Source: Microbotryum violaceum (lineage: Eukaryota). From it: a DNA stretch of 64,000 bases. A model generated the notes under the pieces. The model saw only the letters and a list, made by a program, of their open reading frames with translations. It had not been told where the DNA came from and did no database searches. Within the stretch, counting starts at the first letter, position 1; each line of letters opens with the position of its first letter. Shown in pieces: positions 1-64,000 of this stretch. The stretch covers positions 868,001 through 932,000 of the forward strand of contig CDLV01000007.1 in assembly GCA_001244265.2 (NCBI GenBank), given 5' to 3'. The translations under genes were made by a program, and so were the position numbers.

Positions 1-1878
1 TGCCAAACAACTCTTGACCCCCATAGACGTGTCCGTGCCGCCTCTGATCGTGCGAGGCCCCTTGATTCCCACCTCGGATCCTTCCTCGTCCTCCACCTCG
101 ATCGCACCCACCAGTGCCGATGCCGTGCCTCCGACCAATGCGACCGCCATTCCCGAGACCGAAGCCACGACCACATCCTCGATCAGGATCCAGTTGACCG
201 ATCAACAGATGCACGATCAGAGCAGGTGGACAGAGCAGAGGATACAGCGCAAGATGAGGGGAGAGTACGAGAGGGCAGGGCAGCAGCTCAGCGAGTTGGT
301 CAGTTGCGCCCACGCCATACATACCCCACACGGCGCAACGTGGTCCTGATCCCGTTTTTTGGTGGCTCGTACAGGTCAACGAATCATTGGACATACCTCT
401 AAGGCTCAACTCGATCCGGATCGTCGGCGCGAAAACGACCCGATCCTCGTTCCTCTCGTCTCTCGTCGCACCCTTCCTACCCGAGATCGCCCCCCCATCC
501 TACCTCCAAGCAGAACCCACATCACGACCCACATCATCCGACCCACCACAAACCTTGGCCTCGCTGCTCAGCACCACTCGCGAACTCTCGACCTTGCTGT
601 CCCAGTTTGACATTTTCCGGCAGATTGACGCCGTGCTCGAACAATCACCGAGTGTGCTCGCTGAACCGGGCGATGTCGATATCGTGCTACGCGTAAAGGA
701 GGCACCCAAGTACTTTTTGCGGACAGCGACCGATCTCGGCGACGGTGAAGGATCAGCCGTGAGCTTGACTCTCCTTAGACTCGTATTTCCTCCGTTCAAC
801 GCACTGACCACCTCTCCTCCCCGACTCGCCCATCCAAGACGGCGACGGCCCGGATCCGCAACGCTTTCGGAGGGGCGGAACAAGTTGAAGGCAACATCGC
901 GTTCGGGACGCGCACCAAGTCCGCCTTTCAACTCCGAGTCGATACCCCGATCAACGCCTCGCCAAACTCGCGTGCCGAACTCGCCGTCTTTTCCGCCAAT
1001 CGCGATTTGAGCTACTATGCCAGTTGTGGCGAGTACACCAAAGGTGCCCAGGCCAAGATCAGGGTCAGTTCAGCACGCCTTGACCCGCTCGGAGAATCTC
1101 CCTGCTGACCTTTCCGTATCTACAGACCTTGACCCCGTTTGGTCTGTCCGAACTCTCGTACGAAGCCGTACTGCGCAACCTCTCCGACATCCTACCCAAA
1201 GCCTCCATGTCAATCCGCAACGCCGCCGGACCGTCAGTCAAATCCTCCCTCTCGCACACCCTAACCAGGGACACGCGCGACGACCTCTTTGCGCCTACTC
1301 AAGGGTCCTTCCTCCGCTTCAAACAAGAATACGCCGGCCTGGGGGGCGACGCGCAATTCTTCAAAACGGAAACTGAAACTTCGACCAGTCGAGCGCTACC
1401 TTTCTGCCCACCCGGATGGACCCTGTCCTTCGGTTCGAGGACGGGTTGGTTACAACCCCTTAACGCCTCACGAACGTCCCATTTCATCGATCGATACCAA
1501 CTAGGAGGACCGACCTCGATGCGACAATTCCGACCGAATTCGCTCGGTCCCAAGGACGCGGCCGATCATTTGGGTGGGGACCTCTTCTGGGCCACCGGAC
1601 TTTCGCTCACCGTTCCCTTTACGCCTAAACCTCATTGGCCTCTGAAGGTACATACCTTCCTCAACGCGGGCAAGTTGTCCACCTTTGATCCTCAACAAGG
1701 TTATATGGGTAATTTGAAGGGTTTGGTCAAGGAACCTAGCGTGAGCGTAGGGTTGGGTTTGATGTATAGGCATTCATTAGTGAGGATCGAAGCGAACGTA
1801 GGCGTACCTTTGGCGATGGGCAAGCAGGAAGGTGGGGTCAAGGGATTGCAGTTTGGGTTGGGGATGAGTTTCCTTTGA
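1..1878 (+). CDS. SAM50: Mitochondrial outer-membrane SAM complex beta-barrel (Sam50/Tob55, Omp85 family); multi-exon, 5' end upstream of the window
   Basis: POTRA-like segment (IRIVGAKTTRSSFL...FDIFRQID). Omp85 motifs KSSLSHTLTRDTRDD, DRYQLGGPTSMRQF and LGGDLFWATGLSL. C-terminal beta-signal GLQFGLGMSFL. Introns at about 299-374, 759-838 and 1063-1125. The frame is open back to the window edge. Confidence 0.93.
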
Positions 1879-2371
1879 GAGAACGGTTTTTATAGGAGCT
1901 AGATAAGATTGAATAGACCCAGATCGGTCAGGCATTTAAAAAAAAGAACGTGCAACTCAGCACATCCCCTTTCCATGGGCACTCGCTTTTTGAGGCAACG
2001 CCTGACGTGGTTCAGATATAGGCAGGATTAAGAACGTCGAGTTAGATTCCACGCAGCTAGACGAAATGCTTACCCAACGCCCTTCTCGTAATATATGGGC
2101 AGACGAGGTACGCGAAAACAACGAACGAACACAGAAAAAATCGTACAATACACACAGTGTAGATGGGGGTCTTGGGAAAAGAAGGAATTGAAGTCAAAGT
2201 CGGGAACGGATCAGTGGAATATATATACGAGGCACACGACGACAGCCGCAACCCAGGGTGGGTTGGGGTTGACGTCTCTAGGAGGAGAAGGAAAAGCAAT
2301 AAATATTATACGCGTGTAGGGCACGTAGCGTTTATCTTTTTCGGTCTTGTCTGATCTTGTGCGAAGGGCGC

Positions 2372-4719
2372 CTATGGTCGATAAGGTTCCAATTCGGAAT
2401 CGCGAACCATCTGCACCCCCGTCCTGATCACATCCTCAACATCCATCCTAGGGCCCTTGGGGGACAGCTTGAGTCCCAAGATACCGCCGACCTCATCCGT
2501 CGCTCGAAGGATTCGATCGAGATCCTCCTTCGTATGCGCTGAAGAGAGACAGAATCTCACACGAGAAGCGACGAGCGGTGTCGCCGGGTAAGCGACGACG
2601 ACGACGACGATCTTGTGGCGTTCCAACATCATGCGGGAAAAGGACCCCATTTTTCCGGGGGAGAACAAGAGTAGAGGGACGATCGGACTGTCACGGTGAC
2701 CGTAGACGATGAAACCGAGCTTCTTGAGACCGCCCGAGAGGTAACGGCAGTTGAACGCAAGGCGACGTAGGCGGTCTTGGCCTTCGCGACCGTCCATGAG
2801 GTGCGGTGGCAGTTTTGCTAGCGCGGGGACGTAAGCGAGCGCTGCGGGGCCCATGATCGAGCCCATCGAGGTGACAATCTGAGACAAGACGGGAGGGGCC
2901 ATCGCTTCGGCGTAGTTTTGCGAATGCGACGTCAAGCGCAGAGCGTTGATCAAGGCGTGACTACCGGCGATGTAACCTCCCGAGGCACCGAACGATTTAG
3001 TGAAGGTGCCCATGAGGATGTCGATCCGCTTGGGGTCGACGCCAAAGTAGTCGCACACACCTCGACCGCGCGGACCGAGCGCACCGATCGAGTGGGCCTC
3101 ATCGATGTAGAGGTAAAACTTGTACTTCTCCTTAAGCTGCAAAATGACGGGTAGGTCGACCAGCGTCCCTTCCATCGAGTACAGGCCTTCGACGATGACC
3201 ATGATCTTCTTCCACGGTCGATGCGTCCGCGGCTGACCTTGCGACACGCATTCGCGCAACAGTTGCTCGAGATCCTTCATGTTGTTGTGCTTGTACTGAC
3301 GTACCATCGCGCCACTCAAGCGAGCACCGAACCGGATCGACGAGTGGTTGAGCTCATCCGAGATGACGAGGCAGCCCTTTGTCAGCAACGCCGGCAAGCT
3401 CGTCGAATTCGTGGCGAATCCCATCGACACGATCATCGCATCCTCGGTACCGAGGAAAGCGGCCACCAGTCGCTCGGCCTGGACGTGGAAGTCAGACGTG
3501 CCGACGTCGTTGCGTCCACCCGCAGCGGTGACGCCGAGTGTCTTGACCATCTCCTCGGCCTGATCTGCGCACGGGCCTCGAGTCTGCGCGAAACCGAGAT
3601 AGTTGTACGACGAGATGTTGAGCGCCTGCGTGGTTTCACCTGTAAAGGTGAAGTCGTGGAAAAACTCTGAAGGTGTGCGGTCGAGGATCGTAGCCGTGCG
3701 AGCGGCAACACCCGTGATGGGTCGAGCGAAACAATCCTCGATACGCAATTTCAGTCGACGAGTGTAAAACGAGTCGAAATCCGAGTACAGCGGAGCATAG
3801 CCCTGAAGTTGTTACGGAGATCTCTGTTCAGTTCGCCGGACTAGCACACGAGTTGGTGCAGATGTCCCCCAATCGATGACTCACGTTGCTCGGTTTGAGA
3901 TGCGCATACTCGCGCGGGAACAGCCGTTTGCCGATAAAATCGCGCAGGTGACCGATCAGAATCAACAGGGCGTCTGTGGCAACAAGGCAAGAATCAATTT
4001 GAGTCAGTTGAAATTCCCGATTGAGCGGATTCCTATAGGCAAGAGACTGACAGCTGACGTAGGTAAAAAGATAGACGAGCACGGATGGCTCCTCTTCTGA
4101 AGCGGAAAGATCGTCGCCGGGGGTGTACTGCGAGATGGTACGATGTGCGGGGTCTATGTCGTAGCCGTATTCGGAATGTCGCAACGAGTAAGGGTCCTGC
4201 GGGTTCGGCACAAAGTCGACATCGAAGGCGCGGGTGACGGGACGCGTCGCCGAGACGGCCGACGAGAGCGGCATCGAGGTGTTGAGTCCACGCCAGGTCA
4301 GGGAGCGGGTCGACTCATTGGAGTCATCGGATCCTGCCGAGTCGGAGCTGCTGCGTTTACGGCCATGGTGGTCGAATTGGGGCAGGGTCGAGGCGTACGA
4401 GATGAGCGACGAGGAGCCATTCGACGATGACCGCGTCCGTACCGAGGCGCGCGACTGCACCTGGGTCAAATACGACGCGGCGTCCTTTTTGGAGAGACAG
4501 CGCGAGCGCGCGGGCCACGACGACGACGACGACGACGATCGGAACCGCACGCACAGAGGCACAGAGGAAGATCAGAGAGCTTTCAAGGTCAGTGCAGGGT
4601 TCGATTGGGTTGAACGGGGTTGTTGTACGTACCATTCGATTGCCGTCGATGCCGGTCGTCGGCGTGGGTTTACGGGGATAGTGCGATGGCGGCGACGCAG
4701 CGGCTCCTCGAACAGGCAT
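2372..4719 (-). CDS. LCB2: Serine palmitoyltransferase catalytic subunit LCB2 (multi-exon)
   Basis: LNISSYNYLGFAQ, SDELNHSSIRFGARLSGA, RPWKKIMVIVEGLYSMEG, DEAHSIGALG and the PLP-lysine motif GTFTKSFGASGGY. Upstream exons include LLILIGHLRDFIGKR. The ATG at 4719 is inferred. Confidence 0.95.
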
Positions 4720-5377
4720 CGGGGCACCGGGAAGGGGCGCGGCTGACCAAGTTCGAGTGACAAGATCGCTTTATTAGCAGTGCGACTGTGCGACGCACGA
4801 AAGGAGCTGCTGCGGTGCGATCGGAAAGGGGTGTACAAGACATGCCCACGGTGAGCTTGACTATCACTGCGTACGATGCCGAGCTCCTGCGGTGTATGTA
4901 TGTACTGTGTACGTACGATGGGGCTAACGTAGCGTGTAGGCGCTCGATCCAGATCGGTGCAGGGACTCGGCAGCTCGTGTGTGGTGGATTGATCGTCGAG
5001 CTCAAGGCCGAGCTTCGCGCGCCGAGAGAGCGTGAGAGTCCTGTTGAAGCGACACGAGTTGCAAGGCGTGCGAACGACAGAAGGCGATGCAAGGAGAGAA
5101 GAGAAGGAGACGTGGAGACCCAGGGCCGAAAGTGAGCTGCGATGATCGCGGTGCAAGAGGAGGTCGGCGGCAGTCGGCAGCTCAGTGCAGCGCTATTACC
5201 GACGCCGTGCCAGCTTACGATTTCCCGAAGGAGTCCGAGCTCAATTTTTGGGAGTGCCGCGCCTCGAGCCAGAACGGGCAGAATTGACCGGGAATTCTGC
5301 CCGGGGTCGGTCCGTCTCCGACCTCTCTCGACACCCAAACCCCATCCCGTCACCCCTCACCACTCAGTCCTACAAAC

Positions 5378-7743
<2,366 letters not shown>

Positions 7744-8029
7744 CTACATGGTCCCGGAAGGTTGTAGGAGTTTGATTTAGTTTCTACCTTAAAAAAATAC
7801 TATGCATGTGAAGAAGTTTGATATGATATAGAGAGGGCAGAATCTCTAGATTGAAGAGGGCTGTGTAACTCACAGCTTAGGCGTGGAGCACTAGCACGCA
7901 TGTATATGAGAGAGGCTTCCTCCGAGTTATCAGCGCGCGTGCATCGACAAGGACAAGCGCTTCGCATCCGGCTGCCTCCTCACTTCCATCCCCCTCCTAC
8001 CACAACCCCACCCACCACCTCTCGCAACA

Positions 8030-9081
8030 ATGCAACCCACAACACGTCGCCTCATATCCTCCACCTCCACCTGTCTCGCCCGAGCGCCGCGAGGTCGTAG
8101 CGGAGCCAGCAAGGATCCCCTCGACATGGCGTCGATGATCCCCGGTACAGGTTCCGGCGGCGGCGGCTTCGATTACCCCTTGACGCGCCCTACAATCCTC
8201 AAGATGCAGGAGAAGAGGTTATTCTTGCATTATTTGAGGTTGGAGCAGTTGCAGTTCCCTGATTTGGGTGAGTTCGGAGTGTCGAGATGCCGAAGGTGCT
8301 GACGGTAGACAGACGGTTTTCCCCAAGGGTGTGGAGTCGTGTCTCGTGAACTGACATGAGCTGATTACGCTACACACCAGTCGCCTTCCGCCAAAAGTAC
8401 AAAAAACCCTCATCCGAACAAATCGTTCGAGTTCGTCATCAACACTATCAAGGCGAGCCCCACCCCGCGGCTCGCAAAGTGACCGTTTCCGTCAACTGCG
8501 ACGACCTCGCCTCGACGCTCGGGTCCGAACAAGCCCAACACAAGTTCAAGTTGTTGGCCGGACCTAGGTGGGACGCGACAAATGATGAGGTCAAGATGAG
8601 TTGTGAGCTGTTCCCTACACCGGAGATGAATGAACGGTGGTGTTCAGAGACGTTGGATAAGATGATTGCCGAGGCCAAGGTGAGTTTTCCGTCTTGGTCT
8701 GGCGCGGGTAGCGAACTAGAAGTTGGTTGGTCGAACATGAACCTAACTTTTGGGGGTTTTTTTTTTATCCCATAGGACCTGTCGGATCCCATGTCGGACA
8801 TCCCTTTGGACCCGCGACCGACGCTCTCTCGGTTGGTCAAATCCGGCAAGCACAAGATCGTCACCCTCAGCGACTTCCCCAAGGAATGGTTACCCGCTTC
8901 TCGCAAGCGCTCGAGACCAAGAAGGGACTCGATGATAGAAGCTGGACCGAAGGGAACAACCACGGTTTCTGCTGAAGGGACCCAGGCTGTTGAGGCGGAG
9001 GATAAGGTCGATGTTCAGAATTTGCCGAGTGCTGGTGTTGGGAAACAGGGTGGGGCGGAGATTCCGGCTCGTGAAGCATGA
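8030..9081 (+). CDS. RSM24: Mitochondrial small ribosomal subunit protein mS35/Rsm24 (multi-exon)
   Basis: Arg/Ser-rich presequence, VRVRHQHYQGEPHPAARKVTV, HKFKLLAGPRW, KMSCELFP...NERWCSETLDKMIAEAK, DIPLDPR and DFPKEWLP all fit the MRP-S28/Rsm24 domain. Confidence 0.85.
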
Positions 9082-9466
9082 TAGAATGGGCTGCAATTGG
9101 ATTTAGTGAACAAGACAGAAACTTGAAGCTTGGTCGATTCGCCAGGGTCGTAAGAAGGCTGTGCTCGGGCGGATCGGCCGGGTAGAGAAGATTGGCGCTC
9201 AACCGCAAATCAGTCCCACGCTGAGGCTAAGCGGTGTAGTGTCTTCTAGAGCATGTGCAGCCGATACGAGAGAGTAGGTAAGTCGGTCTTCATGAGCATT
9301 TCGTGAGCAACGAGAGCGGGGCCCTCAATGAGAAGCGTTCGGCAAAACCTCTCGAGAAGGTCCGTGCGCGCGAGTGCTGAGTGCATACAGTCAGGGCGAG
9401 GCGGTCACTGTTTTGAGCTCTTGCAGCCCACTCCACTCATCGCACCCGCGAACGCACACGCCCACG

Positions 9467-10606
9467 ATGGACCTCGACCCTACCTATCCTGTTGCATCCA
9501 CATCACGTCATCAAGCTATGGCGTCCACATCCGCCAAAGCCCCCACCACAACAACAAACACGGGACCCGGGACAGGCGGTTCCCACCTTCGACGCGTCGC
9601 CATCACCGAACAAGGTCTCCAGAAAGCCGCCGAATCGGTCCTCAAAGTTCTCACCCATGAATCCATGGTACAGTGCTTCCCTGAATTCCTTCCCGTGTTC
9701 GTCAAGACGTATGGGGAGGAGGAAGGACAGGTGCAGTTTGATCGGTTGGTCGAATCGTTGAAGGAGGTGCTGGTGGAGCATTATAGGGAGGGAATTCCGG
9801 TTAGTTGGCGCTTTCGAAAAAAGTGGATGGGGCCAGGGGGAAGTTCGTGAGGTGTGCTGATACGTGCGGATGGATCTAAAACAGCTCGCTTGGACAGACA
9901 TGTGTGAACGGTTCGATTGGATCGCTCGCGCCAACGCGTTGGATGAGATTGTCGAGCGAGCGAGGCAGGAGAAGGCGCAGGGACGAACGCCGAGGAACTT
10001 ATATGTGTATGTCACGAGACACTGCGTGATTGGTTCGTGCCCGATGACTGACGTGTAAACTCTCGTTATCGCCCTCCTCTCGACACCTCTCGACGCTGGC
10101 CACTCCCTTCTCGGCGTTGATCTTCACGAACTTAGCAAGGGGGCGGATGGACGCTTGACAATACCGAGTGCCACCGTACCCGTGCTCAAGGACGCTACTG
10201 CATCATTGAGGGCCAGAAGAGTAGCGGTGAGCAATCGAGGTGTTCGACAAAGATGCAAATGTTGCAACAATCTGAACCCTGATCCTCCAAAATAATATTG
10301 CTTTTGGCGAATCGTATCAGCTCGAGGAAAAGAACCGGGCGACGTTCGAACGCATCGTTCAGAACCAAGCCGTAGCGGATAGGACAGAAAAACAGATCAA
10401 GGAAATCGTCGAGGACTTCCGAAGGGTAAGAGATTTCGAACAGAGTTCTCGGCCGGATCGGAGAGTCATGCGCTGATGAACTCTGCGCCAAATGCTTGAG
10501 GTGACTCCAGGCGGTCAAGATGCTATCGACGGTCGATATGAACGAGTTGACCGAGCTGCAGAACCAGGTCGTGCAAGCCTTGCCGGCGGATGCGATCGTC
10601 ACGTAG
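9467..10606 (+). CDS. Probable kinetochore MIND/Mis12-complex subunit, Nnf1-like (multi-exon)
   Basis: QCFPEF..., WTDMCERFDWIARANALDEIVERARQEK and a coiled-coil C-terminus resemble Nnf1/PMF1. Several canonical GT-AG introns. Confidence 0.55.
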
Positions 10607-10980
10607 ATCCGGTCCCGAGGTGGCGGACTTTCAGGTTTAGCCGATTCGCGAGCTGTACGATGGGGTTTTGTATTCGTCATTGTGCAATAGTCACCCAAGT
10701 GCTGTTCTTTAGTCGTGTCCGGCGAGATGCACCTCCCTTACGAAAGGACGACCCAACATCGACGTCGACTTTGCTATCCGCGGTGCGGCATTCGCTGTCA
10801 AATTGCCAATCTCGGGCGGGACCTCGTCGGTGGGCGCGAATTTGTCATCGGGCAACGGGCAAGCCGGAGCGCAAGCTACGCGCGCTGGCCCCCGCGATTG
10901 ATATTGATCAGCGGCTACTTCGATTCCCTCATCTTTGCTTGTCGTTCTATCTCCCTCCCTCCCAGTGGCATCACCAGTGT

Positions 10981-13107
10981 ATGCTTCATCGCCCTCTGCT
11001 CAGTTTCACTCTCAGCAGCACTACTACTCGACTCTTACCTCGCTCGACCCCTACCCGAGCGTTCGTTTCCACTCGTAGCAGCAGCTCTAGCTCGTCCCGC
11101 TTCAACCAGCACCAGCACCACCACTCGGCCACTTTCTTGAGCCTGCTCACCGCTTGCGCCGCGGTCTCGTCGACCCACTTGTCCCGACCTCTCCACACGA
11201 TGGCCCCTATCGAAGTCAACGGCGGTGCCGCGGCCGAGAAGCCGTCCAAGCACAACAAAGTCGTCATCATCGGATCTGGTCCCGCCGGTTAGTTCTTGCT
11301 TCCCCCTTGTCCTTTTTCCTGGCTCGCCGAGCCCGTTTGAGGCCGTCAGTCTGTCAGCCGGAAGTGGTCGTGCTGTGGCGCGGCGCCATTCGCCAATTTC
11401 CCCGAACCTCATCGAAGGGCACGCCTCGCTGGCTGCAAGATGATTTCAGCATAATTTGCTCGATGAAACAAGTACACCCGTGAACGAGGTGACTGATAGG
11501 TCAATGATTCACTTGCCCATAATCAGGTCACACCGCGGCTATCTATCTTGCCCGCGCCAACTTGGAACCGGTCATGTACGAGGTCAGTAGCACGCACTAA
11601 CTCGGTCTGCGCCGTCTTCGCCCATGATCTGGCGCGGGCTTTGCAATGTCTTCACGAGTGGTTGTAGTAGACGTCGCTGACATGTTTTCTTGCCTCTCGA
11701 CGTTGGCTTTCGCTCTCTGCAGGGTATGCTCGCCAACGGGTGAGTGGGTCCATTTCCGGTCTTATATCCCCGGAAATATTCGTCGCGTGGACGCTCTAAG
11801 GAGCATGCAAGGCTGACATACTGCTCTCTTGTCTTGATACGCAATCCAATCCACTCGCAGTGTCGCTGCCGGAGGACAATTGACGACCACAACAGAAGTC
11901 GAGAACTTCCCTGGATTCCCCGAGGGTATCCGCGGTCCGGAGATGATGGACCTCTTCCGCGCCCAGTCGATCCGCTTCGGTACCAAGGTGCACACCGAGA
12001 CCGTTTCCAAAGTTGGTAAGTTCATCGCACCATTTCACCAGTATGGATGTGAAATTGCGGCTAGTGCGGTAGTCTCGAAGCTCGGTCACGGTGCTAATTC
12101 GCTCTTCGGATCCCTTGGTCTTGCTTTCATGATTCGTTCAGACCTCTCCTCGCGACCTTTCAAGTACTGGCGTGAAGGAGCAGAGCAAGAGGAACCCGAA
12201 ACGGCCGAGACAATCATCATCGCGACTGGTGCCTCGGCGCGTCGCCTGCATCTCCCGGGAGAAGAGACCTATTGGCAGTCCGGTATCTCGGCCTGCGCCG
12301 TCTGCGATGGTGCGGTCCCCATCTTCCGCAAGAAGCCCCTGGCTGTCATTGGTGGTGGTGACTCGGCATGCGAAGAGGCCATGTACCTCACAAAAGTGAG
12401 ACGTTTTTTCGCGGCCATCGTGCATCGCCTCTTCTGCCATCCTCTCTGAGCTGACTGTTTCTTCGGTACCGACGATGTTCTCCTCTTTCTCAAACAGTAC
12501 GGCTCGCACGTCTACGTGATCGTGCGACGAGATGTGCTGCGCGCGTCCAAGATTATGGCGAACCGTTTGCTCAAACACCCCAAAGTGACTGTGCTGTGGA
12601 ACACTGAGCCCGTCGAGGCCAAGGGCGATGGCGATCTGCTGCAGGCGCTCGTCATCAAGGACACAAAATCGGGCGAGACCAAGGACTTGCCGATCAACGG
12701 TCTCTTTTACGCTATTGGTGAGTGGGGCTCCTTATCGCCCGGATCCCAAAGCGAGCTTGCGAAGACACCAGGTGCTGACGAGATCTGGTTTGCAATGGTT
12801 TTGCAGGACACGAGCCGGCGACATCACTCGTACGCGGTCAACTCAAGACCGACGAGGATGGGTACATCATCACCGAGCCCGGAACGTCGCTCACCTCGGT
12901 CAAGGGTGTCTTTGCTGCTGGTGACGTGCAGGACAAGAAGTATCGACAGGTGTGTTTGCGCAACCCTGAGTCTCCGAACCGAGTAGGCTATTGACGGGCT
13001 CGTTGTTTATCATTCTCACACAGGCCATCACTTCGGCCGGTACGGGTTGCATCGCTGCATTAGAGGCCGAACGCCTGTTAGCCGAGGAGGAAGTCCACGA
13101 CCAATAG
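10981..13107 (+). CDS. TRR1: Low-molecular-weight thioredoxin reductase (multi-exon, including a 17-nt microexon encoding GMLANG)
   Basis: [41 protein letters not shown], redox motif [31 protein letters not shown] and [11 protein letters not shown]. Confidence 0.96.
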
Positions 13108-13674
13108 ATAGCGAAACCCCAAAACGAGGCGGAGGGAACAATTCATGACACCAGCAACTCATCGACGTAAATCCCAAAAACCACACCGACCTCATTCTCG
13201 GCCTAAATTGCGGCTCAAGTTCCTGGGTAAGGCGTTTCATAATGTCATTCTCCCCAATCTTCTCTTCGTCGTTCTTCTTTGTTTGTGCAATGATAATCTG
13301 AAAGGGGGGCAATTACTACATGCCCATTGGTAATTGCTTGAGATTGCTGCTTTTTTGAAGAGGAGGTGCAAAGAGTCGACAGACCTTCGCTAGGGGTTAT
13401 CAATGGGAGAAGGGTGACGTGTCGATCGAGTACGTCGGTTTGCAAGCCTTGCGCTCCGCGGCACAACGGGCGGCACACTGGTTTTAGCGGCTCCGGTTTC
13501 CTCGCACCCGGTTCCCGACTAATGCCTCGGGCGTGGAGCCGGCGCCGGGGCGCGGCCTGGGAGGGGGGGCAAGATGCTCTTCCCAGATCAAAGACTCGGG
13601 CTCGGGGTCCCTTCTTTCTCCTTACTTACCACATCACTTCGACTCACCTACTTCAACCTCAACTCACCTACAAC

Positions 13675-15299
13675 ATGCCCATCGACTTTGAAAAGGCTAT
13701 CGGTGAGTGCACTGCTTCCCATTTGCCCTTTTGGGTGGACAAATTAGCCCCATGCCCGCCATTGTGCTACCGGCTGCGGGCCCCACACCGTTTACCCCGG
13801 GCTTGTGCGAGGCGATTCGGGCGGACAGGAGCGACTTAATGACGACCGCCAAATGAGATCCCTCACCTCCTGTTAAGAGCGGACCGCTAACTTGCTCTTT
13901 TGGTGTTGCATTTTGGTTCAGGCTACGAGAAGACCCCCGCTGCAGTCTCGTGGAACCAACGTGACTTGTTGCTCTATGCCGCGGGTACGTTTCAAATCTC
14001 CGAGATCTCTTCTCGAGACCTCGAATGAGGGCCAATCCCGGGACTGTAGACTGAGTGAATGTGCGTTGTTTGATGGTGTCGTAGGTATCGGAGCCAAGCG
14101 CAACGAGTTGACGAATCTGTTCGAGCTCAACAAGGACTGGCAACCTTTCCCGACCTACCCGCTCGTCCTCGGTAAGTTATCGGACCCACTCGTGGGCAAA
14201 CTTGGTTGCCTCCTGAGGCGCTCCTCACCAAACTATCTGCTCGAAAAGAATCACGGCAAATTGCTAACTTCATCCCTCTCTTGAATCAGGCCTGAAGGGC
14301 GACTCCGAATCGATCAACAATTTTTCCAAAGCCAAAGACGCCGGAGGAGCCACTCCCGGTCTCCCCGCGTTGAACCCCAAAAAGTTGGTCCACGCCGAGC
14401 AATCCATCTGGATCCTTAAGCCCATCCCCGCCGATTCGGGTAAGGGGTGGAAGTTGCGCAAGCAGAGCGTAGGCGTCAAGGACACGGGCAAGGGTTTAAT
14501 CGTCGATGATTCGCAGGAGTTGGTTGGCCCGGATGGGGGGGTTTATGTGAGGATGTGAGTACTGCTTGGCCTGCGGCTCAATTTGGTCGAGCAGTAAAGG
14601 AGTGGAACATTGACGATGTTTGTCACCTGCTGCCCTTCCTCTCAGGATCTCGAGTGGTTACGCCTTCGGCGACTATACCAAGGACGAACCCAAGTGGAAG
14701 GGGTTCCAAAAGAGCATCGCTCCCAAGCAGCCGACCAAGGCCGCTAACAAGCCTCCTGCGCGGAAGCCCGACGTTGTCTTCTCCGAGAAGACGACTGAGG
14801 AACAGGCTGTTATTTACCGACTGAGTGGTGATTACAACCCGCTTCACATCGAGCCTTCGATCGGAAAAGTAGGTTCTTCTCTTCTTCCCATGTCGCTTCG
14901 GGCTTGAAGCTGATAAAGCTCTCCAACGAATCGCCCTTTTTACAGGAGTTGGGTTTCCCCGGTGCTATCCTGCACGGCTTGTGCTCGTACGGTCATGCGG
15001 CCCGAGCGCTCGTTCTTAACACTACGGGTGGAGACGGCTCCAAGCTCGTGTACATGTCAGCTCGATTTACGAGGTATGTCTCCTCGCTCTCTTGGATCGC
15101 TCTCAGCCCCTGAGCTGATCATCCGTCCCCTCGTTGAAACAGCCCCGTGATGCCCGGCGACGAGCTCGAGACTTCGATGTGGTTCAGTTCCGAGGGGGAG
15201 AACACCCGTGTCGATTTCATCCAAAAGATCGTCCAAACGGGCAAGACGTGCTTGGGTGGCGGTGTTGCGCTTTTCAAGGGCAAGACTAGCAAGCTTTGA
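13675..15299 (+). CDS. Peroxisomal MaoC-like (R)-enoyl-CoA hydratase 2 / MFE-2 hydratase-domain protein
   Basis: WNQRDLLLYAAGIGAK, FPTYPLVL, LVHAEQ and the hydratase-2 signature YRLSGDYNPLHI...ILHGLCSYG. C-terminal PTS1 ...KTSKL* with stop at 15297-15299. Confidence 0.9.
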
Positions 15300-15488
15300 G
15301 GATCTTTATTGTCTGTTTACTTAGTAGTTCGAACTGGACCTCTCTCTTTTTCTCTCTCTCTATGTGTTCGTTTTGAATGTGCAATGGGAGCAAGCTGACA
15401 TCAGTCGCGAACCTATTTTGTGCGAATTTATCTTGTCCGAGCATTTACTGTGTCCGACCATTTACTGTGTCCGATCACCTACTGTCTC

Positions 15489-17063
15489 CTACTGTCCCCT
15501 AATCTCTGTCGTCTCTAACTCCTCTGGATACCCAAACGCCCCTTGCTCCCTAACCTTATCAAAGACCTTCATCATCAACACCGTATCCCTCAACGGCATC
15601 CTCTCCGACTCTGTCTTCCCGTCGCGAAGACAACGAGCGACTTCATCGGCTTGCCATGCGTAGCCGAGGATGTTACCGGGGCGAGGCTCAAATTCAAAAG
15701 TTTCGATTTTGGAAGGGTTGATAGGGGAGTTGCCGGAGTTGGCGTAGGCTTGTTCGGTGGCCCAGGCTGAGTAGGTGAGGGAGGTGGGTCGGTAGGCGGG
15801 GCTGGAGAGACGGAAGAAAGGGTTAAATTAGATGGAAGCCACAATCTTCCGAGATCTATAGGGGTGACCACGTGTGACTCACCCATTGACTTGAATGAAA
15901 CCCTTAGTCCCTTGGATCAAATTGCACCTACTAGGAGCCGTCTGCGATGTCTGACTCGTCATCAACACACCCATGACCTTCCTCTGTCCACCTTGGGCTT
16001 TTTCATCCACAACGGGGAATTGAATCGCTGCGACAACAGTGCCATCGACTCCGGTGGCGGGCAACTTGATCATGTTGGATTGAACATCGAGCATTTCCAG
16101 CGGATCCTGCAGGTTCTTGGGTTGAGGACCAAGAGGAAGCATTGCGAGGGCCAATTGGGTCCAGGGATAAGGTCCGAGATCGAGGAGCGCACCTCCGCCG
16201 AGGACGGGGTTGAAGATACGATGCTCTGGGTCTATTGGGGCCATAGGGGCAAAATTGACGTTGAGTTCGGCTTGGACGGTTTGGATGGGGCCGATTACGG
16301 AGGACGAGATGAGGGATTGGAGCTTGAGGGAAACAGGTTGGAAACGGGTCCAGACCTGAGAGGCAGCGGAGGGGATGCGATGCGAAGTTTCGTCAGAGAA
16401 TGACCGGTTGGAGCTCTTAACGAGGTGATTGATGCACTCACAGCTTCCATCAGGAAGAGTTTCTTGGAGCGGGCCAAGTCGACCAGGATTTGGCTTTGGG
16501 CGGCATTGATAGTGAAGGGCTTTTCGCAACTGGGAAACATGCGCGTGGAGAAGTGAGCGGTCAGTTTCGACGATTTCCGGCGGTCGATCGGTGTGGGGCT
16601 GCACGGGGAGCCAACTTCACACTGACAGGACATTCTTGCCCGCACTGAGGGCCGCATAGGCATTCTGAAAGTGGTGCGAATGGGGTGTACCGATGTAGAT
16701 GCAGTCAATGTTCTAGCGGGCGGAGAAGGACTTAGTGCTTGTCCTCGGCTGACAATCCCCACCGGCGGCGGCCTCAGTGTTGAGACGGACCTTATCGGCG
16801 CACAGCTCGTCATAGCTGCCATACTGCTTGACCTCGTCCTTGCCCTCCTGAGCTTTCGCCTCCTCCCAGCACTGATCCAAAAAAGGCTGAACTTTCTTGA
16901 TATCCCTCGAAGCAACGGCATAGATGGAATGCTTGACATCGTTTACCTCTCGAGTCGAGGGGTCCGACAAGAGGTCGGTCACGAACATGCGACTGATCCA
17001 TCCGCACGCGAGAATGCCCCAGCGCAACGTGTACACGTCGTGCGACGACGCATCGGAAATCAT
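15489..17063 (-). CDS. Gfo/Idh/MocA NAD(P)-dependent oxidoreductase (dihydrodiol/D-xylose dehydrogenase-like), multi-exon
   Basis: LRWGILACGWIS, AVASR, YGSYDELCAD, IYIGTPHSHH, CEKPFTINA, LFLMEAVWTRFQP, LGGGALLDLGPY and GMAWQADEVARC. Confidence 0.9.
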
Positions 17064-17572
17064 CGTTTGCGGTAGAGTGGTCAGTGTGGTCTCAACGGGG
17101 AAGGGTGGGGGGATGATCAATGCAAGGATAGGGTGTGATAGGGTGCTACTGGGTGTTATAAGGAGGGTCGAGCCCAAAAGCTAGGATAAGTTTTTTCTAG
17201 GATAAATTTGTGGCCAAGCCGAAGGTCAAGCGAGATCACACGACGAGGTGCGCGCCGGTCAATTTCGACTCGATCGGAGACAGCGCCTCAGGAGTCGGAC
17301 TTTTTCGGACTTTGCTCTACGGTGTGCCCTCGTGGTTCGGCATAATGTCCGAAATCGATCCCGTCAGGAAATACTCTCTGGTCCGTTCTCGGTAGCAAGA
17401 CGAGATTGCCGGTTACTACTACTCCCACTCGGCTCGATAGAGTCCGTTGCCGACTATAAAATGCCGAGGGCCGAGCGGGTCGGTTGCGCTCGGACCACTG
17501 GGCGGTTATGACTTGGGCGCTTGCCGTCATCGCGACTGCTTGGTCACGAGTCCGCGCCCACGATCCGTCGGG

Positions 17573-18997
17573 ATGAGCTTCCACCCGCTTCCTTACGCCA
17601 AGCGTAACAAGATCACTTCTGGAAAGCCGACGCTTGACCCAGCTGCACCTCGAGAAGCCTCCTTCCACCACTTTCAGCATCAGCACCGCGAAGCCGATCG
17701 TCGCCAGACCTCGAGTTCAGCAGCTGACAAGGCCTCGCGTAGTTCACCCAGTCGGTCCAGCCAACGTACACGCAACAAGGGGAGCTCCAATTGGTCCAGG
17801 TCGAGCCAACCGATCTATGGGAACTACGTCAACTACTACACCAAGCGCGATGGTGGACAGTTGACGCTGCTCGATCCTCGATTGGCGCTGTGTGACCCGA
17901 GCTGGTTCACCGACAAGCGCGTGTTGGATGTGGGGTGCAATGCAGGAAAAGTGACGATTGAGGTAGGGCAACACTTCCAGGCAAGGAGCGTGACGGGCGT
18001 CGATATCGACCCTCAGTTGATCAAGCAGAGTGAACGAGCTCGTAAGTTTCGTCATTGCACCACAGTACGGCTCGTTGCAACATCAACAGGCCCTTACTCT
18101 CGTGTCCAATCTTTCACAGTCGACTTGGCATGGTCAAGACAAAGTCCTCTGGCTGAACTAATCGAAAAAGCATCGGAGCACCGCCTCATTCCGAACCACT
18201 CGAACCGACCGGCACCCCCGGCCAAACCCGACCCCCGCCATTTCCCTCTCTCAATGCCACGTATGCTCGGTTTCCTCCCCGTACCTCGAGACCATCTCAT
18301 CGAATGGGTAGAACAATCCGTAGAGCACCCGAGCGGTGCGGCTCGAGGTCGAGGGCAAGAGCAAGAGGACGACGGGCGCAGAGGGAAGCGGAGAAAGATG
18401 GCCCCTCCGAAAGAGGTTAGGACGTTCCCGACGAATGTCAGGTTCAGGACCGCGGATTGGCCCGTCGATGGCGCCGATGAGGACAGAAAAGGGTACGATA
18501 CGATACTTGCGTAAGTCAAGCTCTTCGTTGCGCCTTCACGAACGCCGGCTGACTCCAAGAAGCCCTATCTGATAGCTTTTCGGTCACCAAATGGATCCAC
18601 CTGCACACGCTCAATTCGGGGCTGCTCGCCTTCTTCACTCGATGCTACAACGCTCTTTTACCCGGAGGAAGACTCATCCTAGAACCGCAGCCTTTCTCCT
18701 CCTACGCCCCCAGCGCGCGTTACGTTGACGAGTTGAAAGCCAATCTGCAGCTCATGAAGGAGGAAGGGGAATTTCGAGGTTGGAGAGCCGAGGACGGGGA
18801 TACCGAAAAGGTCTTGTTGGAACAGATCGGATTCGAGAGGGTTGATAAGTTGGGTAATACGGGCAAGGATGGTTAGTTTCGGTCTGGACAAAGACGGCAC
18901 CGACGAGTTCGGTGGAACTGACATTTGACCTCGGCATAAAACAGGCTTCAGGCGACCGATCGAGGTGTATGTCAAGTCTGGAGGCAGCTGGCTGTAG
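17573..18997 (+). CDS. Bin3/MePCE-family RNA methylphosphate capping methyltransferase (Bmc1-like)
   Basis: IYGNYVNYY, LDPRL, SAM motif VLDVGCNAGKVT, VTGVDIDPQLI, FPTNVRFRTADW, FSVTKWIHLH, PGGRLILEPQ and GFRRPIEVY. Confidence 0.9.
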
Positions 18998-19354
18998 TGC
19001 TACCTTTGTGCAAATGCAACTCGTACAGTAGATGGACATTGTGTCAGAAAGACGCTACAGCGCTATGAGAACAGTGCCAGCATAAAGTCGACTTGGCCCT
19101 ACTAGTAGCCTTGTGGGGTCGGCCCGGCGGCTCGGCCTCGCAAGTGTGTGTGTGAATGGGTCCGAGCGTGCGATTGAGCTCTCGGCACTTGAGCGCCACA
19201 GTACTCTTTCTCTGCTTCAAATATATTTCACACCGCATCTACACGACCGATCAGTTGCAGGTGAGCAGCGCAGACCACCTGGATGGTTGAACAGAACTCT
19301 TGTACTGATGCATGAACCACCTTTGGCTCCGTAGACTGGCCTAGGCCGTTTCCG

Positions 19355-21703
19355 ATGGCGCCTCGCCGGCTCCCTTTCGAGCTACAGACGCTGCTGTGGC
19401 ACTTGCCATCCTATCGACTGGTACCTACAGCCGTCTCGCCAACTCCTTCATCGGTGCTCTGGTCTCGTTACAGCTCGGCCCCCGCGGTCGACGCCAGCCT
19501 CGCTCGTTTTCAATCGTCGTCGCACGTCGTTTCTCACCCTTCACCGCTCGCCGTTGACGACATCACCGCGACAGGCCCGGCCATCTTCGAAGACGTCTCG
19601 AACGAGTATCAAGGAATCCCTTTGTCGACGCTTGATTTTCCTCGTTCCGCTCCTCGCTCGAACGACGATGCGCTCCTCGCATTGCTCGAAGCAGGCGATC
19701 TCGTCGGCGCACGATCGCTGAGGAACGATCTCCTTGGATCTTCCCAACTTATTCCGCCCCGATTCGAATTCGGCAAATACGCGGAACAGATCTTGCGGGC
19801 TGATATCGCCGGTACAGAGACCACGAACGACTGGTTGGAATGGTGGTCGCTCGCGCCTTCGCTCGTCTCCGCGAGGTCGATGATGGGTCAACATCCGGGC
19901 CAGTACAAGCGCAGAGTGAGGGAGATGGCACATAGCGCGGAGAGGACCTTGGACATTTTGATGTCCGGGCGGAGAGGGCGGCAAGCGACGACAACCGATT
20001 GGGATCGCGTCTCGGCGTTTGGTCTTGTGCTCGCCGAGCAGGGTTTCGTCCGAGGGCTCGCCGACAAGGTTCTGATTCAGGCTGCGGCGTACGCACCTAT
20101 CGACCAGAGCGAAATGATGTGGTCGTCTTCAGTCGACTCACTCCGACGGGTGTACCACGACATCGGCTCCCTAGTAGACTCGCCGCAGAACGCCTCCACA
20201 TCATCGCCGAGCGCCAGAACAGACGCTTACATCGCATCGAGGGTACAGCAAGATTTCATTGCGCTCAGAGAACGACGAGCTGGAATGCTCAGAGCGCATT
20301 GCAACCTCGGACGACTCGACCTCTTCACCGGTCTACTCGACGAGCTGGCTCTCGTTGAAGATCTCGACGGTCGACCCATGTCGCTTCCGAACGAGAGTTT
20401 CATCCCTCTTTTGGCCGAAACGGCGACGTCGAATCGGTTCGATCTCTTCGAAAGGATCTTGGCGAACTTGTATCGGAAGGGTCGTCGACTTGTACCCGTG
20501 CATTCGGAACGGTTGAGAGCGAGGACACCGTACCACATTAGAGGTGCTGCTAGCGCGTCGAGTTCGGGGACGAAATCGACCATCTCGCCGCAAGAAGCGT
20601 TCACGACCTATCGCTACTCGACTCATGTCGGTGCATTGGAGGAAGGGGCGGATGAAGTTGCTCAATCCAGTCTTCGCTCCGATCTGAAAGCCGCGCTGCA
20701 GGTCAACGATGCGGATCGAGCCGCGCACGTCATCACCTCCATGATGGGGGCGCATGAACAACCCAGCATCGATGCCATGGCCGACTTTATCCGGCTTGCC
20801 CTTGATACCCGACAAGAAAGGACGCTCGCCTTTGTCGAAACGCTGGATGAGCACTTTGACGTGCGAAGTTCCAAAGGAGCTCATCGACGCTCGAGCGAGA
20901 TGTGGGTTGTGTCCAAGATGTTGGCCTTTGTTCAACGTGGGGAACATACTCGAGCTTTGGACTTGTTCCGCCGCACCTTCTCGCTCGACGGAATACCTTC
21001 GACGCTCGAACAAGTCCTAGCGACTACTATTCCGCCTTTGGATCCCGACTCTCGATCAGGTCAAACCCCTCTCACCGCCGGTGCTTTACGAATTGCCTGC
21101 GAAGCTCTGGTCGCTCTCTTAGAGAAATCGCAAAAGACTCAAATCATCTCTATGATCTACGAAACTCTGCTCCGCGAACCGGCCATCATCATCCCTCTAC
21201 GACCTAAAGGTCTCAGCTCCCCTCTCGACGCTTCGACTTTCACACCTTTCATCCTCTCGTTCAGTAAAAGGGAGGATCCACTGGTTTTACTCAAGGTGTT
21301 GAATCAGATGTGGACGCTTCTAAGATTACGTCCGACCAAGCATCAGATTGGGATGATGCTTGGTTCGTTCGCTCGGTTCGCCAGGTCGAATGAGTTGTTT
21401 TACGTCCTCGACATCGTGACGAGACGACCAACAGCAGGTTTGCAGGGAAGTGTGAGGGAACAAGTCGCGGAGATGATGCATAACATCGAGGAAGCTTTCG
21501 ACGAGGAGAAGAACAGGCTAGACATCGTGGTGTGGTCAGCGATGATTGAGGGATTGATGAGGCAGAAGGATCACCAGGCTGCGCAAGAGGTCGTGAGGAG
21601 GATGCAGCAGAGTCCAGGGTTCGGGAAGGGCTGGTTTGAGGATCAGAGGTTGAGGGAGGCGATGACTAAACTGCTCAAATCGACTAGATCGGTCGAAGAG
21701 TGA
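19355..21703 (+). CDS. 782-aa helical-repeat (PPR-like), probably mitochondrial protein
   Basis: Long intronless ORF with an N-terminal presequence-like region. PPR-like helices: LDASTFTPFILSFSK, PTKHQIGMMLGSFAR and LDIVVWSAMIEGLMRQKDHQAAQEVVRRM. Confidence 0.6.
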   Translation: MAPRRLPFELQTLLWHLPSYRLVPTAVSPTPSSVLWSRYSSAPAVDASLARFQSSSHVVSHPSPLAVDDITATGPAIFEDVSNEYQGIPLSTLDFPRSAPRSNDDALLALLEAGDLVGARSLRNDLLGSSQLIPPRFEFGKYAEQILRADIAGTETTNDWLEWWSLAPSLVSARSMMGQHPGQYKRRVREMAHSAERTLDILMSGRRGRQATTTDWDRVSAFGLVLAEQGFVRGLADKVLIQAAAYAPIDQSEMMWSSSVDSLRRVYHDIGSLVDSPQNASTSSPSARTDAYIASRVQQDFIALRERRAGMLRAHCNLGRLDLFTGLLDELALVEDLDGRPMSLPNESFIPLLAETATSNRFDLFERILANLYRKGRRLVPVHSERLRARTPYHIRGAASASSSGTKSTISPQEAFTTYRYSTHVGALEEGADEVAQSSLRSDLKAALQVNDADRAAHVITSMMGAHEQPSIDAMADFIRLALDTRQERTLAFVETLDEHFDVRSSKGAHRRSSEMWVVSKMLAFVQRGEHTRALDLFRRTFSLDGIPSTLEQVLATTIPPLDPDSRSGQTPLTAGALRIACEALVALLEKSQKTQIISMIYETLLREPAIIIPLRPKGLSSPLDASTFTPFILSFSKREDPLVLLKVLNQMWTLLRLRPTKHQIGMMLGSFARFARSNELFYVLDIVTRRPTAGLQGSVREQVAEMMHNIEEAFDEEKNRLDIVVWSAMIEGLMRQKDHQAAQEVVRRMQQSPGFGKGWFEDQRLREAMTKLLKSTRSVEE

Positions 21704-21750
21704 TCATTGGCAGCCTTGGGAGATATGTAACTCTCGTTTTTCATGTTGTG

Positions 21751-21860
21751 ACTGTTATTTCCGATCTTCGAGGAGTCACTGTTATTTCCGATCTTCGAGG
21801 AGTCACTGTTATTTCCGATCTTCGAGGAGTCACTGTTATTTCCGATCTTCGAGGAGTCAC
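21751..21860. repeat. Perfect 27-bp minisatellite, 4 copies (ACTGTTATTTCCGATCTTCGAGGAGTC)
   Basis: Units start at 21751, 21778, 21805 and 21832, with no spacers between them. Confidence 0.97.
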
Positions 21861-22195
21861 CAAAATGCGAAATCAGAGGATGAGACGCGGTTCGTCGATT
21901 GGCTGCACCTGGAGACGGTAGGACAAGCGTATGACGAGGGATCGGAGCGGGGATGGAGGGCGGGAGGGGTCGGAGAGCTGGTTGGCTTTTTGGGGTCGGT
22001 CGTCGGGGCTGATGGGGTTCAGGTGTATGCAGAGTTGGATCCTGATCTGAGCGCAAAGTGTGGGGTGGGGAAATATACGGAGAGGAAATCAATAAGACAA
22101 AGTTGAGGGCCGACTGTTGACTTACGAGTCCCAAGACGGGAATAAAATAAACAAGGCGTGCAGGGTCGTCCCGTCGATCGTCGAGTCGATGATTG

Positions 22196-22588
22196 TCAGG
22201 AGCTGGAGATGCGGAAGTAAGACTCGGGGCCCTCGCCGGGGCCCGCTGGGCTTGGGCTCATGTCCAGAACGTCCGACGCAACGCAAGGCCACTGGTCGAT
22301 GTTGAAGGATATCCTGGCCGTTATTACGAGCAGATCACCCCAGTACCTCGGGAATTGCATGCAATTGACCACGAACGCGGCCTGTTCACGTTGGAAAACC
22401 TTTTGGAGAGGAGCGACGATTGGCTCGGGCCAGCGGTGCCTGCCCAAGGTCCAGCCGACGATGCTGTATTCGCATGCCCAAGATCCCAGCGAGGGAAAAC
22501 TTTCGATGGTGCTGGTTTCATAGGTTGAGATGCCGTCGCAGTCATGACCGGAACGACTGTGCCCAGTTCCGATGCGTGGGGTAAGCAC
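22196..22588 (-). pseudogene. Possible degenerate RlpA/expansin-like (double-psi beta-barrel) fragment
   Basis: G.STY..., IVAP and NIDQWPCVASDVLDMSPS resemble the D-C-P-x-C...LDLSP signature. There is no clean ATG or signal peptide. Confidence 0.3.
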
Positions 22589-22633
22589 GGAATGCGAGAT
22601 CGGAATGCTCCATCTGGCATTACAGGTGCTGAT

Positions 22634-25600
22634 CTATAAGGTGGCCACTCTGACCCGCAGTGCTATGTACGAGAGAATGCGAAACAGGAGGGTCAAGGCG
22701 AGTGCGATTCCCAAGAATTTTCCTGATTGTCGGAACGAAATGCGATAGGATGAGAGAGGTCAGTTTGCTTGAAAGCAGGGCAGATACGAAAGTCATGCTG
22801 CTCGCGACTGACCAGTTCCCGACGGTGCGATACTGAATGTCTGGAGGAGCTCTTCTCCAGTGGCTGTAGAGGATCATCAAGCATGGAATGCATCAGTATC
22901 AAAAACCATTGCACAGCCCGTAAACTCCAAGCTTACCAACGACGCAAGCGCCCGATGCGATATCCTGAGATGTGCAATCAAAGACGAGGCCCTTGAACTC
23001 GTTGATGATCTGAACACGCGCTTGGGACTTAGTCACCGTCGCCCATCCGATGATCTGCAGCCACTTCGGTACCGTCACGGAGATGATACCGTTCAATTGA
23101 GCAGACATTGTGATTGAGGCCGACACGAGCGAAACGGCGAGTCCTCCGTTCTCGAAGAAGCTACTAAAGATGATCTGAGAAGGGGTAGACGGCAACGAGT
23201 GAGCAGTTTCAGACATAAGACGATGCCACAGCATGGCGCACTCACTCCGATCGATTCTCCGGTCGAGATTAGGGCATAGGAAGTCAACCAAAACTCGATG
23301 AAAATGCGTGGTGTTTGCTGAAGCTTGATCCCGAACACGAACACGACCGACCACAACAGCGATGACACGATCGAGACGGCCGTTTCTTGAAGCGAGTACG
23401 CAACAAGGAAAGCTGCTACACCGTGTCGTCCAGAGCTTCGCCATTCATGGAAGAACAGACCTCGCTCCGTTGGGAAAATGGACAAGCACGCCAGCATACC
23501 TGCACGGGGTAGGAACTGCTAGTCAGCGTTTCTTACAATGTACAGTGCATTGATGCGTGAAGTACTCACCGACAAATGGCAACGCTGTCGTCTCTTGAAG
23601 GGCACCCACGCGTGTTTGCGCGCTGCCTGGCCCGAGGCTGAGCCGGCCAAAGAAAAGGAAGAAGAGGAGAGCGAGGAATGGTGGATTCGCGAGACGGGCG
23701 ACGAAGATATCGCTCTGCCGTCGCAAATTCTTGAAAGAACGAGAGAGTACGACGGGTAATGCACGAATGAATGGCGCGGTGCGTTGCTTGTGCGTACCGA
23801 GAGGGGACGCTTGCGGTGATGGCGAGAAGGATTGCGCAAACTCACGGTTACTCGTCCGCCACGCCTGGATGATGCGCTCGACCTGCGCAGCAGACCGTTT
23901 CTCCTCAAGCGAATCGCGGTAAGAGACCGAGATCACGTCGAGAACAAATTCGGCGGGGTTAAAATCTGTCGGGCAAACGGCACCACAGCTCTCAAGCGCC
24001 TTGAGGATGTCGGTCCGCGGCCCGGAGTACGCTGTGAGACCTCCTTTGGCGAGCAGTAGCACATGATCAAAGATGTCCCAAACATCCGATCGAGGTTGAT
24101 GGACCGAAACAATGATTGTCCGGCCTTGATCCGCTAGATCTTTCAGCGTGAGCATGATGTTGTAAGCCGTGAAGCTATCCAGGCCCGAGGTGGGCTCGTC
24201 GGCAAAGAGAACGGGCGGGTCATCGATCAGTTGCACGGCCAGTGACAGTCGTCGTTTCTCTCCTCCGCTGATACCCTTCAGGAGAGGGCCACCGACGAGG
24301 TTGTCGGCACAAATCTTGAGGCCGAGAATGCGTAGGACCTCTTCGGCTCGAGCATCGCACTGCGACAGGCTTTGGCCAGGTAGCCGAAGACGTGCAGCGT
24401 AACGCAATGTCTCGCGCACGGTCAGGGCCGGCAAGTGGTGCGCATCTTCTTGCTCGATGAAGGCCATCAGGCTAGCGAGCGAAGAGTCGTAAGGGCGATC
24501 GTTGAAAGTGACGGAACCGTAGGTCGAAAACACGGACGTGGCGCCCGATTTGAGTCGCCCAGACAAGACTTGGAGCAGCGAACTCTTCCCCGCCTGGCAA
24601 GAATATGACAAGCAGGTCAGTACGAGCAAGGTCTGGAGCGATAGTGAGAGAGCCCTATCAATACTCACGCCCGAAGGTCCCATTATTGCGCAGACTTTAC
24701 CGGCGGGAAAGAAGGCGTCGACGTCGTTCAAGATGATCTTCTCGACCTTTTGACCTCTCGAGGCAATCGAACGACTAGTGACGGTGAGGCCCAGTCCGCG
24801 GACCCTGATATCGACCAGTTGTTTGCCCTTCGCCGCATCGGCTTGACGGTCTTTTTCCAAGACCGCACTCTGCTCTCGACTCGGTTGGCTTGCAGCATGT
24901 TTGACCCCGCCGGGATGGTAAAATGAAAGAAGCAAGATGGCGAAGAGGTGAACACCGAAGATGAATCCGAGGAGGCCCAAGGGGTAGACCAGTAGTGGGG
25001 TCGCGGTCGGGAATCGCAGACCGGTCAAGACGTTATCCCCGATACACTGGTTCTTAGCCATACCCGTAACGCCTTCGCAAGCGAAGGTCCGCCCTTTGAA
25101 CTGCAGCGTTGCGATCCAGTGGAAGCCGTAGAAGTAAGGGCCCAGCCAGCGAAGCCAGGCGATCCAGACGGGCAAATCGACGATCAGGTAGCCGGCAGTG
25201 AGGACAAAACTGATCGAGAACCCGTTGGCCAATAGACTCGCTTGGGCGAAGGAGCGATTGATCGCGCAGCACATGGCCGCGTATCCGAAACTCGAGAGCT
25301 GAACCATGATCCCGTTTGCGCAGAAGCTGAGGACGTTGATGGCGAGGTTATCACGGCGGAAGCCACACATGAAGTAAGCTGGTGCGCGTGATTCGTTTCC
25401 GCTTCAGCAACTGCGCGCAAAGCGAAGGTAGGTCGCCATGACTCACTGATGAGACAATAGACGATCGAGACGAAGGCGTTCGTGGGCAAGTAGCTCAGGA
25501 ACGAACCCAGTAGATACGGCACTGCCTGGACCAGTCCATCCTCGTTTTCACGATCAAAGACAACGAGATCTTCGACGAGGATGAAGCACCAGACGATGAT

Positions 25601-27366
25601 AGACAGGTAGAAGAAGGCGGGGATTAACTGAAATACGACCGTTTTGAACGACTGGATACCGGCCGGTGTTTCTGGAGGGTGGTAGAAGGCCAAACCAACG
25701 ACTACACCAATTCTGCTCATCGAAAAGACGACAATCAATCAGACTCATATGTTCTTCATGGTTTATTGTTAGGTCACGCACATGACAGCCTGCGCGAGGA
25801 AGCCAAGACTTTGGCCATAGTTTCGCGAGACGTTGCGCAGTCCTCGAACCGTCAAGTACCCCGTCTGGGCGATCCACCCCGGCCTTGCGTCAACCCGCTC
25901 TTGTCGCATATTGCCCTGAGAGCGGGAGTCTCTCCTCGTGATCGCGCCATCTGCGTCGCCGTTCAGACCCGCTTCCACCTTTGCAATTTTCGAATCGTGT
26001 TCGTCGGTCAGGCTCTTTGTGCGGGTGGCGAGTTCGTAGGCGGTCCAAGCCAAAACAAGCTTGTTGACTCGCTCACTGGACTCGACCTCCGCGATAACAT
26101 CCCTCGTATCGACGCTCGAAATGTCGATGATAAAGTCAAGCGGGTTGGCCAGCGCGGGCAAAGGGTGACCCAACTTGTTGAAATAGTCGAGAATCGACGC
26201 TTGAGGCCCAGAATAGACGACGGAGCCGCGAGAGAGGAGTGTGATCGTGTCGAAGAGCTTGAAACAATCTGATCGGGGTTGATGGACACTCAGGACGATG
26301 ATTCGACCTCGTTTGGCCAAGGCACTCAGGGTTTCGAGGAGAGCGAACGCGGTGAACGAGTCCAAACCTGTGGTCGGTTCGTCGAGCACGAGTACTGAAG
26401 GCAGGGTGACCAACACGCAACCGATCGACAACCGACGTTTTTCTCCACCCGATATGCCCTTGCGAAACGGTCCACCGACGATGGTTTCGGCCGCATCGCG
26501 TAACCCGAGCTCGTTGATCGTCTGCTCGACGATCGCTTCCCGTTGCTGGCGGGTAACCGACCGAGGTAGTCGAAGCGCCGCCGCGAAGGTTAAGGTTTCC
26601 CGCACAGTGAGATAAGGCAGGAGGAAGTCTTCTTGTCGAACGTATCCGATGAGCTTGCGAGTATTGACCTTGCCCTTGCTACGAGTCGCCCCAGTCGGGA
26701 TGGAACCAAAGTCTTCAGGGGCAAAGGTGACAGATCCGGAGGATATCTCGAGAGTCGTGTTCCGACAGGCTATTGTGTCGAGAAGGGTACTGTTTTTGAA
26801 TGAGAATCGAGAGCCTATGTCAGCCTTTGCGTAAAGGGAGGAGCATTCAAACGGAGCTCTGCGGACATCGCCGAAACTTCGAATTATGCGCAGAGACCGG
26901 ACTCACGTTTTCCCAGACCCCGACCCTCCAATTCTGGAAATTCGAAAGTCAGTATTCACCATCTCGTATCTCTGGTGCGAGGGCACGCAGTGCAGGTCGG
27001 ATCGAGGACTGTGTAGAGTCCGAGGCGACCCCTATTCGCAACTCACAATGCCAACACCTCACCGGCGCGGACCTCGACATTGACGTTCCTCAAGAGCTCC
27101 TTGGCGAGCAACTCCTTGCTCTTGTTGAGTCGCTTTTGCACCGATCGAGGTACGGTGATGGGGATTGCGAGAGGGATGCTCCATTCCGGCGGTGGCGCGA
27201 CGATGGACAGCGACTTGACGGAGAGCGAGTACGACTCTGGAGCGGGCAGTCCGGCTAAGCCTGTTTGGGACGGACCAGCGTTGGGGCCTTCAATGTCCAT
27301 GGCCGAAGACCCTCGCAAAGATAAGCCTGTTTGGGACGGACCAGCGTTGGGGCTTCCAATGTCCAT
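22634..27366 (-). CDS. Full-size ABCG transporter (NBD-TMD-NBD-TMD, YOL075C-like), multi-exon
   Basis: Two NBDs: GISGGEKRRLSIG...LDEPTTGLD, and IMGPSG|AGKSS...GISGGEKRRLSLA...FADEPTSGLD. Each is followed by an ABC2 membrane domain. The protein ends ...ALRVRVATL*. Confidence 0.93.
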
Positions 27367-27388
27367 GGCCGTAAACCCTCGCAAAGAT
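27256..27388. repeat. 66-bp tandem duplication covering the ABCG start codon
   Basis: TAAGCCTGTTTGGGACGGACCAGCGTTGGGGC...CCCTCGCAAAGAT occurs at 27256 and 27322 and encodes MDIxxPNAGPSQTGL twice. Confidence 0.92.
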
Positions 27389-28363
27389 GCGGGGTCCAAG
27401 TGATGGTGGGCGAGTGCGATTCCTGAGCAGGACGCGGGACCGCCGTGCACGGTCGTATGACCGAATGACGCGGTCAACGAAGTTGAAACCGAGCGCGCTT
27501 CCGGTTCTCCTTTCCTTTGCGACGCCGCTCTAATTCGTTCCCCACTGCGATCGCGACGACAGCCACGGTTTGTGGAGTCGCGGAGCGCGACGGACTGGCT
27601 CCGAGCGAACGGAATTTGTCCGAGCTCCCCGTTCGGACCTCCCTCCAGAATCGGAGGCGTTACAAGTTCAACAAGCTTGTCCGACTCTCTTATCGGTGGA
27701 ACACTTTATCCATAGGCTGCTCTCGCCTGCCCACTCTTTCGAGGGTATGTACGGTAGGCTAAAACCTCACTCCAAGCTTTTCGTGGGCGCTCAGTAACTG
27801 CTGGTGATTGTCTGCTACAAAATTAGCATCAGGTCGAGACCGGAAGTGAGCGAACTTCCCTTTTAGTACGGGCAAACAAATCCAGATCGAGGTCGGAGGC
27901 GTTCGGTAGAGAATCGCGTCGTCTTGATGTAGCGTTGTAGTATGACTAATGGGATTCTTTGCTAGATGATTGTCAAGGACATACCTACCTAGCAAAGCCT
28001 CTCGGTGAGAGAGCTCAGGTTCGGTCCGTCGAGGCACCGGCCGCGGAGAACGCCGGAACTCGCGTGCACGTGAGAGAGCCCTGCGGTCGCAAGCGCCGAA
28101 GCGCCGAGGTACTGCCGAGGTGCGCCAAGGCTCAAGGCGTAATCAGCCTGGGGAGTCACACGGCGTTCGAGCTTCGGGCCTTGAGAACCTTACCTAATCC
28201 CATAGACTGCGTGCCCGCCTTAGCCAGCCACTTAGAGGATACAGACACGTCTTATTCTTCCATGTACCCAACCTGCGACGTTCCTGACCTCCAATTATCG
28301 GACGACACGACCTCGAACGAGCGGGATTTTGATAACGATAGCCTAAGCGGCCCGGAGTGACAG

Positions 28364-28400
28364 ATGCCCGTCGCTTGCGCTCCACGCTTTCGGCACACGC

Positions 28401-28438
<38 letters not shown>

Positions 28439-31400
28439 CAAGCCTATCCTCTGGCCTCGACATCACGCACAACACTAGATAATGCGGACACCTTGGAACC
28501 GGTTTCGGAGGATTCACTTGGAGCGTGCGCCCGAAGCGAAACGGCCCAGGACCCCCCTGTGCCTCATTCTGGCTTTGGCAAGCAAGCACCACCCTTCGCA
28601 GTCACAGATACGTCAAAGCTACACCGAACCAGGTCCGACTCGACATCCAGCGTTGGTAGCTCCAAGGGCAAAGAGAAGGCTAGCGATGATGGCGACGGGG
28701 AAGGTATCGGCATCGGTATTGGCGCCGACGATCCTGGAATGGTCCTCGCCGCAAATACTCTGCCTCGAGTTCGTACCGTCGCCGTGTCGGAACCATCATG
28801 CGAAGAAGGGAGCAGCAGCAGCACCCATGATTCTCCCAGAGAAACACATTCCGTCGCTTGGGCACCGATCTCCCCTCCGTCAGCACGAGGGACGGTGCAG
28901 CAGAGTCCCAAACTGCTCGGCACTCCGTCTCTTACGACGACGACGATCGCGCGGCTGAGCATCGAGACAGCCACGTTACCGAGTGGAGATCTCGCCTTCT
29001 CGCTCGTATCGTCGACAAGACCTGTACTGAACGAAGCGGGGTCGACATGCGGAGGCTCGGCCGAAACGAGTCCAGAGCATTCATCCGCCGGCCGCTCCGA
29101 TGCCCAACCCAACATCGCCTCGACGACCTCGGGACAAACCTCGCGCGGGGAAGGGAGCGGTCCCATCGATGGTACCAGTTCCTTCTGGGCCACGATGAGT
29201 TGGAAGATGAGGTCTGGAAAGGCGACCGTGGTTCAGAAACGACTTCGCGCCCTTGGGTTTAACGAAGAGCTGTCGAGGGATTTCGACTTTTGGGCCTCGG
29301 CCGGCCTGACGATCTGCAACATCGGTGGTTTCCCCGGCACGGTGTTGGCGGTCTTGAAGGCGATGCGAACGGGTGGATCGTCGATGTATGTGTTTGCTTG
29401 GCCCATCTCGGGACTCTTTTTTATGAGTCTGGCTGCCGTACTGGGCGAGATGGCCTCGACGTGGCCCGTGGCAGGTCAGTCTGATCGCCAATACTCTCCG
29501 ACCTCAGTGCGGGACTCAGAGAAAGCTGACCCTGCTTACATTTCGTTGCTATCGTAGGTGCCATGTTTACTTGGACGTTCCGATTGTGTCGAAGCTCTCG
29601 ACGGCTTGACATTTGGGCTCGGTATCTTTCGTGGATCGTGGGCTCCTTCCTGCTGTGCTCGCACATTCTGCTGCAGGTAGATCCGGTGTGGACCAGGGAG
29701 ACTGAAGTAGATCGGAAAGGCTAACTTTGTACATCTCGCGCGGTTTTAGATCGTCATCACCTGGCAATTCTCTCACAATCTCCTCGGCACAATCGGCCTG
29801 TATAGCAAGACGAATAGCTCGATCTGGGTGCCTGTGGGGATTTGCTGGGTAGGTTGCGAGTCACGGCTTCTAGTTCTGGAGTGAGTAATGAATCCGCTGA
29901 CCTAGCCTCTCTCATCTGGTGTTCTCGATAAGGCGGTTCTCTTGGGGTCTGGGCTGATCGTCAGCTCACCTATCGTCCGCTCACCCTGGTTCTGGCGAGG
30001 TTGTGGTTTCATGACCATCGTCTTTTTTCTCACGCTCAACATCACCCTTCTCACACAAGCCAAGACAATTAAGTGGGTATAGTGACTAGTCCAGGTGCTT
30101 GGTAGTGGAGTGTCCTGACGCTCCTACCTTGGCTCCACAGATCCGCCAGATGGGTTTTTTCAAACTACGAGAACGACACAGGCTTCTCCAGCAAAAGCTA
30201 CGTGTACATGCTCGGTGAGGAACATAAATACGTTCTTCTCGCGAGGGTTTCGTCGGCTGACTTTTTTTGTCATCGACACAGGCTGGGTATTCACTTGCGT
30301 AGCTTCGGGGATGGAAGCTGCCGCTCATATCGCAGAGGATACCCGGGCCCCGGCCAGAACTGTGCCCCAATCCATGTTCTGGAGCCTCGCTGCGACGTAC
30401 GGCATGGGTTGGGTCTCGATCTGCGTCTTGTTGGCAACGTTGGATGCTTCGAGTCTCGATCCGACGCTGCAACCTTCCATCGCGCTCATCGCTAACTCGA
30501 TCCCGCGCGCCCACACAACCGTTGTTCTGATCTTTGTCCTCCTCTCCTTCGCCTTCCAATCGATCGCCCAACTTCTCGCCACCTCTCGATTCACCTGGGC
30601 GCTAGCTCGAGAATCAGCTCTACCTCTGTCCCCCTTCTTGCGTAAACTCACGCCCAAGAGTCGATTGCCTCTCCGAGCCATCTGGTGCATCGTCGCCATC
30701 GCTTTCCCCACCATGCTTCTCATCATCGTCGATTACTCGATCATCGCGACCATCATTCTCGAAGGCGCCGGCTTCAGCGTCATGTTTTCCTACACCGTCC
30801 CCGTCTTGATCTACCTATTCCTCCCTCGCGATGCACTATCCGGTGATGGCCGAGCGTTATGGACTTTAAGAAAATGGAGCAAACCCGCTGCTCTTGCAGG
30901 GACTCTGTTCGCGCTCATCTTTATGATCATGCTCTGCTTACCTACGGCATACCCCGTCAATGCGATATCGGCATCCTATGCTTCAGCCGTATTGGTCTTC
31001 GTATTCTTATTGGCGACGCTCGCTTGGATCTTTTACGGGAACGCGCACTACGCGGGACCGATCAAGACGACAACGAAATGGACCATCGGAGCCGAGATTG
31101 AATTACCCCGTTCGGCCACGATGCAGAAAACGCCGACCCCGGCCGGGGGAACTAATAGTCCTGTGCAAGCTGAAGCTTTAGGTCCACGCTTGACCGAATC
31201 GGAATTTTTGGGCAGGACCGCGCATGTGTTTTCTTCGTTCGAAGGGGAGGGGACTACCACACATGGGATGACGACGAGGATGTCGGGGACGAGGATCGAG
31301 ATGGGAAGAGAGGCGATGGGGACCTTGCATACTGGGACGAGAACTGGGACGGGGACGGAATGGTCCACGGATTGGGATGAGGAGGAGGAGGAATACTCCT

Positions 31401-31552
31401 CGGAGGAGGAAGAGGAGGCACCCTCTGCGGAGGCCGGGACAACTTTACAGAGTCAGAGGAGGGGGAGCAGTCGAGAGGCGGATTCGACGAGGTGGAGACC
31501 TAGAAGGGATCAGGAAGCTGATGGACCTCGCACGCCGGATGCGAGCGTGTGA
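28364..31552 (+). CDS. APC-family amino acid/GABA/choline permease with a long disordered poly-Q N-terminus (multi-exon)
   Basis: LRALGFNEELSRDFDFWAS, LGEMASTWPVAG|AMFTW, GMEAAAHIAEDT..PARTVP, SRFTWALARESALP, about 12 hydrophobic segments, and a CAG run at ~28406-28441. Confidence 0.88.
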
Positions 31553-31976
31553 TCACTTTAATGGGCGATTTATTGGGATTCACGGACTGGAAAAATATGT
31601 GATATAGTGCACACACGGTTCGCAATGTTGTATCACCTAGATCTTCGCCTATCATCGTTGCCCCTGTTTCATCTCATGAAACTTGCGAGCTGCTGCAGCG
31701 CTCTCAAAGACAGAACATCTTTCAGGTGGGGCATTCAGTGGACAGAAAGCACAATCCAGTATTAGTAATACACAAAAAGTGAGCTTCTCCCAAGCAACAA
31801 AGGCAAAAGGAGAGAAGAGCTCTCTACTCGAACGCCATCGTACATACAATGTCTAAAACTCTACGTTCTAGCAGGAAGAGAACGACTTTTTTGGGAGGCA
31901 AACCAGCGGATATTGAAGAGAGAGTGTGTGTCTTGGGGAAAGAGATCCAAAACGAGAAGAAGTTGTTTGCCCGAGC

Positions 31977-33859
31977 TCAGTCGTCCTTGAGACCGCCCGT
32001 CAAACCCGATCCACCGCCGTCCCCACCTGGTGTCCCGCCTCGACCATCACGTTTAACACGCGACCACATGCCCACTTTAGGATCTGTCCAATCACAAACA
32101 AATTCTGGTCAGCTCCTGTTTGCCTAACAGTTATTAAGAAATCGGGAAGGTGTTAATTCACCAAAGATGAAACGCAACGTCACCCCCGGCCAACTAGAAT
32201 GTTGAGGCAACGGATCGTAGAATTCACTGGCGATACGACGTAGTTCGGGAAGTTTGGTCCAAGCAACGGAAGGAAAGTCGTGGTGTTCGTTGTGATAGCC
32301 GACCTGAGAAGGGCAGGACAATTATTGCCTGGGGTCAGTATTCGGCGGACCGAGCGGGTGGGGAGATGTGGGACTGACGTTATAAGCCAAGATGTTGAGA
32401 GGGCCGTAGTAAGACCATGTTTCTTGGTCGTGACCATCAAAGAGGTAGTGCTGCACCCCATCAGAATGCCAGATAACATTACTGGTCAGTACAAAAAAAA
32501 AAAAAGCTTTCAAGCCATCAGTCTGAACCCATTCACCTCGGCAATAAAGTGCCCCGCACAAGGATGCAGCGACCCAGCCATATGGCTCGAGAGCAAAAAG
32601 TAAAGCATCGAGTACCATCCAAGATATCGAACGACGAGGGCATTGAAGCTCAATTGGACGAGCCAATTGAGAGCGACCCAACGCGTCGGGGCTTGGTAGC
32701 GGATGAATCCGGGGCGTAAGGCGTAGAAGAAGATTTGGAAGGAGCTGTGAGGGCCGGAGAAGACGGTCAGTCCGACCTCTCTTGAACGCGTCAGAAATAC
32801 GCCTGTTTAGGTCTCAGCAACTGACGCGAAAAAGGTCTTGCCAAGCACGGTTTTGAAGACGAGCAATTCGAGTCGCGAAGGAATATCGGTGTCCATGCCA
32901 TCTTCAGCGAGGAACTGCCACAGTGAAGAACAATTTCCAGTCAGACCTCCCGGCATGAATTGGACTCCGCACTCTGTAATCGACGCACCTTGTGATGTTC
33001 GATGTGGTACTTTTTGAACATCATCGCAAACGGCACACCAATGGGCAAATTCGTCAGAATCGCAAAAGTACGGTTGGCTTTGACGCCTCGGAAGGCCAAA
33101 TTATGCGTGATCTCATGCACGGCCAGGAAGATATTTTGGTTCGCGGTGCCACCGATGACGTAAGCGAGGATCCAGAATTTCCAGGACCAGAAGGGAGTGT
33201 TGCGTAGGTAGAAGGCAGTGAGGAATTGGGTCGCCATGACGAAGAGCACGACGTATTTGGTCAAGGGTTCGTAGCCCATCAGTTTTCGGATCTGTTTTTT
33301 TGCGTCCGAGATCCGAGATTGATCGGATAAAACTGATCAGCACTTCCTTTCCCACGATATTTCAATCATCGCCTCATCACCGCCCGAAGGTGTCGTCACT
33401 CATCACCAACCAGATCAGCATTTCCCCCAAACTGACCTCCGGATGAGCCTTGAGCACGGCCTTTCTCCTAGTCCGATGCGGTTCCTCCGTCATCAACCAC
33501 AAGAAATCATTTGGATCCTGTTCGGGTTCGATCTTGCGTGGAGCCCATTCGTTACCCGGTCGAGAACCGATCTTTGTGGTGGCGCCGAATTGCGCGGAAC
33601 TGGTGCTGCTCGGGTTCGAGTTGCTGCGAGACCGAAGCGCGGGGGAGGGAGACGCGGTGAATTCAGCACCAGCAGGTGGGTCCTGCCCTTCACCAGTCGA
33701 TGAGGAAGAGGAAGAACACGTCGACAGGGACGAGACGGATCGTTTAACGAGCAACGAGGGAGGGACAACTTCCGCTCCGGCTGCGAGGTCGAACGCGAAC
33801 CCGGACGCGGGCAGTGGGTGGCGATACACGTTCGACGCCGTAGAGCGTGTCGAGGCCAT
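31977..33859 (-). CDS. DES1: Sphingolipid delta-4 desaturase (dihydroceramide desaturase), multi-exon
   Basis: Lipid_DES N-motif DFLWLMTEEPHRTRRKAVLKAHPE. His boxes HEITH, HIEHH and YHNEHHDFP, plus SYYGPLNILAYN. Confidence 0.95.
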
Positions 33860-34502
33860 GTTACGGGGGCCAGGTAATGGAACACAGGTCCGGTAGAAGG
33901 AGCGGGAGAGTGACGTAACTGGACTGGGAATCTAATGAGCTGGATCTAGGAGGGAAAGTAAGCCTGATCTATCAAGTTGAGGCGAGTCGTCGCGCGATGA
34001 GCGAAACGACGTGTTCTCGCCCGTGCCTCAGTTGGGACCTTAGGTGGCAAAGGGGTGCGGATAAACGCACGCAGGGAGCGAAAGGGAGCATCTTATAGCA
34101 CGCATGGGGGCGGATGGGAGCTTCCCTTATCACCAACACCGCGGTGACACGGGACGCTTGTAGAAAGTAGATCTGATATATTCATAACAAGAACCACCTC
34201 ATAATCCCCTCGGACACAGCCAGGATGGGGGAAGAGTGGGGGGGGGGGGGGGAGGGGGGGTATAGGGACCGGATCGGGAGGGAGGGACCGAAGAAAGAAC
34301 GAAGCAAAGAGCGTGAGGTGTCGAAACGTCGACAGATTAGGTACCGAAGTGTAGAAATGGAGGCCTAGTCAAAAAGGGAACGAGAGCACGAGAGAACCAT
34401 AATGCAGTTGCACGTGACGCAGTCATCATAGGGTAACTAGGGGGTGAATCTTACAGGGTTTTCGGGTCGAACCGGAGGTGGACGAGAACAATACGATCGC
34501 GT

Positions 34503-36290
34503 TCACAAGCGATGTCCAGGGACCAGCACGAAGATGATGGTCAAGATCGCGACGACGACTGCACTGAGGAAGGTGACCCATAAAGCGCGGCCAAACAAGA
34601 GCTTGCGCACGTAGGGTTCACGAATGCCGATCGTTCGGAATGGGGTCTGTGCGGCGATATCCTCCTAATGTTAGCAACAGTGCGGGGCAACCTGAGTTAC
34701 TGGGTCAACACCCACCGTTTCGGATAGACCCATAAAGACGAGTAATGGGTCAAGGTCGTAGGCATGCGCGACGAGATTGATGATGGCGAAAGTAAAGGGG
34801 ATAATGACCTGTTATCGATGATCACAGTTCGCATCAGTACATCTGATGAATCCACCCTCGAACCAGGCCCCGGGCATGACTCACCCATAATCTCGACACC
34901 TTAGGCTTCTTATCAAGAAAGATGAACGCAAATCCCGTTGCCAGCCCGACCCACAACGCCAACAGTCCAAACGCCAGTCGCACCAGCGCCGATATCGGCG
35001 TCAAGTTGCCAAACGCCTTGGCACGCAGGAATCGCGGGAAAGTGTCCTGCTCCATCGCTCGGTAAACGTATTCCTTTTGCGCGTGGAACATGTCGGGAAC
35101 TTGGGCCTGCGCATCGGCTTCGCGGTCGTAGTCGGGGTGCGTTACAGTCGGTAAGTTCGATGATGACAAGGTGAACTCGGTGATGCGCAGTGCAGGGGGA
35201 AGGTACACCTCCTTGTCGGCTCCGGGCATGAGGTACCGCGAGTAGATGCGCTCGGCTGAGGCGATGAGGTCGGTCCTCGAGATAGCCGTATCGCGCATGA
35301 TGTACGGTTGGGCCGGTGCCGCCAATCGACCGTTGCGAGGTCGGTCCTCCGAGTCGTGAGGGTAAAGCGCTTGCAGGGTTGGTGAGAGTGGGTAGGATGC
35401 CGAAGCAGGCGTCCGAGGACGGGGGGACGGCGTGCGCAGAGCGTCCTCCCGTTCGCCTCCCAAACTCGGCCCCCTTCGATCGCCATCCGCCTTCTCCTTC
35501 GTCACCCGCGTCTCCCCGTAGTCACTCCCACTGAACGCCTGCGGTCTCCCCGACACGCTCGGTCTCGGACTGGCGGGTGCGGTATTGCCCGGGACTTCCT
35601 CGACCCCCTCGCCGCCATCGTCGCCGCGTCGGATGCCGGTTACGCCACCGTAAATGCTGCCTCGGGTGCGTGCCAACTCGTGGTACCTCGGCCAATCCTC
35701 TCGTACGGTGCGACCGGACTTGCGCAAGTCTTTGAAGTAAGCTCGACCTGTGCAATAATCACCAAGAGTCGACCAAGGTCAGGCCAATCCGTCGTTGATG
35801 CACCGCCGAACGGAGCCGAGTTAACCGTACAAAGGTTCTCATGCTGTTGCACATCGAGCCAAAAGTCAAGCGTGTCCTCCGACCCTTCGCGCTGGAGAAA
35901 GAGGTAGTAGCAGTACAGGTCGACTGGCGGGCGAGTGTCTGTAGCGAGGCACAGCGATAGGGGAGGGGTGGTAGGGGTGGAGAGGGGAGAGGGGTCAGTT
36001 CCGTCAGGGCGGATCAAGTCAAGTCTGTACGGAGACAGGGTTGATGGCGGTGATTGGGGCCCAGGTAACGTGGACGTCCAAAGCGAGATGCTTTGGACAC
36101 AGTCCAACACCGCATGTTGCCCCCACGACGGCTGGATGAATGAGACAGGAGAGGGTGCGCCGTGACCACGCAGTAAGGGACCTACTGCGTCTGAGCACCT
36201 CGGCCAAAGCGGGCAAACGATTCCTCGGTGCTGGGGTTGACTTCTTGGGCGTGGTCGTCGTCACTGTAGGCCACCTCACAACACGCAAAG
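34503..36290 (-). CDS. RAX1: RGS-domain polarity/bud-site protein Rax1; the 5' exons are uncertain and may extend to an ATG at ~36873
   Basis: NRLPALAEVLRR, TRPPVDLYCYYLFLQREGSEDTLDFWLDVQQHENL, SAERIYSRYL, FPRFLRAKAFGNL and three C-terminal TM segments ending VPGHRL*. Confidence 0.88.
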
Positions 36291-36974
36291 GTCAGCATCG
36301 AGCCCGGGCATTAGGTGAAGTAAGCGCCGGACCGCTCTGGCGGCGAGAGCGGGGGGCCCGCGCTCAAGTGGGTGTGAGAGCTGTACGGCATGTGATGCAG
36401 CGCGAACCAACACTTGTCGGGCCTGTACCCAACTCACTCTTGACAAGATTTAGATCACCGTCGTTCGTCCAAGTTGCCTGGAGCTCCCAGCGGTAGTGAT
36501 CTTCCTAACGGCGAAGTGACGAAATGGTTGAAGCACCCACTCGCTGATGTGCGCCGAGCGCTGATGAGCTGTTCAAGTGCACCGCACGCGCCGCGTGTTT
36601 GGCTCCGTCCGGCTCCGCAGATCCGAATCGGGGTCGTACGGTAACCTCAAGAACTCGCGTTCGCCGGTTTTGGGAGGCCGGGGACCGATTTTTGATTGGA
36701 ACTGCCGGCTTCGTGGTCGATGGGTGTGCCGGAGGGAACGAGATGGTGGAGGGGTCGCGGCGACCCACGCTCGTCAATTTCGCGCCCGGCGAACATGCGC
36801 GTGAGCCAGCGGATATGCGGATGCCTTCGTTGATAGCTCACAGTTCGGGGTAGCCGATGACTTCGGTCGCCATTGAAATTTAGGGGAAATTGGCAGCAAG
36901 TATGCATGAATTTCCAGAGTAATGCTAAGAATGAAGCACCATCTGACATCGACTGCACGGTGGCACCGGTTTTA

Positions 36975-37978
36975 CTACTGTTCGGGCAGAATCTTCTTGA
37001 GCCAAGCCTCGACGTCTTGCTGCTCCTTGGCCCCGAGGGTATGTTGCATACCTAGAAGCCGATCATGAACCAACAACAACATGTCAGCATCGTACCGTGG
37101 CGAGACATCACCAACCCCGTCCCAACTGACCCGGATAGCTCTCAAACTGAATATTCTTCCACCCGAGCTCCCTCAATTTCTGCACCGACATCTCCCCCCA
37201 CTGGTACCTCACCACCGGGTCGCCGGTGCCATGGCCCCAAAAGACGGGGTAGGAAGGTGCATGGTCGACTTGCATCGATTTGAGCTTGTCCGCCAACATC
37301 AAGAACCCCGAGAGCGAGATCAGGCCGGCGAGTTTGCGCTCCAAGGTGGCTCCGACCGCGAGGGAGACGACGGCTCCTAATAGTAAACGACGAAACACTA
37401 TTTTCAGCGGTTGTGTGTTCTAGAGGCTCAACGTAGCGTCTCCTACCTTGTGAGAAACCTCCAACGACAATCCGGTTCGCGGGGATACCAGCATCGACTT
37501 CGGAAGCGACCAAGTCCGAGATCGTTCGCACCGACGCGAGCAGACCTCGTTCGTCCTCTTGCGAGGAGTTGGTCGGCGTCAAGGAGCGGATGTCGAACCT
37601 GGCATGTGCACGAAGCATTGTATGAGCACTTCTCTCCCGACTCGACAAAACCTAGCCCGTTATGCTCGTGCGACATACCAGCTGTTCATCGGCATGCCTA
37701 CGTGGTCGCATGTGGGGTGGGGTCTCGATCGGATCAGCAAGGGAAACAACACCGACGTATGCCAGCTCATACCAGCGAGCATCGCAGCTCCCCTACGTAC
37801 CTCCATTAAGCGTAACAGGCTGTGTAGGAGCCGTCGGCAACACCCATTTCACATGCTTGAACCTCGGTGCCAGAGCCTGCGCGAAAGGGTACCACCCCGC
37901 CGCACTATCGCCCAGCCCATGCGAGAAGATAATGGTCGCTGTGTGTTTGCCCTTGGGCAGGACGGTCATGACGGACAT
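36975..37978 (-). CDS. Acyl-protein thioesterase 1 / lysophospholipase (alpha/beta hydrolase), multi-exon
   Basis: HTATIIFSHGLGDS, WVLPTAP, SWFDI, nucleophile motif VGGFSQG, FWGHGTGDPVV and YPGMQH. Confidence 0.93.
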
Positions 37979-38359
37979 TCTGGGAGGGGTATTTCGAGGG
38001 GGACCCGTGCGATGGGGAGCTGAAGTGGGATGGAATAGGCGGGTGGAGGGTGAGGTACGAGGTGCTGTTGAGGGCCGGAGGAGGTAGAGGACCAAGGTAA
38101 AGACGCCGATGAAGAACAAGGTCGTACGCTGAGGGTGCCGACGGGCTGCTGCAGGGTTCGCCGTCGCGTTGGAAAAGGGCAATGTGTGGGAGGAGCCGGG
38201 AGGAGAGCAAGAAGCACTGACGCCTGGCCTAGCTAAACATGCTCACTTCACAGCCACCCAGCAAGTCCTTAACGCCGTGACAATATCTTCGACACTGCCC
38301 AAACAAAACATAATCGTGCTGCACTCCCACTGTATATTTCAACCGGTCCACCGTCAAAG

Positions 38360-38920
38360 TTACCACATAGTTCTCCGTCTCCGTCGTTCCTCGACCGCAA
38401 TCGTCTTCTTCCAACCCCACTTGAGCTCCCTCGTCGTCCTCTTGTGTTCCAACGCCAACTTCCTATCCTTCTCAGCCCGTCTTCCCTCCGGTCCGTCTCC
38501 CCAACCCAACAAACCCACCACGGTCGGACTCGCGAGGCCAAACTTGCGCGCCAACCGTGATCGAGTCCATCGTGCCGGATCCGATCTCCTCAATGCTTGC
38601 AGTTGCTCGATCTCTTGTGCTGACAACACCTTCTTACTTGCGTTCGGGTCTTGGGCACTCGCTTGACCGGCCTTGGACGGTCGCGAGAGAGGTAGACGAT
38701 GCTCCTGTTCGTGGATCGTACTTTGCGACGACGTCGAAGGTATCGCAATCGTCGCGGGGAGGACCGAAGGAGGTGGTCGAACGATAAAGGTCGATCCAGA
38801 GGGGAGGACGAAGTGCTCGGCTAGGGCGGAGGATCGTAGAGGGTCCTTGGTGCGAGTGAGCAGTGGCATCTTCTTGGAGGAAAGAACGCGCAACGTTGGG
38901 GCGAACGCGCTTTTGAACAT
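38360..38920 (-). CDS. MRPL20: Mitochondrial large ribosomal subunit protein mL58 (MrpL20)
   Basis: Presequence, FIVRPPPS, LSAQEIEQLQALRRSDPARWTRSRLARKF and WGWKKTIAVEERRRRRTMW. Confidence 0.85.
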   Translation of the reverse strand: MFKSAFAPTLRVLSSKKMPLLTRTKDPLRSSALAEHFVLPSGSTFIVRPPPSVLPATIAIPSTSSQSTIHEQEHRLPLSRPSKAGQASAQDPNASKKVLSAQEIEQLQALRRSDPARWTRSRLARKFGLASPTVVGLLGWGDGPEGRRAEKDRKLALEHKRTTRELKWGWKKTIAVEERRRRRTMW

Positions 38921-39903
38921 GGTGTGAGGTGGTTGAGTGGTGGGCAGGGCAGGGCAGCGGGTTGTGGTTCAATCGGTGATTGGAGAGTGCCCGATTGCGG
39001 TGCGGAGGGCGCAGTGGGATGATGGGCGCTGACTTTTGAGTTCGTTGAGCACATGTCGACCGGCGACGATGGATTTCGTCGCAGACGGGCCTCTTAGCGC
39101 GCACGGACCGTCTAACGCGCGGAAGCGGGTCCGGCCCCGCTCACCTCCCATGCAGTGAGAACCCGGATCCACCGCTGACTTTTTCTTATAGCGGCTTGAT
39201 GAACACGACTCTGGATCGGAACTTAGCGCATACCTAATTAAACCACGTGCAGTTCCTCGGAATCAGGCTCTCGAACGGACTAGCCGGAGAAATCTGATTA
39301 GCCGTCCGAGTCGCCCAAGCTCATTGGCTAGAAATCGTGAACGATTCCGTTCAGCTGAATTGCCGAGCTCAGCTGTAGATGCTTTTTCTGGGTCAATTCG
39401 CACTTGGACGTCTTTGGCCGGGGTGGGCCTTTGCTCAACTTGATAGGCTGCCAAGCTTTTTCGATTAGATCAATCGAAAGACCGCATCGGCCTCACTGCC
39501 GAAGCACGCGCCAGCCGGATGAGCTCTGGTCAGTCCCCTGGAATGGGGCTCGTTGGCGGGTAGCGTGGAGCCGGCAGGGACCGCCGATGCGCCGACGCCT
39601 CATGGCAAGCTGCACCGAGCTTCGGACGAGACTTCGGATGTTGATAAACCACATTGCTATGTTCTTGGAACTTGACTGAACTTGAGGTTTGATCCCACTC
39701 GTTCGGGAGAGCTTCTTTGATCCTACCCTTATCTCTCCTCCCGCCCATCCGTTCGTTAATCTTCATCGTTTTGTCTGACTCAGTCTCTCACACCATTCGC
39801 CCCGACTCTCATTCCACCACGCCCTAGTTCCTAGCCCCTCCACTCGTTTCAGCTCTCCTTCGGCTCACCACCTCCGCATCACCTCGACGGTTCCCGCTCA
39901 ACA

Positions 39904-41869
39904 ATGAAGGGGGTTCAACAACTACTCTCGTTCTCGACTCTGCTTACGGTGGTACTCGCAGGCGGGTCCATCGACAATAGCGACGAGGCAAAGCTCATCA
40001 GGGTGAGTGGGAGAGATTTTCGTCGGTCGCTCCGAGGCCCCACTTGGATCCATGCGGCTGCTGAGCGTTGCTTCTAACGCGTCTCTGACACCCTACCACC
40101 TTCCTCACACAGTCCTCTGCATCAACGCTCTCCGGTAATGGCAACTACGTGTTCGAAAACGTTGCTACTGGACAGCAGCTCTCGTTCCGTCGCGACTCGA
40201 TCACGAATTTCTTCCCTTCTCTCAGCGATGGCGATTCGCTCGAAGTACAGGTACGTTCATGCTTGCTTTTCTATCCGGATCCGCTCTGGTGGGTTCAGAA
40301 ACCGTACGCGTCCCAAACCGTTTCATTTCACGTGCCGAGGAGCTTGATTGGTCGGGATGTGCGACAACTCCGAGCGGGGACCCCTTCGGCACGCGATTCC
40401 GCAGTCGACGCGTTTCAGCCCGAGCTCCAACGGCTCCAGCTCCCCGGCACCCCGTGCGCGCGCGCACGACGTCATCGGCTCGCGTCAAGCTAGCGACCCG
40501 GCATTGCCTTTCAGCGCTAGACCCCTAGCGGGCTCCGATTCGTGACCCCGGTTTCGTGTGCCTGCCTAGTACCGTAGTAGGCCGACAACATAGATCAATC
40601 AACCAATTTTTCCACGTTGAGACTACATGCTGACCTATAGATCATTGCCAACTCCCTTCCCGCCATCTTCAACAAAAACCCTCGACCTTGTTGACTCTCA
40701 CAATTCATAACCCCTGTTCCAGTTCGAAAACGGCGCGGCGCGCATCAGTGGCGGCAACAACAAATGCGCCTCCGCTCAATGGAGCTATGACGTAGAGGAC
40801 GGTGTCGATGCTTTTGCCGTCTCGTACGCTTGCGCTGTAAGTCGTTCGTAGCCGCGTGGATCGAATGCTGAAACAGGAGCTCACGCCTGGGATGCCTCGC
40901 TTGCAGGTCGGGGAGGGCCAGAGTGGTACCGATACCCTCGAGAAGACTAAACAATGGCGAGTAGCGAAATTTTATCCTACCTATACCCTCGCTTACCCTA
41001 ATATGAACACTTGCTCAGGTGGTACTTTGTCGAGGCCGACTCGAGCTCCAGCGATGGCAACGACGACGACGACGATCACTCTCCTTCCCTCGGTCTCTCC
41101 CTCGCCGCCAAATCCCGCAAAGCCACCACCACCTCTTCCGAAGATACCTTCGACAGCGCCAAGAAGGCCGTCAGTTCTAAAGCCAACGCGACGACGACGG
41201 CTTTCCTCAGCCACGCCAAGGGTTTCTACGAATACCATGCTTCGAGCATCCCTCGCAAGCTGATCGATCAAACTAAGGTTATTCCTACGAACCGCACGAC
41301 GTGGCCTTGCATTCATCCCGGTTGGTGGCTGCAAAAGTGAGTCTCGACAACGTCGCTCGCCGTCACAATCACCGTCCATCGGCAAAGTGCTGACACGTAC
41401 TGTCCGCACCTCGTCACAGCCATCCCTCGTACGTCACCAAGGATGGTCACATTGAGTGTAAGGATGACTTGAAGGCCTACCGTGCATCGCTGTCTTCGTC
41501 CCGAATGGCTCGTCGATCGAGGATTGCTGCCGGTAAGGTCATCAAGCGCGGGGCGAAGGAGTACTACATCATCGCTCAGGATCATTTGGATGTGAGTGGG
41601 GAGAGGTAACATGATTCAGATCGCTGGTTTTTGTACTCAATTTCAAACTTGGCTAATAGGACATGGCGACACGAGCCATTGGATCAAAGTCCGTTTCGAG
41701 CTTTGGCGGGTACACGAGCACCAACCTCGTTCTTTGGAATAAAGTGAGTCGATAGGGTCGCCCCATGCGATGTCTCGTGTCCTTCGTTCCACTGCTGACC
41801 GGGTTGCATGGACCTCGGTGCACTCCTCAGTCGGATCCGCATCAAATTTGGACCATCGTCTCTGAGTAA
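39904..41869 (+). CDS. Secreted ricin-B/beta-trefoil-like protein (about 8 exons, one GC-AG intron at 40957-41018)
   Basis: Signal peptide MKGVQQLLSFSTLLTVVLAG. The spliced product contains GNYVFENVATGQQL, KCASAQW, KTKQWWYF and YYIIAQDHLDDMATRAI...WNKSDPHQIWTI (QxW motifs). Confidence 0.65.
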
Positions 41870-42409
41870 TCGTCGCGACGACTCACCATCAGCAACACCT
41901 TCAACGCATCGAATCTTGGGATCGGGTTTTCCATCATGTTCATATTTGTTGTTTGATACCCCGTCATGACCTCGTTCACCACAACATGTCGAAGTTTGAG
42001 GGCCTCACCGACGACATATTCTCTTCCTGCTCGACCCACGTTTGATACGTAGCAGCACGCCTCTCGTTTCCCTGTGCACATATTATTCATTTGTATGTTT
42101 GATCTTAAGAACCTCAGAGCTCTGACCGTGCGCTATTCACGCCCAATCTCTAGTTGTGCGATGCTTGACAGGATCACGTCCACCGCGAATCCCTTTGTCC
42201 TCGGCGACAGCTAGTAGCCCCTATTACTCCAGAGCCTTTCTTCTGGTTCGCTCTCGGAAGGAATTTTCGGTTTAGCGATGAAAGTGCTTTGTTCCACTCC
42301 TTATTCTTCATTCTTATACCCTAAACTTCGTGTACACCCACTCGTCTCTTCTTTCAGTCTCCTGGTGCAGACCGCGAGAACCTGTATACACCCCGGAACG
42401 TCTTCAGCA

Positions 42410-43706
42410 ATGCTCACCTTCACAGCTCTAGTCATGCTGGTACACGCCATCCTATTCTCCCACCATGTTCATGTTGAAGGCATGTCCTTTCATAACGCTG
42501 AAATGTTTTCGATCATCCGGGTAAGAGCTTATGGTCATCAAACCCGGCCCTTCCCAAGCTAAAGCGCCCCACCCCACTGCAGGACAACGCCGAACGATTC
42601 TCGGCCGGCGACTATTCCATCAGAAGCGCCACGACAACACTTTCCGGCGAGAAGGTCGCGTCGACCGCAAATTGCAAGCCCGCTACGCGACCGTTCGACT
42701 GGAACAAGATGCGCGATACGGCAAATCGGGTTATACGGAGGGGTATTGGTTCGGCACCGTAATTTCGGGATGTGGTATGTGTGGTTCGAGTCAGTATGGA
42801 TATCCAGGCGGTGAGGGGAAGATCATTGTTATGGCGGCGTATAGTTGTCGAGCTGGGGAACCGGGCCGGGCGGGAGGAGAAAAGCCACCGATATCGATCG
42901 CCAAGCGTGAGTTAGGGGTCAGCCGAGGGGGCCAAGCACCGTCTTACGCAATGATCCTGCTCATGGCCGCTGATTTTCCCGAGTGTTTTACAGAGTTCTT
43001 CCAGTTGGTCAACTGTTCCGAGAGTTGGACAGCCGATGGCATCGTCGGCAACCCCGTCGAGCTGGAGGGGCAAGGGGCACAAGAGACTCCGACCCGTCGT
43101 CGTTCCCTGTACGAGGGGCCCACAGAGCCTGTGGCCCGGCATCGAGACCGGAGAACTACGAGGCAACGGCACCGGCGTACTTTTGGCAGCAGCACTAGCG
43201 CGAATGGTACACGTGACGTCGTCATCGGAAAGAAACGTTTGGAACGGCGAGAGCTTAAATCCGGTTGCTATTTGATGTGAGTCAAAGAACAACTTGCCAG
43301 AGGACCAGGGCCTGCAACGGCAACTGACGCCTTCAACCATATTTTGGTTACGACCTACTCAGTATCGGCGAGGACCATCTTTTGGATCAGTCAGTTGAGC
43401 TCGCACCTGCAAGGAAATTCGCGACGCCTCCGTTGACGATGCTCTCTGGGGCAGCTTGCAGGAGAACTCGAGCAGTCGTTGACAAGCAGTTAGAAACTTA
43501 CGACACGTTCGTTGACGTGGCGATGGCGGATCTCGACGGTGTGAGTGGAATACCCATGGGGGCGTTTGGTCAATTTCAATTTGGCTAGAGTCACGAGGCT
43601 GACAATCTGGCATTCGCCCCAGTCTGATCCTGGCCAGCAATGGATAATCGAACCGGCGCGAGAGGGGAGTCCAAGCTCAAACGAGCAGTGTGCATCGCAT
43701 CATTAA
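42410..43706 (+). CDS. Diverged tandem paralog of the preceding ricin-like gene (multi-exon)
   Basis: Hydrophobic start MLTFTALVML. The spliced C-terminus YLIIGEDHLLDQRTRAV...DG|SDPGQQWII aligns with YYIIAQDHLDDMATRAI...NK|SDPHQIW, with the same last intron position. Confidence 0.55.
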
Positions 43707-43711
43707 TAAAT

Positions 43712-43868
43712 GGCTTCGGTTTGGGCTCGGGGGCGAATTCCCTCACGACACGGCCCCGCGAAGAAACCGGCGACCCAACCGGCGCAGATTGCGCCGCCGC
43801 GAGCGAGGCCGAGAAGGGGGGGAATACAGGGGGTTGAAGGGAGAGCTCGCCCCCCAGCCCAAACCAAG
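43712..43868. repeat. Imperfect ~33-bp inverted repeat pair (hairpin or MITE-like) at the distal edge of the retroelement
   Basis: GCTTCGGTTTGGGCTCGGGGGCGAATTCCCTCA (~43713) pairs with TGAAGGGAGAGCTCGCCCCCCAGCCCAAACCAAGC (~43835-43869). Confidence 0.7.
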
Positions 43869-44149
43869 CGAATTCCTAAGTGATTTCGATATCCCATATT
43901 TCACAATGAAGATCACTGCGACCATGAAACGGCGGACCGTATTAGGGCACGGGCGGAAACACGGTCAACGCGAAGAGACCTGAGCTGAGCGTAGAGGAGC
44001 GCAGGATGAGCAGAGGGCAAGTCACAAATCACCCTCCGCACTTGCGAGCTCGTCAAACGCATTCTCAAACTCCTCTGATTCATCCTCTGATTCATCGTAG
44101 GCCTGAACCAAAAGTGCACCTCCCGGCGAGTTAAGCTGAGAAACATCGC

Positions 44150-45560
44150 CTGACATTGCGCGGGCCGCGATAAAATTGACTTGGCGCCAGTACCGTTCGA
44201 ATGAGTTGCTCTTTCAGCGACCAATAACTTTCACTGTTTCCGGTGGAATCCCCTCGAGAAGGTAATGGGTGGCGCCACCGATACGGAAGGAGTGACCGGA
44301 TACGAGCGGACGATCCGCTAGCGATGTGGTACTCGGGATCCCGTCGCGTGCAGCAAAGTCGGAAATGAGACGGGACTCCTGATCTCGTCTGCTGAATCAG
44401 AGTACTCGGGTCATGCGGGCGACGGCTGATTCGGTGGTCTCGGGGATCGGGCTGGAGTCGCCTAGTCGGGAAGTGCAGATTCGGCTAACTCGGCCTAGCG
44501 CCACATGAGCGGATAAAAGTTCAGGACGAAGTATGGCGTGATCAGGACGAAGTATGGCGTGATCGGAGGGCCGAGTGTCGAAAAAGAGGAGGAAGCTGGC
44601 CCGGAGGGGTTGGAGTGTCCTGGCGTCGGAGGGGAGTTCGCTTCTTGTTCTTAAGGTAGACAACTTCTAGGATCCGATACAGCATCTTAGCTGGTTCTCT
44701 CTTTCTGCGTGTTTCGTTCTCGTACTTGGTCTCGTTTTACCTTGTCATTTTCATATCATCTTTGATCGACCGCTTTGCTATACCATAGCGGCCTTCAAGG
44801 TTTGATTCACACGCGAGAGGAACCGGGATCGAGTTAACGGAACCCATCGTCCCTTAGATTGGTAGGAGAAAAGCGGTTGATCTTGCGGAGGGTCCGTTTG
44901 CAAGTGCAACGAAAGCAGGTTATAGGGACAGGGACCTTTCCCCGATTGCGGTGCGATGAAGTCACCTTGATGACGTTGTACCTTGTCGAACGGTAGGTGA
45001 AGCTCGATTCGAGGTCCCACACGAAGAGCAGAGATCGAGGGATGCATCCTGACGGTTGACGGCGTGATTGGTGGATGAGACGGATCCTCAGGCGAGGAGA
45101 CGGTCAGTTCGCCGATCCTTGCCATGCCATAGAACGAAACGGCAGCACATGCGATGACGGCGAGGTCTTCAGGCTCCGAAACTTCCAGAAGACGGATCAG
45201 GCAATCCAGGTCAGGCAGCTCGAAAGGGCGGCGAGGTGCCTTCCCGAGAGGCGAGATGTTCTTGGCAGCCTTATAGACCATGTCTAGGCCGATCCTGTCT
45301 GCGTTCCCCTCGAGACCGTGAGTCAGGCAGGCTCCAGAATCGGAAGGCAGACGCATAATGTCGGATGGTGAATTGCCGAAATCGTGACACAGCAGCAAGG
45401 TGATCGAAATAATGTCGCATGTTGTTCCAGTCCATCGGGAAGCGGAAGGTGGAGTCCACCTCTTCAGAGTCACACCAGTCCAAGTATCGCGCGATGCAGC
45501 CTCCATGAGTGTTCAAGGTATTGGGCTGGATTGAGGATGAAGCAACCTTGCGACGGTTTT
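44150..45560 (-). pseudogene. Tyrosine recombinase of the retroelement, frameshifted and split by the solo LTR
   Basis: N-terminal YLDWC...TIRHYASAF, box I FYGMARIGEL, CPYNLL, PLTRSRFLSRVN, and box II SGHSFRIGGATHYLLEGIPPETVKVIGR*KSNSFERYWR at ~44180-44300 (Trp mutated to stop). Confidence 0.9.
44325..44787. mobile_element. Solo LTR (463 bp) inserted in the YR gene
   Basis: Termini TGTGGTA...TACCATA (a mutated TG..CA inverted end). Flanks GCGA/GCGG. It separates contiguous YR coding sequence and has an internal 21-bp duplication at 44521-44563. Confidence 0.7.
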
Positions 45561-46312
45561 CAATCTCGGAAATTAAGATCGATCTGCGACAGCCGCTTGG
45601 CAAGACCGGCGTAGCGAGGAAAGGGTGATCGTGGGGGACGGTCCTCACGAAAGAGCCGGTCAATCTGTGCTCGGGGACAAGGTTGGTTGTGATAGTAGCC
45701 CACCCTGCGAACGTGCTCGTGTCGTCGAAAGCTGAAGCGACAATGATATCGTCCGAGGGGTTGCGAATGAGACTGGGGCCCAGGATCGCCCTTGAGCGCT
45801 TGAGCTCCTCGACTTGCAGAGGTGTTGTTCCCACTGCGATCACAGCGCGTTGTGCCGCAGGCTCCTCGTGGAAGCCGGGGAGCACTGTGGCGGTGGTGGT
45901 GGCGCTAGGTCGGGCACCATTCTTTGTACTTGAGATTCCATAATCGCCTCTTCGAGAAAGGTCTGACAGGTTGGAGGCCGGGGTGGTGCTACCGGAGGGC
46001 TCCGCCGAGCGGTCGGTAGCCAGACCAGGTGAGGGCCCGGCGGTCGCCGAGACCCGGTTAGCGAGTGTATTATGGATCACACGGGTCAACATGGGTGAGA
46101 GAGGGTGATTTGGGGAATTTCTCTGTCGTACACGATCAGGCATCGCTTGCAGAGATCGAATTTGTATGTAGGAAGGAATAGGGTAGTGGGCAAAAGAGCA
46201 CAGTTCGAGGCGCAGTTGACAGGGGTGTCTGGCACTGCCTACGTGCAGCGTCGTCATCGGTGACGTCATGAACACAACGAATGTACTTGACTGACATACA
46301 CACAAAAAGAAA

Positions 46313-47547
46313 GGGTAAAGGACAAATGCCCTCGCTTCTATTCATGAGGACAGAAATGCCCTTCTCAAAGGACCAAAATGCCCTCAGAGTCTCGACTTCT
46401 TTAATACTTGATATATCAGCTCATAACCAAGAGGGTAGCTTCTTGTAGTCGTTGTGATCAGCGCCGTATACTCAGAATCCCCAGAGATGCCGTGAGAATT
46501 CATATATCACGGTTGCAAAGTCAGGGCCCTATCGCGACTGAAGCGAGTCCAAGTCGAAAGCGAGCGATGAGTATAGACCGAGTGAATTCCATATGAAAAA
46601 GGCCAGCAGTAGTAGCATTGACAGTCTTGAAGCCTTATGCTCAGATTCAAATGGCCTATCTATCTATTGTATGTAACTCGATTGTGACCGGGGCCTTTGC
46701 AGAAACCACAGATCGCGTCGCGCTTGGACCTCTCGTCCGCACCCCGGAACCTGCGTTTGATCGGACGTCGTATACGCTTGGAGAGATGTGACGGAATGAT
46801 AATGACACCCTCTTCTTCGTCAGTTGAGTCACTATCGTCCACTTCACCATGACCTCATGACGCTCACGAGGAAGACGATGCAGCTTCCATTCAGCCCGAG
46901 ATGGAACAGGTTGGAGCGGTGTCGCGTAAGTCTGCACTTGCTGTCGCCGGTGTGCAGCAGCGATCGGTGACTGTGGGCTTCATTAAAGACAATGATGGTC
47001 CAAACACTGCATTCTCCTTTGGAGATAGCAGTGGCAGAGAAGGAGCACGGAGGATCTTGGACACTCTTGCTCACGACGCGTGTCAGACTTGCGAATGTCG
47101 AACTGAAACTGGTGATCAAGCGCATATTGATGGCCCGCATCTGTGAGCTCCTTCTTATCGTAGAGGCTTTCCCCCTCCCTGAAAAAACGTTCCATTGTCG
47201 AAAGTCGGTGGTGACTTCGATGTCGAGGCGAGAATGCGGAAGTTGGCCAACGTCGATTCGCGAACTCGGGCGCCTCGACGCGTCGACGATCGATGAGGAC
47301 CCCTGACTTTGCGACCGTGATATATGAATTCTCACGGCATCTCTGGGGATTCTGAGTATACGGTGCTGATCACAACGACTACAATAAGCTACCCTCTTGG
47401 TTATGAGCTGATATATCAAGTATTAAAGAAGTCGAGAATCCGAGGGCATTTTGGTCCTTTAGAGAAGGGCATTTCTGTCCTCATGAAAAGAAGCGAGGGC
47501 ATTTTCGTCCTTTCGCTATCTTTCGAGGGCATTTTTGTCCTTTTCTC
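46313..47547 (-). mobile_element. Internally deleted Mutator-like (MULE) DNA transposon, 1235 bp
   Basis: TIRs of ~215-245 bp (46313-46526 and 47301-47547) and a perfect 9-bp TSD AAAAAGAAA (46304-46312 and 47548-47556). Remnants of an N-terminal DNA-binding region (FREGESLYDKKEL...FDIRKSD), a SWIM-like WKLHRLPR.RH and a zinc knuckle CGFCKGPGHNRVT. No DDE core was seen. Confidence 0.9.
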
Positions 47548-47722
47548 AAAAAGAAACCAGTGTACTCACAGGAAAAGCGGGGGGAGCCACCAGAGTAAGC
47601 TGAGAACACACACAGCACGAAGCAACAAGCAGGAAAAGAAAACCGGAGAAACCCAGAAGAAAGAGCAACAACCCGTCAGAGCTCCGAGTCCATACGAGGA
47701 CGGCCAGCGGAGTCTGAGGAGG

Positions 47723-48160
47723 CTAAAACGTGAAGTGCGGCATGGGCCGATAGTCTGCAATCGCACGCTGCATCGGACGCTCCAGATCAAAGTCGAAAGG
47801 AAGAAGATGAGAGGGAAGGATAATTTTTCGAGAGACAATGTCCGCAGGGTTAGATGCGGTATGGACATAGTCGACGACGAAAGACACATCATGAGTTGCC
47901 TCGAGTTGGCGTAAGTACTCGATCGATTTATTGATCCAACGATTCGTCGACCTCCCTTTCCTCCAAATATAGAGGACGCCCGTGCTGTCGCAACGAATCA
48001 AAAGCCTAACATGACGAAAATTGAGTGCGATGAGCGCGTCGGCAAGCGCTTCGACGGCCCAGGCTTCCGCGACGGTGATGTGCGCATCCCGAAGTTCTTT
48101 CCAGTTCGACGGCAACGGGAAAACGCTCGCACGCGAATCGATGACGATACCGAGGGCTAA
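47723..48160 (-). pseudogene. DIRS1-type RNase H domain
   Basis: LGIVID, HITVAEAWAV, IRCDSTGV, KGRSTN and YVHTASNPADIVSR. Confidence 0.88.
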
Positions 48161-49100
48161 CTTACCTCGGGGAGACGTGCGGTTGACCTATCCAAGTCCC
48201 ACTCGATACCTACAAAAGTGAAACGGCGAGTCCAGTCGAAACCTTTGTCGGGCGCGAGCTTCCAACCCAAGTCCGAAATCGCTTCTTCAATCTCTTGTCG
48301 AGGGACAGCGGCATCTGGGCAAAATACGATGACGTCGTCCACCTGTTTGAAGACCGTGATCGAGGGGAAACGTAACTCGAGAAAGTCTTGGGTTACGTCC
48401 GCTAGATTACCGAACACCCCCGGGGTGGTTCGACCGCGAAACAGGGGACTCGACGAATGTAAATTCGACCCTCCCAACAGATCGTCATGTGCAGCTGTTG
48501 CGACGGTAGGAGAGGAACTTGGTAGAAAGCATCCGCAAAGTCGAAACCAAAACACTGCATTGACGGCGGTAAAGCACGAAAGTGCCGGATAAGCTGGGCA
48601 AGCTTTGTCCATCTACACGGGAAATTATTTGCAGCCAGCAAGTCGTTGCAGCTTTCGATCTCGGTGAGCTCATCGTACGCCCGCGGGTACGACATACTCT
48701 CGATCACGCGGTGTTTCGGGGGTTGACTGGGTTCGCGTCGTTTTTCGATCACCGACAGCGGTTTCGAGCGGAAAGAGCCGACTTGAAGGCGGAGCCAGTC
48801 GTAGTCAAAGGGCCCCGCGATGCGACCGTCGCGTAGGAGACAGAGAAGTTCCTTGGCCGCTGCCTCACGAGATGCGTCATCATCGTTCGAAATGTGGATG
48901 CTCGGAGTAATCGGCTCCCTCGGAAGGTGACGGAGGCCAAAGTCGAAACCCTCGCGGATTTGGGTCGGGATCGAATCGACTTGCTCAAAGGGAGTGTTGC
49001 CGCGGTGTACGCGAAGGCAGTCCACGGCCGATTGCCATTGATCAGGCTTGAGGGGGGTAACGACATCGGTCAACGCCGTGCGTAAATCCGTGATGGAAGG
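48157..49100 (-). pseudogene. Reverse transcriptase domain (frameshifted)
   Basis: GRIAGPF, FRSKPLSVIEK, KHRVIESMSYP, FDFADAFYQVP, TPGVFGNLAD, FKQVDDVIV, LGWKLAPDKG and FTFVGIEWDL. Confidence 0.9.
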
Positions 49101-49494
49101 AAGAGCGGAAAGTTTATTCCCAGCCGACCTAGGGGCTCTCGCCGACGAAGAAACATCCGAAAGTATATGTACAGGAAAAGCAGTGTCCCGTTGAGAAGAG
49201 TCCGTAGGAGCTATGTACGACGAGGAAATGTCTGTAGAGGTGAGATCCGTTGAAGGCGCGAGCAAAGGCGGAGAGAGTGAGGGGTTCGTTTGTTCTAGAG
49301 GCGGATCAAACGCAACAGATTGGTCAGCGAACCTGTGTGGAATGCCCAGCCAAGACCTGGGCAGGTGACACTGGAAGCGTGGGAGACGTAGGAAACGAAA
49401 GAATACGGGATCGAAGAGGGGGGTTCGAGAAAGCAACCACTTCATAGGAGAAAGCGACCACGTTATAAGAGAAAAATACCGCATTCGAGGACGG

Positions 49495-49765
49495 ATGCGG
49501 CCGTATGAAAGGTGTAAAGGTTGAGTATGGTCGTATGATAGAATATGGCCGTATGATGGAAGTGAAGCCCAATCTACAAACTACTAAAAACTGTCGATTA
49601 TGGTCGTATGATAGAAGTACAGCCGAATATGGCCGTGTTATGATATAAGAAAACGGAATATGACCGCCTTATGATATAAATAATGTCGAACATGGTCGTA
49701 TGAGAGAAGTGAAGTCGAATATGGCCGTATGATAGAGAAAGACCCCGAACATGGCCGTATGAAAG
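49495..49765. repeat. Cluster of about 9 degenerate (A)TATGGCCGTATGA motifs between gag and pol
   Basis: Copies at about 49497, 49525, 49543, 49599, 49628, 49658, 49691, 49720 and 49750. Confidence 0.85.
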
Positions 49766-49901
49766 GTGCGCGAATTGCGACTAAACTCACCACATTGTGA
49801 TGACACCACAAGGTCAGAATTATTTAGTCCATGTATATATGACGGAAGCGAGGGCTTGACAGGCGATACTGAGTGTCCAGAGTCAGGCACGATCGGAACG
49901 A

Positions 49902-51282
49902 CTACGACGGGCCCCGGCCGGTGTCGCAATGGTCCGAGGAATGCAAGCCGTTGTTGAAGGCGAAGCACACTTGGCGATTTGAGGATTTAGGGTACAAGGC
50001 TCCGGACGAGGAGCGAGTGAAGGCATCCGAGTCAAATTTGCGGCAGAGATGAAAGGGTGGGTGATCCAAGGACGTCAATCCGCAAACGATGCAGAACATG
50101 GAGCCGTTGCCGGAACGGTTGGCCGCGAGCGGTCGAGTGTCGTAGGGTGGTGTCGAGCGAAAACCATTGTCGAACGAAGGGCGAAAGTTAGTGTCTGAGG
50201 ATCCACGCAAGGCGTTTGGAGGCTGGTCACGCGGAAACGACGCTCCCTGGGGAACCGAAGGGCGGCTGTACGAAAGACGGTTCGCGATGTTGGGCGTAGA
50301 ATTTCCGCTCGGGTCGGAAAAAAGGCGCTTCTTGGGCTTGGCTGAGACCTGGGAGTAAGCGTCACGAACGACATCGGTGAGGGTAACGGAGGACTCTGTG
50401 AAGAAGATTTCTTTCCTCTTTTCTTCCACCGAGGCCACCATCGCCTCACCTTCGGCCTTCGACAAGCTCCACAACTGGGTAGAAAGGGAGCAGGTACTCG
50501 CCGTGTAATTGAGGTGGTCACCGGTGGGGCGATGGCAACGGTGCTCAGCCGTGATCATGGCTTCCGGGTTGAAATCGGAAACGTCGCATGATAATGCTGT
50601 TCGATGCCGTGTCGCTACAAGACCTCGCCAAGTGGGTCCAGAAGTTCGCCCTCACGACGATGTCGTACTCAAGTCACAGGGGCCAGCTCTTCGAGGTAGC
50701 GCGCATCGCGACTCGGGAAAAGTGTTGTAGGAACGCTTCGCCCGTGTTGGTCGTTTTGAAAATGTCAGCCATCAGGGCGGCGTACAGGAATGAGGCCGGC
50801 TGCCACTCGTCGAAGGTGAGTAAGTGATCGAGCTGGTGACCTAGTTGGAGAGTCGCCGAGCGGTCCTTGGTCGTGGCGAGAGAGATAGTCTGACCCAGCT
50901 TCACCTTGATGCTGGCTCCATGCGTGAACAGACTCATCGGGATCGCTTCTGGTCTGGCCGCCTTGGACGCGATGTCAAACAACTCCAACGAGACGGTGAT
51001 TGGCGAGTCCGTGTAGGCCGAAACCAAACTAGCACGAGAGTGGGACGTAGTGACGTTGTAGGAACTGAAAGACTTCTTGTGGGAGCCCGATGCCCCCGCC
51101 TGGAAACTCAGGCTGTAGAGTTCGCGACCGAATGAGGCTACTAAGTCCTGCGGGGCCGCCCCACCAAACGCGTTCGCACCCGCATCAGCGGCACCAAGGC
51201 CGATGCCACCAGCACCAGCACCGCCAGTACCAGCACCAACGGGACCGCCAGCACCCACCGCTCCGCAAGCACCAAGAATAGG
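49902..51282 (-). pseudogene. gag-like ORF1 of the retroelement; its N-terminus continues at ~55840-55950 beyond the TIR element
   Basis: Gly/Ala-rich N-region, LTFDEWQPAS, and a Cys/His cluster CIVCG...H...C...VCFAFNNG...HC upstream of RT. Confidence 0.7.
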
Positions 51283-51728
51283 CACCTCTGGCTCAATACA
51301 TAAGCACGCTAAAAAGTGGCGCGCGCGGCGCGCCTTCGACCCTCGCTTCCGCGCGGCGTAGCCATACATGTTGCCCGCCTGCAACCCGGGTTGCTGGATG
51401 GCCCCAGGACTAGGGCAACTTGCTAATGAGATTGACTTATTATTAGGGAGTACTTGTGCAATCGCCCACAGAGCTGTCTCTTCTAGCCTCCCCCCGCTCA
51501 GCGCAAAATCAGACCCGCCTCAGTTCTAACACGAGCACCAACTATTGTAACACACAGTAACACATTCTCGAATCAATATACGACATTTGTATCGGACAAT
51601 GGGCAGGCATAAATGGAATCGCTTCAAGTTCTGACCTGACAGGCTACTTCGAGGGACATCCTGACTATAAGCCCCGAGGCCTTCGTTCGGACGCTCGAAT
51701 CCGCACCAACATCCCCGGAACCCGGCAC

Positions 51729-52979
51729 ATGGTTACGTACACTGCGCGCCAAATTCAGCAAAGAACCTTCGATGAACATGCTCGTGGCGAAGCTAGCTCG
51801 CCGTCTCCTCGGCCTCCAATGGCCCCTCCGATACAGGCCGATTTCGACGAAGCCGCTAAACCGAGTGGGATGGATTGGGATGATGAACGTCACAGCGAGT
51901 ACGGTGGGGGCCATGAACGCGACTTTAGTCCGGCCCCATATTTTTCGGATCGAACATCCCGTATGCCAATCGCGCCTGACTATATTGCAACCGCCGAGCG
52001 ATTATCATTGGCTGCTCTGCGCCAAGTCGAAAGTTTCGAACCAGCCACACGTGGTCAGTCGAAGAAAGAAACGTACAAGCAGTTTGTGTTCAACGACGCT
52101 CGTCTAAGGAGCTTGGAACGGCCAGCGCTTCTGCGCCAGTATATTGCGTTTTGCGCTGGGGCAGAAGCGAAAAAGAGGTGGAGGGAGCGCAACAGTTTTG
52201 AAGGAGTATAGGACCCGCATCCAAGACTTTGACGACATCCTCGCGCGCATCTTCACCGTCCCCGTTGACATTGCCGCCGAATATGAGGAATCGCGCCTAT
52301 TGCGTGAAATCCTTTCACCCCTGTACCAAGAGTGCCAACGCCCCCTCCCGACATCCTCGCGCGCATCTTCACCGTCCCCGTTGACATTGCCGCCGAATAT
52401 GAGGAATCGCGCCTATTCCGTGAAATCCTTTCACCCCTGTACCAAGAGTGCCAACGCCCCCTCCCTGAGGACGAAATAAGGACCGACGAGGACCAGGAGG
52501 GGAGTGACCGCCTTTTTAAGATGGATCCAAAAGGTGTACCGCCCTTTTCTCGGGAAACGTGCCCCGGACGAGTACTGGGATCAGTTAGAAAGCGAACATC
52601 GCACCTGGCAAGCAGCGCTCAGACCATTTGCAACGACGGTGCTTGTCAGGAGTAGGTCCAAGCTTTACCACTAGCCTACGCTGACCTCAAAAAGGTACAA
52701 TATCCACTCTGAAAGGAGTGGACAGTTTGGTACTATGTATGGCCAACCCCCAGTGAAACGAGCTAGGAATTGCAGGATTACTGGTTCATGACAGTGCTCG
52801 TCCACGTTCCCGAACCTCCCAAGCCGCCCACCGATGCGGACCGAGAGCCCGAAAGGAAGAAGATCTGGGACTCCTGGATTGTTGAGTGTGCCCACAGGTG
52901 GTTGGCGCTGTTGAGCAAACAGAGGGAGACGTATCGTTGGATGCGCAAGAGGGGTCCAGCGGAGAGGGTGCCGCGTTGA
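51729..52979 (+). pseudogene. Cargo gene of unknown function inside the TIR element, disrupted by frameshifts
   Basis: Protein-like ORF segments at 51729-52211, 52350-52655 and 52770-52979 in shifting frames. Confidence 0.45.
52233..52465. repeat. Near-perfect 116-bp tandem duplication (frameshifting)
   Basis: CGACATCCTCGCGCGCATCTTCACC...CCCCCTCCC occurs at 52233 and 52349. Confidence 0.95.
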
Positions 52980-53264
52980 CCTCAGGGGCACGAGAGGAGG
53001 ACGCGATATCGGAACACAGTTCGGCGACAGGCCAACATTCCGACCACGGATCAGCAGCCGGCTCGGAGGCCAAAAGCAACCTTTCCGCCCTCTCCGAGCT
53101 GACCAGCCTGAGCAAGCTGGAGCGCGGCCTGGATACTGGGACATGAGGCACCATGAGTGTCAATTCACCAGTTAGACAATGACCGTCTCGAGTTTTCCGT
53201 AAGCGTGTGTAGCCACCTAGCTTGTATGTTATGTTGATGGAGATCCTGCATTGCAACCATGATT

Positions 53265-54124
53265 CACCCCGAGGGTACAACGCACTCCGAAGGCGGAAAT
53301 TCTTGTTCAATTTTTAACCTTAGGGCAGGGCGTAGATACACTACAACAGAGTCCCGCGCCTCCGGAAATGAGAAAGCGGTATGCGACGACATGCTTCATC
53401 AATTCTAGGACACTCTCAACAAGCACTGTACAACCGGCGTGGCGATGTGTACCCGCCGGAGGTACACACGACCGGTGCCCTCTCCAGCTGTGTACCCCTG
53501 GGGTTCCACGGCTCAGGCGCGGTCCGTCGCCGCCGACGGCCTTGCTGACTGCACTACAACAAACTTCCACGCCCCCGTTCAAAGCTCAGGATGTGTCTGG
53601 GGTTACGGAATGAAATAACCTCTTGCGACGAGACCGACGAAAAATTTGTTTGCTACATCCGACTTGCACTCTGAAAAGCCCGCAAGGCCAACGCACTTCC
53701 CTAGCTGAATTCTTCGTTCGAATCAGCCTCCGAGCAGAGCAGAGCGAAACTGCACTACAACGAACTTCCACGCACCCGCTCAAAGCCCAGGATGTGTCTG
53801 AAGTTACCGAAAGGATTCACCTCCCGCCGTTGGAGACTCGTATATGTTATTATACAGTGATCTGCCACCGGTGACCGACTTTGCACCCCCGGGGGTACAC
53901 AAGGCGCAAGCGGGAAAGCGCCTGTGTACTCCCGGGGGCACGCAGGACTGGTCCACTCTTCCGCTGTGTACTCCCGGTAATGATCACACCCCCCGCGCCG
54001 AATGACTGTGTACCCCCGGGAGTACACAGCTTTGTCGGCGGCACAGGCCGGGTCCCTCGGGGTTACACTCTTGTACTCTTGTCGCGCGCCGACTCTGTGT
54101 ATGGGTACCCCCGGGAGTACACAG
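53265..54124. repeat. Array of ~24-bp palindromic repeats (consensus CTGTGTACCCCCGGGRGTACACAG) with unique spacers, period 42-43 bp
   Basis: Copies start at about 53445, 53488, 53879, 53922, 53964, 54006, 54048 and 54101, with a partial copy at ~53265. Confidence 0.85.
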
Positions 54125-56576
54125 CCCCTACAAGGTCCTTGGCCGATGGACCGATATCCCTGCTCACTCGACTACATAAACTATCACGTCAACGGAGTAG
54201 GTATGCGGTGACGTATTTCATTGATTTTTGCTGACATGTTATCGCAAGCACTGTACAACGGAGCGCCGTTGGACGCGTCTGGACCCATGCTTTGGGGTGC
54301 TGTTGGAACAGAACAACTACAGCAACACCAATCCTCACCGCCCCCCGCCCCCCTCTGGCAACGTTCCCAAACCTGAACCTGCAGATGTCAGCATCGATGC
54401 GCATCAAATTTTAGTCTTTAACTTAGTAGAACCTTCAAGCTTGTCACGTACTGCAGTTCGATGAGTGTGGCGGTGGCGACCGGCTCGTGGGATCGTGGTC
54501 GTCAACGCGTCAACGCCTGATTAAGGCTGACATTCATTTTACTTTTGTGCACGGGCGTACATTTCCACCATGTGCGATATGGGCCGCATACAAAAAGCAA
54601 AGTCCTTCAATAACAAATAATCTACAGTCAACAAATGCGCCAAACCATCCCTAGCTAGCCCATGGGCTCGTCGAGAATCTCGAGGTCGTCCGAGTCCTCA
54701 ACGCTTGTCAGCCCGACTCTCCGTCGCCCTCCCCGAGCTCAGCATCATCTTCTTCCTCGACCTCGTGCTCCGATCGTGAACCCAAAACTTCTTCCACTCG
54801 TCTTTCATACACATCATCGCGGTCTCGCTCGGCATGCTCCGCGGCTGGATCGGGGGTCAGGCCAAGTTCCCTTCGGAATGCGTCGAGGTCGATGGTTGTG
54901 TGGCGCACGTCCACGGCAGAAGGACCTGATGAGCGGCGGCTCGACTCAGTGACGAGGCTCTGTATTTGAGTATTATTCAGCGTCGAAAGGCGGCGACCGA
55001 AATGACGTGGACTACCGCGCGACCGGCGCAACACCTGTTTCGCCCGTCCGGCGAAAACTCCTCCGATCAAACCGAATGCCGTGGGCCGCGATTCATGAAC
55101 TGCGGGTAAACGGGTAAACGCATTCTGAGCCAGACAACCGAGAGATCATCGCATTCGGCGAGCCGATCCAGACGCTCTTTGACCAAAATCTGCCGGCGTT
55201 GAAGCACATACCACACCGCAGTGCCAACCTCGCCCGCGGGTGGAAGCGGCAAACGCTGACGCGTTGCTGGGAGCAGACAGGAGAGGCAACACATCGTATG
55301 GTCGGTGGGCTTCGATTCAAGATATACGACAGAAAGCGTGAGGGAACAGAAAGCAGTAAGACCAGGACCGTGATCGATAGCGGCGCGTCAAGCGGCAATG
55401 CTGTTGCTCGCTCGCGCTCAGGCTCGCTACGGCTGGTCTACCAGCGTGGTGAGACGGCACGTGACTTAACCACGTCCATCAATGCTACCTTGTCCCCACC
55501 GCTAATGAGGTAATGATGTAATGATGTTCTAATCGAGCTTCTTCTCGCTACTAATCTAAAGAAGAAATTGACGATGAGTTTTCCGAATATGCTTTATACA
55601 CAATGGCAGCATTTATAAGATTGGATTACCCCGATACGAGCTTGCACGTACATGAGATGAACGTGTTGAAGGCCACACCAGCCTCCGTGTTGCGCTAGTT
55701 CTCGCGCCATCCAGCAACCCGGGTTACAGGCGGGCAACATGTATGGCTACGCCGCGCGGAAGCGAGGGTCGGAGGCGCGCTGCGCGCGCCACTTTTCAGC
55801 GTGCTTTGCTTATATATATAGCCAGAGGTGAAGAATAGTTCATGGTCATCACTGACGGAAGTTGCCTGGTGCTTCAGCCGCAATAACACCTCCATTTTTA
55901 TATTTTTATTTTTTATTTTGCCGTTCCAAGTTTGAGTTGTAGCTAGTCATACCATGTCTTTGATTAAGCCCATCACGAATGCCCTTCCACCGTCACGAGT
56001 CCGACTCGGCGCTATAAGTCGGCGCTTACGCCGAGCAAAAGATCCAAGCGCCGTAATTCACGCGACACATTTTGCCGGTTTGCCGTCTGCCTCGATCGAT
56101 ACGACTAGCTATAAGGGGCTTCTTCGCCGCCCACTTTGACACCGCGGGACTGCGAAGGTGTGTGACACAACCGTGAGTGTCACCTCTGGAGCTGTCTACT
56201 CTGTCTGTCCCGCCAAACCGACCTTTGGAATCGTCGAGCGATGGCGATTCGGCCAGGTGTCGTCCATTGCTCGGCCGGCCTCCGGCTATGCGAACGCATC
56301 CCCTAAGCTAGCCTGCAGGACGTGTTCTTCAGCGGTGACTACCCGGCCATGCAGCCGGATACGGATAGGACCCTTTCGTTGTTGCGGGTGCCGAGTGCGT
56401 AAGCGGCGATGAGGCCGAGCCCTCCACCCCCGATCCGGACGGCGACACCTCGACTCGACTCGACGTCACCGCGCACACTACGTGACCCGAGACGACGGCT
56501 GTGACAACACCTACCGCAGACTCAATGTGCTGACCGAACAACTTGCGTCTCTTGAACGCAGATAGATTCAGCCAGG

Positions 56577-59284
56577 ATGGCGCCTGCCCAGTCCAAGCTT
56601 GCACGAACGACCTCGAGCTTGCCAGGTGGATCGGCCTCACTGGCCGTTCCTTTACTCGTTGCACTCTACTATCTCCGGAAACGAACCACCGATGCGGCGA
56701 CCAAGGCAAATCTGCGTAAGCCACTGGGAATTTTCAACTGTGTGGTTGTGCAGCACGGTAGCTGACCACTCCTGGTCTCCGCCTCCTCACCGGCTCCTCA
56801 CCCCACTTGTCTCATACCCGATCCCGTGTTATGCCTCTAGGAGGAGTGCCTCTGACAACACCACAACTGGAGATGGCCCAGCGTGACCTTTATAAGCCGC
56901 GAGTCCCATTTTATGACGTGTTGACAGAACTATGTGGAGGACTAAGAGGCTCATCGTACCGCTGAATGTCGGCCTCCACAGACTTTCGGGGGGCGCACGC
57001 GAGCTGCTCGTGCCTTCGAGAGGCCGCGTCTCCAAAGTCCTCATCCGACCGACAAAGCAATCGACTTTCGAGGCCCACCGACCATTCTTTCGGGCACCCA
57101 AGAACACGCCTGCTGCAAGCACGACTTCGGCGGGCACTCGAGCGCAAACGGCCCGCGTCGGGGTCAACAAGGAATTTTTCCGCCAGATTTCGGCCATCTT
57201 CAAGATCATTTTCCCTCGCTTGACGAGCAAAGAGGTTTTTCTCGTCGCGACACATACCAGTTTCTTGCTGCTACGGACATATCTCTCGCTGCTGGTCGCC
57301 AAGTTGGATGGACGACTGGTCGGTGACCTCGTCTCGGCGAATGGGAAGGGGTTCATCCGAGGCCTCGGGCTGTGGTTCGCTTTGGCTGTCCCCAGCGTGT
57401 ATACGAACTCGATGATCCGCTACCTCCAGCAGAAGCTGTCCATCTCTTTCCGGACGCGTCTCACACGCTACGTGCACGATCTCTACCTGTCGCCGAAGAA
57501 CACCTTCTACAGCATCGTCAACCTCGACGGGCGGATTGAAGGCGCCGATCAGTTTGTTACGACTGACATCGCGCGGTTCTGTGACACATTGTCCGCGCTT
57601 TAGTGAGTTCCCAGCTCTCTTTGATTCCCGATATTGCACCCTGCTGACCGATGACGTTGCTCGACACTCAGCTCCAACATCTCTAAGCCCACGCTGGATC
57701 TGATGTTATTCAACATCCAGCTTGGTCGATCAATTGGAGCCAAGGGTTCCGGTGGTCTATTGGTGTCGTACGTTTTGACGGCATGGATCTTGCGCAAGGT
57801 CACACCAGCGTTCGGGAAGCTCGCCGCCATCGAAGCCAAGCTCGAAGGTGATTTTCGCAATGCCCACTCGCGCCTCATCATCAACGCCGAAGAGATTGCC
57901 TTCTACGACGGTGCGAGCATCGAAAAGGACATTCTCAATCGCGCTTACTTGCGTCTGATCAAGCACGTCAACTCGATCTTCAAGATCCGCATCTTGTACG
58001 GCATGATTGAGGACTTTATCGTAAAGTACATGTGGTCAGCTTGTGGCTACTGTCTCATCTCGATCCCTGTCTTCTTCGCACCCAAGCACACGGGCGCCGA
58101 GAACTCGGTCGAGACCGCCGAAACGGACGGGAGGAAGGTGGCACAGCGAACCGAAAGCTACATTTCGAACCGACGGTTGCTGCTCTCGCTTGCGGACGCG
58201 GGTGGACGACTCATGTACAGTTGGAAGGACCTGTCTGAGCTGGCTGGCTCGACCTCGCGTGTCTACAGCTTGCTCTCGACATTGCACGATCTTGATGCAA
58301 AGCGCTACCAGTCCGTCCCTCGACCGGTCGACCTTGCCGCTTGCAAACCCTTCTACGATCTCGGCAGTGTGACGGGCGAGCTCATGCTTGAGCCTCGATC
58401 GACGGCGCTCAACGAGCCTGTCGCTGTGTCGTTCGACGATGTGCCTATCGTCGCTCCCGCCCCTGGTATGGCTCGAGGCGGAGAGGAGCTAATCAAGAAG
58501 CTCAACGTCAAGATTCACCGAGGCGAGCATTTCTTGATCACCGGACCCAACGGATCCGGAAAGACCTCGATCGCTCGTGTGCTGGCCGGTCTGTGGCCCG
58601 CCTTCGAAGGCGTCGTAACCCGCCCCCAGGACGAGGACATCTTCTTCCTCCCTCAGCGACCTTACCTCAGTGCTGGTAGTCTGCGCGACCAGATCATATA
58701 CCCCCACTCGTACCCTGACTTCGTCGCGTCTGGACGCAGCGAGGCGGAATTGCTCAACATCCTCAAGCACGTGCATTTGGCGTACTTGCCCGCTCGTGAA
58801 GGTGGACTTGACACACGTAAGGAGTGGAAAGATGTTCTCTCCGGTGGTGAGAAACAACGCGTGAGTCCTACTTCTTTTTGGTGCCGATGCTGGGTAGATG
58901 AGGAGTGCTGACGAGTTAGATGCTTGGAGCTTTTAGATGGGTATCGCTCGATTGTTTTATCACTTGCCCAAGTACGGTGTTCTGGACGAATGCACCTCGG
59001 CCGTCTCGACCGATGTCGAAGGGATGATGTATCAACACGCCAAGGACCTCGGCATCACCCTCATCACCATCTCGCATCGACCCTCGCTCTTCAAATACCA
59101 CCATCATCTCTTGCGTCTCACGGGAACCGATGGGGAATGGGAGACGACGCAGATTGGTACGGCGGCTGAGACGTTGTCGTTCCAGAAGGAGATTAATTCT
59201 CTGACCGAGAAGCTTAGCGATGTGGATACGTGGAAGGCGCGACTCAAAGAGATTGAGAAAGAGCTCGCTTTCACTACCACATGA
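56577..59284 (+). CDS. PXA1: Peroxisomal long-chain fatty acyl-CoA ABCD half-transporter, Pxa1 type (multi-exon)
   Basis: [17 protein letters not shown]-like [41 protein letters not shown], Walker [22 protein letters not shown] and LDECTSAVS. Confidence 0.92.
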
Positions 59285-59372
59285 GATGATTGCTCGTAGG
59301 GGCAGTTAGCCCCATTTGATGATATGAGCTTTCCGTAGCATATTGTGTAATGATGAAAGCATGTATTCAATA

Positions 59373-60505
59373 CTACATGATTGATAGGAGGTCTGTTGAA
59401 TCATACAACGTCTCGATGATCGCCTGCGCCACTTCGTCGCCCACCGAGCCCATAACCCTTGGCTGCGCAAGCAACCGCACGATTTCGTTTCGGAAGGCTC
59501 TGTACAGTGGAAGGCTAGCAAAAAGGGGATGCAGTTCGTCGAGCACCTGCATGAGGTTGATCATCGCATTCCGAAGGGCGTGCGCTTCGCTGGTATTGGC
59601 GTGGGCGTCGACGACGTCCAGTTGATCGAGCAGATCGAGAAGCTCGAAAGCCATATCGAGGAGTTGCTCCATGATCTCAACACACACTTGCTCGAATAGA
59701 TGGGCAGAAGGGTGGGTATGTTCGATGCACAGCAATATGCTGGTCAGCAAGTGACCGAGTTGCGGGTATCGGAGGGCATCATGGAGTACGGAGCGAGCAA
59801 AATGGGCAACCTGTCCAAAAATGGCTCGACGAGTCAGAGCTCACGTGTCCACTTCTCGAGCGGGATAGAGTTTTGGAAGCGAATGAACACGAACTTCGGT
59901 CCATGTGCCCACTCTGGCCATGTCAGATATCTGAAGGAGATGCAAGACGATGATCTCCATGTCACGGTACGACATAGTTTGCTCGACGATCACACTGTGT
60001 CGAACGTCCATGAATATTGACGATAGTTGAGTGGCAGAGTGCCGGTCCTTGCAGTGTTCATATGTCAAATAATCATGATATACCGTGGGTCCGGCTTGGA
60101 TGTACAAGAAGCGTCAAGATGATCATTCAAGAGACTGATTCCGGAGACAGGATCTCGGTGCGACGGGGTCAGCTCACCTTTTCGTACGACCGAGAGAACC
60201 TCGGCCCTTGGGACGAGTCCGACAGCGACGACTAGTGGCCACTGTGCTCGTAGCTCGCTGACAAATCCTGGAATAGACTCGCCAACGTAGTGTCAGCCCG
60301 ACTCGATTGATGACATCGACCCGCCTGCCGAAACGGACTCACCGGTCGGGGTCCGAGCAGCGGGCTTAAAACTGAGCAGAGTTATAGCCTACCGAGCAAT
60401 GCGTCGCACTGTCGCGTTACATCTCGGTCGACTCGAGACTGTGACATCACTTGGACTAACCAACGCGATACGAAGACGGTTTCGAGCAGCTGGACTTATG
60501 TTCAT
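59373..60505 (-). CDS. Hypothetical multi-exon protein
   Basis: Helical terminal exon at 59373-59690, preceded by several short exons with GTRAG/GTCAG...AG introns. No recognised domain; the start is uncertain. Confidence 0.35.
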
Positions 60506-61043
60506 CGTGTTGGAACCGCTGCAGATGGGAAGACGGTGCCGAACCGGCGGCGATTGGACCGTCTCGGCAGTCTCCAGAGAGCCAGTTTTCCGGCGCTCCA
60601 CGCCTTAGCCGGCTCCTTTCAATCACCACGTATACCTACGAATATCCTACCTACTCGCGAAAGGGACGAGCTTTAAGGCCGGCTATGAGAACGAAACCGT
60701 ACTATTTGTTCTGGCTGGCGAGTTGGCATTCACGTATCCTAGGTATTCAATACCGGAGTGAAGACAAAGTTGTACTGGCACTTAGTAGTCACACTACAAT
60801 GTCTGGTCTGCCAGGAATTGCCCGCGAGACCCGAGTCAGCGGCCTGAGCCAGAATGATCGTGATCGGAAGACTCACATTTCAATGTCCTTTGGCAGCGGA
60901 AGCTCACGCTCCCCACTGCTGCGGTCTTCCGAAAGGAGGCGACCGCCTTGACCAAGTCAGATTGAGAGCAGAAAGTACTGGATATGGGGCACATGATGTT
61001 GGAATCAACGATGATCCCGATATGATCAACAAAAGAAGAAGAA

Positions 61044-61116
61044 CGACTGGACCAGGAGTCGAACCTGGGTCGCTTCCATTCATTGGAAAAGCTTTGACCA
61101 ACTAAGCTATCCAGCC
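61044..61116 (-). tRNA. tRNA-like gene with an atypical anticodon arm (nominal anticodon TGA); possibly a pseudo-tRNA
   Basis: Acceptor stem GGCTGGA/TCCAGTC, D-arm GCTT-AGTTGGTCA-AAGC, T-arm CCAGG-TTCGACT-CCTGG, anticodon arm TTTCC-AATGAAT-GGAAG, a 4-nt variable loop and a downstream TTTT. Confidence 0.75.
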
Positions 61117-64000
61117 CCTGATATCAGTGCAAGGTCTACTAACACCTTCAACACATGATACTTGCTGGTACGATGTAAAGCGTTATGACGTATCTTCTTG
61201 CACTCCTCTGTCAAACGAAGCCTTGCTGGGCTTGCCCTTTTTTGCTTTCAGGCTGGGAGCGAGCTTGTCGACAAGGCAGCGCGGGCATTCCCGATGATCG
61301 CCCTCGTTTCTTTGCCGGTCACTTTGTCTTCTGCGCCTGCGCCCTGCACCTTGCACCCTGCACCTACGCGCCTTACACTTATCTCGACGACGGTCGAACA
61401 CGGGCACAACTGCCTCGAAGACGCTGCGAACGTCGTCCACGACGTCCTTCGCTCTCGGGAGACAAGGAGCGCGCTGGTCTCCGTCTCCCTCGCCGGCGAG
61501 ATCGATGGCAAATCACTTCTTCAAAGCCTCCGAGCCCCTTCGCATCCCGCGACTACTCCCGGCGTATTTGTTGAGAAGGACCCTAGCTGATCCTCTCCAC
61601 TGTATATTTACTACGCCCTGCTCCGTCGGGATTGTTTAGAGCTCTACTGCCTTCGAACATCAATGCGAAGCCTCGACGGACATCGCGAAGGGCAAGGAGC
61701 CAAAGCGACGTCGGGTGCTCCTCGATGCGATCGTCACCTCGAGGAGATTGTTGCAGCGGCGGATCCAAGAATCGTGTTAGGCGGATCCAAGAAGCCATCG
61801 TGTTCAACCATACCATCCAGCATCCCAAGCTCAACGAGACGCTTGCCAAGATCGCCAACAGCAGCAACAGCCTTCCTACGGATCGATCCCTGTGTTGTGG
61901 ATTTGGACTTGGAGTACCAATGAATGAATGAAGATTCGCTGTAGCTACACGGCGTTGATAGATGACCTATTGTGAGATAGAGTATCGCCAAGGTCAATCA
62001 ACTTGTAGCAGGCGAATGGGCGAGATAGATATCGAGTGTGTGTTAAAGAAGAAGGAGAGAGTGAACGAGACCAGAGCCTTAGATAGTATCCGCGTGCAAG
62101 CCACCTCTGAGTCCAATCAATACGCCACACCGCCATCTGCCTCCATCCGGCGCCGATCCACGCGCGCGCCAACTTCCCAATGCCACAAGTCCCTCTGGAC
62201 CGCTGACCCTTTACTAATTTCCCACAACACCCTGTCCCCCACCATGCCCCCGTCATCACGAGCGACACCCTCGCCGCATTAGTCCCCGGACGATCGAGAA
62301 AAGCATGGGAGGGCAGGTTCAACAACGGTGACGAACCAACACAAGTCTTCGGCTTTGTTCGCTGGTTCGAGCACGGCTTAGACTCGTCCCGCGGCCCGCG
62401 AAGCCGATCCCCTCGTCTGGACGTTGACTAAATTCGGACAGGTTTGTGACGTTGCGCTCTATCCCAACCGCGTCGACCTCGTGAGCGCCGGCAGCGGAGT
62501 TTCAGTGCTTCTCGGCGCCGACTCCTCCCGTTTTAGCGCCGTGTTGTCGAGCAAGTACAGCTCCAAAACATCAGCTTGGTGGCCTTGTCGTGTGCGACGC
62601 TCACCCCGCGGTGTGAAACTAGCAACGGTTGTGGCGAGCCTCGTTCTCGAGTGCGAGTACTTCAGCAGGATCAAAGGGATCGGGCCAGCAACCCTCGAAA
62701 AGTGGCAGGGTACGCCACATGAAGACCCTTCGAGAGTCTCGCGACATGCGTACCCGCCGCAATCCCCTGTTGTGCACTAACTGAGAATCTTCTCCACTGC
62801 ACTCTGCCACCCCCCTTCCGTGCCTTTCGGTCCAAGATTCCGAACTCCAAAGAGACCTCGCCGTTGAAGTTCGACTACGTCAAGCCGAGCAGTCGACCTG
62901 CCTGGTCTCGACGACGCCGTGAACGGTTTAGGCAGCGGTCAAGGCGGAGTCGGGCCACCTCTTGGTCGAGCCCGAATTCGAGGACGGCATAGAACGATAA
63001 AAGCGCAAACTCCAGACTTTCAGATCGATGGAGAGGAACAAGGCGACCACGGCCGCCGAAGCTCATGTCCCGTACTCGAAGCAATCGGACTCGGGCAGGA
63101 GCTGCAGCCTTGCCCTGGCGACGAAAATTCTCTCGGCGGACTTGAATACAAAGGTATCGACAATGACGGGTACGTTCGACGATCTGGTTCAAGAACCCAC
63201 TTTGCCTGGAGGATTAAGGTAAAGCGCACATCGGTCTCGAAGACCCGCCGCAAGGACGACGCGTCACTGTCACCGGGAGGCAAGCGCACCGCCGGCAACT
63301 GAAGTTGTCGTAGAGTCGGACTCGGCTTCGCCTTTCAGTCGATCGTCGACGTATCCGAACCGCGCGGCCACGGCATCGCACCAATGTTGATTGATGGGTG
63401 AAGCCGTGCGAAGACAAAGGAGGTTGATTTGTGGTCGCAGCTTTCGGAGTTTTGTCGCACCGGGACCGGAGTCGCCACCCGTGCTTCAAGTCAGCATCAT
63501 GATCTTGTCTAGGTGTCGTTACAGATCAGAATTTTGACATTGTTTAAATCATCCCCGAATAAGATCATACGTTTGCGCGGTGCTACACTAAATGACTTTC
63601 CCGAGATCGCCTCCGAGTGGCCGGTCAACTCGATTGCGCATCGGCCTCGTCAATTGCACTTTCCCTTTGCCCTTTTGACCCGGCGAGCGAGCGAGCAAGT
63701 GCCTCCCCATCCGGCGCTCTTGGTTAACTTGGTTGTTATTCATCCCGTAAGCCGAGGAGGACACCATCGATCGGCGCATCATCAAGCCTTGGGTACTGAT
63801 ACTCACGCGGGCTGTCGGATTGCGGACTATTGCAGTCACGTTCGCACATTGCCACGCCCCGTCCCCGTGGCGTCGATTTCCGCGTCGCCGGCCTAGTCAT
63901 TGGCTTCCGTGAACGGGCGACTCCGTCTCGCGACGGACATCATCTATCACGACGGTCCGAACGGAACACCTTTTATTGTCGAGGCACGTACCTGCGCCTC

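Follow-up and report, generated by a model that had tools for sequence, protein, structure and literature searches.

A regularly phased palindrome array in the non-coding centre of a Microbotryum TIR element

Results

The window analysed here is a stretch of 64,000 nucleotides (64 kb) of DNA from the anther-smut fungus Microbotryum violaceum (assembly GCA_001244265.2, contig CDLV01000007.1, positions 868,001 to 932,000 of the forward strand), and all positions given below are counted from its first letter. Within the window, an inverted repeat (51283-51419 / 55689-55830) encloses an element of 4.55 kb (Table 1). The terminal inverted repeats (TIRs) are about 140 bp long; one search aligned them over 118 nt at 93% complementarity and local BLAST over 142 nt at 89%, which corresponds to an arm divergence of 7-11%. 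The element is flanked by a target-site duplication (TSD), AAGAATAG, that is exact over 8 bp and extends to 9 bp with one mismatch. The first-pass annotation, which had placed the array described below inside a TIR element, was therefore right on this point. It had also noticed a palindrome in the TIRs with the same core as the array, and this was found again: the sequence CAACCCGGGTTG is present at 51382 and, with one mismatch, at 55715, and a CCCGGG core is common to this smaller palindrome and to that of the array. Altogether 16 CCCGGG sites occur in the window, six of them in the element, where two occupy mirror positions in the TIRs and four lie in the array.

Two convergent gene remnants, A and B, make up the coding part of the element. 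Nine gene models (P0001-P0009) are related to them, three to gene A and six to gene B, all of which are hypothetical proteins of Microbotryum silenes-dioicae; these are the only relatives found, and the closest is 98% identical. As these nine proteins are spread over several contigs, the element is multi-copy; no further copies were found within the window. Two of the nine models, P0001 and P0009, start inside a TIR. The element copy examined here is dead, with a 116-bp duplication in gene A and a frameshift in gene B near 54708, where intact relatives end in ...EDSDDLEILDEPMG. Pfam searches (E<=0.1) returned no family for any of the ten tested ORF translations within or overlapping the element. 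Likewise, no family was detected in P0001-P0003, no precomputed Pfam domain is attached to P0004-P0009, and the examined copy carries no recognisable transposase. An Atlas look-up with P0002 gave no match, none of six window ORFs was found by exact look-up in protein databases, and AlphaFold models of the gene A and gene B proteins were unusable (mean pLDDT 43.4 and 38.9, respectively).

When the gene models were placed by tblastn, none of the nine fell into 53147-54654, which places the array in non-coding sequence at the centre of the element, between the convergent stops. There it is embedded in a larger repeat mosaic that includes two A boxes, 822 bp apart, and three B boxes, the latter with decayed half-sites of the palindrome.

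Table 1. Features of the element and of its central repeat region (positions in the window).
Feature	Position	Strand	Evidence
Left target-site duplication, AAGAATAG	51274-51281	.	read directly from sequence
Left TIR; holds palindrome GCAACCCGGGTTGC at 51381-51394	51283-51419	+	inverted-repeat search
Gene A remnant with stop codon at 53144-53146; multi-exon, without known domain	51729-53146	+	P0001-P0003 map here
116-bp tandem duplication; two copies, 99%, shifts gene A frame	52233-52465	+	
Central non-coding region between convergent stops; contains all repeats	53147-54654	.	0/9 gene models map here
B box, partial (CACTACAAC...); first of three, steps 213 and 201 bp	53339-53364	+	
A box, copy 1 (GGTATGCG...CAAGCACTGTACAAC)	53378-53434	+	repeat finding
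Palindrome copy, 1-nt insertion	53445-53469	.	repeat finding, half-site search
Palindrome copy, 20/24 to consensus	53488-53511	.	repeat finding
B box, 75 nt; 85% identical to 53749-53823	53548-53622	+	
B box, 75 nt	53749-53823	+	repeat finding, BLAST
Palindrome copy, 21/24 to consensus	53879-53902	.	pattern search
Palindrome copy, 21/24 to consensus	53922-53945	.	repeat finding, pattern search
Palindrome copy, left half alone kept	53964-53987	.	half-site search
Best palindrome copy, 23/24; arm pairs 11/12	54006-54029	.	pattern search
Degenerate palindrome copy; right half alone recognisable	54047-54070	.	half-site search
Palindrome copy, left arm with 6-nt insertion; core 54101-54124	54095-54124	.	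pattern search
A box, copy 2	54200-54259	+	repeat finding
Gene B remnant with stop codon at 54655-54657; oriented towards gene A	54655-55740	-	P0004-P0009 map here
Right TIR	55689-55830	-	inverted-repeat search, BLAST
Right target-site duplication, AAGAATAG	55831-55838	.	identical 8-mer adjoining right end

The repeat itself is a palindrome of 22-24 bp with the consensus CTGTGTACCCCCGGGGGTACACAG, built from half-sites of 11-12 nt that are paired head-to-head and give it two-fold symmetry. Reading of the window together with repeat finding located eight copies between 53445 and 54124. The first-pass annotation had reported a near-palindrome of about 24 bp, best preserved at 54006-54029, with further copies at 53879, 53922, 53964, 54048 (54047/8 here) and 54101 and a pair at 53445/53488, and all of them were found again. 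Six of the eight are recognisable and differ from the consensus at 1-4 of 24 positions, and two are badly decayed; the copy at 53964 keeps its left half only, and that at 54047 agrees with the consensus in roughly 13 of its 24 nucleotides. The copy at 53922 is slightly nearer to those at 54006 and 54101 when it is inverted (22 and 21 matches versus 20 and 18 uninverted). Measured from centre to centre, the pair 53445/53488 is separated by 42 bp, and the steps of the main group are 43, 42, 42, 41 and 54 bp; from the earlier series of 43, 42, 42 and 42 bp the first three steps were reproduced, whereas the fourth is 41 bp and a step of 54 bp precedes the last copy.

A 22-nt pattern of the palindrome, allowing up to three mismatches, matched four times in the 64-kb window, always within 53880-54123, and not once in any of 100 dinucleotide shuffles. 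For 12-nt half-sites (up to two mismatches) 12 matches were counted in 53150-54660, compared to 0.06 expected from the density across window positions 1-51000. Over the whole window, 11-nt half-sites (up to two mismatches) were not more frequent than in mononucleotide shuffles (21 versus a mean of 20.05); their signal is one of clustering, with 13 of the 21 matches in 53446-54113. Tandem Repeats Finder (TRF) did not report a 42-bp array at a score of at least 30. The palindrome array is real, non-random and regularly phased.

We then compared the repeats with the sequences between them. In the five in-register units, pairwise identity reached 152/240 (63%) over the 24-nt repeats but only 46/180 (26%) over the 18-nt spacers, where 27% is expected at random (Fisher p=1e-14, computed on non-independent pairs). 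Overall the repeats are 63-73% alike, which bears out the earlier caveat that they are degenerate, with two of eight badly decayed. Spacer length is steady at 18-19 nt across five intervals, and the sequence is free. Within the array the repeats are conserved well above the spacers, "conservation" here referring to paralogous units in one element copy at one locus, and this pattern is unusual. As spacer identity is at the random level while the repeats are conserved, a uniformly decayed 42-bp minisatellite, one of the outcomes that the first-pass annotation had named as fatal to its proposal, was rejected; homology over the whole head-to-tail unit is absent, and so is an array by TRF.

The spacers had been described as unrelated to each other, which is true for 12 of the 15 pairs. 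Homology links spacer 53469 to spacer 53946 (p=0.007) and spacer 53988 to the 3' portion of spacer 54072 (0/300 shuffles), and the pair 54030/54072 reached p=0.037. Local BLAST accordingly aligned 53923-53977 with 53446-53501 at 77% and 54085-54125 with 53994-54030 at 80%. Spacer 54030 resembles the palindrome repeat with an internal deletion (0/1000 shuffles), a resemblance that the shuffle test did not detect in the other five spacers. Elsewhere in the window no spacer had a match with fewer than four mismatches, the best having 4-5.

The array can also be read as having no function. Slippage, together with unequal exchange and small inversions, may have multiplied a hairpin-prone palindrome within a centre rich in repeats, and the better-kept palindromes would then reflect different duplication ages rather than selection. 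Such a neutral internal repeat, which we consider a possibility on the unlikely side, is a close rival to the reading of the palindromes as protein-binding sites discussed below. It fits the mosaic nature of the central 1.5 kb, with 75-nt B boxes spaced by 201 bp and the A boxes far apart, the duplication of blocks together with their spacers, the spacer that looks like a decayed repeat, the decayed half-sites in the B boxes and the dead state of this copy (duplication and frameshift). Tandem repeats inside transposons have been described as well (PMC4079207, PMC7492417, from the portions of these papers covered). Nevertheless, a neutral origin has to account for spacers of adjacent units at random identity next to repeats that are 63-73% alike and for the absence of a TRF array, and no known slippage copies 24 bp, replaces the following 18 bp and keeps the length.

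Since the array is open on both strands (ORF 53875-54234 and antisense ORF 53755-54171) and its 42-bp step is divisible by 3, a protein repeat of 14 residues encoded by one of these ORFs had to be considered. The ORF with a CVxPG repeat to which the first-pass annotation had pointed does exist, at 53875-54234. In its translation, however, the copies at 53879, 54047 and 54101 read HPRGYT, VPRGYT and YPREYT, and those at 53922, 53964 and 54006 read CVLPG, CVLPV and CVPPG, i.e., they are read in a second frame. The first ATG of this ORF does not occur before 53980. Screening of proteins 65-209 aa long for homologues of the plus-strand ORF yielded 77 candidates, none of which scored, and for the minus-strand ORF no homologue was found in 1.84 billion representatives; neither ORF has a Pfam family, and none of the nine related gene models covers the array region. 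As the reading frame is not constant between copies of the DNA repeat and protein homologues are lacking, the array is not a protein repeat. We rejected this explanation and grant it practically no credence.

At the RNA level, the 281-nt array folds better than shuffled sequences on both strands (plus, z -4.5; minus, z -4.0), because neighbouring palindromes pair together. Two segments with adjacent copies form long hairpins, 53877-53947 (-48.5 kcal/mol, z -6.8; 0/200 shuffles as good) and 53962-54031 (-32.0 kcal/mol, z -5.9). Among the single hairpins, three of eight beat nearly all shuffles and two of eight no longer fold. The first-pass annotation had proposed hairpin covariation as a check, and no covariation was seen: in the eight aligned copies 76.0% of the alignment cells were paired versus 75.0% in shuffles, of which 191 out of 500 reached the observed value. 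The covariation score equals that of shuffles, in a test that is weak either way, with eight paralogous copies and a dead element. The sole match in Rfam (E<=1) over 51000-56000 was a sub-threshold one to mir-187, located at 53880-53946 of the minus strand (E=0.054; 24.5 bits, where the gathering score is 58); no CRISPR or omega-RNA family was returned over the same interval. The segment 53877-53947 is stable enough for the hairpin precursor of a miRNA-like locus; the array shows neither compensatory pairing nor a described family.

These folds are relevant to the idea that the array acts as RNA. Convergent transcription from the TIRs might produce hairpin or double-stranded RNA that is diced into small RNAs silencing the element itself, or the array might mark both 3' ends. 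As the site is palindromic, transcripts of either strand would carry the same hairpins. The location between convergent ORFs, the two gene models that start inside a TIR, the long hairpins of adjacent copies and the z scores of the whole array on both strands all agree with this idea, and in the part of PMC4469406 covered, Dicer, two Argonautes and an RdRP are reported for M. lychnidis-dioicae, all of them expressed. The lack of covariation, the weakness of the single hairpins, the poor mir-187 match as the only Rfam result and the fixed 42-bp spacing, for which there is no obvious RNA rationale, speak against it, and we regard an RNA-level role as rather improbable.

The more far-reaching version of the RNA idea is a CRISPR-like or TnpB/Fanzor-type array, in which the repeats would be processed to guide RNAs and the spacers would target foreign nucleic acid. 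Its appeal comes from the layout alone, with hairpin repeats and fixed-length, mostly unrelated spacers. As the first-pass annotation had itself cautioned, no Cas, TnpB or Fanzor gene is recognisable: no Pfam domain of an effector nuclease was found in the ten element ORFs (no family at E<=0.1) or in the flanking ORF 49905-50651. Near-identical direct repeats with spacers that are all unique were not observed; instead the repeats have degenerated, duplication accounts for two of the spacer pairs, the hairpin is lost in two of the eight copies, and the spacers, just 18 nt long, have no match elsewhere in the window better than 4-5 mismatches. With neither a nuclease nor an Rfam family nor hairpin covariation, a guide or hairpin RNA array is unsupported. 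We therefore rejected the guide array, for which the chances appear minimal.

A few further candidates were dismissed. An origin from a tRNA or SINE was rejected, as the sole tRNA of the window is located at 61044. Helitron 3' hairpins were dropped after inspection by eye, since no CTRR-type terminus, the feature expected of these elements, was seen after any of the copies. Sites of a tyrosine recombinase are unsupported; a weak match to Phage_int_SAM_4 (E=0.023, below the cut-off) lies 7 kb away and outside the element.

Discussion

The layout given in the first-pass annotation, with conserved palindromes and fixed-length spacers of unrelated sequence in a TIR element, is for the most part right. 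The array was first proposed to be either a guide or hairpin RNA array or a set of phased protein-binding sites, and only the second proposal, which draws on the identity gap and the 42-bp step, has survived as a candidate. Two-fold symmetry, a fixed spacer length with free sequence and a step of about 42 bp fit the sites of a dimeric protein. We infer that, when the element was still active, the palindromes may have served a dimeric DNA-binding protein as sites in helical phase; this is the explanation we tentatively favour, although we would stop short of calling it probable. The protein that may bind them could be the transposase of the family, an accessory factor or a host factor. With steps of about 42 bp, or roughly four helical turns, every site would point to one face of the DNA, and in the active ancestor such a same-face cluster might have acted in cis, as an internal block resembling an operator or enhancer. 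Local duplication, of one or two units at a time, has enlarged and reshuffled the array itself.

Several observations argue for these binding sites. Repeats and spacers differ widely in identity (63% and 26%), the CCCGGG core is shared with the TIR palindromes, many copies of the motif are enriched within a TIR element, and a coding role is excluded. Moreover, the 1-4 of 24 positions at which six copies depart from the consensus compare with the 7-11% by which the TIR arms differ; as the decay of the copies is comparable to that of the TIRs, these six could have been near-perfect at insertion. On the other hand, genes A and B have no Pfam family and offer no candidate binder, decay is severe in two of the eight copies, and the last step measures 54 bp instead of 42 bp. 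The duplicated spacers, and the one that is close to a decayed repeat, further indicate that ordinary repeat turnover took place here. The position of the cluster also counts against binding sites. Clusters of transposase sites known so far are subterminal, whereas the array (53445-54124) is central in an element ending at 51283 and 55830, with some 2.0-2.8 kb to its left and 1.7 kb to its right.

The subterminal transposase-binding repeats of Ac/Ds and En/Spm and the IR/DR sites of Tc1-like elements are natural points of comparison. Like the array, they repeat a short motif many times within a TIR element, with unconserved sequence between the motifs and with motifs in both orientations or as inverted pairs. 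They differ from it in lying no more than a few hundred bp away from the ends; in addition, the motifs here are full palindromes of 22-24 bp at a fixed spacing of about 42 bp, and no transposase is known for the family. Going beyond the binding-site reading as such, one may speculate that the block is bound by the same dimeric protein as the CCCGGG palindrome of the TIRs, which would join the ends and the centre of the element, and that its hairpins, identical in both convergent transcripts, also feed self-regulation by RNAi. The block would then be an internal operator or enhancer of a so-far unclassified family of fungal TIR transposons. We consider this combined proposal a long shot; if true, the array would be a eukaryotic counterpart of an internal transposition enhancer.

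In its architecture, the element is reminiscent of MuDR/Mutator of maize, with which it shares a length of about 4.5-5 kb, long TIRs, two convergent genes and an intergenic centre. This likeness is one of architecture only: no MULE transposase domain was found in the tested ORFs or in P0001-P0003 (P0004-P0009 have no precomputed domain), and the searches run did not reveal any resemblance to mudrA or mudrB. For a MULE, the TIRs (118-142 bp at 89-93%) come with an exact TSD of 8 bp where 9 bp (8-11) is the standard. An 8-bp TSD also fits hAT. It fits Zisupton as well, according to the part of PMC12730594 covered. The passages covered of the Mutator literature give long TIRs and two convergently transcribed genes for MuDR (PMC3440606) and TIRs of about 215 bp with a 9-bp TSD for Mu elements (PMC2774946), compared to TIRs of about 140 bp and a TSD of 8 bp (9 bp with one mismatch) here. 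TIR elements amount on average to 0.42% of the base pairs of Microbotryum genomes (PMC10502011) and to 12% of the transposon sequence of M. lychnidis-dioicae (PMC4469406), as stated in the sections covered of these papers; supplementary files 1-12 of the 24 belonging to the latter hold no information on transposon superfamilies.

Palindromic repeats that alternate with short linkers are also typical of bacterial REP/BIME clusters and CRISPR arrays, and REPs are often located between convergent genes. The covered text of PMC3733652 describes REPs as palindromic repeats of 20-40 bp. In contrast to these systems, the array resides in eukaryotic nuclear DNA, is not accompanied by a RAYT, Cas or TnpB gene and has degenerate repeats, so that the likeness is confined to the layout. 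The foldback element Tetris and the satellite-like repeats carried by Helentrons likewise combine an array inside a mobile element with local duplication, but as far as the covered parts of PMC4079207 and PMC7492417 describe them, those arrays are head-to-tail and homologous over their full length, whereas here homology covers 24 of 42 bp and TRF reports no array. Among the titles and abstract openings that make up most of what was covered of the Microbotryum palindrome literature, we found no description of the palindrome or of the transposon family. Literature matches to the motif strings were, among those listed, unrelated by title, and nothing specific was found in the literature on small RNAs and hairpins in Microbotryum.

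What the array means for Microbotryum, a genus studied for the build-up of transposons on its mating-type chromosomes (PMC10502011, in the part covered), depends on which of the two close readings holds. As a neutral repeat, it would be nothing more than a common by-product of the decay of a transposon. Under either reading, the array is no CRISPR-like system of a eukaryote. Should the palindromes be genuine protein sites, they would form a compact and testable internal cis-element that organises a eukaryotic cut-and-paste transposon, and they would be a pointer to the still-unknown protein that moves this family in Microbotryum.

Repeats within the element

The central non-coding region of the element, the decayed TIR transposon copy, contains, beside the array of palindromes, a 75-nt repeat, the B box (coordinates of all features are summarized in the table below). 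We detected a decayed right half-site of the palindrome (GGGGTTAC) in each 75-nt B box, and the whole central region therefore looks like generations of one and the same palindrome at differing stages of decay.

Gene A, the plus-strand gene remnant of the element, carries a 116-bp unit in tandem duplicate with 99% identity between the copies. The duplication throws the gene out of frame, as 116 is not divisible by 3. It is very recent relative to the remaining decay of the element.

Features of the element and of the surrounding window
Feature	Position	Strand	Details
Two short tandem duplications	21748-21860; 27256-27388		59 bp, 98%; 67 bp, 94%
Two long ORFs	44778-46341	-	adjoin the second inverted-repeat element
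Second inverted-repeat element	46306-47523		1.2 kb; arms ~224-234 bp, 94%
Motif cluster	49499-49770		~ten copies
Gene A tandem duplication	52233-52465		116-bp unit
B box, partial third copy	53339
B boxes	53548-53622; 53749-53823		75 nt; 85% identical; 201 bp apart
ABC half-transporter gene, peroxisomal-type	55831-58911 (region)		ATG at 55954; Pfam ABC_membrane_2 and ABC_tran
tRNA-Ser (anticodon TGA)	61044-61116	-	sole tRNA of the window

Other repeats in the window

Outside the element, a motif of the type ATGGYCGTATGA forms a cluster with irregular spacing. On visual inspection, a short GAGGGCATTTTNGTCC-type motif recurs several times in the arms of the second inverted-repeat element, a further case of a short-repeat cluster within a TIR element. 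One of the adjoining ORFs weakly matches the N-terminal SAM-like domain of phage integrases (E=0.023); at 15.6 bits the match lies below the cut-off of 27. This ORF may be the remnant of a tyrosine recombinase of the Crypton or DIRS type. For M. lychnidis-dioicae, DIRS elements are reported to make up 1% of the transposon sequence (PMC4469406).

Insertion site of the element

The right end of the element lies ~120 bp upstream of the ATG of the ABC half-transporter gene, and the element is therefore inserted in the promoter region of this gene.
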